Assembly: GCA_943704425.1 (NCBI GenBank)
Contig: CALSCP010002497.1
Span: 128,798 to 192,797 of the forward strand
Reading direction: 5' to 3'
Length of the DNA stretch: 64,000 bases
From: Ministeria vibrans ATCC 50519
Taxonomy: Eukaryota; Protista; Filasterea
The notes beneath the pieces were generated by a model that saw only the letters and a program-made list of their open reading frames with translations, was not told the DNA's origin and did no database searches. The position numbers and the translations under genes were made by a program. This document shows positions 1 to 64,000 of the stretch, in pieces (the stretch's first letter is position 1; the number at the start of each line of letters is the position of its first letter).

Positions 1-2690
1 TCAGCTTGTCGACAGCAGACGCCGACAAACGTCCAGGCGGCGGCGCGGTCGTTGCGCCTGATGTCCTCCGACGCAAAGCGTACGTTGTGTCCCTCTCCCC
101 TAAAAACCCCTTTTGCGCCCTTGTCCTTGGCCCTATCGCCCTCCCTTTGGCCCCATTGAATCCTGCATGTTGCCGTGTGCGCTGCTGTTGCAACCCCGGC
201 GCGGATTTCAATTGTTTAAATGAGTTATTGAAAAGTGAAAAAAAAAAGTTTTTTTTTTTAATGATTATCTTATTCCTCTCCTTTCTCTGCTCCACAGCGA
301 TTGTGACGCTTGATGTCACCAACGACGGCATTGCCATTGTCCGCATCAACGATACCTCTGCCAAAATGAACACGCTCAACGCGCAGCTGTCGGGTAAGAA
401 GTGTCTCTGTCAGCGAAACAATCTCCTTTTTTTCTGATGCACTCACACTCACACACACGCACTGTCGCAGGTGAGTTTGCCGATGTGTTTGCCAAGATTG
501 AGGGCAACACGGCCATCAAGGCGGCAGTGCTGATTTCGGGCAAGCCCGATTGCTTTATTGCGGGCGCAGACATTTCCATGCTGGCCGAGGCCAAGGATGG
601 CGCTGCAGTGGAGGCGCTCAGTCGCAACGGACAGAACCTGTTGAACCGTCTTTCGGCGTCGCGCCCCGTTGTCGCCGCCATCAGCGGCGCTTGCATGGGT
701 GGTGGTCTTGAGGTGGCCCTTGCGTGTACGTACCGTGTGGCGGCAAACACGCCCAAGACCTCCATGGCCGTGCCCGAGGTCATGCTCGGTCTGTTGCCTG
801 GTGCGGGCGGCACACAGCGCCTGCCGCGACTTGTGGGCCTGCCCAATGCGCTTGACATGATGCTTACGGGCAAGAACATTCGTGCGCAAAAGGCACGCAA
901 GATGGGCCTTGTGGACGCGGTGGTGGAGCCGCTTGGTCCCGGTCTGCGCGAGCCGGCCGACAGCACCCTCCAGTACCTCGAGTCGGTGGCGGTGGACGCG
1001 GCACGTGGTCTTGCACAAGGCTCGCTCAAGGTGTCGCGCGAAAATTCGTTGCTTTCGCTCAAGGGTATGCAACGCTACCTCACCGAGGACTTTTCGTACG
1101 GCCGCGACTTTGTGCTCAACACGGCACGCAAGACGGTGCTCAAAAAGACGCTGGGGAACTACCCGGCGCCGCTCAAGATCATCGACGTGGTCGGCGCGGG
1201 TTTGTCGGGCGGCATGCAGGCGGGTCTCGAGGCCGAGGCGCGAGGCTTTGGCGAGCTGAGCGAGACGTCGCAGAGCAAAGCGCTCATTTCGCTCTTCTTT
1301 GGCCAGAAAAAGTGCCAGAAGAACGAGTTTGGTGTGCCGGCAAAGAAGTCGCAAAATATTGCAGTGCTGGGCGCAGGTTTGATGGGCGCGGGGGTGGCGC
1401 AGGTGTCGTTGCAGCGCAAGTTTGATGTGTTCCTCAAGGACACGACGAGCGACGGCGTCGGTCGCGGCCTCAAGCAAATCTACGGGAATCTGTCGACGGA
1501 CGTGAAGAAGAAGAAGTTGACGACCTTTGAGCGTGATGCTCTCATTTCATCGCACCTCACGACCTCCACCGAGTTTGACGCGGGCTTCCGTAACGCCGAC
1601 ATGGTCATCGAGGCGGTCTTTGAGGATCTCGAGCTGAAGAAGCGCATTGTGAAGCAGGTCGAGCAGATTACACGCCCCGACTGCATCTTTGCCAGCAACA
1701 CATCGGCACTGCCCATCCGCGACATTGCGGCGGCGTCGTCGCGCCCCGATAAGGTCGTCGGCATGCACTACTTCTCGCCAGTCGACAAGATGCCATTGCT
1801 CGAGGTGATTAAGACGGACGCGACAAGCAAGGACACGCTCGCGGCCGCCGTTGACGTGGGCCTGCGCCAGGGCAAGACAGTGATCGTCGTCGGTGACGGT
1901 CCCGGCTTTTTCACGACACGCATCCTCAGTCCCATGCTGGCCGACGCCATCACACTCATGGCCGAGGGCGTCGACTTCCACCGCATGGACAAGGTCATGC
2001 AGAAGTTTGGGTTTCCCGTGGGCCCGGCAACGCTCGCCGACGAGGTCGGCCTCGACGTCGGCTTCAAGATTGCCAAGTACCTTAACAAGGCGTTTGCCGA
2101 GCGTCTCGACAAGGAGGCGGCGGCACGTGGCACAGCCGTTCTCGGCGACATGACGGCGAGCAACTTTCTGGGGCGCAAGAGCGGCAACGGTCTGTACAAG
2201 TGGGGCGAGCGCGTGCGTGGCAAGAAGGTCATCAACGAGGGCGCCGTCGCCATCCTCAAGAAGCAGGGCCTTGCTGACCGCAGCGCCAACATCACTGACG
2301 AGGAGATCCAGCTGCGTCTTGCCTCTCTCATGGCCAACGAGTCCGTCCACTGTCTGCAAGAGGGCATTCTCTCGTCGCCCGTCGATGGAGGTACATCAAA
2401 GAGAGAAGAGAAACGATGGGTGTGAGAAATGATTTTTAATCAACGATGGGTGTGAGGTGATTCTTAATCACATACTAATATGACGACGACGTTTGCTCAT
2501 AGACATTGGCGCTGTGTTTGGTCTGGGCTTCCCTCCGCAGACGGGCGGTCCCTTCCGCTGGATTGACACGTACGGCGCGGCCAAGCTCGTCGCTCGTATG
2601 GACGAGTTTGCTGCTGCCCATGGAAAGCACTTTGAGCCGGCTCAGATGCTGCGTGATCTCGCTGCGTCCGGCGGCAAGTTCCACAAATGA
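1..2690 (+). CDS. HADHA: Mitochondrial trifunctional enzyme alpha subunit (enoyl-CoA hydratase/3-hydroxyacyl-CoA dehydrogenase), 5' truncated by window edge, multi-exon
   Basis: Crotonase motifs ([37 protein letters not shown]), Rossmann [28 protein letters not shown]; last exon [12 protein letters not shown]; GT-AG introns at ~394-470 and 2391-2502. Confidence 0.95.
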
Positions 2691-2764
2691 AACCCTCTCT
2701 TTTCTTGATAATTTTTTGAAAACAATAATAATGACTATAATAATATTATTATTTGATGTATGAT

Positions 2765-3426
2765 TCAATATTCTGCCCCAAGATTATGCTTTTCGTTCCA
2801 CAAGAGCCAACTTCCTTTGTAGTTGCGGGTTCTACAGAAAGCACACAACAAGAAACCCCGAAGGTGACAGTTAGTGCATGGTTCCCATGGCACACAGGGG
2901 TACTTGAATCCGTGGGAGGCAGCAATAGCGCACGCTTGGTGTGATCGTACGCCGCTGCGACAGTACATGATGACCGTACAGCTCTCTGTAGGTTTTGGTC
3001 TATGAAAGGCTCTTCTCCAGTCGTCGTCGTGCCACTCATCAAATGCTGTTTCCACCTGACTGACTGAGAAGAGAAGAACCAAACAATAGCAAACCAGTGA
3101 AAACCAAAACTAATCAAACGACAATGGACGGCCCTCTTACGTGGAATGTTGATGCTTGAAGGAACCTTGCCGAGAGTGAGCTCTGCAGGCTCGCGCACGT
3201 CGATGACATAGACTTGATTTTCCTAAAAATCATAATAAGAAATAATTTCAATCACGCATATGAGTTTGCGGTCGTCGCGTACTCCCTGTCCGAGGCAAAC
3301 GAGCGTGTTGAACTCCGCAAAGGGCACATCTGGACCGATGGATCCGGTGGAGCTGTACAAGCGGCTCACCCGCGGCCGTACGGACACGCCAGTGCGCGCA
3401 ATATTGACACAGAGATTTCGAAGCAT
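2765..3426 (-). CDS. Single-domain rhodanese/thiosulfate sulfurtransferase (TSTD/Rdl-like), probable mitochondrial presequence, 4 exons
   Basis: Spliced product has IDVREPAEL..GKVPSSINIP, active-site YCRSGVRS and NYKGSWLLW; Arg/Ser-rich N-terminus. Confidence 0.9.
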
Positions 3427-3687
3427 TGCGAGAGCCGGACTGACTGTTGAGCGTGTGAGTGAGTGTATATGTGGAGATGTAGGGATGTGGTAGCTTGCAG
3501 CGGGGAGTCGTGGACTGGATGACTAATAATTATTATTATTATTAGGAATAACTTAAGTGTAACTCATTGTCAAGTGTACTGCTCAAGGAGATAAAGGTAC
3601 AATATAAATTACTACAATGAAGAGACATAAACAAACTATTAAGAATGACTTCAAACTTCAATATGTTATTTTACATACAAAGACGGG

Positions 3688-6004
3688 TTAGTAGAGCCAT
3701 GAGTGGTTGGGGCGCGTCGAGGACCCTGCTTGCCTTCGCATGGAGAGGTCTTTGCTAAAGAGAGGATGATCAAAATCGTTAACAATGATCACGGAGGGGG
3801 AGAGCACGTCGGGAATGTTGACGAGGGACGAGTCGAATTTGAAGGTATGAAAGAGCATAGCCTCAACCGTGCTGGTGGGGACAATAGCAACGCGACCGCC
3901 GAGAGTGGTGGAGTGGGCCGGGACGCCAGGAGTGTTGAGGCCGTAAGCCAAAAGAAGGTGCTCTCCCGAAGGGTGCAAACCAATACTGAGTTCGGTGCGG
4001 TTCATGTGGCGTGCACGGAAGCGAAAGAGACGCGATGTGGCAATATACTTGACCGTGGGACTGATTTTCTCGGATTTGCCGTCGTCCTGGTTGCTGTTGT
4101 CGCTCTGTTCCGTGTTGGGCTGTACACCAACGAGGAAGAAGAAGTGATAATGGAAGGGCTGACCGGTCGACGAAGCGTTAGTGCTGAGGTGGGCAATACC
4201 CAGGTAGCGTTGCATGGAGTCGTCGGCAGGGGCGCTGTCGGGCTTGGCGACGGGAATGGGCGTGCCGTGCATGTGCCAGGTACGTCGGTAGAGCTCGTGT
4301 TGAAGACAGAGCGACTGGTCCAGATGGAAGTAGGGATCAAGGTTGGAGCGAATGTGCTGCTTCTCTGTCGCAGCAAGCACGCAGGTCTCCTCAAAGGTAG
4401 TACGGTCGAGAATGGTGGTACTAGAGCGCCCAAAGGGCTCGTAAATGTACCGCGAGAGCTGTGAGAGCTGTTTGGTCGAGGGCAGACGCCACACTTTGGA
4501 GTCAAAGTCGTTAATCAGGTTGTCGGGAGCGGTCGCTTCGGCGAGAAAGCGGCGGTCTCGCGAGTCAACGCCGCCACAGGAGGAGACGCGAAAGGAGTCC
4601 TCGGTGGCAACCGGCGGCACGGTTGTGGTGAGGGGTCGGGTGAGCACATTGTAGGTGGGTACACTCGTGGGCACATCGGTGAGACGTACAATGTGCCGTT
4701 GGCCGCGGAAGGAAAATGAGGAGAGCTCGAGGACGGTGAATGGGCAGAGATGACGCACATAGGCAAACGAGCTGGGACCCGTCTGGATGTGGGTCCAGCC
4801 AAACTCGTGGTTGGATGGCGACTCAAAGGCGCCCATGTGGACGCTTTCGCCAAAGACGGGCCCCACATCCGGCATCGGCGTGTGAATATAGTAGCGTGGT
4901 GTCGTGTAATTGTGCCACATTCGCCAGCGGTTGATCTGTGCCGGCTCGGCAAGCGTTTCGTCGACACCCGCCTCGAGGGACGCCGCAACGCTGATGGGAA
5001 AGAAGAACTCGCGCTGCTTGCCGCACGTCGTCGACGACTTGATGTACATGCGGTCGTGGAACCAGAAAACGCCGATCGAATTGACCTGAAAACAAATATA
5101 CAAAAGAGTAATATATAAAAAACAACGGAGCTGTGAGCTAATAAGATGATACCTTTGCACAATGTGTTGTGAGAAGACGCATGTAGAGAAGGCGTCTTTC
5201 GTGGACCATGTCAAGGTCCATGTGACTGAGAGTCGATGGAGCAGAGTGGTATCCCGCGAGATGTGTCGTGAGGCCGTGTGGGACAAGCACACCCGTCTTG
5301 AGATGCATCAGGGCAACGGTGAGATCTTGAGGAGCGCTGTCATTGTTGCCTGTCTGGATGCGCCAGAAAAGAAAGACATAGCCGGGTAAGCGAGGGGCCG
5401 CCGTGAGGTAGGGTTCGGTAAAGAAGGGTTCGGGGGGCGACGGAAGACTGCGGTCGCAGCCTTGGTCGTTGGCGCGAGGAATGACCATCGCGGGGGGAGC
5501 CATGTCGCTGCAGACCATCTTCAGGTCGCTCAGCGGCGCAACGCCCAGATCGGGAATGCGGTGGGACAGCGGATGTTCAAGGGCTGGCGGCAGAAGCCTG
5601 CGTAGGTTAGCCTCGTGATGGCGCTGCGCTTCCGTTTCGAGAGCGAGACGCTGATCAACAATAATTAATGGATAAAAGGGAGAAGAAAAAAGGATGTCAC
5701 AATGTCAAAATACTGCGCAGTCGCTACAAAAGCGCTTTTCCTTACAAGTGTGCGTTGGACGTTGGTCTCAATCTCCACAGGGCGGGTTTTCGCGTTTTTA
5801 TATGCCAAAAGTACGCTGGAAAAGAGAGGAGTTCAGAGATCGAGAGAGATAAGACAATGTGTATCATCAATGAGTCACTCACTGTGGCACGTGCACGCCC
5901 CGCTTGTGCTCGTCGCGCTCCCTTCCAGAGCTGTGCCAGAAAAACCCCGTCGAAAGGATTCCGATCAACACCATCAGCACCACCATTTGGCGCTGACGAC
6001 TCAT
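3688..6004 (-). CDS. Type II membrane protein with a putative five-bladed beta-propeller glycosidase/glycosyltransferase-like domain, 4 exons
   Basis: Exon 1 MSRQRQMVVLMVLIGILSTGFFW is a signal anchor; phase-consistent introns; blade-like motifs HGTPIPV, RYLGIAH..YHFFF, LLLAYG. Confidence 0.55.
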
Positions 6005-6123
6005 TTTGTGGAAACTGAAAAAAATTCTGAAATCTGATCATATTTTTCTGATTTCACACAGAGAGACTTTTGACTTTTTTGAGGTTCCACTTTTCAGTGA
6101 GTTTTCACTTCTTTTGTTTTGTA

Positions 6124-6307
6124 ATGAACCGTGGAGCTTTTATCCTGTTTGAAGGATTGGATCGATGTGGAAAGGTTCGAAGGCGAGAAGGATAAAGGGA
6201 CAACTCTCTGATGTTATGTTTTCAGAGTACGCAAACGCGTCGTTTGGTACAAGCGCTCAATGACCAGGGCATCAAGGCATCGCTCTCTGTGTTCCCAGGT
6301 GAGAGAG

Positions 6308-6344
<37 letters not shown>

Positions 6345-6503
6345 GATGTTCACTGCGTCCAAATATCTCTCACAATAATGTCGAACCATTGCAGACCGTA
6401 CAACAATGATTGGGCAGATGATCAATCAGTATCTTCAGAGCAAAGTGAACATGGCCGACGAAGCCATCCACCTCTTCTTCTCCTTGAATCGCTGGGAGGC
6501 CTT
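6124..6503 (+). CDS. DTYMK: Thymidylate (dTMP) kinase, exons 1-3 (5' half)
   Basis: Exons 6124-6174, 6226-6298, 6395-6503 give MNRGAFILFEGLDRCGKSTQ...FPDRTTMIGQMI...IHLFFSLNRWEA; ends at a phase-2 GT donor at 6504; not in the ORF track. Confidence 0.93.
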
Positions 6504-6510
6504 GTACGAA

Positions 6511-6514
<4 letters not shown>

Positions 6515-6593
<79 letters not shown>

Positions 6594-6612
6594 TGTGTGT
6601 ATGTGTGTGTGT
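6515..6612. repeat. (GA)n followed by (GT)n microsatellite
   Basis: Direct read; lies immediately after the DTYMK exon-3 donor. Confidence 0.98.
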
Positions 6613-6692
6613 CGGTGAATCGTTGTATTAAACAAACAGAGAAGATGTCTCTCTCATTTTTTTCTTCATCAATCATTTTTTGTAACTTTTGT

Positions 6693-8298
6693 ATGATCCG
6701 AATCAACAAGGCGGTCACCATCACTGTTGTGGTGGGCGTCGCCTTCGTTCTCTTCAACATCGGATATTATTACCAGAGCACCGAATGGGAACATGTACAA
6801 TACACATTTGGCAACCTCTCATTAGCCATCGATCGTGACGCCTCCTCTCCCCTCCTCTCCTTTGTCTGATGCTGTAGCGCCGCCAACAGGAAGTGCTGCA
6901 AATGAGAAAGGCACTGGACGACATTCAAAGAGAACAAGACTCGTTGCGTACGACACACTCACCTGAACGCACGTCCAGCGACAGCCCACTCACAGGCCTT
7001 TCCCTCATGTATAGACCGCACCGCTAATCTTGTCGATGCCACCAACCCCGATGCAAAGGTCGATCTGAATGCGATCCAACAGCTCGAAAGCAAAGTGCGT
7101 CTTGAAAAACTCAGAGGTAGCGAAACGCTTTCTTTCCCGTCCTCCCATGAGCTCATCTGCTCCTTCTCCTTCTCCTTCTTCCTCTGTATCAGCGGATACT
7201 GCGCTGTTGGAGCTTGAAACGCTAAAGCAACGCGGAGAAGCAGAAGTGGCAAAGGCAGCAACGCAACCTGACACGGCACACTCCGATCGCATTCCCGTGC
7301 TGGTCATGTCGTGCAACCGGGTCGAGATCCGTCGCTGTGTGGCTGCGCTGCTTCAGCATCGACCGAGTCACCGGTTTCCCATCATTGTTAGTCAGGACTG
7401 TGGCGATGCCAAGACGCGCAGTGTGATTCGCGACGAGTTTGGCGCGCAGGTGACGCTGCTCGAGCAGCCCGATCTCAGCAAGATTTCGGTTGAGCAACGC
7501 TTCCTGCAGTTTACCGGCTACTACAACATTGCGCGACACTACCGCTGGGCGCTTTCGCAAGTGTTCGACGTGCTCTTCTACTCGGCGGTGATCATTGTCG
7601 AGGACGACCTTGAGATTGCACCCGACTTTTTTGACTACTTTGCAGCTACACGTCCCCTTCTCGACCAAGATGACACTCTCATGGCCGTCTCGGCCTGGAA
7701 CGACAACGGCAACGACGAGTTTGTCCAATCGCCGACGCGCCTTTATCGCTCCGACTTCTTTCCGGGCCTCGGCTGGATGCTCACGTCGCGACTGTGGGCC
7801 GAGCTCGCCCCTAAATGGCCCAAGTCCTTCTGGGACGACTGGCTGCGCGAGCCGGCTCAGCGCAAAGGGCGCTCTTTCATTCGCCCTGAAATCTCGCGTG
7901 TGAGCAACTTTGGACGTGTTGGCGTGAGCAAAGGACAGTATTTTGACGCACACGTCGGGCGCATCCAGCACGTGCGCGAGCCAGTGCCCTTTCTCACTCT
8001 CAACTTGGACTATCTGCTCAAGGACCGCTATGACCCTGCCTTTCACTCGGCCGTCTACGCCGCACGCACCGTCAGTCTTGCACAGGCTCGCGCCGACTCC
8101 ACATCGACCGACGACATCCGCATTACATACACGACGGACCGTGAGCTGGCACACCTCGAGAAACAGCTGGGGCTCATGGACGACGTCAAGGCGGGCGTTG
8201 CGCGCACCGCCTACCGCGGTGTTGTCACATTCTACCTCAACAAGAAGCGTCGCGTCTTTCTTGCCCCTCCTGAGTCATGGTCTGGCTATGCGCAGTAA
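6693..8298 (+). CDS. MGAT1: Alpha-1,3-mannosyl-glycoprotein 2-beta-N-acetylglucosaminyltransferase (GnT-I, GT13), multi-exon
   Basis: N-terminal TM anchor; IIVSQDCG, YYNIARHYRWAL, IIVEDDLEIAPDFFDYF, VSAWNDNG, YRSDFFPGLGWML, FWDDWLR, IRPEISR. Confidence 0.96.
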
Positions 8299-8405
8299 CA
8301 GTAGTATATTATAGTATAAAATAATAAAGACATGCGATAAGAGAGGGTGTTTGTGTATTGAAAAAAGGTTAATAATGTAATAATTGATATGACGTATTAT
8401 GTGGC

Positions 8406-10387
8406 TCAGTCGTCGGCAAACTCGTCGACTTCGTCCACGCCATCGTCGTCGTCGGCCATGGCGCGGCGGCGCACGTCGAGAATCTGGCCAATAGAACCCT
8501 TGGCGAGCAGTGCACCCATGGACCGTGTGAGACTGTCAGCGGGGGACTCGGTGCTGCCCGAGGCAGGTGAGGCTTTGTTGGAGGACACCTGCTTGAGACC
8601 CTTGCGTGCACTGGCGAGACTGGCTGGCGAGAACATCCCCGAACTGCTGGTGGTGGTGGCACTCGAAGCGGCAGGTGGGGAAGCAGAACGGGCAGTGACC
8701 TTGGATGCAACGGAAGCAGGCGTTTTACTGGAAGCACTGTCCATGCTCATAGTCGGAGGTGGAGGCGGAGGCAGGGGCGCTGACGGGGGCGGGGGCGGAG
8801 GAAGAGGCGCTGACGGAGGAGGTGGCGGAGCAGCTTCATCCTCGGTGGTTGTTGACGTGACTGCATTCTTCTTCTTCGTTTTGGTGGACGCTCGTGTTGT
8901 CGCTGCAGTCGTCTTCTTTTTCACGCTTTTCTTCACCACTTCGACTACTTCTTCCTCCGATGATTCCTCCTCTTCCTCGCGTTCATGTTCGTCCTCCTCA
9001 TCCTCTTTGTCGCTCTCATCTGCGTCCAGTACTCCGCGCCAGGCCGGTCGCGCGTTGTAGCGAGCGCAAATATCGTCTGCGTCGGACAGGAAGCTCGACA
9101 CGGATGTCTCACGCACCGCACTTGCAGTGGACGCCGCTGGCGTCGATGTCGTCGTCTGCTGCGCCTTGCCTCGCCACGGCTTTTCGGGACTCGAGCGACG
9201 ACGGGCCTGCTTGCGTCGCTCCTCTTCCTCTTCCTCCTTGCGTCGCTTCTGCTCGTTCTGTTCCTTGCGGAAACGTGCGACGCGCTGTCGTGTCAGTTTG
9301 AGTGCCTCTTGTTGCTTCATGACGGCAAGTTGCTGCTCGCGCTGGCGTGCCTCGCGTGTCCGTTGTATCTTACTGTGCTCCGCATCGTGGCGTGCCTTGT
9401 CGCGAATGGCCTTGTACCGTGCGTCAATATCGCGGCTGAGACTATCACATGTGTCGCGGGCCTTGGCCAGCTCACGTGTGAGCTCCTCCTCGCGCGCACA
9501 CGCCTCTTGGAACATCTTGCGTGTGTGGTCCGTTGCAGAGGCTGCCATGAGCACGCTGTTGGTGCCGTCACGGAAGCGACCGGCGCCGCCCATGCTGCTG
9601 TTGACAAGGGTCGAGCCGGAGCCCGAGAGAGTCAGTGACGACATGAGCATCGACGAGTGTCCAGCCCCATTATTGACATTGTAGCGACGCGACGGATCCA
9701 ACTGTCGCTTGCGACACCGCGCCGCATTCAACTTGCTCGTCAGGTGGTCCGCCACCGACTGCCAGAGGGTTCGTCGCGCGTTGAGTTCGCGACCAAAAGC
9801 ATTCTCCTGCGCCTCGACAAAGCCCTGCAAGAGCTTCCCGTTGGTGCAGGTGCTCACAAGGCGATGAGCCTTGGCAACCGCATCGCGTTCGCGACGCACT
9901 CGCAGCTTGAGCGTCTCCTGGTGCGTGCGTGCGTGCACATCGTGCAGTCTCTCGTGCGTCACCAAGAGCGCCTCGTGTGACGACAGAATGGTGCCGTTGG
10001 TCAGGTCGCTGACCTCGTCGAAGAGCGGCAGGAGATTGCTGGTGCGGTCGCGCACGTTGCACGCTTCACTTTCGAGCTGCTGCAGGTCTTCTTCGGCGCG
10101 CGAATCAAACCGTTTTGAGTCGCGAATGGCCGCAACCGCCCGCTCAATGCGTCCCACCTGATCATCGGACAACTCCGTCACGGCCTCCACCAGCTGCTGT
10201 GTCATACTGGCGGGGTCCCGTCGCTGTCGTCGGTCCTCACCTCGTCGTCGTGTCGCTACTGATTTTCTGCCGCTACCCTGACCAAAGGCCCGCTGCTCTT
10301 CTTCTGGACAGCTGCTTGCGTCCGAGTCGGTTTCGTCGTCGTCGGTCACAATCTGATTCTCGCTGTCGTATCCTTGGTGGTGGGGTT

Positions 10388-10425
<38 letters not shown>

Positions 10426-11407
10426 GCGGCGTCGTGCTTCTTACTATTTTGTTGATCATCATTGTCTTCGTCGCCTTCGTCGTCTTCGTCGTCGTCGGTG
10501 GGTCGCGACTTGCCGTAGAGGGAACGCTTTTGAGTGAACAGGCGCAATTGTTCGGTGAGTGTGACGACAGTGTCGGCGAGCGTCATTAGACGGTACTGAT
10601 GCTCCGACATGGTGAGGGTACTCTTGCCAAGCAGTTGTTCCTCGTCGAGGTGCCCCTGAAGCAACACATCGACAACGACGGCCGGTTGTTGCGCGAGCGC
10701 ACAAGAAATATACGAGGCGACTTTGGCGCACAAAGCGGCCACGGTCGACGATGACGAAAACATCCACATCAGCCGTCCCCACGGCAGCGACGGCATAGCC
10801 AAGTCACCGGGAAGCGCTTCGCCATATATCTCCTCAATGCAGCGCGAGAGGGTGTGCAAGGTGGAGAAGGAGCAGTCGCAGTCAAGCGAGCTGGGCAAGC
10901 ACGACGACCCTGCCAATTCGTCGTCCTGCGCCGCCCCCCCGCCCCCGTCATGTCGACTCGATCCTCCATGTCCGCCGTTTGCGCTCGGCGTGGCTGTGCG
11001 AGGACTGCGGCTTGCGCTACCGTTCGGTTCCTCTTGGCGGAAATCGAGTTGAAGTTCGGCAAAATGGACGCAAAAACCACCAAATCCTATGCGAACGGGA
11101 GAGGAGGGGAAAGTGGCACATCAGACACCACCAATAAAGCCCCCATTGCTCCGTATTGTTTTTTTTTTCTCTCTCTTGATTCTTTTTTCTTTCTTGGGTC
11201 GAACGGGATTTTTCCCGAAGAAAACTTCCCGTCCAAAAAAACGTCTTTTCACGACAATAAAAGTCGCGGCAACCCAACTAGACGATGCACACCCAACCAC
11301 ATACCTCCATGGCGACTCCACGGCGTGACGGAGACGGTTGCGCGCTGAATTGGCGCGTCAGTCACCTCTGGCTCCAGCACCGCCTCGAAGTTGTCCGTGT
11401 CACTCAT
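8406..11407 (-). CDS. WHAMM/JMY-like actin nucleation-promoting factor (N-domain, coiled coil, polyproline, WH2-C-A), 2 exons
   Basis: Exons 11407-11305 and 11086-8406 join in phase 1; N-region SFSTL..MPSLP..MW..LCAKVASYI resembles the WHAMM/JMY N-domain; C-terminus has polyproline, LASARKGLKQV (WH2), IGQILDVRRRAM (C) and an acidic tail. Confidence 0.7.
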
Positions 11408-11623
11408 ATTTGATACGTGCTATTGTTGAATTGAAAGGGCAAAAGATGCTCGTGAAAGAAAATTTAATGAATTTTGTTGAATGAAAGAATAAAAAAATCA
11501 AAACTCACAAAAGTGTCAAAGTATTATTATTAACTATTTTTGTGAAATTTCTGAATAGAAATTATTTTTGATTGATCTGGTCATCCAGCACGTCGACAAG
11601 TGACTCGTATACACTGTGCAGGG

Positions 11624-11826
11624 ATGTCACGACGGCCCCCGGGGAACACGTCGCGGGTGCGTGCCGAGGCGTTGTCGCGTTCGCTCAAAGTCAACAGTGG
11701 ATCAGTGCCTGCGCTGAGTCGCCCACATTCGCGGACGTGGAGCCACAACGGCGCCAAGTACAAGGAAGGTGCGCCTGGCGATATCATCACGGGAGTTATC
11801 GTTCTTTTTTTGTCGAACAGTCAACG

Positions 11827-11880
<54 letters not shown>

Positions 11881-14800
11881 TATCCTCTCAACATTTCCCT
11901 TTTTTACTCCCTATTCGGCTGCTTTGCTCTGACACGCACTCGTGGCCATGCGTAGGGGAGAAGAATGGTACGCGCATGGAGTTTCAATTTCCGGAAAACT
12001 TTGAGTTTGAAGGGACGTGTGGCGACGAAGCAATGCACTTGGAGTCGTGGGTGCTCAACGAGCAGACGCGCAGGCACTTTGGCTCGATGAAGCTGCTCGC
12101 GCGCTCCTTTCGCTGTGCGCTGTGCGACCAGCTTTTTGATCGAGGCGCTCGCGCTCTGGCCCACTTTGCGCAGCATCACACGGATGCGATGGCGTCTAGC
12201 ACACACACCACCAGCACCATTGTTGCCAACGACGACGACGACGATGACGCCGCCGCCGCCGCCGCCGACGACGACGCTGCCGACGCGTCCCATCTACTCT
12301 ACTCCACGGCGTCACGTCAGTCGCAGCACCAGCAGGCCTTGCTCGCTTCCCCCTCCACCATCGCTGCCACTCGGACACGTCGCTCCACTACCAAACGCAC
12401 TTACCAAGACTCAGTTGATCCAAGCGAGTATGACGACCTTGAAGGCAATGACGACAGTTCCAACGACGGTTCCATCTCCGTCACAGCTCAATCTTCGCTA
12501 CAGCAACAGCATCAGCGCAAAAAGAATCGGCTCGACTCTGACTCAACTAGTCGCAAGGCTCAACTTCAACAAAAACTTCAACGTAAACAACAGCAGGAAC
12601 AAGAACAACATCTACAGCCACCACTGCAGCCACCGCAGTTGCAATCACAGTTGCACCACACTTCTATACCCTTTTCCGATGCCAGTGCCATTCCTACACC
12701 TCCCGTTCTACGCAAAGCGTTTGCTGCCGCAGCCGCCGCAGCGTCGGACGCGTCAGCAAGCAACCATGCGTATTCGGCAACGGCTGCAGCTGCAGCCGTT
12801 GCCGCCGTGGCAGCCACTACCAACAGCACAGCCTACTCGCAATTCTCGCCTCTTCTTCCTCCGTCCGCCTCTGCCGCCACCCTCAACACCCCCTTCTCGC
12901 CAAGTCTCCAACCCTTTGTCTTCTTATCCCCGGACAACGCCGCCAGTGCCACCACGACGACTAAAGCTGGACCTTCATTTACATCGCCACAACAGTACGC
13001 TCAGCTCAAGCAGCCGTCCGCCCCCGCACGCGTCATGACGGGCACCCTCGGCGTGATTCCGCCACCGTCTGCCCCATCCGGCACCACCCCTCTCATGGCA
13101 CGCGACAAGACACTCCGTACTCCAGGTCAACTGCACGGCGTGCCTCTCTTTTCGTCACCCCCCGCAGACATGGCGCGCGTGCATGAAGCGCGTGATATGC
13201 TTGTCGACACGGCTCGCTCCGAGTTGGCACCCTCCCAGGTCATGGCCATTGTCGCTCCCCCAGGGTATGGCAAGACTCGTCTTCTTGCGCGCCTCGTTTC
13301 CGAACAGAAAGTCCGCCGCGTCTTCTCCGACGGCATCTACTGGGTCTTTTGTGGCACTCACGGTGCCTCGCCTATGCCCGCCGGCACCACTGTCCATGGT
13401 CCCCCTACCACACCCACTCCTCCTCTCGACACCTCCAAGAAGACCACCTCGAGCCCTCCCATCACAGAAACCCCGCCACCACTGCCGGACACCGACAACC
13501 CGCGGCCCATTCGACGCATTCTCAACACCATCAGTGCGCTCATTCCAACATTCTACCAGCGACACGACCGCGCCGACGTCGCCGCCATGAGCGACTTTGC
13601 ATTGCGCGAGGCACTCGCCGCACACGTCAAAAAGAAGCAAATTCTGCTCGTGCTCGATGGCATCTCGTCGTCGCTCGAGCTCCAGCGCTCCTTCATCACG
13701 GGTCACTCGGCTCTGTCGTACACGCTGGTGGCCACGCGTGACATTGCTACCATCTCACCACAGCCCTGGCAACTCTCTCAGGCGGGCCTTGTGTTGGTCC
13801 AACCCGACGCAGTGGCTCTCTTTATGCTGGCACGTGCCAACGATGGTTCTGCTGCTGCGTTTACAGCGCCCGAACGTCTCTTGTGGTCACCACTGCTGAC
13901 TCAGCTTGAACAGACCGTGTTTGTTACAGTGCGCAGCCTTAGTGCCATTCTTGAGCACATCCGAGCGCCCACGGAAACGTGCATTGTGATTCCTTTGGCG
14001 GCCGTCCAGTGGATCTGCAGCACCCTCCATGGTTTCTCGCCCGACCATACCTCCCGTGCCTGCACTCGTCTCTACCAGTGTGGTGTGCTTGCTCTGCCCG
14101 ACGGCGTTTCGCTCAAACTTGCACTTCCCCTTGTACTATCGCTCGAGAACACCGACACGTCTGCGTCGCTGCTTAATCTCCTGGTCACCCTGTACCGTCG
14201 TGCGTCGGCAAGTAACTCGCGGACAGGCGAGCCGAGCGATGAATGTACTGTACAACTACTGCGTCCCTGGGTCGATACTCTCGTGAGCGGTACCGATAGC
14301 AATGGTGACAATTTTTCCCGCTGGGCTCATGAGTCGCCGTCACGGGAGGGCAACGCCGACGACGACAAGAGGGGCAACAAAGAGGAGGCACTATCGCGAG
14401 CACACGAGTTTAGTGCCAAGTCGCTCAGCTCGCGACTGGTGTCTGCCATGCGCTCGGGTGAACCGGCCAAGATGCTTGCCGAACTGATCGACGGCAATGC
14501 CGATGTGGACATTCACACCGTGGATCCCTCAACAGGTCAGCTTCCCCTCAACATTGCCGTGAGCACACGGGACTCGGCGCTTGTCGAGATGTTCTTGTCA
14601 CGCGGCCACATGCGACGTGATGCCTGTGGTCTTTCCGCTCTTGACGTGGCTGTCACGACCTTTGTCGATCCTTCTATTTTGCGCACTCTCTGTGGCGCAC
14701 TTGCCGCACAGTCTGAACCACTTGCGTCCGTTGAGCCGCATCGCTGGCACCCGCTCATGATGGCTGTGGCACACAACCTGCCCCTGGAGACTGTTCGTCT

Positions 14801-15827
14801 TCTGCTCGAGCAACAAAGTTGCGATCGCAATGTTGTCGAACGAGCCTTGCATGTCGCCATCGAGATGCACTGTGAGGCGCTAAGCGAAACGGTCAGCCTT
14901 CTGGATGGCGAGTCTGGTACGTATTCCAAGGCGCTTGTGGAGTTTCGCAGAGCTGTGCGCTCGGACGCGGACGCCCTGGCACGTCTGCTGCGCCAGGCCG
15001 ATGGCGATGTGCATCTGCGAATGCTCTTGAGCGACATTGCACAACGCGAGTCGCTGTTACACTCAGTAGTTGGCACCGCTGTAAACAGCAATGGCACAGA
15101 TGACAGCAGTGAGGGGGACCGCATTGAGCGGACTATACATCTCCTTGTGCATGGACTCGGTGTGGACGTGAACGCGCCTGCGTACCGATCGACGTCAAGC
15201 GATACTCCGTTGCATGTTGCTGCGCGTGTCAATGCGCATGCAGTCACAGCTCTTCTTGCGTGCCATGCGAACGAACATAGACTCAATGAGGCGGGGGAGA
15301 CACCCCGTGTCTGTGCCCTGGCCCTGAAAACACCCGGTGCCAAGGCGTGTGCAGCCATCTTTGAGGAACGTAATGCGATAGCAGCCAAAGCGGCGGCAGA
15401 CAAGGCAGCGGTCGAGAAGGCAGCGGCGGACCAGGCAGAGGCAGATGATGCGTCGCTGGCGGCGGCCGAGACCCTGCACTCGATGAGCACTACGCCCGTC
15501 ATCCAGCTTGGTGCTGCGCCTACTCCCGACATGTATACGCTGCGCGACAACGGTCTGCTCCCACCCAGTCCGGCCAGTGCCACCACCGCCTCAGCTCGCG
15601 CAGCACCCCTCTCAGGGTTCACACCACCGCCTGCTTCGACGGCACCCCCAGGGGCAAAGAAAAATTTTCCCCTCGCAACGCCTCCGCCCTCCCGTTCCAT
15701 TCTGCGCGCTCCTCCGTCACAGCCCAAGGGCACCGCCAATGCCACCACCACTCCGTCCTTCTCGGGCCTCGTTAACGCCCTCACCACTGCCCCTACTCCC
15801 GACGTCAAATCGCTGATGGAGCAGTAG
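11624..15827 (+). CDS. C2H2 zinc finger + NB-ARC/Apaf-1-like P-loop NTPase + ankyrin-repeat protein, 2 exons
   Basis: Exons 11624-11768 and 11956-15827 join in phase 1; FRCALCDQLF...LAHFAQHH; Walker A APPGYGKT; FSDGIYWV; Walker B LLVLDGI; ankyrin repeats (GQLPLNIAV, WHPLMMAV, DTPLHVAA). Confidence 0.75.
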
Positions 15828-15950
15828 TTTATCCTTGTAAAATACATACGTGAACGTTCTTAATATCAAAATAATATGAATTTAATACTATTAAAATCAT
15901 AAGACAATAATAATAATAATAATTATTATTATTATTAGAGAATCGAGAGC

Positions 15951-15998
<48 letters not shown>

Positions 15999-16108
15999 TT
16001 ATTATTACTATAATCAAGTCTACGGCGGAAGTATTGTTCTGCTCTTTGTATATATAGTCTTGTTTTGACATTGAGTACAACTTTTTCTTATTATTATTAA
16101 TTTCGTTG

Positions 16109-17733
16109 TTACATTTCCATTGCAACTGAGCTAGGATGAGGAGCAGCGGCAAAAGGTCCGAGAGAAACGTACTCGGCTATGCGCTGTCGGAGGTCGGGAG
16201 AGAGGACGGTCGAATCGGAGGCGAAGCGACGTGCAGTGGCAAACTTGAGCTGACAGACAGAACTAGAGTGGTCTGAGGAGCGACTGAGAAGGAACTCAAG
16301 AAAGCCTGGGGTGTGTGCAATAGCAACACGGGCAAATGGATGCTGGGCAAGGGAGGCGAGGGCGTGGTAGGCGGGAAGATGGAGGTTGGGGAAGGGATTG
16401 CGGGCACAAGCGAAGAGGGAAAGAAGAAGGTCGGGAGTGCCGATGGTGGCACGCGTGAAGAGGGCCGTGTGTGCGGCGCTGAGAGGCTCACAGTGATCTT
16501 CAAAGAGACGCGCAAAGGCGGCAAGAGCTGCAATACGGAAGGAGTCGCGGGTGGTGCGCGAGAGGAGAGAGGCGAGGGCGCCAACAAGGTCGGGGGAAGA
16601 ATGCTCGGCAGTGAGGGTGACGCCATGGGGTCCTGTGCCGAGCAGACCAAGTGCCGTGATGCATGAAACGGTGATTGTTTCGTCTGATGGGTCGCTGATG
16701 CCGGCGTGGATGCGTTGGAAGAGAATGGAGACGGCTGAGTCGGCCATGAGGTGTGCGGCGACTGCGCGTGCCACCAGCTGAAGAGTTGTGGGAAAGCACA
16801 TGGCCTCGAGCAATGGGTCGTCGGAGGGAGTAGAGAGGCTGTCGAGGAATGCCTGGAGGACGCCCGAGTCGCGCAGGAAAGAGTGTGCGCGGGGGGCATC
16901 AAGGAGAGAGGCGCAGTGTTCGGCGACGCTGACTCGCACGAGCACGTCGGTGCTGCGCGCGTCCTGGACAAGGCGCGTGTGGACGGTGCTGTGCAGAGTG
17001 ACATGTGCAGCAAGCTGGTAGATGCGAAAGCGAACCTCGTCGGAGACGTCCATGAGAGTGGTGATGTGTTGAAGGAGAGCTTCGGGCAGGGCAACGGGGG
17101 AGGGAAAGGCACGGGACATGGCCGAGCAGACGGCGTTGGTGACGGCCATAGAGTCATTGGCAAGAAGCGACACGACCGCAGCGGCCACGTCGAGGTTCGA
17201 GGCGAGTGGTTCGCCGGCGAGAAGACGCACGCAGAGGATGCGCACCGACTCGAGCGGGTGAGACAAACCGGCCACAATGCTGTCGGTGAAGTTTGCGGGA
17301 GTTGCGGATGGCAGAGCGGGCAGGGCGTCGAGGAGCCGCTCGAGGATGGTGCATGCCGACTGTTGATGTGTGGGCGACGTGCTGGTGGCGAGGACGTGAA
17401 GCATGGCCGCAATGAGCTGTGCGTTGACCGACAAGATGGAGTATTTTTTTTTTCTTCTCTTTCGCGATTGTTCACTTGTTCCTTACCTGTTCGAGTTTGG
17501 CGACGCTCTCTGAGTCTAGGCTTGCCACGGTGGGTACTAAGACGGAAGATTGATCAGACAGATTGATGGAGATTTAAGATTGGGAAAATGTGGAGAGAGT
17601 GAGTGAGAGAGTGGAAAACCTTACAGAATTCGGCCAAGGCGATGGTGAGGGTATTGAGCGAGTCACCCGTCACCGTTGCATCGTGGGTGGTTTGGAGCGT
17701 CGTAAAAAGTGATGCAAGCGGGAGATCCGTCAT
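16109..17733 (-). CDS. PSMD5: 26S proteasome assembly chaperone S5b/Hsm3 (ARM/HEAT repeats), 3 exons
   Basis: EVRFRIYQL, DVLVRVSVAE, ARNPFPNL, PGFLEFLLSRS, YVSLGPF...VAMEM match PSMD5; two upstream exons (ATG 17733) join in phase. Confidence 0.8.
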
Positions 17734-18039
17734 CGTGAGTGAAAATGAATGATAATTAATGTTAAATTATTATTGTTGATTGACTAGAGACATTTGATCG
17801 AATTCTCAAAGGTATAGGTTGCTCATGTAAGAGTGGAAGCAGTCGAAGTTGGGTTGGAACTTGGAAGGCAAGAATGACAAGGGTGCTGCCATAGCAGATG
17901 TCTTTTGGGGTCACCTTCTTTATATTGCGACGCGCCCGAGCTCACGCAGTGCCACCGTAGTGCCCATTTCCGTACCCGACACCACGATCCATCCGCATCG
18001 CTCCTTTGAGCTGCAGTGACGTATACGACTGTGCCACCT

Positions 18040-18225
18040 CCACCTTGACTGGTACAAAAGGTTGGGCGGCTATAGTGCACAACCGAGTACGTCACAGAGT
18101 ACATGGCGCGCAGGAGACACACGGTGCCTGGTGGCACACATGACATGGGGAGCAGGTGCCAGAGGCTGTCGCGAGGTACTGAGTTGAATGCCTTACTGGA
18201 GTCGATGAAAGCGAGGATGCCCTCG
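18040..18225 (-). mobile_element. Decayed non-LTR retrotransposon reverse-transcriptase fragment
   Basis: AFIDSSKAFNSVPRDSLWHLL...VP...LLRAMY...F.TSQG matches the LINE RT F.D..KAFDSV...LW...G..QG region; no YADD motif, short. Confidence 0.75.
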
Positions 18226-18388
18226 GCGGCTCGGGTCAGGTGCACGTTGACTGTGGTCAAAAGAATAGTATAAGTTTAAAGCAAAACTGAAACAAGTAAT
18301 AAGCGCAGACGTGTGATTCTTCACCGTCTGTCAAACAAACTCTACAGTTTGAATAAGAATGAGAATAATTGTAAAAAAGAAGCACATT

Positions 18389-18559
18389 TTATGCACTGGG
18401 CCCTTTCCCTTGTGAGAGTGACTCGTTGATCTTGTCAATGATGGACAGGAGATCAGCAACGCCGTCACACACATAGTGAGCGCCGACGTTGGTCATGGCA
18501 GTGGAGCCAGCAGCAAGACGGGACGCAAGCTGCGTACAAAGAGAACGAGTGAGCGAGTG

Positions 18560-18601
<42 letters not shown>

Positions 18602-19828
18602 AATAATAGGAAAGTGAAAGAAAGAAGGCAAGAAAGAACAAAAGAAATAACAAATTGAAGAAAAAAAAAGAACAAAAAACAAAAATAAATGAAGGGAGAG
18701 AGACTGAGCGTCGTCACAATGAAAGCAATGTGCACCGAGGTCGCTACCTCATCAACTGGAAGGGCATCTGCGTCTTCGCGGGACAGCCCGAGCATGTTTC
18801 CGGTGCGCACGACACCGACAGACCAGCAGCCAGCATTGACGCCGCTCGACACGTCCGCAATGGTGTCGCCCACCTTGACGACACGGCGCGGTGGGTGCAC
18901 ACCCGCGGCCTCCATGCACTTGAAGATGAGCCAGGGCGCCTAGACAGTCGTCTGTGAGTCACAATGGGTTTGGTTAGTGCTCTTATTTCGGATACGGGGC
19001 GTCCTTTGGAGACGGCGTCGGCGCAGTAGGTGATGTCGGGCTTGAAGACATCTTTGGTCTGACTCAACACAATCTCCATCATCTCTTGGTTATAGCCTGT
19101 GGTGGCGGCCACTTTGATGCCACGTGCAGACAGTGCCGTGATGGTCTCGGCGACACCGGGAATCATATCGCAGTGCTCGGGCAAGCGACCAAGCTACAAC
19201 ACAAACTTGTCAACACAAACCCACTCAAACCAGGCACACACACTCAAAACACTGTCAACGTCTTGTCCCTCTGGACGTCCGCAGCACTCCAATTCTTTGA
19301 CAAAACGTAATGCACTGCAATTCTCCTCAACATGCACCACCAAGCGTGGCCATTTGGCAATGGCGATTGAAGCGAGGTCGTTTTCACATGTTTTGTGTGG
19401 GACGACTTGCGTCGAAAAATGATCTGGTTTGTTTCCTACCTGAAGCGGAATGAACTCAGCGTAGAGACTGTCGATGTCGGCATCGGACGCCTTGCTGCCC
19501 TTGGACTTGATCCACTGCTCCGCAACGGCGGGCATGTCGAGCAGCGCCGCGATGTGTGCACGCTTGTTCAAACCCATCTAAAAACCGCCACAGCGCCGTT
19601 ACTCCGGCCGATAACTTCGCTACCAACGGCGCACTGCAAATATAACAACACAACACGCATGCGTACGGGTTCGCGCGCCTGGGAGTCGGTCACAGTGACG
19701 CCGTGGTTGCCAAACAGTTTCACAAACATTGCGGCGGGTGCGCGCGAGCCATAGTCAACGCACGTGCCCGCCATGTCAAGCACGACTAGTCCCACTGTCT
19801 CTGCTGTATCTTCGCGAGCACGCTTCAT
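18389..19828 (-). CDS. phnX: Phosphonoacetaldehyde hydrolase (phosphonatase, HAD family), 5 exons
   Basis: Exons 19828-19667, 19577-19440, 19193-18996, 18939-18748, 18529-18389; [25 protein letters not shown] (Schiff-base Lys), TTGY, GRPAPW, VKVGDT..D...G.NAG.W.VGV..GN.LGLS. Confidence 0.93.
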
Positions 19829-19950
19829 TAGTAAGAAAGGTGGAGAATCCGTCAATAATACTAAAATTGTAAAAAATAGTAATCATTATTATTATTATTA
19901 TTATTAATAATAATAATTATAAATTTGGATCTTCTTCTTCTTCTTCTTAT

Positions 19951-21735
19951 TTATTTCCAATGGCGCTGAAGAGACCCCGACGCAACCTCCCCCTGCTGGT
20001 TGCGCACCAACGGATGCACGTTGCGTCCATGTCTTTTCCGCTCGGCAATCACATCGTTGGTATACTTGAGGAAGCGTGCGTCTTCCTCCGCCTGTGTGCG
20101 CCGTTGCTGCTCGAGCGCCTGTCGCTTCTGCTCCGCTTCGCGTGCCAATTGTTCTTGTCTCTGTTGCATCTGCGTCAATTGCATTTCGCGCACCCCCGAC
20201 GCGCGTTCCCGTCGCGCACGTTCTCTCTCCGTCTTCTCCCGCACGTATTCTTCGTGTGCGCGAATCCCTTCGAGTCGCAACTGCTCATTCTCGCGACGCT
20301 TCATCTCTTCCGCACGCACCATCTGCACACGTTGCTCCTCCAATGTTCGTCTGGTCTGGTCCGCATACGCGCGTTGTGCTTCACGTGCCTTGGAATCTTT
20401 CTCCTCCTGTGCGCGCCACAGCAGTCCTTCCTGCAGTTCGCGAGTCGGTGCGTCCCTCGCCGCACGCGCCTCTCTCTCGCGTCGCTCAGCCTCCGCCTTG
20501 GCCCACACCTGCTCCTGCAGCTTTGTCCTCCGCACCGTTCGCTTCTTCTCCAGCCCAGCTCGTACCGCCGCCCGTTCTTGCTGCTCCCTCTCCCACTCTG
20601 CGCGCGCCCGCTCCTCCTCCACCTCCCTCACCCGCTGTGCCTCCCCTCGCTTCCATCGCAGCTCTTCTACCTCCCGCATCACTCCCTTCTCGTGCTGCGC
20701 CATCTCTCGTCGCCGTCGCTCTTCCTCCTTTTGCTGTGCTTGCCACGCTTGTGCCTCCTTTTCCATTCGTTCTCGTTCTAACATCGTTAATATAATAATA
20801 ATTATTATAATTATTATTATTATTATTGTTTTTTTTTATTTCATTACCTCTTTTCGCTTCGAGCTTCCCGTGTTGCGCCTGGGTTTGGCTCAGCTGCATA
20901 CTAGACTGCAAATCGGCATCGAGCGCGCGTCGAGCGTGTCGTTTCTCTTCGTATTGCAGTTCGTCGTGCACCAGTGCTTCGTATGCGGCCTCCTCCGCAC
21001 GACGCGCCTCTTCTGCGCGTGCTTCTGCTTCTCGTGCGGCTTGCTCTCGTTTAAACGCTACCTGTGCTTCTCGCTCGGCAAGGACCTCACTCTCAAGAAG
21101 TGCCCCGTGAAATGCCTTGACACGGTGTGACTGGTAGTACCGTTTCAAGTTCGCCTCCTCAATGGCTTTGCGACGCTGCTCCTGCCTGTACCGCTCCTCC
21201 TCCTCGTCAATTCGTTGTCGTTCAAGTTCTTCCTGTGCCAATCGCTCCTCACGCGCCTTTAGCTTCACCTCACGAGCGCCCTGCGTAGAGATAAGAAAAG
21301 GGTCGATAGTCAGCAAAAATTTGCCATACTTTTCGCGTCCAAGTTCTCGACTGCTCCTTGGACATTTCGTGCTTTCGTCGACGCTCTGCTTCACGCGCGG
21401 CTTTCTCTTCATGCTCAAGGTCGTGAAGCGTCTGTCGAATGCGAGACAAATCGGATCTGGTCACAATTGTGGCGTCACCTTGGCAACGGAAGCAAAAAAA
21501 GATCAGTTTGTCTAGTGCACTAGAACGACGAATGTATGCGCTCATTGCGCTGTAGGAAGCAGTTGCTGGAGAGGAAAGAGTATGGCGTCGTAGGTATGCG
21601 TCAATGCTTACCACGCGGTTGGGAAAAGGAGGCGGGCGATGCACTGGAATAGCCTTGCTGAATCGCCAATGAGGCATATGCTTGCTGCGTTGACTTGCGC
21701 GGGTTTGTTCCTCTCGAATGGATAGTGGACGTCAT
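19951..21735 (-). CDS. CFAP210: Trichohyalin-plectin-homology (TPH) domain ciliary microtubule inner protein, 4 exons
   Basis: E/R/Q coiled coil; IDEEEERY..EQRRKAIEEAN..YYQSHRVKAFHGALLESEVLAEREAQ and C-terminal GRNVHPL match CCDC173/CFAP210. Confidence 0.8.
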
Positions 21736-21833
21736 CTATTATAATAAAATTATTATTATTATAAATTATTGGTCTTTTCACTGTTGTTGTGGTTTGTGCT
21801 TAAATAACGAGGCACAAATTTCAAATTTATTTG

Positions 21834-23425
21834 ATGTCTGCCGTTGGACCCTTACCATCGATAGACTTGAGATCGTCTTTGTGTCACACTCAATGGTTTC
21901 GATCGGGTCACGACGAGTTGGATAAGCTTATTGGTGACATTGGCGAACATCTGCACACTCGACGACGCTACTCTCTTCCCACACCCACCGCAAACGCAGC
22001 AACGCTAATTACTCCAACTGCTCAACCTGAGCTTCCGCCACTTCATGTTGCACGCCGAACTGTGTCCGCTTCGACCTCTTTGTCAAGTCGGGGCCGGTCA
22101 CGCAACGCACGTCTCAACCACTTCTTGCGCCTTCCCGACGAGCTCTTGCTTCTTATTTTCACCTTCTTGCCCTCACACACTCTGACGCAAGTTGCGTATG
22201 TGTGTCGACGATTCGAACGCGTCGCGCTGGACTGGACTTTGTGGCCGAGCGTGACCATGTCCCGTTGCCATGACAACGCCTCTTGGGCGTTTCGCGGACT
22301 TGCGCGGCGTCAGCCGCGAAGCGTTACGCTATGCCAATCAACTCATGACGTACCTCATGCCTCCTTTGTTATGTTTTCCACCATCTGTACATCTCGCTTG
22401 CGCGTTCTTCGAGTGGCTGGCTGTCGAAAATTCGACGATGAAATTATGAGCCTTCTCGCCCGCAATTGTGGTACGAGACGCATTAATCGCGCGAAAAAGA
22501 ACGTTACTGAGCTCTTCTTCTGTTCAAATCCGTTAGATTTGGAAAGCATCGATGTCAGTTGGACTGCCATCACTGATCCAGGAGTAACGGCCATGGCGCA
22601 CGGGTGTAGCAGCTCGTTACGTGACGTATGTTTGCGAGGGTGTCTGGAGGTCACATCGACATCAATTGCCACACTGGCGGAGTGTTTGGGTAGACGTTTG
22701 AGGCTACTTGATGTGCAAGCGTGTCACCGACTCACAAATGCATCTCTGGAAGCTCTCGTGGCTTGCGGGGCAGAGTTACACTCACTCAATGTCTCACATT
22801 GTCCGTTCTTTACACACTCCGCTTTCAAGCGACTTTGCGTCTCGCAGGCGAACACACTCACCACACTCAATCTTAGTGGCTGCACATGGGTCACAGACGA
22901 GCTTGTGAGCGACTTAGCACGGTCACTCACGCTTCTAACGTCGCTCTCCCTCAGCGCGTGCCATTTAGTCTCGGACACGTCCCTCTACTCCCTCTGTGTC
23001 CACCAGGGTACACCACTGCGTCTCCTTGATGTCAGCCACTGCATCCATGTGGGCGATCGCGCGCTCTTCTCCGTTGCCGACCACTGTTCGCGCTTGGAGT
23101 ATCTCAATGTCAGTGATTCCTCAATCTCAGGAGAAGGGTAAGTGTTTGGCAGTGATTTTTTTTGTGATTTTGTTTGTGTTTATTAATATAATTATTGCTC
23201 TCTTCTCGTGTACTGGATAGGATACGCTACTTCACATGTGTGAGCCAAGCTCTCACTCACACACTACATACGCTCAAAGTGGACCGCTGCGTCGGCTTTA
23301 CAACCAACACGGCACTCCGAGTGACTGAGCGAGCTGGGGCGCAGCTGCGAGTGCTTTCCTTTTTTGGATGTCGTGCCCAACTCCCATTCGTGTCTCGCTG
23401 TCCTTTGTTGTCTCTTTGCCAGTGA
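21834..23425 (+). CDS. F-box/LRR-repeat protein (FBXL type)
   Basis: F-box LPDELLLLIFTFLP...VCRRF..VALDWTLW, followed by cysteine-containing LRRs (LxxLdLSxCxxVTD); introns at ~22471-22535 and ~23138-23220. Confidence 0.9.
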
Positions 23426-23541
23426 CGTTCTGTATATATTCAAAATGATGGAATGATATTTGGCGTGCGCGAAAATTATTGTATGTATATACAGTGTTAT
23501 TACATGAAGATTGTCTACTCAACAAAGCTAAGCAAAAGGAT

Positions 23542-24403
23542 TTACGACTGAGACTGGGACACGACGCTGGGTCTCTTGTTGAGCTTCTTTGGAATGGCAT
23601 AGGCCGGAGTGAGATAAAAGGCGAGAAGAACGACAAAGGAGAATGCGGTGAGGACAAAGGCAAAGATGCCCGCCGCTTCTGGGAAGCCCTTGTACTGCAC
23701 CAGAGCACCACCGCCAGTGGGGCCCACCACTGCGAGAGAGAAAGGAGGGAGAAATGAATAAAGTGATACATGAGCGACAGGCGACGTGTCTGCGCAGTGC
23801 AGTGCGTAAGTGACATGATAAGACACTTTGAATGTTGAGCGGGAGTTGAGAGCACACCGAGTGAATGTTGTGTTGTATACCTGCTCCAATTCCGAGCGCG
23901 GCACTGAGCAATCCTCCAAGAACACTGTAGACTTCCTCTTGACGAAGCACTCGCCACTCCGCTGAGCCCTCAATGGGCTGCGCATGCCCTTCCTCTGCTG
24001 CTGCTGTTGATGATGAAGTGTCATCGTCGTTGATGGCGGTGGCGAGAAGGGCCGACTGCTCAGTGGCACTGTTAATGTGCTCGCGTGGCGCCACAGTGAC
24101 ACCACCGGTGAGGCCCAGCCGATCGTTCATAAGACAACTCATGGCAGGCAGACACGGAACCATTGTGAAGGCCGCGCCAATGCCCAAGAGGACTAGCGAG
24201 AAGATGAACAGCCACAGGTCCATCACGTCGGGTGGAAGGTGCTTGGCAATCGGAGGGTAGGGACCGAGAAAAAGGAAGCACACACATAGTGTGTTAATGC
24301 CGAGGAAGATGGGCACGCAGTGGCTTGCGCGGTCGGCAATCATCCCACTGACAGGTGCAAGAACCGCGTAGACGAGAGTGGGCGTCATGAACAGCAATCC
24401 GAC
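23542..24403 (-). CDS. MFS transporter (SLC18B1/DHA1-like), C-terminal half only
   Basis: VGLLF...LAPVSGMIADR (second MFS motif A), LFLGP, LGIGAVVGPTGGGAL; begins at an AG acceptor at 24404; no N-terminal half found in the window. Confidence 0.75.
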
Positions 24404-24478
24404 CTGTTCGGTAAGAGTATATGTATGTGTGACGAGAGGGAAAGAGAGAGAGAGAGGAGGAGGGAGGGAGAAAGATGC

Positions 24479-24690
<212 letters not shown>

Positions 24691-24773
24691 AAATGGGTGA
24701 GACATCCGTGCACGCATATAGCGTTGGTTAGGGTTGTGTATAATGCTTGTTTTGTTTAATTAACACACTGCAG

Positions 24774-25450
24774 AGATTCTATCAAGTCACGCCTGGAGTC
24801 GGGCGAGACAGTCGTTGTGGACCGGTATGCATATTCGGGCGTTGCCTTTTCGGCTGCCAAGGTAAAGATGGAGAACAAAAGTAGTACTGCTACAGACGTT
24901 GTGACCAATTTTAAACGACAATAGGGACTTGATGTGGACTGGTGTGCGAGTTCGGACAAGGGACTGCCGAAACCTGACGCACTTATTTATCTCGACATTT
25001 CCGTTGATGAAGCAGCAAAACGGTACTTGCAAGGAGATGCAACGATAGTATGTGATATAATGATTTTCATGATGTTTGTATAGAGGGGCGTATGGAGAAG
25101 AGAAGTATGAGACGCGCGAGTTGCAAGAAAAGGTCAAAAAGGTGTTTGATACGTTGAAAGATTCTTCTTGGAAGGTGAGAAGAAAAAACACACGGGAATG
25201 AACACAATGTGAACAAACAAGTCTTTTTTCCCCAAGGTGTTGGACGCGACTAAGAGTGCGGATGATCTGCACTTAGAGACCGTTGAGATTGCGTTAGAGG
25301 TAAACAAGGGAGAAGAAGAACGATAGAGAGACTGAGACAGATATTGGGTGAGAATCACAGTGAGAGTCAACACGTTTGTCTGCTTTTTGTCTTCTGCTGT
25401 AGACCATTGCCAGAGTAAAGACTCTTCCCATTGGAAAGTTGTGGGAATGA
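24774..25450 (+). CDS. DTYMK: Thymidylate (dTMP) kinase, exons 4-8 (3' half)
   Basis: Exons 24774-24861, 24925-25022, 25084-25174, 25237-25299, 25403-25450 give [36 protein letters not shown]...GLPKPD...RGAYGEEKYE...PIGKLWE*; starts at a phase-2 AG acceptor. Confidence 0.93.
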
Positions 25451-25696
25451 ACAACAAGCGGAAAAAATTGAAATATCATCCACAAGCACCAAACGATCAA
25501 ACGGGAATTCGATTGTTCCTCTCATCCTTTGTTCTTTTTATCACTTTGAATCAGTTCGTTACTATCACTTTGTCTCCTCTCTATCACCTTGTTTTTTTCT
25601 CCCCTCCTTTGTCTCTCTATCACTTTGTTTCTTTCTCCCTCCTCTCTCTTTCTTTCTTCTTTCTTTCTTCTTTCTTTCTTTCTTTCTTTCTTTTTG

Positions 25697-27314
25697 TCAC
25701 ACACCCGAATGAAGTCGTTCCGACTGATCCACTTCACACGTGACAACAACACCAGGGTGAGAGGAAGGCAGACGGACCGTGAGTTCAAGGGCAGCAAAGG
25801 GTTCGAGGGAATGCGGAATGACTGTGTCGTCTGCTGTTGCGACTGTTGCCTGCGTGTTGGAGATCAACGATTGAACGGAGCACAGCGCGTATGCAATGGG
25901 AATGCGTGGAAAGAGTAAGTCGGGCGCAAAATTGAACTTGGCTTGATTCTGATTGGCGGGAACGGTGACGGAACGGACTGCGCGAGTGCTGCGGACTGTC
26001 CACTTGTCGTCGGCTACATTCCCGCTGAAGATAACATTGCGTGCGCGTTTGAACTGTCCGTTGACAACCACCGACGCGTTGCTGTACTTCTCCTCGCTGG
26101 CCCATCGGTTGTTGGAGACAACCACACTCGAGATTTCACTGTTGCTGTCCGATTGAAAGACCAGATTGGCACTACGAAAAGAAGAAGGGGAGGAGGAGGT
26201 TTAGATAAATACTGCTGGTTGAACAAGCACGTGCCGTGCGAGAAAAAGGTTGTTTGCCACGACAGCACTGTGTGGGTCGACAATGACAAGTGGGCAAAAG
26301 TCGAGGTAGGAGTCGATGACTTTGCCATTGCCCTTGACGAGTTTGATGCCTACGCCGCCCAAATTGGTCGCGAGATTCCACGTGTGCACGCCGCTGATCT
26401 GATTGGCGCCATTCTGTGAAATAACTCCCGTCTTGCCCGACCAGATGATGACCGACGTCACGTAACAATCGTGTTCGGAGCCCTGCAATGCAATGGCTGT
26501 CGCACTGCTGACACCTGCGGACGCACCTGGTGCAAACTGGCCCAGCCACGAGTTGTGGATGTACCCTCCGCCTGTACCGTTCATAGTGATGCCATAATCG
26601 TGAAAGCCAAAGATCATCACCTGAACAAGATTATAGTATATAGATGGTTGACGAGTCAACAATTCGAGTCAATCCATGCAATCATTCCTTCCTTCATACC
26701 GCCGGTCCAATGTTGACATACTGACCGTTGAGAACGGACAGGGCGGTGCCAAGAGTGGACGTTCCATTGATAGTCAGGCGACTTATGTCAAGGTTGAGCA
26801 CGCCGTGGCCCTTCTCGGCTGAGCTTGGGGCAATGTCGAGGAGCGTTGCACCTGCAGGGAACGATTCTGCCGCGTTGAGCTGTCCGCCGCCAATGCTATA
26901 CCCTGAGAAGCCCGCTGGAATGACAATGGGACGAGAGACAGTGTAGGTGGCGCCTGTGAGGTCGAGAAAGGCCCCGCCAATGTCAGTCATGGGCAAAGAT
27001 GAGTGGGGAAACATGGCGTCGATAAGTTTGTCAAACGCGTCGGAACTATCCTTTAAACCCGTCGGATCTCCGCCGAAATCTGACGGTCTAAACACTCCCT
27101 GAGACGATGCATCTGGATGGGCGTCATATCTACTCGCAGCAGAGTCGTAGGCGTTGGCGAGGACGCGCTCAATGGTTTGTTGACGATGCGTGGGGAAATG
27201 ATGGCGCAGTGGCACGCTGGAGAAACCCGAGCACTCGCCGAGTCCATGGCGACACGGATGTACTCCGTGTGCCACTGTGACTGCAAATACCAGCGAGATA
27301 AAGAGGGTAATCAT
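25697..27314 (-). CDS. Secreted pectin-lyase-fold protein similar to plant polygalacturonase QRT3, 3 exons
   Basis: Signal peptide; FGGDPTGLKDSSDAF, DIGGAFLDLTGATYTVSRPI, YIHNSWLGQ, ANQISGVHTWNLAT..GG.GI, DSYLD, F...LLFP, VDQS are collinear with QRT3. Confidence 0.8.
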
Positions 27315-27382
27315 AAATGAAGATCAAAAATGAATATCTGAGTAGTTAGTTTCATACAGATTCAGATTTATCCTTTCTGAGT

Positions 27383-29389
27383 ATGAGACGACTGTTTATC
27401 GTTGCACTGGCGCTGGGAGCGTGCGTGGCCGTGGCGAGAGCGGCGGCCGAAGCGTGCGATATTTCTGTGTCTCGTCGGAACGAAATTCGCTCAGCGGCTT
27501 TTACCGCACTCCAAGCAGACGGATTCTCTGTGGAACAAGGTGTGTGGGGTGGGTTAACAGTGTTGGTGCTCGCTCACGACACGAGTTTAAAGCAAAGAAT
27601 TCGTTTTTTCGTTCTTTTTTCCTTTCCTCATCTTCTCGTTCAGATGGATTTATGGATTGCTCGGGAGTTTGCAAAGAATGGTCGCCCACTTGCTGGGGCG
27701 AGAACCCTTCCTCGCCATACTGTCGCTACCGCATGAAATCGCCTCTGTTTGGCAAGCTGAGTAAGTGTGTGTGAGCTTTTGGTGTGTGTGTGTGTGTGTT
27801 GGGTTTGTTTGTTGACTTTATCGCAGACGTTCCTGTGTACCAGATGAGGGCTGACGAGGCTATTGTCTACTACGGGTGCTCGCCACCGACGAGTCGCTAC
27901 TTTGGCTTCCAATCCTATGCGTTCATCAGCGACTATAAGCTTCTCTTTGCCTCCTTGGGCGACTCCACCAACATCGAGGTGCACTACGCTACTACACCGC
28001 TCGTGTTGTTGTTCTCGCCGACTCACCGCCAGCCTCTTGTTTAGACGGTCAATGTTACGTCGCGGGACAAGTCACCGTTTAATCGAGAGATGCTGTTCAT
28101 TACCTCGGCGGACGCGCGCACTGCAGCATCCATTGCAACGGCGTTTGTCAAGGCGGGCGCTGCGTCAACCGCCGTCAATGTCGATCCCATTTACGACACA
28201 GCCAGTCTTAAAATTGATCCCATTGGCAACGGTCTTGGTCACACCGTTTTGGCGACACTCTATCGTGTGGCTGCGTGCGAGAACAAGACGGCGTGCGAAG
28301 CGTACAAAGCACAAAAGACTGAGCTATTTCGTGTCAAGCACACTCACGCGCCGACTCCCGCCAATGTGCCCATTGCAATGCCACCGCTGCGCACACGCGA
28401 CAACACACACAACGAAGACGCGTACAGCAGTGCGATGGCACAACTCGTAAGTAGCGTAACGCAACACTACACGCGCGACGGGACAGTGCGTCTGGCGAGC
28501 ACGGACACTCTTTTGCCGTTGTACATCAACGGCCGTGACTGCATCACAGACGGCACGGACTGCCTTGGCGACACACGCGACGCCCTCTACTCGGACGGTG
28601 ACGAGGCGCTGCGCATGCTGTTCACTCGTCCGTCGGACCAGTCGCGCGTGCTTGCACCCTTCACCAACGCAACGGCACTCTCACAGCTGACCGCACGCAC
28701 TGAGCTCGCCCGTCACGCTGTCCAAGTTCAACCCAACGGCCCCGAATGGCCCCTCACCAACGACACGCGCGACTTTCTTGTCGTCATTGGTGTGCTCCAT
28801 CACCTGACCAAACCAATCGGTAGGCAGTATGCCAAAAGCAGCACTGTTGGTGACTCAAACACACCTTCCCACCACACTCACGCCAATTCCTTACACAGCG
28901 AAAGCGACCTACAGCAATCTCGCAGCATACTATGTCGACAAGCAAATGGGAGTCGGGGCTGTGCTAGACTCCGACATGCGCCTCTCCGCAGTTCCCTTTC
29001 TGCCTCATTCTTCACCCTTTGCCGATTCCCTCTACGTCCAAAAATTCTCTCGATCCTGCGGTACCACATTTTCCCACAAGCAAACAAGCACAAGCGAACG
29101 AACAACAACAACATTACTAAGCGCACATACAATGATACTATTAAACAAGCAACTACGCAGTCGAGCACGCATGCCCCTCTTTACTCACTGTGACCAATTT
29201 TTTACGTCTCTCATTCTAGACGACCCTTCGTTTTGCTTCCGCGTCCCTGTGTCCTTTCCGGGCGTGCCCCTCTCCGCCAACATGTCCTTTGTCGAGCGCG
29301 CGTACCTCCAGCCGTCTACTCACGTTGGTCCCGATGGCCATTCCTTACAACACCCTATCGTCCTTCATTTTCTTCCCAGCAAGAAATGA
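27383..29389 (+). CDS. Secreted Cys-containing protein of unknown function, multi-exon
   Basis: Signal peptide [20 protein letters not shown]; conserved-looking blocks [60 protein letters not shown]. Confidence 0.7.
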
Positions 29390-29406
29390 ATGCACCAGTT
29401 CTTTTT

Positions 29407-29690
29407 TTAATCGTCAAAATCATCCATTTGCGGCACTGAAATGTTCTCAAAGAAGTCATTGACACTCTGAGGGGTCTCAAAAGGAGCACTATCGCGGTGT
29501 GTGGGACCAGAAGAAGAGGATCCGGCGTCACGTTTGACGCGTGGGGAGGCGGTGGCGGACGGAGAAGCACTTGTGTCCAGGACGGCATCCGCATCGGATG
29601 ATAAGTTAGTGACAAGGTCGTTAAGTTGTGTCTATGAATGTGTGTGCAGAGAGAGAAAGAAGAGAGTGAGTGAGTGAGCGAGTGTGTATG

Positions 29691-29730
<40 letters not shown>

Positions 29731-30940
29731 ACCGCCATTTGACTAAATATGTTGTCAATGTCCTCTTGACGGATCCGCGACCGCTGTTTCTTGTCTTTCT
29801 GGATTGGCTCTGGTTGTGTCTCGGGTGCAGTGGCATTCTCTTCCGTTGCTGCTGCTTCCCCTTCTTCTGCTTCTTCGCCATCATCATCAAACCCATCGAC
29901 GGCCAATTCAGCCACAGCGCCTAGAACAAGTCGTATTGTCAATCCCATGTACAAACAGAGAGATAGATATACACTATCCGTCTTTCTCTTAATTATACCC
30001 GAATCTCTCTCTCTCTCTATCAATTTGTTTCTTTCTCCCTCCTCTCGCTCCCAGTGTGTCTCACCTGCGCCATGTTCATCGTAGACCAGTCTCGCTTGTG
30101 CATCCCCCAATACCTTAAACGCCAGTGACACTTGGTAGAACTTAATCTTTGCTTCGTTCGAGGGATTTTTGTCTGGATGGTATTTCAATGCGAGTTTTCG
30201 ATAGGCCTAACAGACAAAGGAGAGTGCGCGTGTGAGAATTCTTGCACAGAATGTCTTGTCATTTGTACCTTTTTGACTTCTTTTTGCGTTGCACTGTTGC
30301 CAATTTCCAATACCATGTAGTAACTCGGTGCATTCACTGCCTTTTTAGCATTTTCCGCCGCACGAGCAGAGCGCGCCTATAAGAAAATTGAAGTAAAACC
30401 CCTGTAATTCGAAAAGCGCGCCCTTTTTTCTTATGAATGAACTGTTCTGTTCACCTGCTGTCTCATTTGCTCTTTTTGCTCCTCCGTCATGTTAACTTCG
30501 AGTCCGTGGATGGCTGCACGAGCAGAGCCGGTGGACGCCACATCGATTGGTGTCTGTCCCTTTCTGCAATGGTGCACATCAGTCCGTCATTTTCATTCGC
30601 CTCTGTCTCTCCTGTCGTCTCTCTCTTTTCGTTACCTATCTTTGATTGCCATGTTTGCACCCGATTTGATGAGTGCCGTGATGGCTTTGAGTTGGTTGTT
30701 TTTGGAAGCGTAGTGAAGAGGTGTCATTCCAGCATCGTCGCAGGCAGAGACATTGGCCTTGAACTTGGCCAGCAAACAGATGAGCTGTTCGTTGTCGGCT
30801 TCCGCTGCATAGTGCAGCGGCGTTTTGCCATTGGGACCCACTGCATCAACATTGGCACATGCCTTGTCCAGTAGAAACCTAGTCACATCTTCGTTCTTCT
30901 CAAGAACCGCAAGGTGTAGCGCAGTCTCATCCATGGATGT

Positions 30941-31029
<89 letters not shown>

Positions 31030-31050
31030 AAGGAGAGGGAAAGAACAAAG

Positions 31051-31145
<95 letters not shown>

Positions 31146-31178
31146 AACAAGTGATAGAGAGAGAGAGAAAGAAACAAG

Positions 31179-31276
<98 letters not shown>

Positions 31277-31292
31277 GAGGGAAAGAACAAAG

Positions 31293-31362
<70 letters not shown>

Positions 31363-31949
31363 GATCGAAAGAAAGTTAGTGCATTCCAGTTGGGCTCAAA
31401 GCAGCGGCGCACACCCACGCCACTCGGACACTATCCTCGGAGCAGTGTCCTCGGGCACGGTGCGGGCAAAGGAAAGAGCGATCGAGCGCGATACGGATGA
31501 TCTCGTCTGAGGGTATACGTCACCGATAAGCCCCTCAGCGCGCGTCGCGACACTCTCCCGTACTGGGCGGAAACTGGGTCTCTCGGCGATAAGCAGCTGC
31601 TCATACACAGTACAGCGCAGCATGCCAATGCCGCGGCAACGTGCGAGCGACTGTGGGAGCGCCTGTACAGGCGAGACTGGGACACAACAGGGGATGCTTT
31701 GTCGGTTTTTTTTTTTATAGATTTCACCTTAACAGTCGCATCGGCTCCAGAATCAAGCAAAAACTCGGCCATGAAGGCGTCGCCCTTCTCGGCAGCGATA
31801 TGGAGTGCATTCTTTCCCGACGAGTCTTTTTCGTTCACGTCAATCGGAACAATTTTACGCAATGTCAATTTTGGACGGTAAGTGATCATCTTCTTCGCCT
31901 CGTGCACATCGCCGCGGCGAACAGCCGCAAAAAACTCCTTTCTACCCAT
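29407..31949 (-). CDS. Ankyrin-repeat + DnaJ (J-domain) protein, 7 exons
   Basis: Ankyrin repeats ([34 protein letters not shown]); J domain YYMVLEI...[18 protein letters not shown]; exons join in phase. Confidence 0.88.
30945..31354. repeat. Interrupted (GA)n array in intron 1 of the Ank-DnaJ gene
   Basis: GA tracts separated by repeated AA(A)GTGATAG-containing spacers. Confidence 0.97.
31381..31697 (-). ncRNA. Candidate structured intronic RNA (~320 nt), family unidentified
   Basis: GC-rich non-coding island in intron 30941-31727 with at least 7 manually found helices; G-U wobbles mostly favour the minus strand. Confidence 0.45.
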
Positions 31950-32181
31950 TCGTCGTGAGACGTGGTGTTTTTCGAATTGAATAAAAAAAAGTGTCACGTA
32001 AAGTCGTAAACACAAAACGGTAAGTGATCACTAAGTGTGCGGATTCTTTCAATAAAATCAACACTCGCCATCAAAATGGGGCAGTGAACTAGAGTGATGC
32101 TTTTCTTTTATTGTAGGAGGCAGGAATGTGAGATGGTTTCTGCAGACTTATTGTGAAAAGAAAGAATCAAGTTGTTTATGT

Positions 32182-35100
32182 TTATAATACAAGGGTGTCC
32201 ACCCCCCAAGTGTGCTCGGTGAGATCGGCGCTGGCGGCGGGCGCACCATCCTCGGGCGGAGCGTAGTGCTCCATTCGCTTGGTAAACACCGCCTTTAGAT
32301 CGGTCACCTGCACGGGTGGACGATTGATCGAGTCGTCGGGGAGTGAACGCTCGCTCAATGGTCTCAGGGCGCCTCGTCCCAACTTGAGCGCCGTCTCGTT
32401 GGGCACTCGCAAAGAAGACGTCTTGGGAGATGAAAGGGTACGAAGCGCACTTCGCCCCTGCTTGACATCGACAGTTGATGCCAGAGGACCTCCAGTGGAG
32501 GTCAAAGAAGCCTTGGACTCACCCAAGGGAGCGCGTGCGCGAGCACGCTGGCGAATGGGCACACCAGCATTCTCGTTGTTGCTTGCTGAAGCGGGTGGAG
32601 GCGGAGGTGGCGGAGGTCCAGCGGAAGAAGATGATGGGGTACCGCTTCGAGGGTGCAATGCCAAGGAAAGAGGATGGTGAACTGCCGTGGAGGGTGTCAG
32701 AGACACTGTTTGAAACTAAAGGAGCAAAAAAATGAGTATAATTATTTGGTTTTTCTTTTCTTTTTATCATTTTACCTTTGGTGCTTTGGGCGAGCGCAAT
32801 GCCGATGTGGATGTGGATGTGGATGCGGATGTGGATGTGGTCTCGCGTGGTCGGGCTTGACGAGGTGGAGATGCCATTGGCACTGACTTGGGTGCAGTGG
32901 CATTAGAGAACTCACGCACAACCGACTCGGTGATGCGCTTGACAGTGGCGGGTGAGGCACAAGGGTGAGCTCCGGCGGCCTCGGCGAGTGCGGCGGCACG
33001 CACCTGCTCCACGAGAGCGGCAACATTGAGACGGCGAGGGTGAAGGAAGTCGTGGTTGAGCAGGTGGGGGATAGTGGCACGCTGACGCGGATTGCGGTTG
33101 AGACATTGTTGGATGGTGTCGACAAGGGCCGGGTCGGAACCTGCTGGGTACGCAATGGCATGACGGGGGTTGCAGATGGCATTGATCTTCTTCATAAACT
33201 TAAGTGAGTGGAACGGGGTTGCACCGTACGCCATGCTGTACAGAATGCATCCGAGTGACCACACGTCGCTTGGACGGCCCACCTTGAACTGCTTGCTCTT
33301 GCTGCTGCTGCACTCGGTGTCTTGGAACGTCTCGGGAGCCATGTAGTTCAGTGTACCCATTGCATCCTCGCGCATCACCGACGTGTGCTCATCCTGCAGT
33401 GCCTCGGCAATGCCAAAGTCAATCAGCTTGAGCTTCTCGCCCACCACCACAAAGTTGGCGGGCTTCAAGTCACTGTGGATAATCTCATGTTCGTGAACCG
33501 CATGCACCGCCTCGAGCATCTGGCGCCAGTACACGCGCAATTGATTCTCGTCGAGTCGCTTGGGTTGACGCAGTACCGTCTGCAGGTCCAAACTGCCACA
33601 CTCCATCACCACGTACACATGCGTGTCGGTGATTTCCGAGTTGTACAGGCGGATCACCGAGTCGCAGTGTTGCAGTTTCTCGAGCAGACCAATCTCCGCC
33701 ATGTATTTTTGACGTGTGCTTGACTCGCTGTCCTCCAGTTTAACCCGCTTAAGCGCATACACATTGCGATCCTCTCCCAGCACACGATAGACAACACTCG
33801 AGCCGCCTTTGCCGACCTCCTTGAGCACCGTGTAGCGCTGTCCACTCACCACAATTTGGTTGGCGTCGTCCTGCGCAACGGCAGCAGCAGCAGCAGCAGC
33901 AGCAACAGTAGTGGAGCGAGGAGCCACTGCGGCAGAAGCAGAGGCAGCCGCTGGTGGTACAGCTACTGTCTCGGTGTGTCGTGTGGGAACGACAACAGCG
34001 GCAATGGGGTCTGCCTTGAAGGAGATGGCTGCCGTTGAGATAGTCGAATCGGAGGGTTCGGTTGCGCGCGCAGGGTCCATCACAACAGTTGCCGTGTCGT
34101 GAGTTGGAGGCGCCCCGTCCACAACTGTCTTGTTTGTTTCGGAAAGAACCGTCTTGGGAGTGTTGGGAGCGTTGCGAAAGCTGATCAGGTCCATGGTCTC
34201 GTCGTAGGTGGAGGTGGGAGGCACGGAGGCCGTTTCGGAGGGGACATTAGATGAAGAGGCAGGTGCGGTGATGAGCGTGTCGTGGTCAGTGTCGTCAGAG
34301 TCGGTAGTGCGCACGGCACGACCCAGTTGTAGGCCTGTGGTGCGCCCCGCCAGACGACGCGGCTTCTTGCGCGTTGAAACTGTAGCGGGTAGTCTGAAGG
34401 CTGTAGTGGTGTCGTCAAGGATGGGAGATGAGGCAGAGGAAGAGCGCGACGACGATTGTGACGATTGCGACGATGAGTAGGAGGACGAGGAGGAGGTGGA
34501 GTGGACACTCGAGTTGGGTGTGCTGGCATCACTCACGCTGCTACTGTTACTGCTGCTCCTGCTGCTGCTACTGCTGCTGTTGCTGCTGTTGCTATTGTTG
34601 GTGCCGGGAGTTTGATGAAAGGCGGTGTCGAGCGAGAAGGAGACGGTGTGTTGTGGCTGAAGGGTGATGGTGGCCGTGGAGGTGGGGGTCGCCGGGACGA
34701 GTGCTGCTGCTCCTGTTGTCGTTGTTGTTGTTGATGATGTCGACTCGGCCGTGTTGGTCACGAGTGCCGTGTGATACTGTGTAGGCTCTTCGGCGGGTGT
34801 AAGGGGCCCGCGTGAACCGTCCTCGTAGACACAAGGGAAGTCGGTCAGCTCGAGGATAGTGTCTGTCGTAGCCGATGTGATCCGCTGCATTGCGGTGCTG
34901 ATGAGAGCCGTTGGCTGGGCTCCAGCGTCGAGACCCGCCTTGAGGTATTGGTAGGCTTTGGCACCGCCTGCACTAAGCTCCAGCTGTGCACGTGACACGT
35001 AGAAGCGTGCCATGCCAAGGGCAATCTTGCAGTTGAGCAGCAACTTAAAGAGGTCGCGCGCCTCCTCAAAGCCACAGTGTTCGTTGCGTGCAATCGCCGA

Positions 35101-35962
35101 TTGTATCTCACAGTGAGCAAGGAAAATGCGCACTGCGTCTTCATCCTTGCGCCAGGCGTCCGCGTCAAAGCACGAAGTGCATGCGTCGTGGAGCTTGCCC
35201 ATGTAGCGCAAGTGCCAGTCATAGAGTCGGGTGCGACCATATTCACTCTCCAGCAGCACCAGCCACTCGCTCGTTCCCGAAAGCGACCGCGTCTTCATCT
35301 GAATCTTGACCCATTCAACCTTCCACGGCACAACAGCCGTGCTGCTCTTCTTGGCGCTCTTAGGCCGGCTCGTCTGAAAATAATACAATAACAAAAACAA
35401 AAAACGCGAACAGTGAGAATTTCAAATAGGCTACAGGCGTTTATCAACTTTGATGACGCACAATAATGTACGCGCTAAAGTGTGGATGCAAAACTCGCCG
35501 TAAACGTCCATGCAATGTCCATTTGGGACATGCAAAAAAATAATTCCATTACAATTGACGAACAATGAAATTTCACACAAACTGCGCCGTTAATGGCAAA
35601 TTAATCCCCAACATGGCATTTAACATTGAGGTACACGTGTCATGAAGGCAATAGAAAGCGAAAAAGAGAGCAAATATTTCCAAGATTGTGAAAGTTTTTT
35701 TTTTTGTGTTTTGTTGTGTGGTCGTTGCTATGTTTGCTTTTCTGTCCACCGTGACCGTATTTCCACCCATTCGCATGTCTATGACACTTCCATCTGAATA
35801 TTACACGCTGATGCATGGGCAGCGGCAGCCACGGGCCTTTACCTTTCGTTGGCTCTGGCTTGGAGTCGAAATTGAGTCCGTTTGAGTTCGGCGCAAAATG
35901 CTGATTTGTTCTCGCAGATTTGAGAGCGCGTCAACCGGCTTAGCATCACCAGCACCACTCAT
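32182..35962 (-). CDS. TTK: Mps1/TTK dual-specificity kinase with N-terminal TPR domain and a C-terminal extension exon, 3 exons
   Basis: Exons 35962-35843, 35373-32776, 32715-32182 (all phase 0); GKGGSSVVY, YALKRV, IHSDLKPANF, KLIDFGIA, GTLNYMAPE, SDVWSLGCILY; TPR domain ending in GAQP. Confidence 0.92.
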
Positions 35963-36143
35963 AGGTATTAAGTATTGCTTATTAAGAGGGATGCTTAAAG
36001 GGACGAGAGAGGTGCGAACGCAAGCAGAGGACAAGGGAGAAAAAACTAAAACTACCCACAGAACCCATTTTCCAAAGATCCCAAAGAAGACGACAAAATA
36101 TGAAAATAAATAAAACCAATCAAATTGTTTTAACGCTTTCAGC
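35963..36143. promoter_or_regulatory. Putative bidirectional promoter between Mps1 and CENP-E
   Basis: 181 nt between divergent ATGs; CCAAT at 36116. Confidence 0.5.
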
Positions 36144-39100
36144 ATGGACGCCATTTCAGTATCTGTGCGTGTACGACCGTTGAATCAAAGCGAGCTCAAC
36201 AATGGCCAAGGCTCAACTTGGCAGCTCAACAACGACTCGATCACTCAGTGTGACGCTTCAGGTACAGCTTACAGCCTGTGCGACATAGAAACAGTTGTCC
36301 CCTATATGCAGCATGGCTATTGGGAGGGAATGCAACGATGCACCATGAGTTGTTCTCGTTCTTGGCATTGCCGGCATTTTTCAAAAAATTCAAATCGAAC
36401 ATATCAAAATCTGTCTTGACGCGCTACAAGCAACGTTTCGTTTGCCTCCTGCACAACGTTTTGTCCATAGTAGACATCCCTATTGGCGCCATATGTAGAG
36501 AAAATGTAGAGCGAGTCTGAACAAAGATGTCAGAAAGTTAACACTATCACACACACAACACACACAACACACATCCCCCTATCCTTGTCTTTGCCGCCAA
36601 GCCTCAACCTCAAATAGTGTACTAAAGGGGGTCTGGTGCAGTGCTTGGCACAGTCTGATTGCGTCTGTTCATGAAGCAATGATTTGAACTATCCAACAAC
36701 GCGTTTTTTTTTCCGCTATTTTGAATGGCTCTCATTTGAAACTGTGACTACAAGAGGCCCTGCCCTTCAGCGCACATGAACAAAACATACATGTGTCAAC
36801 ATTTGAAACGGACGGAATCTTGTTTTAACGCGTAGGAAAACCAATGAAGCCGTCGACGTTTCGTTTCGATCACATTTTCGGAACCAACAGCCGCACTCTG
36901 GTAGAAGAAGAAAAAAAAACGCGAGAGAGAAAGAGAGAGAGAGAGGTTTTAACACGCAACGTTTTATGTAGGACGTTTACAACACGGTGGCGGGTGACCT
37001 TGTTTCGTCGGCCATGAATGGCGTCAACGGCACCATCTTCGCCTACGGCCAGGTACAAAACCCATCTCCAATGACTCATCGTCCTGATGTTTCGTCTGAT
37101 GTTTACTTCTCTCTTTTTTTTTTTATCTCTTGCAGACGTCGAGTGGAAAGACATTCACCATGGGTGGCACATCAAGTGAAATGGGAATTATTCCTCTTGC
37201 TATTCAAGATGTGTTCCGGTATAGCTCATTACGCAAACAACAACAAAAAACGTGAATATGCATTCAAACTGTCTTCGTTGTTGTACTTTTCATTTTGTTT
37301 ACAGTCATATCAGTGCCTCGCCCGACCGCGAGTTTCTTTTGCGCGTTTCGTACCTTGAATTGTACAATGAGGTATCCACCGAAAATGTTGAGACCAAGTA
37401 GATATTGAAATTTTTGTACCACTAGGTCATTTCGGATCTTCTTGTGCCAAGCAGTACCAATCTCAAGATTCGCTTGAGTGCCAACGGCGACAACTGCGTG
37501 ACGGATCTCAGCGAAGAGGTTGTGGTGTCACCGCAGCAGATTCTGGAGCTGATGCGATTGGGCGAGAAGAACCGACACACGGGCAAGACAAACATGAACG
37601 AGCGAAGCAGTCGGTCGCACACCGTCTTCCGCATGGTCATTGAGAGCCGAGCGGTCAAGGGAGATGGTGACAGTGCCTCGACTGAAAGTGATGCTGGTAG
37701 CACGGTGGGTGTGCCTGCGGCGGACCGACTCAGTGGCGACGGCGGAGCAGTGCTGGTGAGCACACTCAACCTGGTGGATCTTGCGGGTAGCGAGCGTTCC
37801 TCGCAGACGGGCGCTGAGGGAGTGCGTCTTAAGGAGGGCAGCAGCATTAACAAGAGTTTGTTGACGCTGGGCATGGTCATCCGTGAGCTCAGCGAGGGCA
37901 CTGGCGCCGAGCATATTCCCTATCGCAACTCCAAATTGACGCGCATCCTCCAGTCGAGTCTGGGTGGCAATGCACGCACCAGCATCGTCTGTACCATCTC
38001 GCCGGCATTTGAGAACGCCGAACAGACGTTGGGCACGCTTCGCTTTGCAACGGGCGCTAAGACAGTGAAAAACAAGCCCATTGTGAACGAAGTGCGCACC
38101 GACGAGACACAGCTGCGACGCTACGAGACCATGATTGCCGATCTGCGTCGCCAACTGGAGGAGCGCCGCAAACCCAAGCGTGACGAGGTGGTCAAGGTAC
38201 AGGAGCACAACGAGGCGCTGCAACAGGAGCTGCGCGAGCGCGAGAAGGAACTCACCGAGCAGGCGGCCAAAATCGAACGCTTTAAGAAGCTCTTTTTGGT
38301 CGGCAGTGCGGTCAACCCAGAGATGGGCCAGGCCGTCTCGGCCGAGCTGGGCACAACAGTCATTCCTGCTGGCACTGCTTCCGCCGTGACCATGGGGCTC
38401 TCGGCCAAGGCCATGAAGGATCGTCGTGGCACTTGGTTTGCCGGTGCGACCAGTCGTGCGCAGCTGGTACAACCCGCAGGAGGAGTGTCGGATTCCACTG
38501 CCGACGCCACCGATGCCAGTGCTCACTTTGCACCGCCAGCGTCGTCGCGTAGTCGTCGTTCGGGTGTGCGCCAGAGCATGGGTCCCATGCGACAGTTGCT
38601 TCAACAACAACAACAGCAGCAGCAGCAGCAGAGTAAGAGCCAGCCGCAACAACAACATCAACAACAACTGCAACCGGGCATGGCCTCTTCCAACACCTCT
38701 GTGCGCACACGCGAACTTGAACAGGAGCTTGCGGATGCCCAAGAGCAAATAAAGTGCCTTGAGGATCTGCTTGAGCGCAGCAATCAGAATCTCATGACCA
38801 CCATCGAGAAGAACGAGGCGAACATGACCCCACGACGCGTGAAGTCTCTGCGGTCGCGACTCGAGCATCTCGAGGAGTTGCACAAACAGCAAGAGGAGGC
38901 GGCGGACGTGCCTACAGGATTGGCCGCGGCAACCGTTGACCCTGAAACAGTCGCGTCGTTAGAACGTGAGAATGCTGAGCTGCGATTGCAGATGAATGAG
39001 GCGCTAGAGATTCAGGAGCTCATGACGAGCGAATCGATGCAGCTTGAGGAACAGTTGCGTGTCTCACGCGAAGCACTTGCTGCACTTGAGAAGGAAACTG

Positions 39101-42100
39101 GCCTTGTGCGCGAGGAGGCGCGCAGTGCCACTGCAGCCGAGATGGAGCTGCTCTATGACGACCTGGCCGACACGCAGGAGGCCCACGAGCAACTCGAGGC
39201 CAAAATGCAGCAGGCAGTCGAGAGTCACGCCGAGGCCATGGCAGCAGCCGAGACTAAGATGCAGCAGATGACTGAGGCACACGTGGAAGCACTGGCGTCT
39301 CTCGAGGCTGCACATGCCATGGCGGTTGCCTCCGTTGAAGAGGCGCATGCTGAGGCACTCAAGGTCTTTGAGCACAAGTTGGCGCAGGCGGAGGAGACAA
39401 AGGCAAACCGTGTGGCGGCTCTTGAAGAGCAAGTTGAGACGGAAACGATGCTTGTTGGCCACAAGGAGCAAGAGCTGTTGACGGTCAAGGACGAGCTGGC
39501 TCAGGCTGTGTCGTCGGCTGAGTCGTTGCGGACAGCACTAGCAAAGATGGAGCAGGAGAAGCAGGAGCAAATTGGCGAGACGGTGTCGCGACTTGAAAGT
39601 GAGCTGGAGAGTGTCAAACAAGAGATGACGATGAAAATGGAAGAGACGGCCGTGATGGCGCGCACCGAGATGGACGCGTTGCAAGAGCAGTTGGCAAGTG
39701 TGACAGACGAGCGTACGCAGGCGCAGCAGCAATTGAGTGAGACGCAGCAAGAAATGGCAATTAAGATGAAGCAGTTGGCAAGTATGACAGACGAGCGCAC
39801 GCAGGTGCAGCAGCAAATGAGTGAGACGCAGCAAGAGATGTCGATCAAGATGGAGGAGGCTGCGGCGTTGGCAAGTGTCGAGATGGACGAGGTGCAGAAG
39901 CAACTGGAGGCGGTGAGAGAGGAGTGTGCGCAACTGCAGGAGCAGCTTGGTGTTTGCCAGAGTGATGCGGAGCGAGTCCAGCAGGAGCTGCGTGACGAGA
40001 TGGAAGAGGCTGCTGTGATGGCTCGTACCGAAGTGGAAGAGGTCCAAGAGCAACTGACGAGCGTGATGACGGAAAAGGAGCAACTGGCAGAGAAGTTGGG
40101 CAGGACCGAGGCAGAGCTTGCCGAAATTCGCGGTGATCTTGGTGACTCTATCTCGCAGGTGGTTGAACTTCAGGAGCAGATTGAAGAGATGAGTGGGCGT
40201 GTCGCACAGGGTGAGGAAGCTATAACCCTGCTTAAGACAGAAAGCGAGGCGAAGCTGAGTGAAGCCTCTGAGAGAGTGGCGTCACTGAGCGAGCAACTGG
40301 ACAGGATGCGGGGCGAGAGTGGTTCAATTGGTCTGCGAGTGGGAGAGCTTGAGCAGGAGAAGGTCGAGTGGGAAACAGAGCGGGAGATATTCTCCGAAGA
40401 AAAGAGTGTGTGGGAGCTTGAGAAGGCAGAGCTTGAAGAGGAGAATGCGAAGCTGCAGATGTCGCTGGAGAGCGCGCGCGAGGATCAAGTTGCACTTCAG
40501 ACTGCGTTTGAGGAGGAACGCACGTCGTTGAAGCAAGCAGTTGAGTCTGCGGAGATGGCAGTGGATCAGCTCAAGTCACAACAGCTGGCCGCTCAGGAGA
40601 AAATTGAAGCGCTCGAATCTGCCACAAGCAGTGCGAACGTCAAGGTGGCTGCGACTGAGACGGAGCTGGAAAGCGAACGTGCTGGACGAGCAGCGGAGCG
40701 AGCGGAATGGGCGCAGTTGAAGGAACGCGCAGAGGAGCAAGAGCGAGAGATTGAGGAGAAGGCGGCACTCATTGACGAGGCGGAGAGCTCTCTGGTGGCG
40801 CTTCAGACGGCCGTTGAAAAAGGCGAAGAACACTGCGACGCGCTTAAGGAGCAGCTGCAGCGTGTCGAGGAGCGCGCGGCGGGTTTGCACACAGAGCTTG
40901 TGTCAAACAAGGCTCGCATGGACGAGGCAGAGGTGCTGGCGGAGACCGAGCGAACACGACGCGAGCGAATTGAGGACGAACTGCAGAGCAAGGTGGATGC
41001 TGTGGCGGATGTAAACGAGACTGCAAGCAACCTGGTGAAGGCGCTTGAGGCTGAGCAGGCCAAGTGCAAGACGCAGGAGGCTGAGTTGCAACGGGTGTAT
41101 GAGGAGCTCACGGACGCAAATTTGGCCATGGAGGAGATGCAAGCGGGACGAGGAAATGATCGACGGGACGAGCGGGATTTGAGCGAGGAGCTGGTTTCTA
41201 TGCGAATGGCACTCGAGGAGGCGCTGTGCAAATCGACGGCGCTCGAGAAGGAGAAGGAAGAGCTGCGCCGGAGCAACCGACGCGCCGAACGAGACACCGA
41301 GTCACTGCGAAAGCAACTCAAGGAGATGGAGGCGGACATGGAGGACGTCGAGAGTGGCAAAAACAGCGAAATTGCTCGTCTGCAGACGATTGTCGATGAA
41401 CTTGAGGTAATCAAAACAGAGGCTGACGATAGTTTAAAGAAAAAATATCATTCCATTGTTATTGATTATCTTGCTGTAGGTTGATCTGATGATTGTGCGG
41501 AAGCAGCAGGAGACGGCAGAGGCGTCGAGAAAGCCCGGAAGCAGTGTGGAGGTGGAGATGGCGGAGGCACTGGCGGAGACGACGCGACAGCTGGAAGAGA
41601 TGCAAACGATGAAGCGCGAGATGGAGGAGCAACTGGAGCAGAGTGGAGCGGATCGTGTGCGTTTGCGAGGTGAGCGGGATGCGGTGCAGAAGAGCGTGGA
41701 CGGGATGCGTGTGACGGTTGCCGAGATGAAGAAGCGCGTGGAGGTGTCGGAGCGCGAGCGAGATGCACTGGGCGAGACGGTGACTCGTCTAGTGGGCGAA
41801 CGTGAGCGCATGGAGAAGCTCAAGGTGGCTGCGGAGCGCGAGACCAAGTCATTGCGCGAAGCACTTGCGGTCAAGGAGATGCCGGTGTTCACGTCGAGTG
41901 TGTCGGGCACAGCTCCCGGTGCCATTACGGGCACCGGTGGACGTGTGGTGACGCCCAAGGTGGCCAAAAAGGGTGTTTCGTTCTCGTTTGATGAGGACGA
42001 GGAGAATGCCGTGAAGAAGCAGGAGGCGGCGTGGAAGCAGCCGGCGAGCGCGGTCACGGTCAAGGCAAACACGCGACAGGAGCGGGTCAAGGCAGCCCTC

Positions 42101-42178
42101 GCTCGATCGCAACAGCGACCCGCAGCGCCCGCGGTTGCTCAGGAGGATGATCAGCCGGGCGACTGCAAGCAACAATAA
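36144..42178 (+). CDS. CENPE: Kinesin-7 / centromere protein E, 7 exons
   Basis: VRVRPL, IFAYGQTSSGKT (kinesin-7 P-loop), VSYLELYNE, TNMNERSSRSH, LVDLAGSE, HIPYRNSKLTRILQSSLGGNA; long coiled coil; RRGTW; C-terminal CAAX-type CKQQ*. Confidence 0.93.
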
Positions 42179-42353
42179 ATAGAGAGAGAGAGAGAGACAG
42201 AGAGAGACAGAGAGAGACTGAGTGAATGAATTTTCGTGAGTGTGAATAAAACGAGAGAGTAGTTTTAGTTTTTTTCTTTAATCTTTAATTTTAATCCATT
42301 TTTGTGTGGGGGTTTTTTGGGCCATTGATCGCTTGCGCTTTGGTTGTATCACG

Positions 42354-43994
42354 ATGACGGCAAAGGCAATTACATTGAAAATTCCAGGTAGGATCAAACA
42401 AGATATGTTTGCACTGGATTTGAGTGCTGACGGGCCTGTGTCGCCTTCATTTGACTGCAACTAGGACTCATTTTGGCTGGCAAGTCATGGAGTGCAGCGG
42501 GGGCGGCAGAAACGCCCCTTGATCACAGGTGAGGGAGTGACATTTGGGTTTCACATGAAATCTGCTGCAAATGCGCCGCAAACCTCCATTTTACCTCTAT
42601 TTGCCTTGAACTCCGCTGGGAGTGTATACGTGTTTGGTAGAACGCCGGATGTGTCCCATTGGGCAGTGTTTTGTAGTGTATTTTCAGTAGGAGATGAGAA
42701 TAATCATGAGATGCGATCTCTCTCTGTTTAGCTCTCGCCCGAAACACAAAGTACTGGGTCTCCACGGCTGGATGGACAACTGTGGAACATGGGATCTGAT
42801 TGCGCCCATGCTTCCCTTGAGCGAGATTGATTTTCTTGCCATTGATCTGCCGGGACACGGACTGTCCAGTCATCGCGGCGCAGAGTACGTCCGTCCGTCC
42901 CCAGTCACACGCGTTGACTGACACTTTTGTGATCTCACTCTGTCTGTGCATAGTGCGGCTTACCATTTTGCAGACGCTGTTATTGCGGTTCATGCAGTAG
43001 CTGACAAGCTTGGATGGAACCGGTTCACATTGATGGGCCACTCGATGGGCGCTGGCATTGGTTCAATGTACGCTGCCGCCTTCCCCGAGCGCATTGACCG
43101 TCTTCTGCTGGTGGAAGGGGGTGTGCCTCTGGCGCGCCATGCGGACGCACTGCCTGGCATGCTGCGACGTGGCTGCGAGGGGTTTGTGGCGCTCGCAGGG
43201 AAGCCACCAAGAGTAGGCACTAGAAGTCGAGACCCAACAAAACGAATGTAACCCTTATTTTTGATAATAACAGGCGTACCCAAGTCAGGAAGCGTGCATT
43301 GCAAAGATGCAAGAGAACACTCCAACTCACACGCGCGAGGCATGCGAAGTGCTTGCGCAGCGCGGCACAAAGGTCCACGACGACGGCACTTGCTCATTCA
43401 CACATGATGTTCGTGTACGTAGCAAACAGTATAATTATTTCATTGTATATATAATAATAATTATTATGATTCTTGCGTTTCTTCACTTTCAGGTGCGCAT
43501 TCCATCGCTGCTGAACATGACACCAGAGCAAGTGAGTGCCATTGCTCGTGCCATTACGGTGCCCACTTCGATGATTCTTGCGGATGAGGGAGCCATCAAA
43601 CTGTGGCCCAAATGGCCCTTGAAAAAGGTCGCAGAAATGTTCCGCATTGACAATGACCACCGAGTAAGGCGAAACAGAGAAGAATGATTTAAATTACATG
43701 TCCACTGTGTTGTTATTTGCACTCGACTTGCCTCTCTCACCCACAACTCATTCTTGACCGAAAATCACATCACTTTGTTCTCCCTCTCTCACTCACACAC
43801 ATCACTATTTACACTATTATAACCCGCTCCCACCTTCTCACCCCATATATGCATAGGTCGATATTCATTCCATTCCTGGCGACCATCATGTTCATCTGAC
43901 CAATCCTACTCTCGTTGCACCTCTTATCAGCGACTTTCTTACTGCCACTGTTCACAATACCGTCAATCAGAATCCCACTCCCGCAAACCTTTGA
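42354..43994 (+). CDS. Serine hydrolase-like alpha/beta hydrolase (SERHL-like), multi-exon, PTS1-like ANL end
   Basis: LHGWMDN, IDLPGHGLSSH, nucleophile GHSMG, GDHHVHL; ends ...PANL*. Confidence 0.85.
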
Positions 43995-44165
43995 TTCATT
44001 TTCTTACTGTACTTCTAAGATGAATCACATAAATACATCACTATTGTTAATCAATTCTTCACTTCCAATCTGACGAAAAAACATGCCCGCCTTTGCTCAA
44101 ACCTTTCATGACTAATAATATTATTATTTTTATTGTTTACTCAAAATTAGTTTTGGTTTATTTTG

Positions 44166-45896
<1,731 letters not shown>

Positions 45897-46902
45897 TGTA
45901 CTGTCGCAGGCGATGAAAGATATCTATTATTATTGTAGCGGGTGCTATGGCATGAGCAGCAATCTCTCGTTCCTTTGGCGTACCTTCCCTGCTGGGGGTT
46001 TTGAGGGTGGGTTGGAAAACGATGACGACAGAGTAGAGCATAAAGAGTTGGGTAGAGGGGAGTAGCTACTGGTCGATGTGGTAGCTTGCTTTGAATGTTG
46101 TGTGTTGGTTGGTCGAGACAGAGAGAGTCGACAGAAGGGAGTGAGGGAGTTGCGAAAAAAGATTGAATGAATTATGAATAGAAATAAATCAATGACAAAT
46201 CAAAGAAGACACGATTACTCATTCCCAGGAATAAACAAAAAAAAAAAACGTTCAGAGAGCACACGTGCGCGTGTAATGACATCATTCACATCAGCCAATC
46301 AATAATCATCATTCTTTATTAATGATTTATATTATTAACTGTTTCCCCGCGTACCAGTCGAGATGGTTTCAAAACGTTCTTACAACTTATGCTAATCTTG
46401 CTTGATCCCTTGAGATGTTTCACATTGACTGCAATCAGCTTGGGGCCTGAAGCCTGGAGTAAACTTCAAGACTGAAAGTCGTACTGAACAGTCGATAGAA
46501 GAGGATCGTCATGAAATCGTCATAAGGACGAGACAGAGTGAAGACAACACACTCCGTCGCAACGTAACCAGCTCACACCCCCAAGGGTTCAACAATCGGC
46601 AATCTCACAGCCCAAAAAAGTCTAACATCATCACTGATATTCCGATAATGCCATACGGACTACTAGGACGAGTCGGCAATGTAACAGCGCGTTAATGAGT
46701 GGAAGGTCATTCATTAGTATCAATTCAAATTAATTCCCGAAGAAAAGCACATTCTTCCATGCCCCATGGGCCATGGCAACCCGTTGGTTGCTGTACGTCG
46801 AGCTATTATGAATATAAAAATATAATAAAATAAAAAAAAGCTTCAAATCATAAGTGAACTATATAAACTTCGAAGTGGCAGTTTTGTATGTTCTTTTTTC
46901 AT

Positions 46903-48108
46903 ATGCGTCGAATATCGTGGATCACCACGAGCATTGTAGTCACGCTGGCTCTCCTAGGCTGGCTCTACATGAACTTGATCACGCAACCCCCGGCGCCTGT
47001 GTACAACCCCCACGCCGTCGTGGCCTGGGTCGAAGGCGCGTCCGTGCGCATCTTTGACGCTGTCTTCACACAAGGCAGCGCGCGCGAAATCACGCTGCTT
47101 GCGTACGGACTCACCTGGCACCTGATGAGCTTTGACTGCAAGTTCCCGTCGGGAGCTGTGACGCGTGGGCATGCTCTGCGACTCTCTGCTCTGCAGCACC
47201 GAATTTTGAAGTGTCCCGTCCCTGCCGAGGAGTCCCTCTCATCGCACGGCTGCCTCCAATTCGACATAGCACCACCCCATTCGGACGATATCCTTATTCT
47301 GCGACAGGTCTCCGTATGTCGCTCGATTCGCTCGTCCTCAGCGCCCGTGGTCGACGTCGCCGTGCAAACGATGCTTCGGAATGTTGCAGCGCGCTTGGAC
47401 GAGTGGATTGAGCACTACCGGGGCCTTGGAGTCGGGCACTTCTACCTGTATGACCATGCTTCGACAGACTTCTTGTATCCGACCCTGAATAAATGGCGAG
47501 CAGCGGGCATTGTCACAGTGGTCCGGTGGAATTTCGAGCCGGCCAAAGGGGACTTCTCTCGCGCGGTGCAAACGGTCGCGCTGAACCACTGTCTGTTTAC
47601 CTTTGGCCATCGTGCGCGCTGGATTGCCATGGTGGACGTAGATGAGTACATTCAAGTGAGAAGCCAAGAGGGAGCCACAAAGCAAAGCCTTGCGGAGGTG
47701 CTCGACAGGGAAAGTACGTCGAGACAGGAGTCCGGCGAGGAGGCCGCTGCCGTGCAAATTCTCGAATGGCCCTTTGGAGACCAATACTTCCGGGGGATGG
47801 ACCGTGATTTCTTTGGACGTGCTGTTATTCCAATGGGACTCACCAAGCAATATGTGTGGGCTGCACCACAGGCATCTCCTCCTAACCAACGTTCAAAATT
47901 GTGCATTCGCCCAATGCATGTGCGTGCACTGCAGAGTGTCCACCAGCTTCACTGGGAGCGCATGGTCGTCGCAAACGCCTCCACCTCGCTGCGTCTCGTC
48001 CACTACCTCCCGCATCGCTGGTGGGCCCGCGGTCCCAACCCACGAGGTCCCAACTCAACGGAGCCACAGAGACTTCAAGACTGGAGCATGTTTTCCGATG
48101 ATGTGTAA
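46903..48108 (+). CDS. Glycosyltransferase family 92 (DUF23)-like type II membrane protein, intronless
   Basis: N-terminal TM; RNVAARLDEWIEHYRGLGVGHFYLYD..STD, Q...LNHCL, WIAMVDVDEY (DxD), SK...P, VH, L.HY. Confidence 0.85.
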   Translation: MRRISWITTSIVVTLALLGWLYMNLITQPPAPVYNPHAVVAWVEGASVRIFDAVFTQGSAREITLLAYGLTWHLMSFDCKFPSGAVTRGHALRLSALQHRILKCPVPAEESLSSHGCLQFDIAPPHSDDILILRQVSVCRSIRSSSAPVVDVAVQTMLRNVAARLDEWIEHYRGLGVGHFYLYDHASTDFLYPTLNKWRAAGIVTVVRWNFEPAKGDFSRAVQTVALNHCLFTFGHRARWIAMVDVDEYIQVRSQEGATKQSLAEVLDRESTSRQESGEEAAAVQILEWPFGDQYFRGMDRDFFGRAVIPMGLTKQYVWAAPQASPPNQRSKLCIRPMHVRALQSVHQLHWERMVVANASTSLRLVHYLPHRWWARGPNPRGPNSTEPQRLQDWSMFSDDV

Positions 48109-48283
48109 TTAGTAATGATAATTATTGTAATAATATTATAATAAAAATTTAATGTATAATAAATTATTAAAAATTTAATAATAATAATTATTATTATTAT
48201 TATTTTTATAAATTCATTGCTCAAGATTCATCTGTGCCGAAACACTTTCGTTTGCATATTCTACTATTCTCTTTTTTGAATGG

Positions 48284-48638
<355 letters not shown>

Positions 48639-48718
48639 TATAAATAAAAATTAATAACTATTTTTATTGTTAGCTCGCTTCAATTTCCTTTCAACCTCTC
48701 TCTCTCTCGAGTCTTGGC

Positions 48719-51700
48719 TCATCTTGGAGTCGAAAAGGAATACTCCACAAGGAAGCAGGGAATGCATCGCTCAGTGTGGAGTGGTACAATCACATTGGTT
48801 GGTGGCAGTCCTGTCATTAGCAAAGTTGAAAAAAAACAATAACAATGTCATTATTAGTTGAGAATGAAAAAGAAGTTCGGATTAAAGATCACCTGGAACA
48901 ACGACGTTGGGAATGAGCACCGAGTCAAAGCCGAGGCGACCGTAGTGGGACAGATGGCCATCAAAATCGTCGAAAAACTCGCTGGCAAAGCCATCGTGAC
49001 GCGCCTGACGACCAACCTTGACGAGAGCCACAATGACCCGCCAGCGCAGTCGCTGTGCCTGGCTCGGGCGCGACCGCAGACACTCAAGACAACGGTGGTC
49101 GGCAAGTGCTAAACCGTCGGCAAACATGAGAGATTCGCCGGCGGCGACAGCACGTGCAAAGCCCGTGTCAGCAACCTGCGAGAGAACGGCGGCCGGAGCA
49201 GCAAAGAAGACAAGACGAATGTTGTCCTGGACCGTATTGTCGCGATTATCGAGTGCCAGGAAGCGCTGGAGACGTGCCCCATGCTCAATGGCAACGGCAC
49301 GTTGACATACGTATCCGCGCGAGAGAGCTGCGCGCCGCGAGTCGTTCTGTTGATCAATCAACGCCCAAATGGTGTGCATTTCACTCGATTCACGCGCGAG
49401 ACCGACAATACGAGGTCGCGACGTGGTTGGCTGCGTGCGCATACACTGACGCGTAAGCACACGCATGACGTCGACAACGGGGCGTGGAGCAGTTGCCGAG
49501 GAAACAGGTGGTGCGGCCACAAATGGACGACTGCGAGGAGGAACACGAGAAGGTGGAGCACGAGCGAGAGGCAGCGGACGACTGCCGGTGGTAGACGCAT
49601 TGATGCGCACTGTTTGCGATGGTGGTGGTGGGCGTTGACGATGGATGGGAGGCACCGAGCGAGGTACAAACATTTGTATGGAAAGTGGTGCAGCAGTGGT
49701 AGAGGTGGTGGCGGAAGAAGGGGGAGGAGGATGGGAACGAGCGTGGGAACGAGATTCAGCTGTGCGCTGACGCAAGGCACGTTGCTTCTTCTGCTCCTCG
49801 CGTCGTTTCTCCAGCTCTGTTTGACGACGCTGAAGATGCCGGGGAAGACTGGGCGGCTTAGAAGGAGCAGACGTGACCGGCAATGACACGGCCGGTGCTG
49901 CAGGGTTGGTCTGACGCGTGAGCCAATGTACCATCGCATTTTGCTGGTGTTCTACTTCTTCTTCATGTTCTTGCAACCGTCGCTGTTGTCGAAGTTGTGA
50001 TTGTGGAGATTTCGTCGGGCTTTGCGTTGGAGTGCTCTTTGTGGGCGATCGACGAGTAGGACTGTGCAGAGGGCTGATGATGGCGGCAGACGAGGGAAGC
50101 GGGGGCTTTGGCGGCGGTGGTGATGAGGGCACGCGCGCGACGGGCTGTTTCGGTTTGCTGGGCGACGTGAGTTGCGAGACGGGACGTACAACCCCTCCAA
50201 AAATAAACCGGTCGGCAGCTTCGTAGTCAGGATCGGCAGAGAGACCAAAGCTCAGCGGTGGCGCTGCTGTCGACATTGGTACAGTGAAAGAAGAAGTGTC
50301 AGGATGTAACTTGTGTTGAACGGACAGTGCGGACGCTGGGTGCTGTTTGGGCCGCTCGACTTCTTGTTCTTCTTGTTCTTCTTCTTGTTCGTCTTCTTGT
50401 TCTTCTTCTTGTTTTTCTTCTTCTTCGGTTTCTTCCTGAGTTTCTTCGTCAATAATGTCCGCTTGCAACGAAGTCCCGTCAAGAATATTCACAGAGCCCT
50501 GTGTGACGGCGGCCACGGCGTCGCGCCATCGCTGGGCAACCTTGGGGTCGACACGCTCGTCATAGACGTAGTCTGTGATCGGATTGTTGCGCACATCGAC
50601 GTTGCGGAGAAAGGACGAGGCGTGCGAAAGGGCCTGTAGAATGGCCTCGGCATCACTAAGACGATTAGCAGACACGTCGAGGATTTCGAGGCGCGCAAGG
50701 GGACGCACAAAGTCAATGGAAGGCAGTCGGTTGCCGGCAACACGGAGTTCGCGCAGATGAGTGAAGCCAGTGGAGAGAGGTGGTCTGTGGGTGTCGAGAT
50801 TGGCGGACGCGGAGGGGGAGGTGGGGTCGTTAGAGCCAAGGTTGTTCTCGTTTGCATTGAGCACGGCAAGCTGTGGACAGTGGACAAAGGGAGCAAGCGA
50901 GTCAAGTTGGTTGCTAGATATGTCGAGCCAGGCAAGATGGGTGAGGTTGCGCAGCGGCACTTCGCTTGCAATGCGGTTGCGCGAGACGGTAAGCCGCCGC
51001 AGCGAACAGAGACTGTGCCAGCCGGTGAAGTCGGTGAGAAGATTGTCGGAGACGTCGAGCGACTCGAGGTGGGGAAACCAGCGCATATCGGTGAGTGTTT
51101 CAAGGGAGTTGTTGGCGAGCGAGAGGGTGTGAAGGGAGGCGAGGGGCGAGTCAAGACGGATGGCACGCACAAGATTCTTGTTGACTTCGAGGGTCTCGAG
51201 CGCCGTCAAATGCTCAAGATTGGAAACCACTTCGAGTGCATTGCCATTGAGACGGAGTGTGTGAAGGGCGGGGAGTGCGGGAAAGGCGTCGAGAGAGGCA
51301 AGGCGATTGTCACCAAGATCCACAATGGCAAGGTGCGCCAGACCGGCAAGCGACGCGACGGATGTGATGGTGTTGCGTGCAGCATACAACTCTACAAGGT
51401 AGGAGCACGCAGAGAGGCCATTAAGCGAAGTGATTTCGTTTCCTGACAGATTGAGCAGGCGTAGCGAGAGGGGCGGTAGCGTGGCAAGAAGCGAGACGGG
51501 CACACGCTTGAGACGGTTTGCCTCGACGCTGAGCCAGGTGACGGTAGGCGGGAGACGCACCGAGTGGAGAGCACCGTCGGTAAGCCGGTTGTCGCGCAGA
51601 AGGACCACATCCACGGGAGCCGTGACCTGCGGACCACCAGCCGAGGTGTTGCTGAAGTGTTTTGCGTCAAGATTGATGACGTGCGTCGCATTAAGTTCAC

Positions 51701-52060
51701 TCAAATCAATGCAAACGTGCGTGTCACGTTGCATCAAAGGTCGCGTGCTTGCATCCACCACGACACGGTCAGAGTCGTTGCTGTTGTCGCTCACAACGTG
51801 GCTTTTGCTAGGGTTGTCGTCGCCGTTGTTGTCGTCATCGTCGTCGTTGTTGTTGTCGTCGTCGTCGTCTTCATCATCATCATCATCATCATCATCACTG
51901 TCCTCTCGCAACATCATGGGTGGCGGTATATCGGAGGGTATCACGCTGCGAAAGCGAACCGAGTGTTGTGCCGATTTATGTTGCTGTTGTGGCCTGCGAG
52001 GAAGGGCGCCTCCACCGCGAGCGTGTCGCTTGGACACGGCCGCCGAGACTTGATCTGCGG

Positions 52061-52101
<41 letters not shown>

Positions 52102-53798
52102 GCGGTGGCCTTGGGCGACACGGTGAAGGTATCGGAACTTCCGGGTGAAGTGGTTTCATCGGCGGAGGCTGATGGGCCTGCTGTGGTGCGGCGTGAGGGT
52201 GACAGCACTCGCACGGAGACGACGTCAGGCAACGACTCGACTTGGTCGTTCTTTGCGGTCGGAGGTTCAAAGATGGACTTGATATGGGCAGGAGGGTCGT
52301 CGGAATCCAACTGAAAGATGTCGTGTGTGGGATGCCAGTTGTCCCACGGCTGACCAGCCGCAAAGGCAGCGCCGTTCACCTTGGTTGTGGAGGTACCCTT
52401 GAACGAGGGATGCTCAATCATCGAGCCGTACGTCGGCACCTGACTCTCCTCCTCGGCGGGCGTAGTTGCGTCGGAAACATCGGCCTCCTGCTCGGGCCAC
52501 AACTCGCCACTCACGTCAAGTCCCTCCTCCCACGTACGCTTCAGTTGTGATCCGCCCATTCGCCCTGGCTTTTTCGCTCGCATCCTCCGCTCGTCTGCGT
52601 CCTTCTCGGGCGTGGCAAAGATGCGACGCACGCGCTCCGCCTCGTCGTCGTTGTTGTCGTTGCTCTGTCGTTGTTTTGCGGCGCCCGCCGTGTCGGGTTC
52701 AAGCGCTGCCTCAACACTGTCCTCAAGGGGTTCCTTTTTGCCGGCCCCATCCATGTTGTGGGTAGCATCGTCGTGGCGCGCGCCACTGGCGTTCTCAAGA
52801 CCGAGCAAGCGATGAATGTCGGCGCTGGGCCACGATTCAACGTCGCCCATGCCGTTGTCACCAAAGAGCGACTCCAGTTGAAATTTGGTGGTCTTCCGCA
52901 AAGGTGGGCTCGATGTTTGCAGGGCGGGCACGGCGTCCGTGGTGTGCGTCTTGGGGTCTTGGCGGGCGGACTCGACCGAGGGCTCGCTCCGACGTTGCAC
53001 CTGCTCCGGCAGGAAGTTGCGCAGGTCGGCTGTATTCCATTGGCTCTGGCCCAGAAAGGAGGATTCGCTGGAGTGAGTGAGGTCAAAGGAGACGGGCGAG
53101 CCGGTCGATTGGAAGCTCAGGTTGGCGTCGACGTGTGGAGCGGCAGGGGAGGAGGGGGACGCAGAGAAGCCGCTGCTTGTACCGGCACGACCCGTCGGAG
53201 CCGGATGCACTGGACGACCAAAGTGTTTGGCAAACTGGCCGCTCTGGGGCGAGCGGGAGCGTTGGCGGGCAGGCGACGTGGCGGGAGGCGAGTACCTTCC
53301 GGCTGTCGTTGCGCGCTGTGTTGGCCGCTGTGGCGATGCGGTGGGGGCAGTCGAGGGAGCAGGAGATCCCGTGGCTGGTGCAATGGCTGTCGTCGTTGTG
53401 GCAGTAGGGTGGCGCAGTGGGTTGGGAGCAGGAGGGTCGCGGTCGGTTTCGGATTCGTAGTCGCTCTCGGGAAAGATGTCCTCTTCCTCGCCCCATTTGT
53501 TGAACCAGGGCCCGTTGGGCTCAAATTGGACCATATTGCCGTTTTCTTGATAGATGGGTCGCGTGTGGGAGATCGGAACGGGATCGAGCGCCGGTGCTTG
53601 GGGACTTTCGTCGAAGGCATCGTATTCGAAATCGTCGTCGTTGTTGTTGTTGCCGTCGTCGTTGTCGTCGTACTCGCCCCCACCGCTGAAGTTCCCATCG
53701 TCCAAGTCTAGGTACTCTGGCGAATCGTTCGCACCCTGAGGGTTGCGACTCCATTCGCGTTTCACGTCGTCCTTTGTCCAGAGGGTGGGACGTGCCAT
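48719..53798 (-). CDS. Nud1/Cdc11/centriolin-like LRR scaffold with a C-terminal degenerate PARP-like domain, 2 exons
   Basis: N-terminal RPTLWTKDDVKREW; L..(I/L/M)F(EP) motifs; many SDS22-type LRRs with an LRR cap (VRNNPI); ART-like C-terminus completed by exon 48810-48719 (phase 1). Confidence 0.7.
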
Positions 53799-54051
53799 TT
53801 TGAAAAAAAATGGACAAAAATTCAAAAAGTAGCAAAAAAAAACTGATACATGAGTTATGCATCAGAAGTCAGAACGGTTACTTATTCATTCTATTAAGGC
53901 CCGTGTAAACAATAAACATAGTTCATGGTTGATGGAGGGGCAAGAGTTTGCTTCGGACTAAATGTCAGACTTCGTCAGTCCTTAAGATTCTGTAGTCATA
54001 CTGAGTCTGAATAAATTCTGATTCTCTCTCAAATTCATTTAATTTTGTTGT

Positions 54052-54945
54052 ATGAGCGTTGGCTACACAGCTCTCAGTGCGGCAATTGGCCTGATCTTGG
54101 CTGGGCATGGCTATCGCAAGAAATCGCTGACAAAGGCGGGTGCGTACGCGGCGTTCTTCGTCGGATTTGTCTCGTTTCTCTCGTCCGTCCGAAACGGTCT
54201 TTTGTTGATATCCTTCTACCAGAGCTCCTCGTCCCTCACAAAGTTCAAAGCGGGCACCAAGGCAAAGATTAACGAGGCAGAGGACGATTCGAATGGACGC
54301 GGCGCCGCACAAGTGCTCGCCTGCTCTCTTCTCGCCACATGTCTGTGTGTCGCGTCGCTGTGGCAGTGGGGCATCAACAAGGAGTCGGTTGTGTGTGCAT
54401 CGTCGTCCCCTTGGCTCGCTGCTGCCTATATTGCACACTATGCCTGCACCACTGGCGACACCTGGGCTTCCGAATTGGGCGTCCTGGACCCTTTTGGCGA
54501 TCCGATTCTTTCGACGAGTCTGCGCAAAGTGCCAAGAGGTGTGCGTGCCATGTCATTGTGTATATAAGACACACAATCACCCAATAATGCTTGTCCTGCA
54601 GGTACCAATGGCGCCATGTCCGTGACGGGCACACTGGCCTCATTGCTGGGAGGGGCGTTTATTGGATTGGTTGCCTTTGTAAGTGGCCCTGCCGGTGACG
54701 GTTGGCTCGCTCTCGTACTCCTTGGCGCAGCTGCAGGCCTGGGTGGATCCCTGATCGACTCGCTGCTAGGAGCAACACTGCAAGAGACGCGCTACGACGA
54801 CAATAAGAAGCGGATCGTACACGCCGGTGGTCGTGTTGTGTGTGGCTCGAATGTTCTCTCAAATGTCCAAGTCAACCTCGTCTCCGTCTTCATCACCATG
54901 GCGCTCGCCGCCTTTCTCGGGCCCAGCCTCCTTTGCTCTGTATAA
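54052..54945 (+). CDS. TMEM19: DUF92 / TMEM19-family membrane protein, 2 exons
   Basis: SSSLTKFK, GRGAAQVL, GDTWASELG, VPRGTNGAMS..GTLAS, GSLIDSLLGATLQ, LSNVQVNL; intron 54539-54601. Confidence 0.9.
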
Positions 54946-55004
54946 TCCATAACACAACAATAAACAACCCCTCCTCCCCTCTGTACTCATACACACCGTC
55001 CCTG

Positions 55005-55820
55005 TCAGACACTCTCCTCGTCAATGTCAACGTCAGGATCCTTGCGTCTACGTCTCATCCGTGTCACTCCTCCCACAACCGGCCCTCCTGTACTACTGCC
55101 ACTGCGTCGTCGTACACTCTTCGTTCCCGTCGACACCAACATAGACGTCAGCGTGTTCATCATCTCCGCTGCCGATTGTGTGGTGCCACGCGTCAGTGTT
55201 ACCCCCTTTCTATCGTCCTTCCTCTCGTCCGTCTCGACTTCGCTGCTCACGTTCCCACTCGTCTCACCCGGATCACTCTAAAAATAAAAATAAAAAAATC
55301 GCAAAACAACAGTAAGTGAAGTCAGATCGAGTGCATAAGAACAATGCAGCTCTGCGTGATACCTTGTTTGACTCCTGTACAAGCGCAATCTTTCGCCCAC
55401 GCGTCTCTTCCCTCAACCTACACAAAAAAACACATGAATAAGTACTCGCACACCCATCGACACGCAGACCCACTCAGAAAGACTCACAGCACACTCACAG
55501 ACACACAGACCCACTCAGAAAGACTCACACACACCCTCCCATTGTCTCTCTCTATCACAGTTTTTTCTCCTCTTTCTCTGTCTCCCTTACTTGCGCTGCT
55601 TCTTCTTCTCCACGGCTTGTGCAATCATTGTCACTGTCGCCTGGAAATCACTTGCAAAATCGGCAATCAACTACACAATGACAAAAACGAGTTAATGTTA
55701 TTTTCTTATCATTTGTTATTCTTTTTTAGGTTGTATTCTTTTACTATTATTATTATTTTATTATTATTATAATTATTAAATTTTTATTATTATTACTATT
55801 ATAATTATTATTATCATTAA

Positions 55821-55862
<42 letters not shown>

Positions 55863-58800
55863 TATAATTATTATTATCATTAATAATATTTATTATCATT
55901 ATTATTATTATTATTATTACTATTATAATTATTACAATGCGCATGATAGTTTTAGTATACCTTGAAAAACACTCCGACAGGATAATCCTTGAGTTTCGTC
56001 TGTGGAATTGCAAAGTAGAGCTGCAAACGAGTAAACCGATTGGAGATACGCCGATGTGCAACCAACAGTGCGTCAATGCTACACAGACACATACAATATG
56101 TCAGATGCCGTATGTCAATTGCGCTTTTACTGACTTTGCACTGGACTGAGCAATGCTCTCGGGCATCCGCTGGCGGAACGCAGAGACTGTGTCTTTCATC
56201 ATGATCTTTTCACAGTCTCTGAGCGCACTTCCCAGTTGACTTTGCATCTGCGCAATACGGCTCTCTATGAACAAAACAAAACCGAGTCACTATTATATTA
56301 TCGTTATTATGATTATTATTGATATTATTATTATTATTCTTAATATTATTATTATTATTGTTGTTATTATTATTATTATAAATAAAACAACAACTATCCT
56401 CAATAGTATACCAAGTGACGCAAGATCTATAAGAGCAGCATCGGCACAGCCACTGAGTTGCTCGTACAGTGCATGGGCCAGCGTAGACTCATGCATAAGC
56501 GTGTGCTCCACAAGAAAAGTCAGGAGTGTTCCTTTGCCTTAATTGATGAGGATGAGAGGAGAGACAGAGAGAGGGGAGTGATAGAGAGACAATTGACAGA
56601 CAGAGACAGACAGAGACAGACAGAGACAGAGAAACATAAAAAAGAAGCCCCCGAGGCGATTGATAGAAGGAAAGAAAGAACAAAGTGATAAAGTCCAAGT
56701 TGTGAGAATGAGTACTACTACTTGAGATTTAAACGTAATTCCGATACCTGTGGAGTCTCGCGTGTCTCCGAGCTTGCCAAGGACGTCCAGAGTAAATGCG
56801 GATGCATTCCCGCGCGCAGTGTTTCCATTCATTGTGTTGCCAATCTTCAGCACAAGCGCAAGACACATTCGCAGTGCACTCGAAGACATACACTGGGCGA
56901 GAGAAGAGCAAGCAAGAAAAAAACGAGTCAGAACAAGCAACGGCCTAAAACACTCTTTCGTACTTGTTCAATCCCCTGCTGCAACACAAAGAGACAGCGC
57001 GCAATGTCCTTCTCGCGCTCCGCTTGCACACGAGTAAACAGCCACACACCCAGTCGCTTCTGCACATCCGCAATCGAGTGCAGTGCCATCAGATACTTCT
57101 CCGGCGCGTCCAGCGGTACCTCCGGATGCTTCACTTGCGCCTCTTCAATCTCGCGCACTTCTTCATTCGTGGGACACAGCTGAATCAATGTCTCAATCTG
57201 CGCCGTGTCCAATTGCCTACACCGGAAAGTGTCAGTGAATTGACTGATGCGGTGAAATGCTATCCTCAACTTGTCGTCGAGTGCGTTGATAATGCTCGCA
57301 ATCACTTGCGCTTTCGGCATGCGCGACGTACTAATCGCCACGGACCGCGACCGTTTGTCCGAGAGCACACTACATTGAAAAAAAACCCCCCTCAAAAAGC
57401 GTCAGTTGCACAAACCAGCTAGAAATTTCATTTTCTATTCGTCACCTAATGTGCTTGATAGCTTTTTTGGCGGCCGCCGCTTCTGCTTTCTGCTTCTCTT
57501 TGGCCTTGTTCACCTTGGGCTTCTCCGAAAATCGCAGCGCAAAATCCGTCATGTCCAACTCGTACACCTTGCGACGTCGCTCGTTCTCTTCCTGTCGCTT
57601 CTTGCGTGCCGCCTCCTTCTCAGCCTTGACGCGTTCTCGCTCGCGAACCTTGGCTTTCCTCTTCATTTTCTTCTTCTTCTCCTCGTTTTCCTCCTCCTCC
57701 TCCTCTTCCTCATCATCATCATCATCATCATCATGACCCTCTGTTTCATCTCCTTCCTCTTTACTGACCTTGCTCCCTTCCTCTTCCGTCTCGCGTGCCC
57801 CTTCTTCTTCATCTTCTTCGTCCTCAATTTTCTGTTCCTCCTTCAGTAGATCCCACACGGTTGTGTCCACCGCACCCTGAGCACACGGTGCAACCTTGCT
57901 CCAGTTGAGCTTTTTCAACTTAGGCACTGCGGAGACAACTGCAACAACTCCCCCAAAACTTATAGTTGGCGGAGGTGGCGGTGATCCGCCTGAGCCCGGT
58001 GGAGGAGGTGGTGGTGGAGGACCATCGGCAACGTCGCCACTGGGCGGGAGAGGCGGAGGTGGTGGTGGACCACCAGCACCATCACCTGGAGGTGCTGGTG
58101 GAGGCGGCGGCGGTGGTGGGCCACCTGCCCCATCATCATCACCATGCGTCGGTGGAGGCGGCGGCGGTGGTGGTGGTGGTGGTGGGCCACCTGCGTCGTC
58201 ACCACCCAGCGACAGAGGTGGTGGTGGTGGTGGTGGCGGTGGACCACACGCGTCGCCACTACCGGGCGGTGGCGGTGGCGGTGGGGGCGGGCCGTTTGCA
58301 TCACCACCTGGTGGTGGTGGTGGCGGCGGTGGCGGACCATTAGGATCGACCGCAGTAGCAGTAGTAGCTGCTGCAGGTGTATCGGGCTTCACCAGTGGAT
58401 CCCAGTCATCGTCGACTGTGAGCGCACCAAAATCGAATCCAGCCACGGCCAACGGCACATCATCCTGCTTCTTCTTTTTCTTCTCCTCCGCATTTCCAGT
58501 TCCGCTGGTGAACGCTCGGAACATCAACAGTTTGCGACCAGCCGATCGAAACATGCTTTTAAGCTTGGCTCCCGACCGTTTCTCCGGCGAAATATCTGCC
58601 GGTGTCGTCTGCCTCCTCGACTTGAACGCACTTCGTAAAGACACCATCGCCTGCAGCTTGTTCCACGCCTTCATGTCCGACGTCCGCCGATCAGGAATAT
58701 CCCCCGTCGACGCAGCGCCAAGCTCCATCACCGCCCCTTCACGCGAGCCCCCAGCCCCATGTGAAGGTTGTTGATGGCCAGGCCCACGAATCCGTCGAAT

Positions 58801-60933
58801 CGTCTTACGCACCGCTTGAATACTGAAAAAAAAAACATTCAAAGTAATACGAATAAATAATCGCGTTGCACAAAACACGGCGAATAAATTGATGAGCGTA
58901 CCCTCGTGAAAACTTGCTCTCAAACTCGTTTGATGCATGACGCCGTGACGCCGAGCGGGCCCTTCGCTCTTCGCGCGTCAACGGCAACGATGTCTGTGAC
59001 TGCTTCTTCTTTTCCAACATTTTACGCAGCACTACACGCACACAAGAAAGAACATCCCCAAACAAACAAAGTAAGAACATAATAACAAATAATAATCATG
59101 ATAATAATTCTCCGTTTCCTACTGGTAACATCATCGCTGGTCTTCTTTGACAGCGGCGAATGCGATCGCTCTCCAGCTTCCTTCTCCTTCTCCTTCTCGA
59201 CAATCTCTTTATCCGTCGTTTCATTCACCGTTGAACCCTCTCCTTCCCCCCCATCTATCTCCCGCTCCTTCTCGTTACCTGCAAGCTCGTTCGCTTCGGC
59301 CATGAGTGACAGAAAAAGCTCCACCTAAATACAAACACGAGACATAAAAGGGTCACTTTCTAACATATTATAACAATCATACGAATTAAAACAGTCAGTC
59401 AAAATAATTATAACTATAACATTACAACATCCGTTTTTCGAAACCTTTGCAAGCAACTTCCCGTCTGTCGTTGGCGCTGTGCGCAACTGATTCATGACCT
59501 CGTCAAAGCCCACCGATGTGAATATATCGACAACGTGTCGGAGCATGTCCACATCGTCTGTCGTCGACGCCACAATCTCTGCAAAGAAAAGAATAGAATT
59601 TTATGATCCTCTTTGGAGCTCCGTTGTTTTCTTTTGTTGTCGTACCGTTGATAAGAGACATGGACAGCAGACGCAGCTTATTGTCGGCCTCGGGTAATTT
59701 GAGCAGGTCCAGAAACACCGAAAAAGGAGCACAGCCCATTGACTCAGCCTGAACAGTCAAACACACACAACGCAAGGAATGAGCAATCGATCTCACACCC
59801 TTGCCTCTTGTTTTTTGTCTTTTTCTGAACTTTTCCTTAGACACTTACGACATTGCATGCGACTTCAATAAGCGACGTGATCACTTCTTCCCGGTCGTTG
59901 ATCACAATTAGAATCACATCAAGAATCGACTTGACAACCTCGAGCGGCATTCCCTCTCGAATCACTAGAGTGTCGAAATACTGTGTCTCAAAATTTTGAA
60001 CCGCAAGCCATAGGCCAACCAGATAAAACACAGGATTCAAACAAACCACCATAACCAAATATACAATATACCTGTCGAGTAGAGCATCTCAAGGTTATAA
60101 AGGGACTCGGCGACTGCGTCCATTCCATCCACGAAGAAGACAGACTGAAGAAGCACTTTGCATGCAAGCAATGCCGGCTGGAGTGCATCAATGCTGCACA
60201 ACTCAATGATGAGAGCCAGTCCGTTGCCCATAAAGAACTCTTGGGCAAACTCGGCATCGAGGCGCAGGTGGCGTTGAAGGCACCCGAGCACTTCGGTCAG
60301 CCGATCGGGCGACGCGTCCACCGCCTCGCGAATGGTGTCTGTCCGTTAAAAAGGAAGAATGAGAAGCGAAGAAGAGACGCCAGGTTTTCGCGTTTGAGCG
60401 CCTACCTTTGAAATTGAGTACTTGAAGCTGGGGTTGCGTGCGCAAGAGCACTTGGTGTTCATGCAGGAGATCCTGAACGAGAAGAGACACGAATAAAAGG
60501 GTTCACGGAGCAGACAAAAAAAGGTCTCTGGCAGCGAATAATACCAGTTGGTCCTCAAGCGGATCGTCATGGTCCAGACACATACCATCTGGGTACACTT
60601 GGAGGGCTGCAGCGAGCGGCTGAGTGCACATAGGAGAGGTCAGCAAAGGCAAAACACGTTTTGAGTGGGTGTTGCGTTTACATCAAGTGGAGCGTTGCAC
60701 TCTGCGACGAGCCGCTTGAGAACGGCGCGCACAGGAAGGCTAATGAGCACGCGATCCAGCGTCACCGCGGTCGCTTCGGACGTTTCCATGAGGCGCTCGC
60801 TTGTGACGTTGCGGTCGTCAACGTAACGAACGTGTAGCGTCAGCGATGCGTCTCCATCAATGTCGTCGACCAAGTCGTCAACGGCATCCTCTTCACCAAC
60901 GCTTTCAGGTGTGCTTTCCTCGTTGTCACTCAT
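55005..60933 (-). CDS. FHOD: FHOD-family formin (GBD/FH3-FH1-FH2-DAD), many exons
   Basis: VRYVDD N-domain and EFAQEFF..NGL resemble FHOD; polyproline FH1; FH2 KLKKLNW, LSDKRSRSVAI, LKIGNTMNG..A.AFTL..L.KL.DTRD; DAD-like EMMNTL..KSVRRR in the last exon. Confidence 0.85.
57960..58340 (-). repeat. Coding tandem repeat: eight polyproline units of the formin FH1 domain
   Basis: Repeated (G/S)PPPPP.. units with short Gly/Asp-rich spacers. Confidence 0.9.
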
Positions 60934-61110
60934 GAACGAGAAGGAAATGGAGTGAATTCAGATTTTTTTCGTTTTTATTATTGTTGTTTACAAAATGATT
61001 GTGATTGAAAAAAAAATTCATAATTCATTTATTTCAATATTTATCAAAACAAAACACCTGTACGCACAGGCTTTGATCCACTTGTGAGTTGTGCGTATCA
61101 TCTGAAAGGG

Positions 61111-61824
61111 ATGGCGTTGAGGGGAGAGGGCAAGATCAACTTTGCCGGAGACGATGGCGACTCAAGACAGCGCGTCAAAGACAGTTACGAGAAGAGTGCA
61201 CGGTACGGTAATTGTCGATCTTTGACGCATGAGCCAAAGGGATGGGGGGCGGGGGCGGAGAGGGGGTTCTTTGTGAGGTGGTGGTGCCGGTGGTGGAGGG
61301 ATACAAAGTGAAGTTTTCGACATGCCACGTCGAACGATTGACTCATCACCAACACTGTGGCGCACTCTTTCGCCATTTGCAGGGAAAAGCGACGGCTGAC
61401 GACGCTGGCGTATGCTATGGCAGGAACTTCGTTGGTAGCTGCTGGGGTTGATGCGACCGTCGGCGTCCATCCGCTGTGGTGGGCGCCGTTTGCGCATGCG
61501 ACGCTGTCGCTGGCGGGCGTTGCGACTGTCCTGAAGGGAGCACTGCCGCGGAACCAGCAGACGCCGCTGCTTGCCTTTGTCGCCATAGCAATCTTCTCCT
61601 TGGCCTTTGCCATTGGCGGCCTTGTTGCCCAGGTGCGTTGGACAAGTGAGTGCACTGAGAGGCTCACCAATTTGTGGCTCATTGTGTAGTTGAACGATGG
61701 CACTTCACACACTGCGGCCCTTGCTGCCTATGCGCTGAGCAGTCTGACTATTGTTGCGACGGCTGTTGGTGCCATGACACTCAACTCGACGTGGACGAAC
61801 AAAAGACAGAAGAGGAGAGATTGA
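61111..61824 (+). CDS. Jagunal-like ER membrane protein, 3 exons
   Basis: MALRGEGKINFAGDDGDSRQRVKDSYEKSAREKRRL resembles the jagunal N-terminus; four hydrophobic segments; basic W...KRQKRRD* tail. Confidence 0.6.
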
Positions 61825-62581
61825 AAATCAATCCTTTCACACTTCTTACACTTACTTCTAAGGAGTCTGGTCTGAGACTGTCTATCAAAAAAATCAATAA
61901 TAATAATAATTATTATTATTATTATTCCATTCCCATCTTTTTAGAGTTAGTCAATAGTTGATAGCGGAAGCATTTGTATTCCTCTTTGTCGTATTTTATT
62001 ATATTTTTCCAACTTGTGAATGATTGTGTGTCTTCATATAGTGCCAATACAAACAACTCAAAAGTCAACCTCACTTTCTAAGCTACAGTCTACGCCCTAC
62101 AGGAGCGTCGAGAAAAGGCAGAGGTAGGTGTCTTATTATTTTGAGTACAACTTCGTTTCAATGAAAATGGGTCCTCTCAAACGATGGGAGTTCCGACCTT
62201 GATGTGACTGGAGCCAGTCTGAAGTCAGTCTATTGCAGAGCTCGCCGGCAGAGACACCGTATCTACTAATGAGCATTCAGCAATAACTAGCGGCGAGGTC
62301 GTCGGATTGCGTGGATGAAGACGACGCCAAGGAAGGTGTAGAGCTCCTCAGCATCCATGCCGTTTCCCGTGTGCCAAGTAGGCGGCAGCAGCCGCAGACG
62401 GCCGGCGCGGTTGTCGTCGCGTTCGGAGCGGCTCCTGGTCGGACGATGTGAAAATGTTGGCTGCTGCTCAGAAAACATCGGATTCGGATTCATCTCATTC
62501 TCAGCTGAGACTGCCGAGTCAGCTCTCGGTTTATGATTTTCATTCTCTTTCTTCACTTCACGTTGTTTGTATCCAGGAAGA

Positions 62582-63571
62582 ATGCAACAACCTTGCATTA
62601 ACGATGCTTCAAAGCGTGAGATCATGTCTGTTAATGGCATAGGCGACAAGCTGACTGCGAGAATTCTCCTCGCGCGAAAGGAGGCTCGTTTTGATTCGTG
62701 GAACAACCTTCAAGCTCGTATTCCAGGAATTGGAGATAAGCTTCGTGAAAGGCTCGCACTGCGGTTTTCTTTTGTTCATGTTTCTCCCCATACTGGTGGT
62801 GTGCGACCCTTGCGTGAGTTTGCGCAACATCACAATCCCAAAAACACGACTCGAGTAAGAAGTGTTTATTAATGCAAAAACCTCATGCTGACCCCAATCC
62901 AATAGGCGCCGTTAAGGGTTCTTCCTGTCGAAGCGGTCCGAGGCCCACTCGCGGCTGCGGCGGAGGAACCGGGCGCTTGTCTTGTTGCTGATTGCAAAAA
63001 GGAGGCTAAATGCGTTTTTTTTTGCTCTGGGCATTCTGTGCGCAAATGCGTGACCTCTATGAAGGCGACTCTCTTACAACGCGATGGTCATCATGATGCG
63101 TACTCCCGGGAGCCATTTTCTTCTGAAGGCAGCAGCCGCTCTCGAATCACTGTTGATCACGTTCACGAAGTCCAATTCTTCCATCACGTTCTCGCCAAAA
63201 CCCTTGTGGATCCAGGCACGAGAATTGATATTAGAAATTTGAGCAAAGTCACCAGCGCTCTCAGAGTGAGTGTTGTCAATTCGCCCGACAATATGCTTCT
63301 GACAACGCAAAGTAACAATTCGTCCAAGATGCACATCGTGAAGACGTGGTGCAATTATCTCATGGTGGAGGACCGCAACAGACGACGACTTCTCCGTGAG
63401 TGTGTTCGAACACGAAAACAGAAAATGTTGTGGAGTGCCATTGAATCCTCCATGCAAAATGACTTGTTTTTTCGCCCCCCTGAAACGAGCTCTGTTTCCG
63501 TTGCAGGACTCCTCGAGGATGTTTCCGAGCACATGTTTGATGCACTGCTCCAAATGGGTCTTTACCAATAA
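62582..63571 (+). CDS. ComEA-like helix-hairpin-helix + C-C-C-H knuckle + HNH-like nuclease-domain protein, at least 2 exons (start uncertain)
   Basis: INDAS..EI..VNGIG....RI...R....F.SW..L...PGIG; phase-0 intron 62855-62905; CLVADC..C.FFCSGH; DAYS...VDHVHEVQ...VNSPDNM..T...N..K. Confidence 0.65.
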
Positions 63572-64000
63572 TAACAATAATAAGAAAAATATAATAATAA
63601 ATAAATTTATTAATAATAATAATAAAAATTAAAAATTGGCGATCCAAGAATAAATAAATAAATCAGCATTGAACAATATAATTTATATACTACTCTGCTA
63701 ATTACTTTTTGTCTGCTTCGTACTTCATTATTAAAAATTTTGAATAATAATAAGAAGAAGAATACAACCCATTTATTAATGATACAGTCACCACGCGAAG
63801 ACACAGCCAGACCGCCTTGCAAACTCGACCGAAACTCTAGAGGTAACATGGGAGAACAGTGGCAGGTCATAGTGCTGTGTCGACGCTATCCAGTGAGGCA
63901 ATCGCAATGGTACGCCATACCCCCAGAGGAGGCTTAGGGCTCTGACACCATGAAGGTGTCTATCGGCAAGGAGTGTAAAGTCGAAGTCGTGGTTGAGGCA

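What the first reader, a model, noticed from the sequence alone, without database searches (positions are those of the whole stretch)
32182..32775. Mps1 checkpoint kinase appears fused to a polyproline-WH2-WH2-C-A (Arp2/3 activator-like) tail
Seen: the kinase ORF ends at AAG|GTAAAA, and a 60-nt intron (32775-32716, TTTAG acceptor) joins it in phase 0 to a 177-aa exon. That exon carries GPPPPPPPP, a D-box-like RAPLGE, two WH2-like units (STVDVKQGRSALRTL; NETALKLGRGALRPL), an amphipathic C-like helix (DLKAVFTKRM) and an acidic stretch with a near-terminal Trp (ADLTEHTW). Established: this order defines WASP-family VCA modules, and characterised human and yeast Mps1 end shortly after the kinase domain. 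Inference: a mitotic checkpoint kinase that can itself bind actin and Arp2/3, linking kinetochore or centrosome signalling to actin nucleation. This is the best candidate in the window for an undescribed system.
Basis: partly seen in the sequence, partly recalled or inferred. Interest (0 to 1): 0.82.

Follow-up and report, generated by a model that had tools for sequence, protein, structure and literature searches.

The report
Conserved C-terminal motif tail of Mps1
The extra exon really is the last exon of the Mps1 checkpoint kinase gene, and its string of short motifs is an ancient Mps1 tail shared by starfish, green algae and apusomonads (lost in vertebrates and fungi), but no test shows it to be an actin/Arp2/3 activator.

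Summary
Observation confirmed. On the minus strand the kinase ORF ends at AAG|GTAAAA (32776/32775). A 60-nt GT..AG intron (32775-32716) joins it in phase 0 to a 177-codon exon (32715-32185, TAA 32184-32182), and all the listed motifs are there.

The exon has no usable ATG and coding-like GC content. Its motif order recurs at the C-terminus of about 25 distant TTK/Mps1 orthologues: echinoderms, hemichordates, Thecamonas, trebouxiophyte and prasinophyte green algae, and metagenome transcripts. So the tail belongs to Mps1 and is ancient, not a lineage-specific fusion. A major Mps1 review does not describe it.

The WH2-WH2-C-A reading is not supported as family membership:
- Pfam WH2 finds six real WH2s in this genome but not this tail, nor 14 orthologue sequences scanned.
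- Profile tests against real WH2/VCA sequences stay within shuffle range.
- The "acidic" stretch has 3-5 acidic residues per 20, against 7-10 in real VCAs.

Yet the grammar (polyPro, helix+L-K-x-V, basic helix, Trp near the end) is conserved. A protein language model ranks VCA fragments second for two divergent tails, which is a weak lead.

The two "WH2-like" units also fit the D-box pattern and are this protein's only exposed D-box candidates. My best reading is a regulatory degron/docking tail with an unknown partner.

The parts
35843..35962 (-). Putative exon 1 of the Mps1 gene (40 codons, ATG at 35962-35960), ending AAG|GTAAAG
   Evidence: Read. It is in phase 0 with exon 2 and lies 181 nt from the divergent kinesin (CENP-E-like) ATG at 36144. 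This is an inference: there is no homology support for these 40 residues.
35374..35842 (-). Intron 1 (469 nt), GT..AG, acceptor TTATTTTCAG
   Evidence: Its donor, GTAAAG, resembles the intron 2 donor, GTAAAA.
32776..35373 (-). Exon 2: N-terminal TPR-like region, long Ser/Thr/Ala-rich middle, kinase domain and the conserved post-kinase helices
   Evidence: Pfam on the ORF translation from 35400: Pkinase at residues 523-786, 196 bits; a weak Mad3_BUB1_I match at residues 70-156, 18.9 bits, below the 31.4-bit cut-off. All best hits are TTK/Mps1.
33043..33834 (-). Protein kinase domain
   Evidence: Pfam PF00069, E 9.7e-58. It is 47-52% identical to TTK of animals and protists.
32716..32775 (-). 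Intron 2 (60 nt), donor AAG|GTAAAA, acceptor CTCCTTTAG|; if retained, it adds Val-Lys and a TGA stop (32769-32767)
   Evidence: GC dips to 0.46-0.47. Orthologues encoded by uninterrupted ORFs run straight from the kinase into the same tail motifs. No transcript evidence was available.
32185..32715 (-). Exon 3: 177-residue disordered C-terminal tail carrying the conserved motif cassette; stop TAA at 32182-32184
   Evidence: the profile finds only Mps1 tails; single copy in this genome.
32593..32619 (-). Polyproline run G-P8 (exon residues 33-41)
   Evidence: Pro-rich runs recur upstream of the cassette in P0007, P0123, P0124, P0008, P0012 and P0175.
32518..32535 (-). R-A-P-L-G-E (residues 61-66): local form of the conserved R-x-P-L motif
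   Evidence: In animals and trebouxiophytes the motif reads R-x-P-L-x-x-[VIL] and fits the D-box pattern. Here position 7 is Ser, so the pattern is incomplete.
32434..32478 (-). Unit 1, STVDVKQGRSALRTL (residues 80-94): duplicate of unit 2; contains RSALRTL
   Evidence: It matches R..L..[LIVM]. Orthologues align to unit 2 only.
32356..32400 (-). Unit 2, NETALKLGRGALRPL (residues 106-120): the conserved helix + A-L-[KR]-[PKR]-[VL] unit; contains RGALRPL
   Evidence: It lines up without gaps with about 20 orthologues. There is no Pfam WH2 match. hhalign against 7 real WH2s gives P 0.095, and 33 of 300 column shuffles score as high.
32263..32301 (-). Amphipathic basic helix DLKAVFTKRMEHY (residues 139-151)
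   Evidence: Conserved as [DNS]-L-x-x-[VA]-[LFM]-x-x-x-[LIM]-x-x-[KRH]. The equivalent Thecamonas segment is predicted helical, residues 946-962, pLDDT 66-74.
32206..32229 (-). ADLTEHTW (residues 163-170): Ser/Thr-rich, mildly acidic stretch ending in the conserved [DE]-x-[ST]-W, 7 residues from the C-terminus
   Evidence: Trp lies within 1-7 residues of the end in all 12 tails measured; Phe replaces it in Coccomyxa. There are 3-5 acidic residues in the 20 before Trp, against 7-10 in real VCAs.

Best explanation
The region is the last exon of a three-exon Mps1/TTK gene. It encodes an intrinsically disordered C-terminal tail whose short linear motifs form an ancient, so far undescribed Mps1 cassette.

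The cassette, in order:
1. A Pro-rich stretch.
2. R-x-P-L.
3. A short helix ending in A-L-[KR]-[PKR]-[VL], duplicated in this organism.
4. A spacer of about 20 residues, holding a KEN box in several lineages but not here.
5. A basic amphipathic helix.
6. A Ser/Thr-rich, mildly acidic stretch.
7. [DE]-x-[ST]-W close to the C-terminus.

Shown here: the splice geometry, the coding character, and conservation of the motif order across Obazoa and green algae, with loss in vertebrates, chytrid fungi and others.

Inferred: the tail acts as a regulatory and docking module, not as a member of the WH2/VCA family.
- The R-x-P-L motif and the two R-x-A-L-R-x-L units act as D-box-type APC/C degrons. They are the only exposed D-box candidates in this protein, and Mps1 is a known APC/C substrate in yeast and human.
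- The helix plus Trp end is a docking element for a partner not yet identified. It may be switched by phosphorylation of the Ser/Thr just before the Trp, which sits in an acidic-at-minus-2 context like Mps1's own MELT-type sites (the site preference is from my own knowledge).
For: Splice and frame:
- Searches give the junctions, the phase and the matching donor of the other intron.
- One search shows the coding-like GC content.
- The exon has no start codon of its own.

Identity of the kinase:
- Pfam kinase domain plus a weak TPR match; all best hits are TTK.

Conservation of the tail:
- Ordered motifs recur in P0003, P0007, P0050, P0030 (Thecamonas), P0062 (Coccomyxa), P0008 (Patiria) and others.
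- After a second orthologue search they also appear in Chloropicon, Elliptochloris, Myrmecia, Chlorella, Auxenochlorella, Cymbomonas, P0224, P0230 and P0214.
- A profile of five tails, run against 1.84 billion representative proteins, returns 7 hits: 5 Mps1 tails or fragments, one apparently low-complexity hit and one repeat protein. No WASP-family protein is among them.
- The cassette is single-copy in this genome.

D-box reading:
- R..L..[LIVM] occurs 11 times in 14 tails against 1.7 expected from shuffles.
- It occurs in 15 of 25 tails, and 0 of 1000 shuffles reach that number.
- In this protein the only hits outside the kinase fold are RSALRTL and RGALRPL, and there is no KEN box.
- KEN follows the unit in five orthologues.
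- Human Mps1 is degraded by APC/C through a D-box at residues 256-263 (PMC3094359). Yeast Mps1 is degraded through three D-boxes (PMC3458821).

Other:
- The AlphaFold2 model of Thecamonas Mps1 puts two short helices exactly at the two conserved tail elements in an otherwise low-confidence tail.
- The review PMC6119859 lists only NTE, TPR, MR and kinase as Mps1 modules.
Against: - The D-box position-1 Arg is not conserved in the helix+A-L-K unit. It is Arg in about 6 of 22 orthologues and His, Gln, Ala or Lys in the rest. The basic residue after the Leu is conserved, which is not a D-box feature. So degron function cannot be the unit's only or ancestral role.
- The local R-A-P-L lacks the hydrophobic position 7.
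- Two prasinophyte-type tails (P0124, P0050) have neither a strict D-box nor a KEN box.
- The shuffle tests show that a pattern is conserved among related sequences, not that it is a degron. The same test is equally positive for a WH2-type pattern.
- No partner is identified for the helix/Trp end.
- There is no transcript evidence for the splice.
- I could not inspect the AlphaFold model for contacts.
Confidence: 0.5

Rival explanations
1. The tail works like a WASP-family VCA module. The helix+L-K-x-V unit or units bind G-actin, and the basic helix plus the Trp end bind Arp2/3. That would make ancestral Mps1 a nucleation-promoting factor, possibly switched on by phosphorylation of the Ser/Thr-rich 'A' region.
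For: - The order and spacing are conserved: polyPro, helix+L-[KR]-[PKR]-[VL], roughly 20 residues, amphipathic basic helix, Trp 1-7 residues from the end.
- Several algal orthologues carry canonical-looking ALKKV, ALRKV, ALKRV or KLNKV. Elliptochloris DIQAGRAALKRV differs from this genome's own WAVE WH2 core, QIRAGRTLRKV, mainly by one inserted residue.
- Real WH2s also vary in this linker, as in L003 and P0127.
- Prasinophyte-type Mps1 proteins have an extra unit with WH2 spacing right after polyPro.
- hhalign puts unit and WH2, and helix and WAVE C region, in the intuitive register.
- ESM Atlas ranks a WHAMM-like WH2 cluster second for the window tail (0.77) and for the P0003 tail (0.79).
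Against: - Pfam WH2 detects the positive controls (26.9 and 15.5 bits). It detects none of the 5 tail segments and 10 full-length or fragment orthologue proteins scanned at E<=10, nor this locus in a six-frame scan of the genome.
- No WH2 or WASP chain appears at E<=10 in a PDB sequence search with the tail profile.
- hhalign of tails against VCAs gives probability 0.26%.
- hhalign of the unit against real WH2s gives P 0.095, and 33 of 300 column shuffles score as high.
- A helix-to-Trp HMM scores 4 real VCAs no better than their shuffles.
- A WH2 HMM scores the units at p 0.02 to 1.
- The 'A' region has 3-5 acidic residues per 20 against 7-10 in real VCAs, and the residue before Trp is Thr, Ser or Ala rather than Asp or Glu.
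- Both Atlas scores are below the tool's 0.9 lead threshold.
- No paper links Mps1 to WH2 or VCA.
Confidence: 0.15
2. The tail is an intramolecular regulator. The conserved helices and the Trp fold back on the kinase domain or on the N-terminal TPR domain, to autoinhibit or to position the kinase, and are released by autophosphorylation.
For: - The C-terminal helix of the Thecamonas model has a higher pLDDT (66-74) than helices predicted in the disordered middle region (about 30-53).
- Ser/Thr in an acidic-at-minus-2 context flank the Trp.
- Regulation of human MPS1 by interactions between its own N-terminal modules is known; this point is from my own knowledge.
Against: - The tool gives no contacts or PAE, so docking could not be checked.
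- A pLDDT of 56-74 is also what an undocked amphipathic helix gets.
- A non-kinase ORF (P0126) carries five tandem copies of the same unit, which points to a partner acting in trans.
Confidence: 0.15
3. The downstream ORF is not part of Mps1, being either a separate gene or non-coding, and the motifs are chance matches in low-complexity sequence.
For: There are no transcript data. The tail is compositionally biased (Pro, Ser, Ala, Arg).
Against: - It is in frame across a canonical 60-nt GT..AG intron and has no ATG of its own.
- Its GC content is that of coding sequence.
- The same ordered motifs lie at the end of uninterrupted Mps1 ORFs in distant organisms.
- HMMs of the two elements hit only Mps1 C-termini among 233 collected proteins, with E down to 1e-18.
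Confidence: 0.03

Closest known systems
Mps1/TTK dual-specificity checkpoint kinase (human TTK, yeast Mps1/Mph1)
   Same: It has the kinase domain (47-52% identity to animal and protist TTK), a weak N-terminal Bub1/BubR1-like TPR, a long disordered middle, and the pair of helices just after the kinase that vertebrate TTK also keeps.
   Different: It carries a further tail of roughly 140 residues with the conserved cassette. Vertebrate, chytrid, Creolimax, red-algal and other sampled TTKs end 45-70 residues after the kinase. The review PMC6119859 does not list such a module.
APC/C degrons (D-box R-x-x-L-x-x-[LIVM], KEN box) as used by yeast and human Mps1
   Same: The R-x-P-L-x-x-[VIL] motif and the local R-S-A-L-R-T-L and R-G-A-L-R-P-L fit the D-box pattern. 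A KEN box follows in echinoderm, crinoid, octopus and two prasinophyte-type tails.
   Different: The known Mps1 D-boxes lie N-terminal to the kinase (PMC3094359, PMC3458821). Here they lie in the C-terminal tail. The position-1 Arg of the helix unit is not conserved across orthologues, and the window itself has no KEN box.
WASP-family VCA module (WH2, central helix, acidic stretch with Trp), e.g. this genome's own WAVE (L004:1501-1776) and a Basidiobolus WASP (P0127)
   Same: The order, rough spacing and position at the extreme C-terminus match, a polyPro run precedes it, the helix+L-[KR]-x-[VL] pattern and a basic amphipathic helix are present, and a Trp lies near the end.
   Different: There is no Pfam WH2 match. 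The helix is separated from the L-K-x-V by one extra residue compared with WASP-type WH2s. Pro is common at the third position of L-K-x-V. The stretch before Trp is only mildly acidic and Ser/Thr-rich, and Trp is preceded by Thr, Ser or Ala. No profile-level similarity exceeds shuffles.

Membership tests
Mps1/TTK kinase | Protein kinase domain whose closest relatives are TTK/Mps1 | tested here: met
   Pfam Pkinase at 196 bits. The best 120 hits listed are almost all named TTK/Mps1 or unnamed, with E down to 1e-133.
Mps1/TTK kinase | N-terminal Bub1/BubR1-like TPR domain (ancestral, lost in many lineages) | tested here: inconclusive
   PF08311 scores 18.9 bits at residues 70-156, below the 31.4-bit cut-off. 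Orthologues with the same tail carry PF08311.
WH2 domain (Pfam PF02205) | Match to the WH2 profile at or near the curated cut-off (23.1 bits) | tested here: not met
   The exon has no match at E<=10. A six-frame scan of the whole genome finds 6 WH2s elsewhere and none here. Four other tail segments, P0123 and P0126 are negative while the controls L004 and L006 score 26.9 and 15.5 bits. Nine more full-length orthologues are negative.
WH2 domain (Pfam PF02205) | Amphipathic helix followed by an L-K-K-[VT]-type motif | tested here: inconclusive
   The pattern is present and conserved, and reads ALKKV, ALRKV or ALKRV in some algae. It has one extra linker residue, and profile similarity to 7 real WH2s is not above shuffles (33 of 300).
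WASP-family VCA | Central (C) amphipathic helix similar to WASP/WAVE C regions | tested here: inconclusive
   hhalign aligns the two helices, but at probability 0.26% and E 0.23. The helix-to-Trp HMM scores 4 real VCAs no better than their shuffles. With only 4 real VCAs available, power is low.
WASP-family VCA | Strongly acidic stretch with a Trp at the extreme C-terminus | tested here: not met
   The Trp is conserved near the end, but there are only 3-5 acidic residues in the 20 before it, against 7-10 in three real VCAs. The residue before Trp is Thr, Ser, Ala or Glu.
WASP-family VCA | Binds G-actin and Arp2/3 and stimulates nucleation | not testable with these tools
   This needs biochemistry or multi-chain structure prediction. 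The structure tool folds single chains only.
APC/C D-box degron | R-x-x-L-x-x-[LIVM] in an accessible, disordered region | tested here: met
   RSALRTL and RGALRPL lie in the tail, 2 hits against 0.24 expected, p 0.02. They are the only hits outside the kinase fold.
APC/C D-box degron | Conservation of the essential Arg and Leu across orthologues | tested here: inconclusive
   The Leu is essentially invariant. The Arg of the helix unit is present in about 6 of 22 orthologues. The Arg of the upstream R-x-P-L motif is conserved in animals and trebouxiophytes.
APC/C D-box degron | APC/C- and motif-dependent ubiquitination or degradation | not testable with these tools
   This is known for human and yeast Mps1 through D-boxes placed elsewhere in the protein (PMC3094359, PMC3458821).

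The most novel reading that the evidence does not exclude
The ancestral eukaryotic Mps1 carried a functional WH2-C-A-type module at its C-terminus. This module is still present in this organism, in starfish, apusomonads and green algae, and was lost in vertebrates and fungi. It would let the checkpoint kinase recruit G-actin and activate Arp2/3 at kinetochores or spindle poles, with the Ser/Thr-rich stretch before the terminal Trp made acidic by Mps1's own phosphorylation.
Probability: 0.13. Interest if true: 0.92.

Novelty: new variant of a known kind. Interest (0 to 1): 0.55.

Why it matters
Mps1 is the apex kinase of the spindle checkpoint, and its modules (NTE, TPR, MR, kinase) have been defined almost entirely in human and yeast, the two kinds of lineage that lack this tail.

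A motif cassette conserved from animals and apusomonads to green algae implies a partner or control step of ancestral Mps1 that work in model organisms has missed. Candidates are APC/C-driven turnover through C-terminal degrons, a phospho-switched docking site, or, least likely but most striking, a link to actin and Arp2/3.

The question is directly testable. Patiria miniata, a standard oocyte-meiosis model, carries the full cassette.

Tried and rejected
1. Single-sequence phmmer of the exon against the first 120 TTK hits gave only a marginal hit, E 0.02. Conservation is at the level of short motifs and became visible only by lining up the tails.
2. The exhaustive profile search of five tails against 1.84 billion representatives returned only 7 proteins. 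It is too insensitive for motif-level conservation. It missed Patiria and the trebouxiophytes, which I found later by hand, so it cannot be used to count family size.
3. A word search with this genome's WASP GBD region, meant to collect many VCAs, returned one protein. All VCA comparisons therefore rest on 4 VCAs and 7 WH2s and have low power.
4. The PDB sequence searches gave only chance hits: an ArhGAP9 PH domain, ATP synthase c and TetR.
5. Pattern tests (D-box and a WH2-type pattern recalled from memory) are both strongly enriched over shuffles. They do not discriminate, because the sequences are homologous. The recalled WH2 pattern also matched only 1 of 7 real WH2s, so I give it no weight.
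6. I considered and dropped, by eye and as poor fits, a Mad2-interaction motif, PP1 SILK/RVxF, an ABBA motif, a LIR, an NES and IR/MR tails.
7. The AlphaFold2 model of full-length Thecamonas Mps1 could not settle intramolecular docking, because no coordinates or PAE are returned.
I redid it from file references.
Exons were searched apart by reference, so no transcript search across the junction was made.
10. Literature searches for Mps1 with WH2 or with Arp2/3 and VCA found nothing relevant.
Full report
**What is in the sequence**

The gene lies on the minus strand. The long ORF 32767-35400 ends ...GCA CCA AAG GTA AAA TGA. The AAG codon ends at 32776, GT follows at 32775-32774, and the TGA is at 32769-32767. 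Sixty bases downstream the sequence reads CTCCTTTAG (AG at 32717-32716). From 32715 an open frame of 177 codons runs to TAA at 32184-32182, in phase 0 with the upstream codon.

- G-P8 at exon residues 33-41
- RAPLGE at 61-66
- STVDVKQGRSALRTL at 80-94
- NETALKLGRGALRPL at 106-120
- DLKAVFTKRM at 139-148
- ADLTEHTW at 163-170, with seven residues after the Trp

GC content is 0.59-0.64 in the exon, 0.46-0.47 over the 60-nt gap and 0.37 after the stop. The exon frame has no Met before residue 148, so it cannot be a gene of its own.

Upstream, I place a 40-codon first exon (ATG 35962-35960) that ends AAG|GTAAAG at 35843/35842. Its acceptor, TTATTTTCAG, ends at 35374. Both introns of the gene therefore share the donor AAG|GTAAA. 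The resulting model is:
- exon 1: 35962-35843
- exon 2: 35373-32776
- exon 3: 32715-32185

All searches used single exons by reference.

**The kinase**

The exon 2 ORF has a Pfam protein kinase domain at residues 523-786 (196 bits). It also has a weak match, below the cut-off, to the Bub1/BubR1-type TPR at residues 70-156. A word search with the kinase part returned 2298 proteins. The best are TTK/Mps1 of animals, Thecamonas, chytrids, Creolimax, a nucleariid and green algae, at 40-52% identity. No close relative of this organism is in the collection as a full gene model. The tail exon occurs only as a 126-residue prokaryote-style call that starts at an internal GTG (P0122).

**The key result: the tail is conserved**

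I cut the hits after the end of the kinase domain. Vertebrate, chytrid, aphelid and Creolimax proteins end 45-70 residues later. Many others continue for 140-230 residues and carry the same motifs in the same order as the window. These include:
- a Logan transcript (P0003)
- marine metagenome ORFs (P0007, P0011, P0050)
- Thecamonas trahens (P0030)
- Coccomyxa (P0062)
- the starfish Patiria miniata (P0008)
- in part, Acanthaster, Lytechinus, Ptychodera, Glandiceps, the crinoid Anneissia and Octopus

The shared order is:
1. R-x-P-L.
2. A short helix ending A-L-[KR]-P-[LV].
3. About 20 residues, often with [DE]-[KR]-E-N.
4. A helix [DNS]-L-x-x-[VA]-[LFM]-x-x-x-[LIM]-x-x-[KRH].
5. A Ser/Thr-rich, mildly acidic stretch.
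6. Trp within 1-7 residues of the C-terminus.

Three of these orthologues are uninterrupted ORFs on their contigs, and the Thecamonas tail is a single exon. In them the kinase and the tail are certainly one protein.

A second orthologue search seeded with P0011 added further cases: Chloropicon, Elliptochloris, Myrmecia, Chlorella, Auxenochlorella, Cymbomonas and several unnamed sequences (P0130, P0156, P0224, P0230, P0214). Small HMMs of the two elements hit only Mps1 C-termini among the 233 proteins collected, with E down to 1e-18 for sequences outside the training set.

The sampled haptophyte, red-algal, glaucophyte-like and some chlorophycean sequences lack the cassette. It is therefore present on both sides of most proposed eukaryote roots and has been lost repeatedly.

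In this organism the helix+A-L-R unit is duplicated. Orthologues align to the second copy. The genome has no second copy of the cassette.

The review by Pachis and Kops describes the kinase as lying near the C-terminus and lists NTE, TPR, MR and kinase as the functional modules (PMC6119859). I found no description of this tail.

**Is it a WH2-WH2-C-A module?**

Tests for family membership were negative.
- Pfam WH2 finds nothing in the exon at E<=10.
- A six-frame scan of the whole 29.7-Mb assembly with PF02205 finds six WH2s elsewhere: a WAVE, a WASP, another VCA protein and three L-K-K-T-type WH2s. It does not find this locus.
- In one Pfam run the WAVE and the other VCA scored 26.9 and 15.5 bits, while four other Mps1 tails scored nothing. 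Nine further full-length orthologues also scored nothing.
- A PDB sequence search with the tail profile gave no WH2 or WASP chain at E<=10.
- hhalign of the tails against three VCAs of this genome gave probability 0.26% and E 0.23, aligning only the two helices.
- An HMM of the helix-to-Trp part from nine orthologues scored four real VCAs no better than their own shuffles.
- An HMM of seven real WH2s scored the Mps1 units at empirical p values between 0.02 and 1.
- hhalign of 22 units against the seven WH2s gave score 7.2 and P 0.095, and 33 of 300 column-shuffled controls scored as high.
- The stretch before the Trp has 3-5 acidic residues in 20, against 7-10 in three real VCAs. The residue before Trp is Thr, Ser, Ala or Glu.

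All of these comparisons rest on few real VCAs, because my attempt to collect more returned a single protein.

- The whole grammar is conserved, including a Pro-rich run upstream in many orthologues, not just single motifs.
- In green algae the third position of L-K-x-V is Lys or Arg (ALKKV, ALRKV, ALKRV; KLNKV in P0214). Elliptochloris DIQAGRAALKRV is one inserted residue away from this genome's WAVE core QIRAGRTLRKV.
- Genuine WH2s also vary in that linker.
- Prasinophyte-type Mps1 proteins carry an additional unit with WH2-like spacing right after polyPro.
- The ESM Atlas ranked a WHAMM-like cluster, 81% of whose members carry WH2, second for the window tail (0.77) and second again for the P0003 tail (0.79). 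A cluster with 19% WH2 members ranked third for the P0003 tail. The tool states that scores under 0.9 are leads only.

I therefore keep a VCA-like function as a live minority hypothesis (about 0.13-0.15). I do not file the tail as a WH2 or VCA member.

**What else the motifs fit**

The two local units read R-S-A-L-R-T-L and R-G-A-L-R-P-L, which is the D-box pattern R-x-x-L-x-x-[LIVM].
- Across 14 tails the pattern occurs 11 times against 1.7 expected from shuffles.
- In a larger set, 15 of 25 tails have it, and 0 of 1000 shuffles reach that number.
- In animals and trebouxiophytes the match is the upstream R-x-P-L-x-x-[VIL]. In this organism, Thecamonas and Coccomyxa it is the helix unit.
- KEN follows in five tails.
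- In the window's own protein these two units are the only matches outside the kinase fold, and there is no KEN.

Mps1 is an APC/C substrate. Human Mps1 is degraded through a D-box at residues 256-263 (PMC3094359). Yeast Mps1 is degraded through three D-boxes N-terminal to the kinase (PMC3458821).

The weakness of this reading is that the Arg at D-box position 1 of the helix unit is not conserved: it is Arg in about 6 of 22 orthologues and otherwise His, Gln, Ala or Lys. The basic residue after the Leu is conserved. The unit's ancestral role is therefore not simply a D-box, and the shuffle statistics mainly reflect shared ancestry.

The end of the tail has a conserved [DE]-x-[ST]-W and many Thr. 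From my own knowledge, Mps1 prefers Thr with an acidic residue at position minus 2 (the MELT type), so autophosphorylation next to the Trp is a reasonable guess.

An AlphaFold2 model of full-length Thecamonas Mps1, built from 52 aligned orthologues, gives confident TPR and kinase domains. In the tail it predicts two helices exactly at the conserved elements, residues 913-922 (pLDDT about 56) and 946-962 (pLDDT 66-74), with the rest below 50. I could not see contacts, so fold-back on the kinase or the TPR stays open.

**Verdict**

There is a real, conserved and apparently undescribed C-terminal module with a VCA-like grammar. It fails the tests for WH2/VCA membership and fits at least as well as a degron-plus-docking tail.

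My best explanation is a regulatory tail in which D-box-type motifs control turnover and the helix/Trp end, possibly phospho-switched, docks an unknown partner (confidence 0.5). The rivals are a VCA-like actin/Arp2/3 function (0.15), an intramolecular regulator (0.15), and not part of the gene (0.03). The remainder is for functions not thought of.

For novelty I rate it a new variant of a known kind: an ordinary Mps1 orthologue carrying an ancestral tail module that studies in model organisms have not described.

The scan had listed this same stretch once before, under the same reading (s1-773280). No independent analysis was available.

Noticed in passing
L012:54-1016 (protein P0126, NCBI assembly GCA_020050275.1, 1081-nt contig): A 320-residue ORF with no kinase domain carries R-K-G-P-L-S-N-I followed by five tandem copies, about 30 residues apart, of L-x-A-G-[KR]-x-G-L-R-P-V-G. 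This is the same composite motif as the Mps1 tail unit. It suggests the unit is a portable ligand motif acting in trans. The profile E-value is borderline (3.3e-4), and there is no Pfam match and no genomic context.
   Followed up: partly
P0007, P0123, P0124, P0129, P0130 (prasinophyte-type Mps1), about 60 residues upstream of the conserved unit: Directly after a P7-P8 run these proteins have a second unit of the form K-M-x-[ML]-I-M-x-D-I-K-K-K-[KR]-x-L-[RK]-[PS]-x, with the hydrophobic and Leu spacing of a canonical WH2. Pfam WH2 does not detect it in P0123, the only one of the five that was scanned.
   Followed up: partly
window 34303-34335 (-), exon 2 of Mps1: The middle region contains G-L-Q-L-G-R-A-V-R-T-T, which resembles the two tail units (K-Q-G-R-S-A-L-R-T-L and K-L-G-R-G-A-L-R-P-L). 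It may be a third, degenerate copy or the conserved middle-region motif. I did not compare it with orthologues.
   Followed up: no
window 30880-31420: A long (GA)n/(TC)n microsatellite tract gives artefactual poly-(Leu-Ser) and poly-(Glu-Arg) ORFs on both strands. GC skew reaches up to 0.93. It lies between ankyrin-repeat ORFs of the neighbouring gene.
   Followed up: no
window 32185-32562 (protein P0122): The public protein collection holds this tail only as a 126-residue call starting at an internal GTG read as Met. This is typical of a prokaryotic gene finder run on a eukaryotic assembly, so the genome (29.7 Mb, 2860 contigs) probably has no eukaryotic gene models in the collection.
   Followed up: partly
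L006:220-2739 (-) (G000 contig C986): An 840-residue open frame starts with an actin-like segment. It continues through polyPro, a WH2 (15.5 bits), a C-like helix and D7...S-S-D-E-D-W, and then runs on for another 350 or so residues. This is a VCA placed internally rather than at the C-terminus. I used it only as a positive control.
   Followed up: no
window 35962 and 36144: The Mps1 start codon and the start of a divergent kinesin motor gene (CENP-E-like, MDAISVSVRVRPLNQSE...) are 181 nt apart, head to head.
   Followed up: partly
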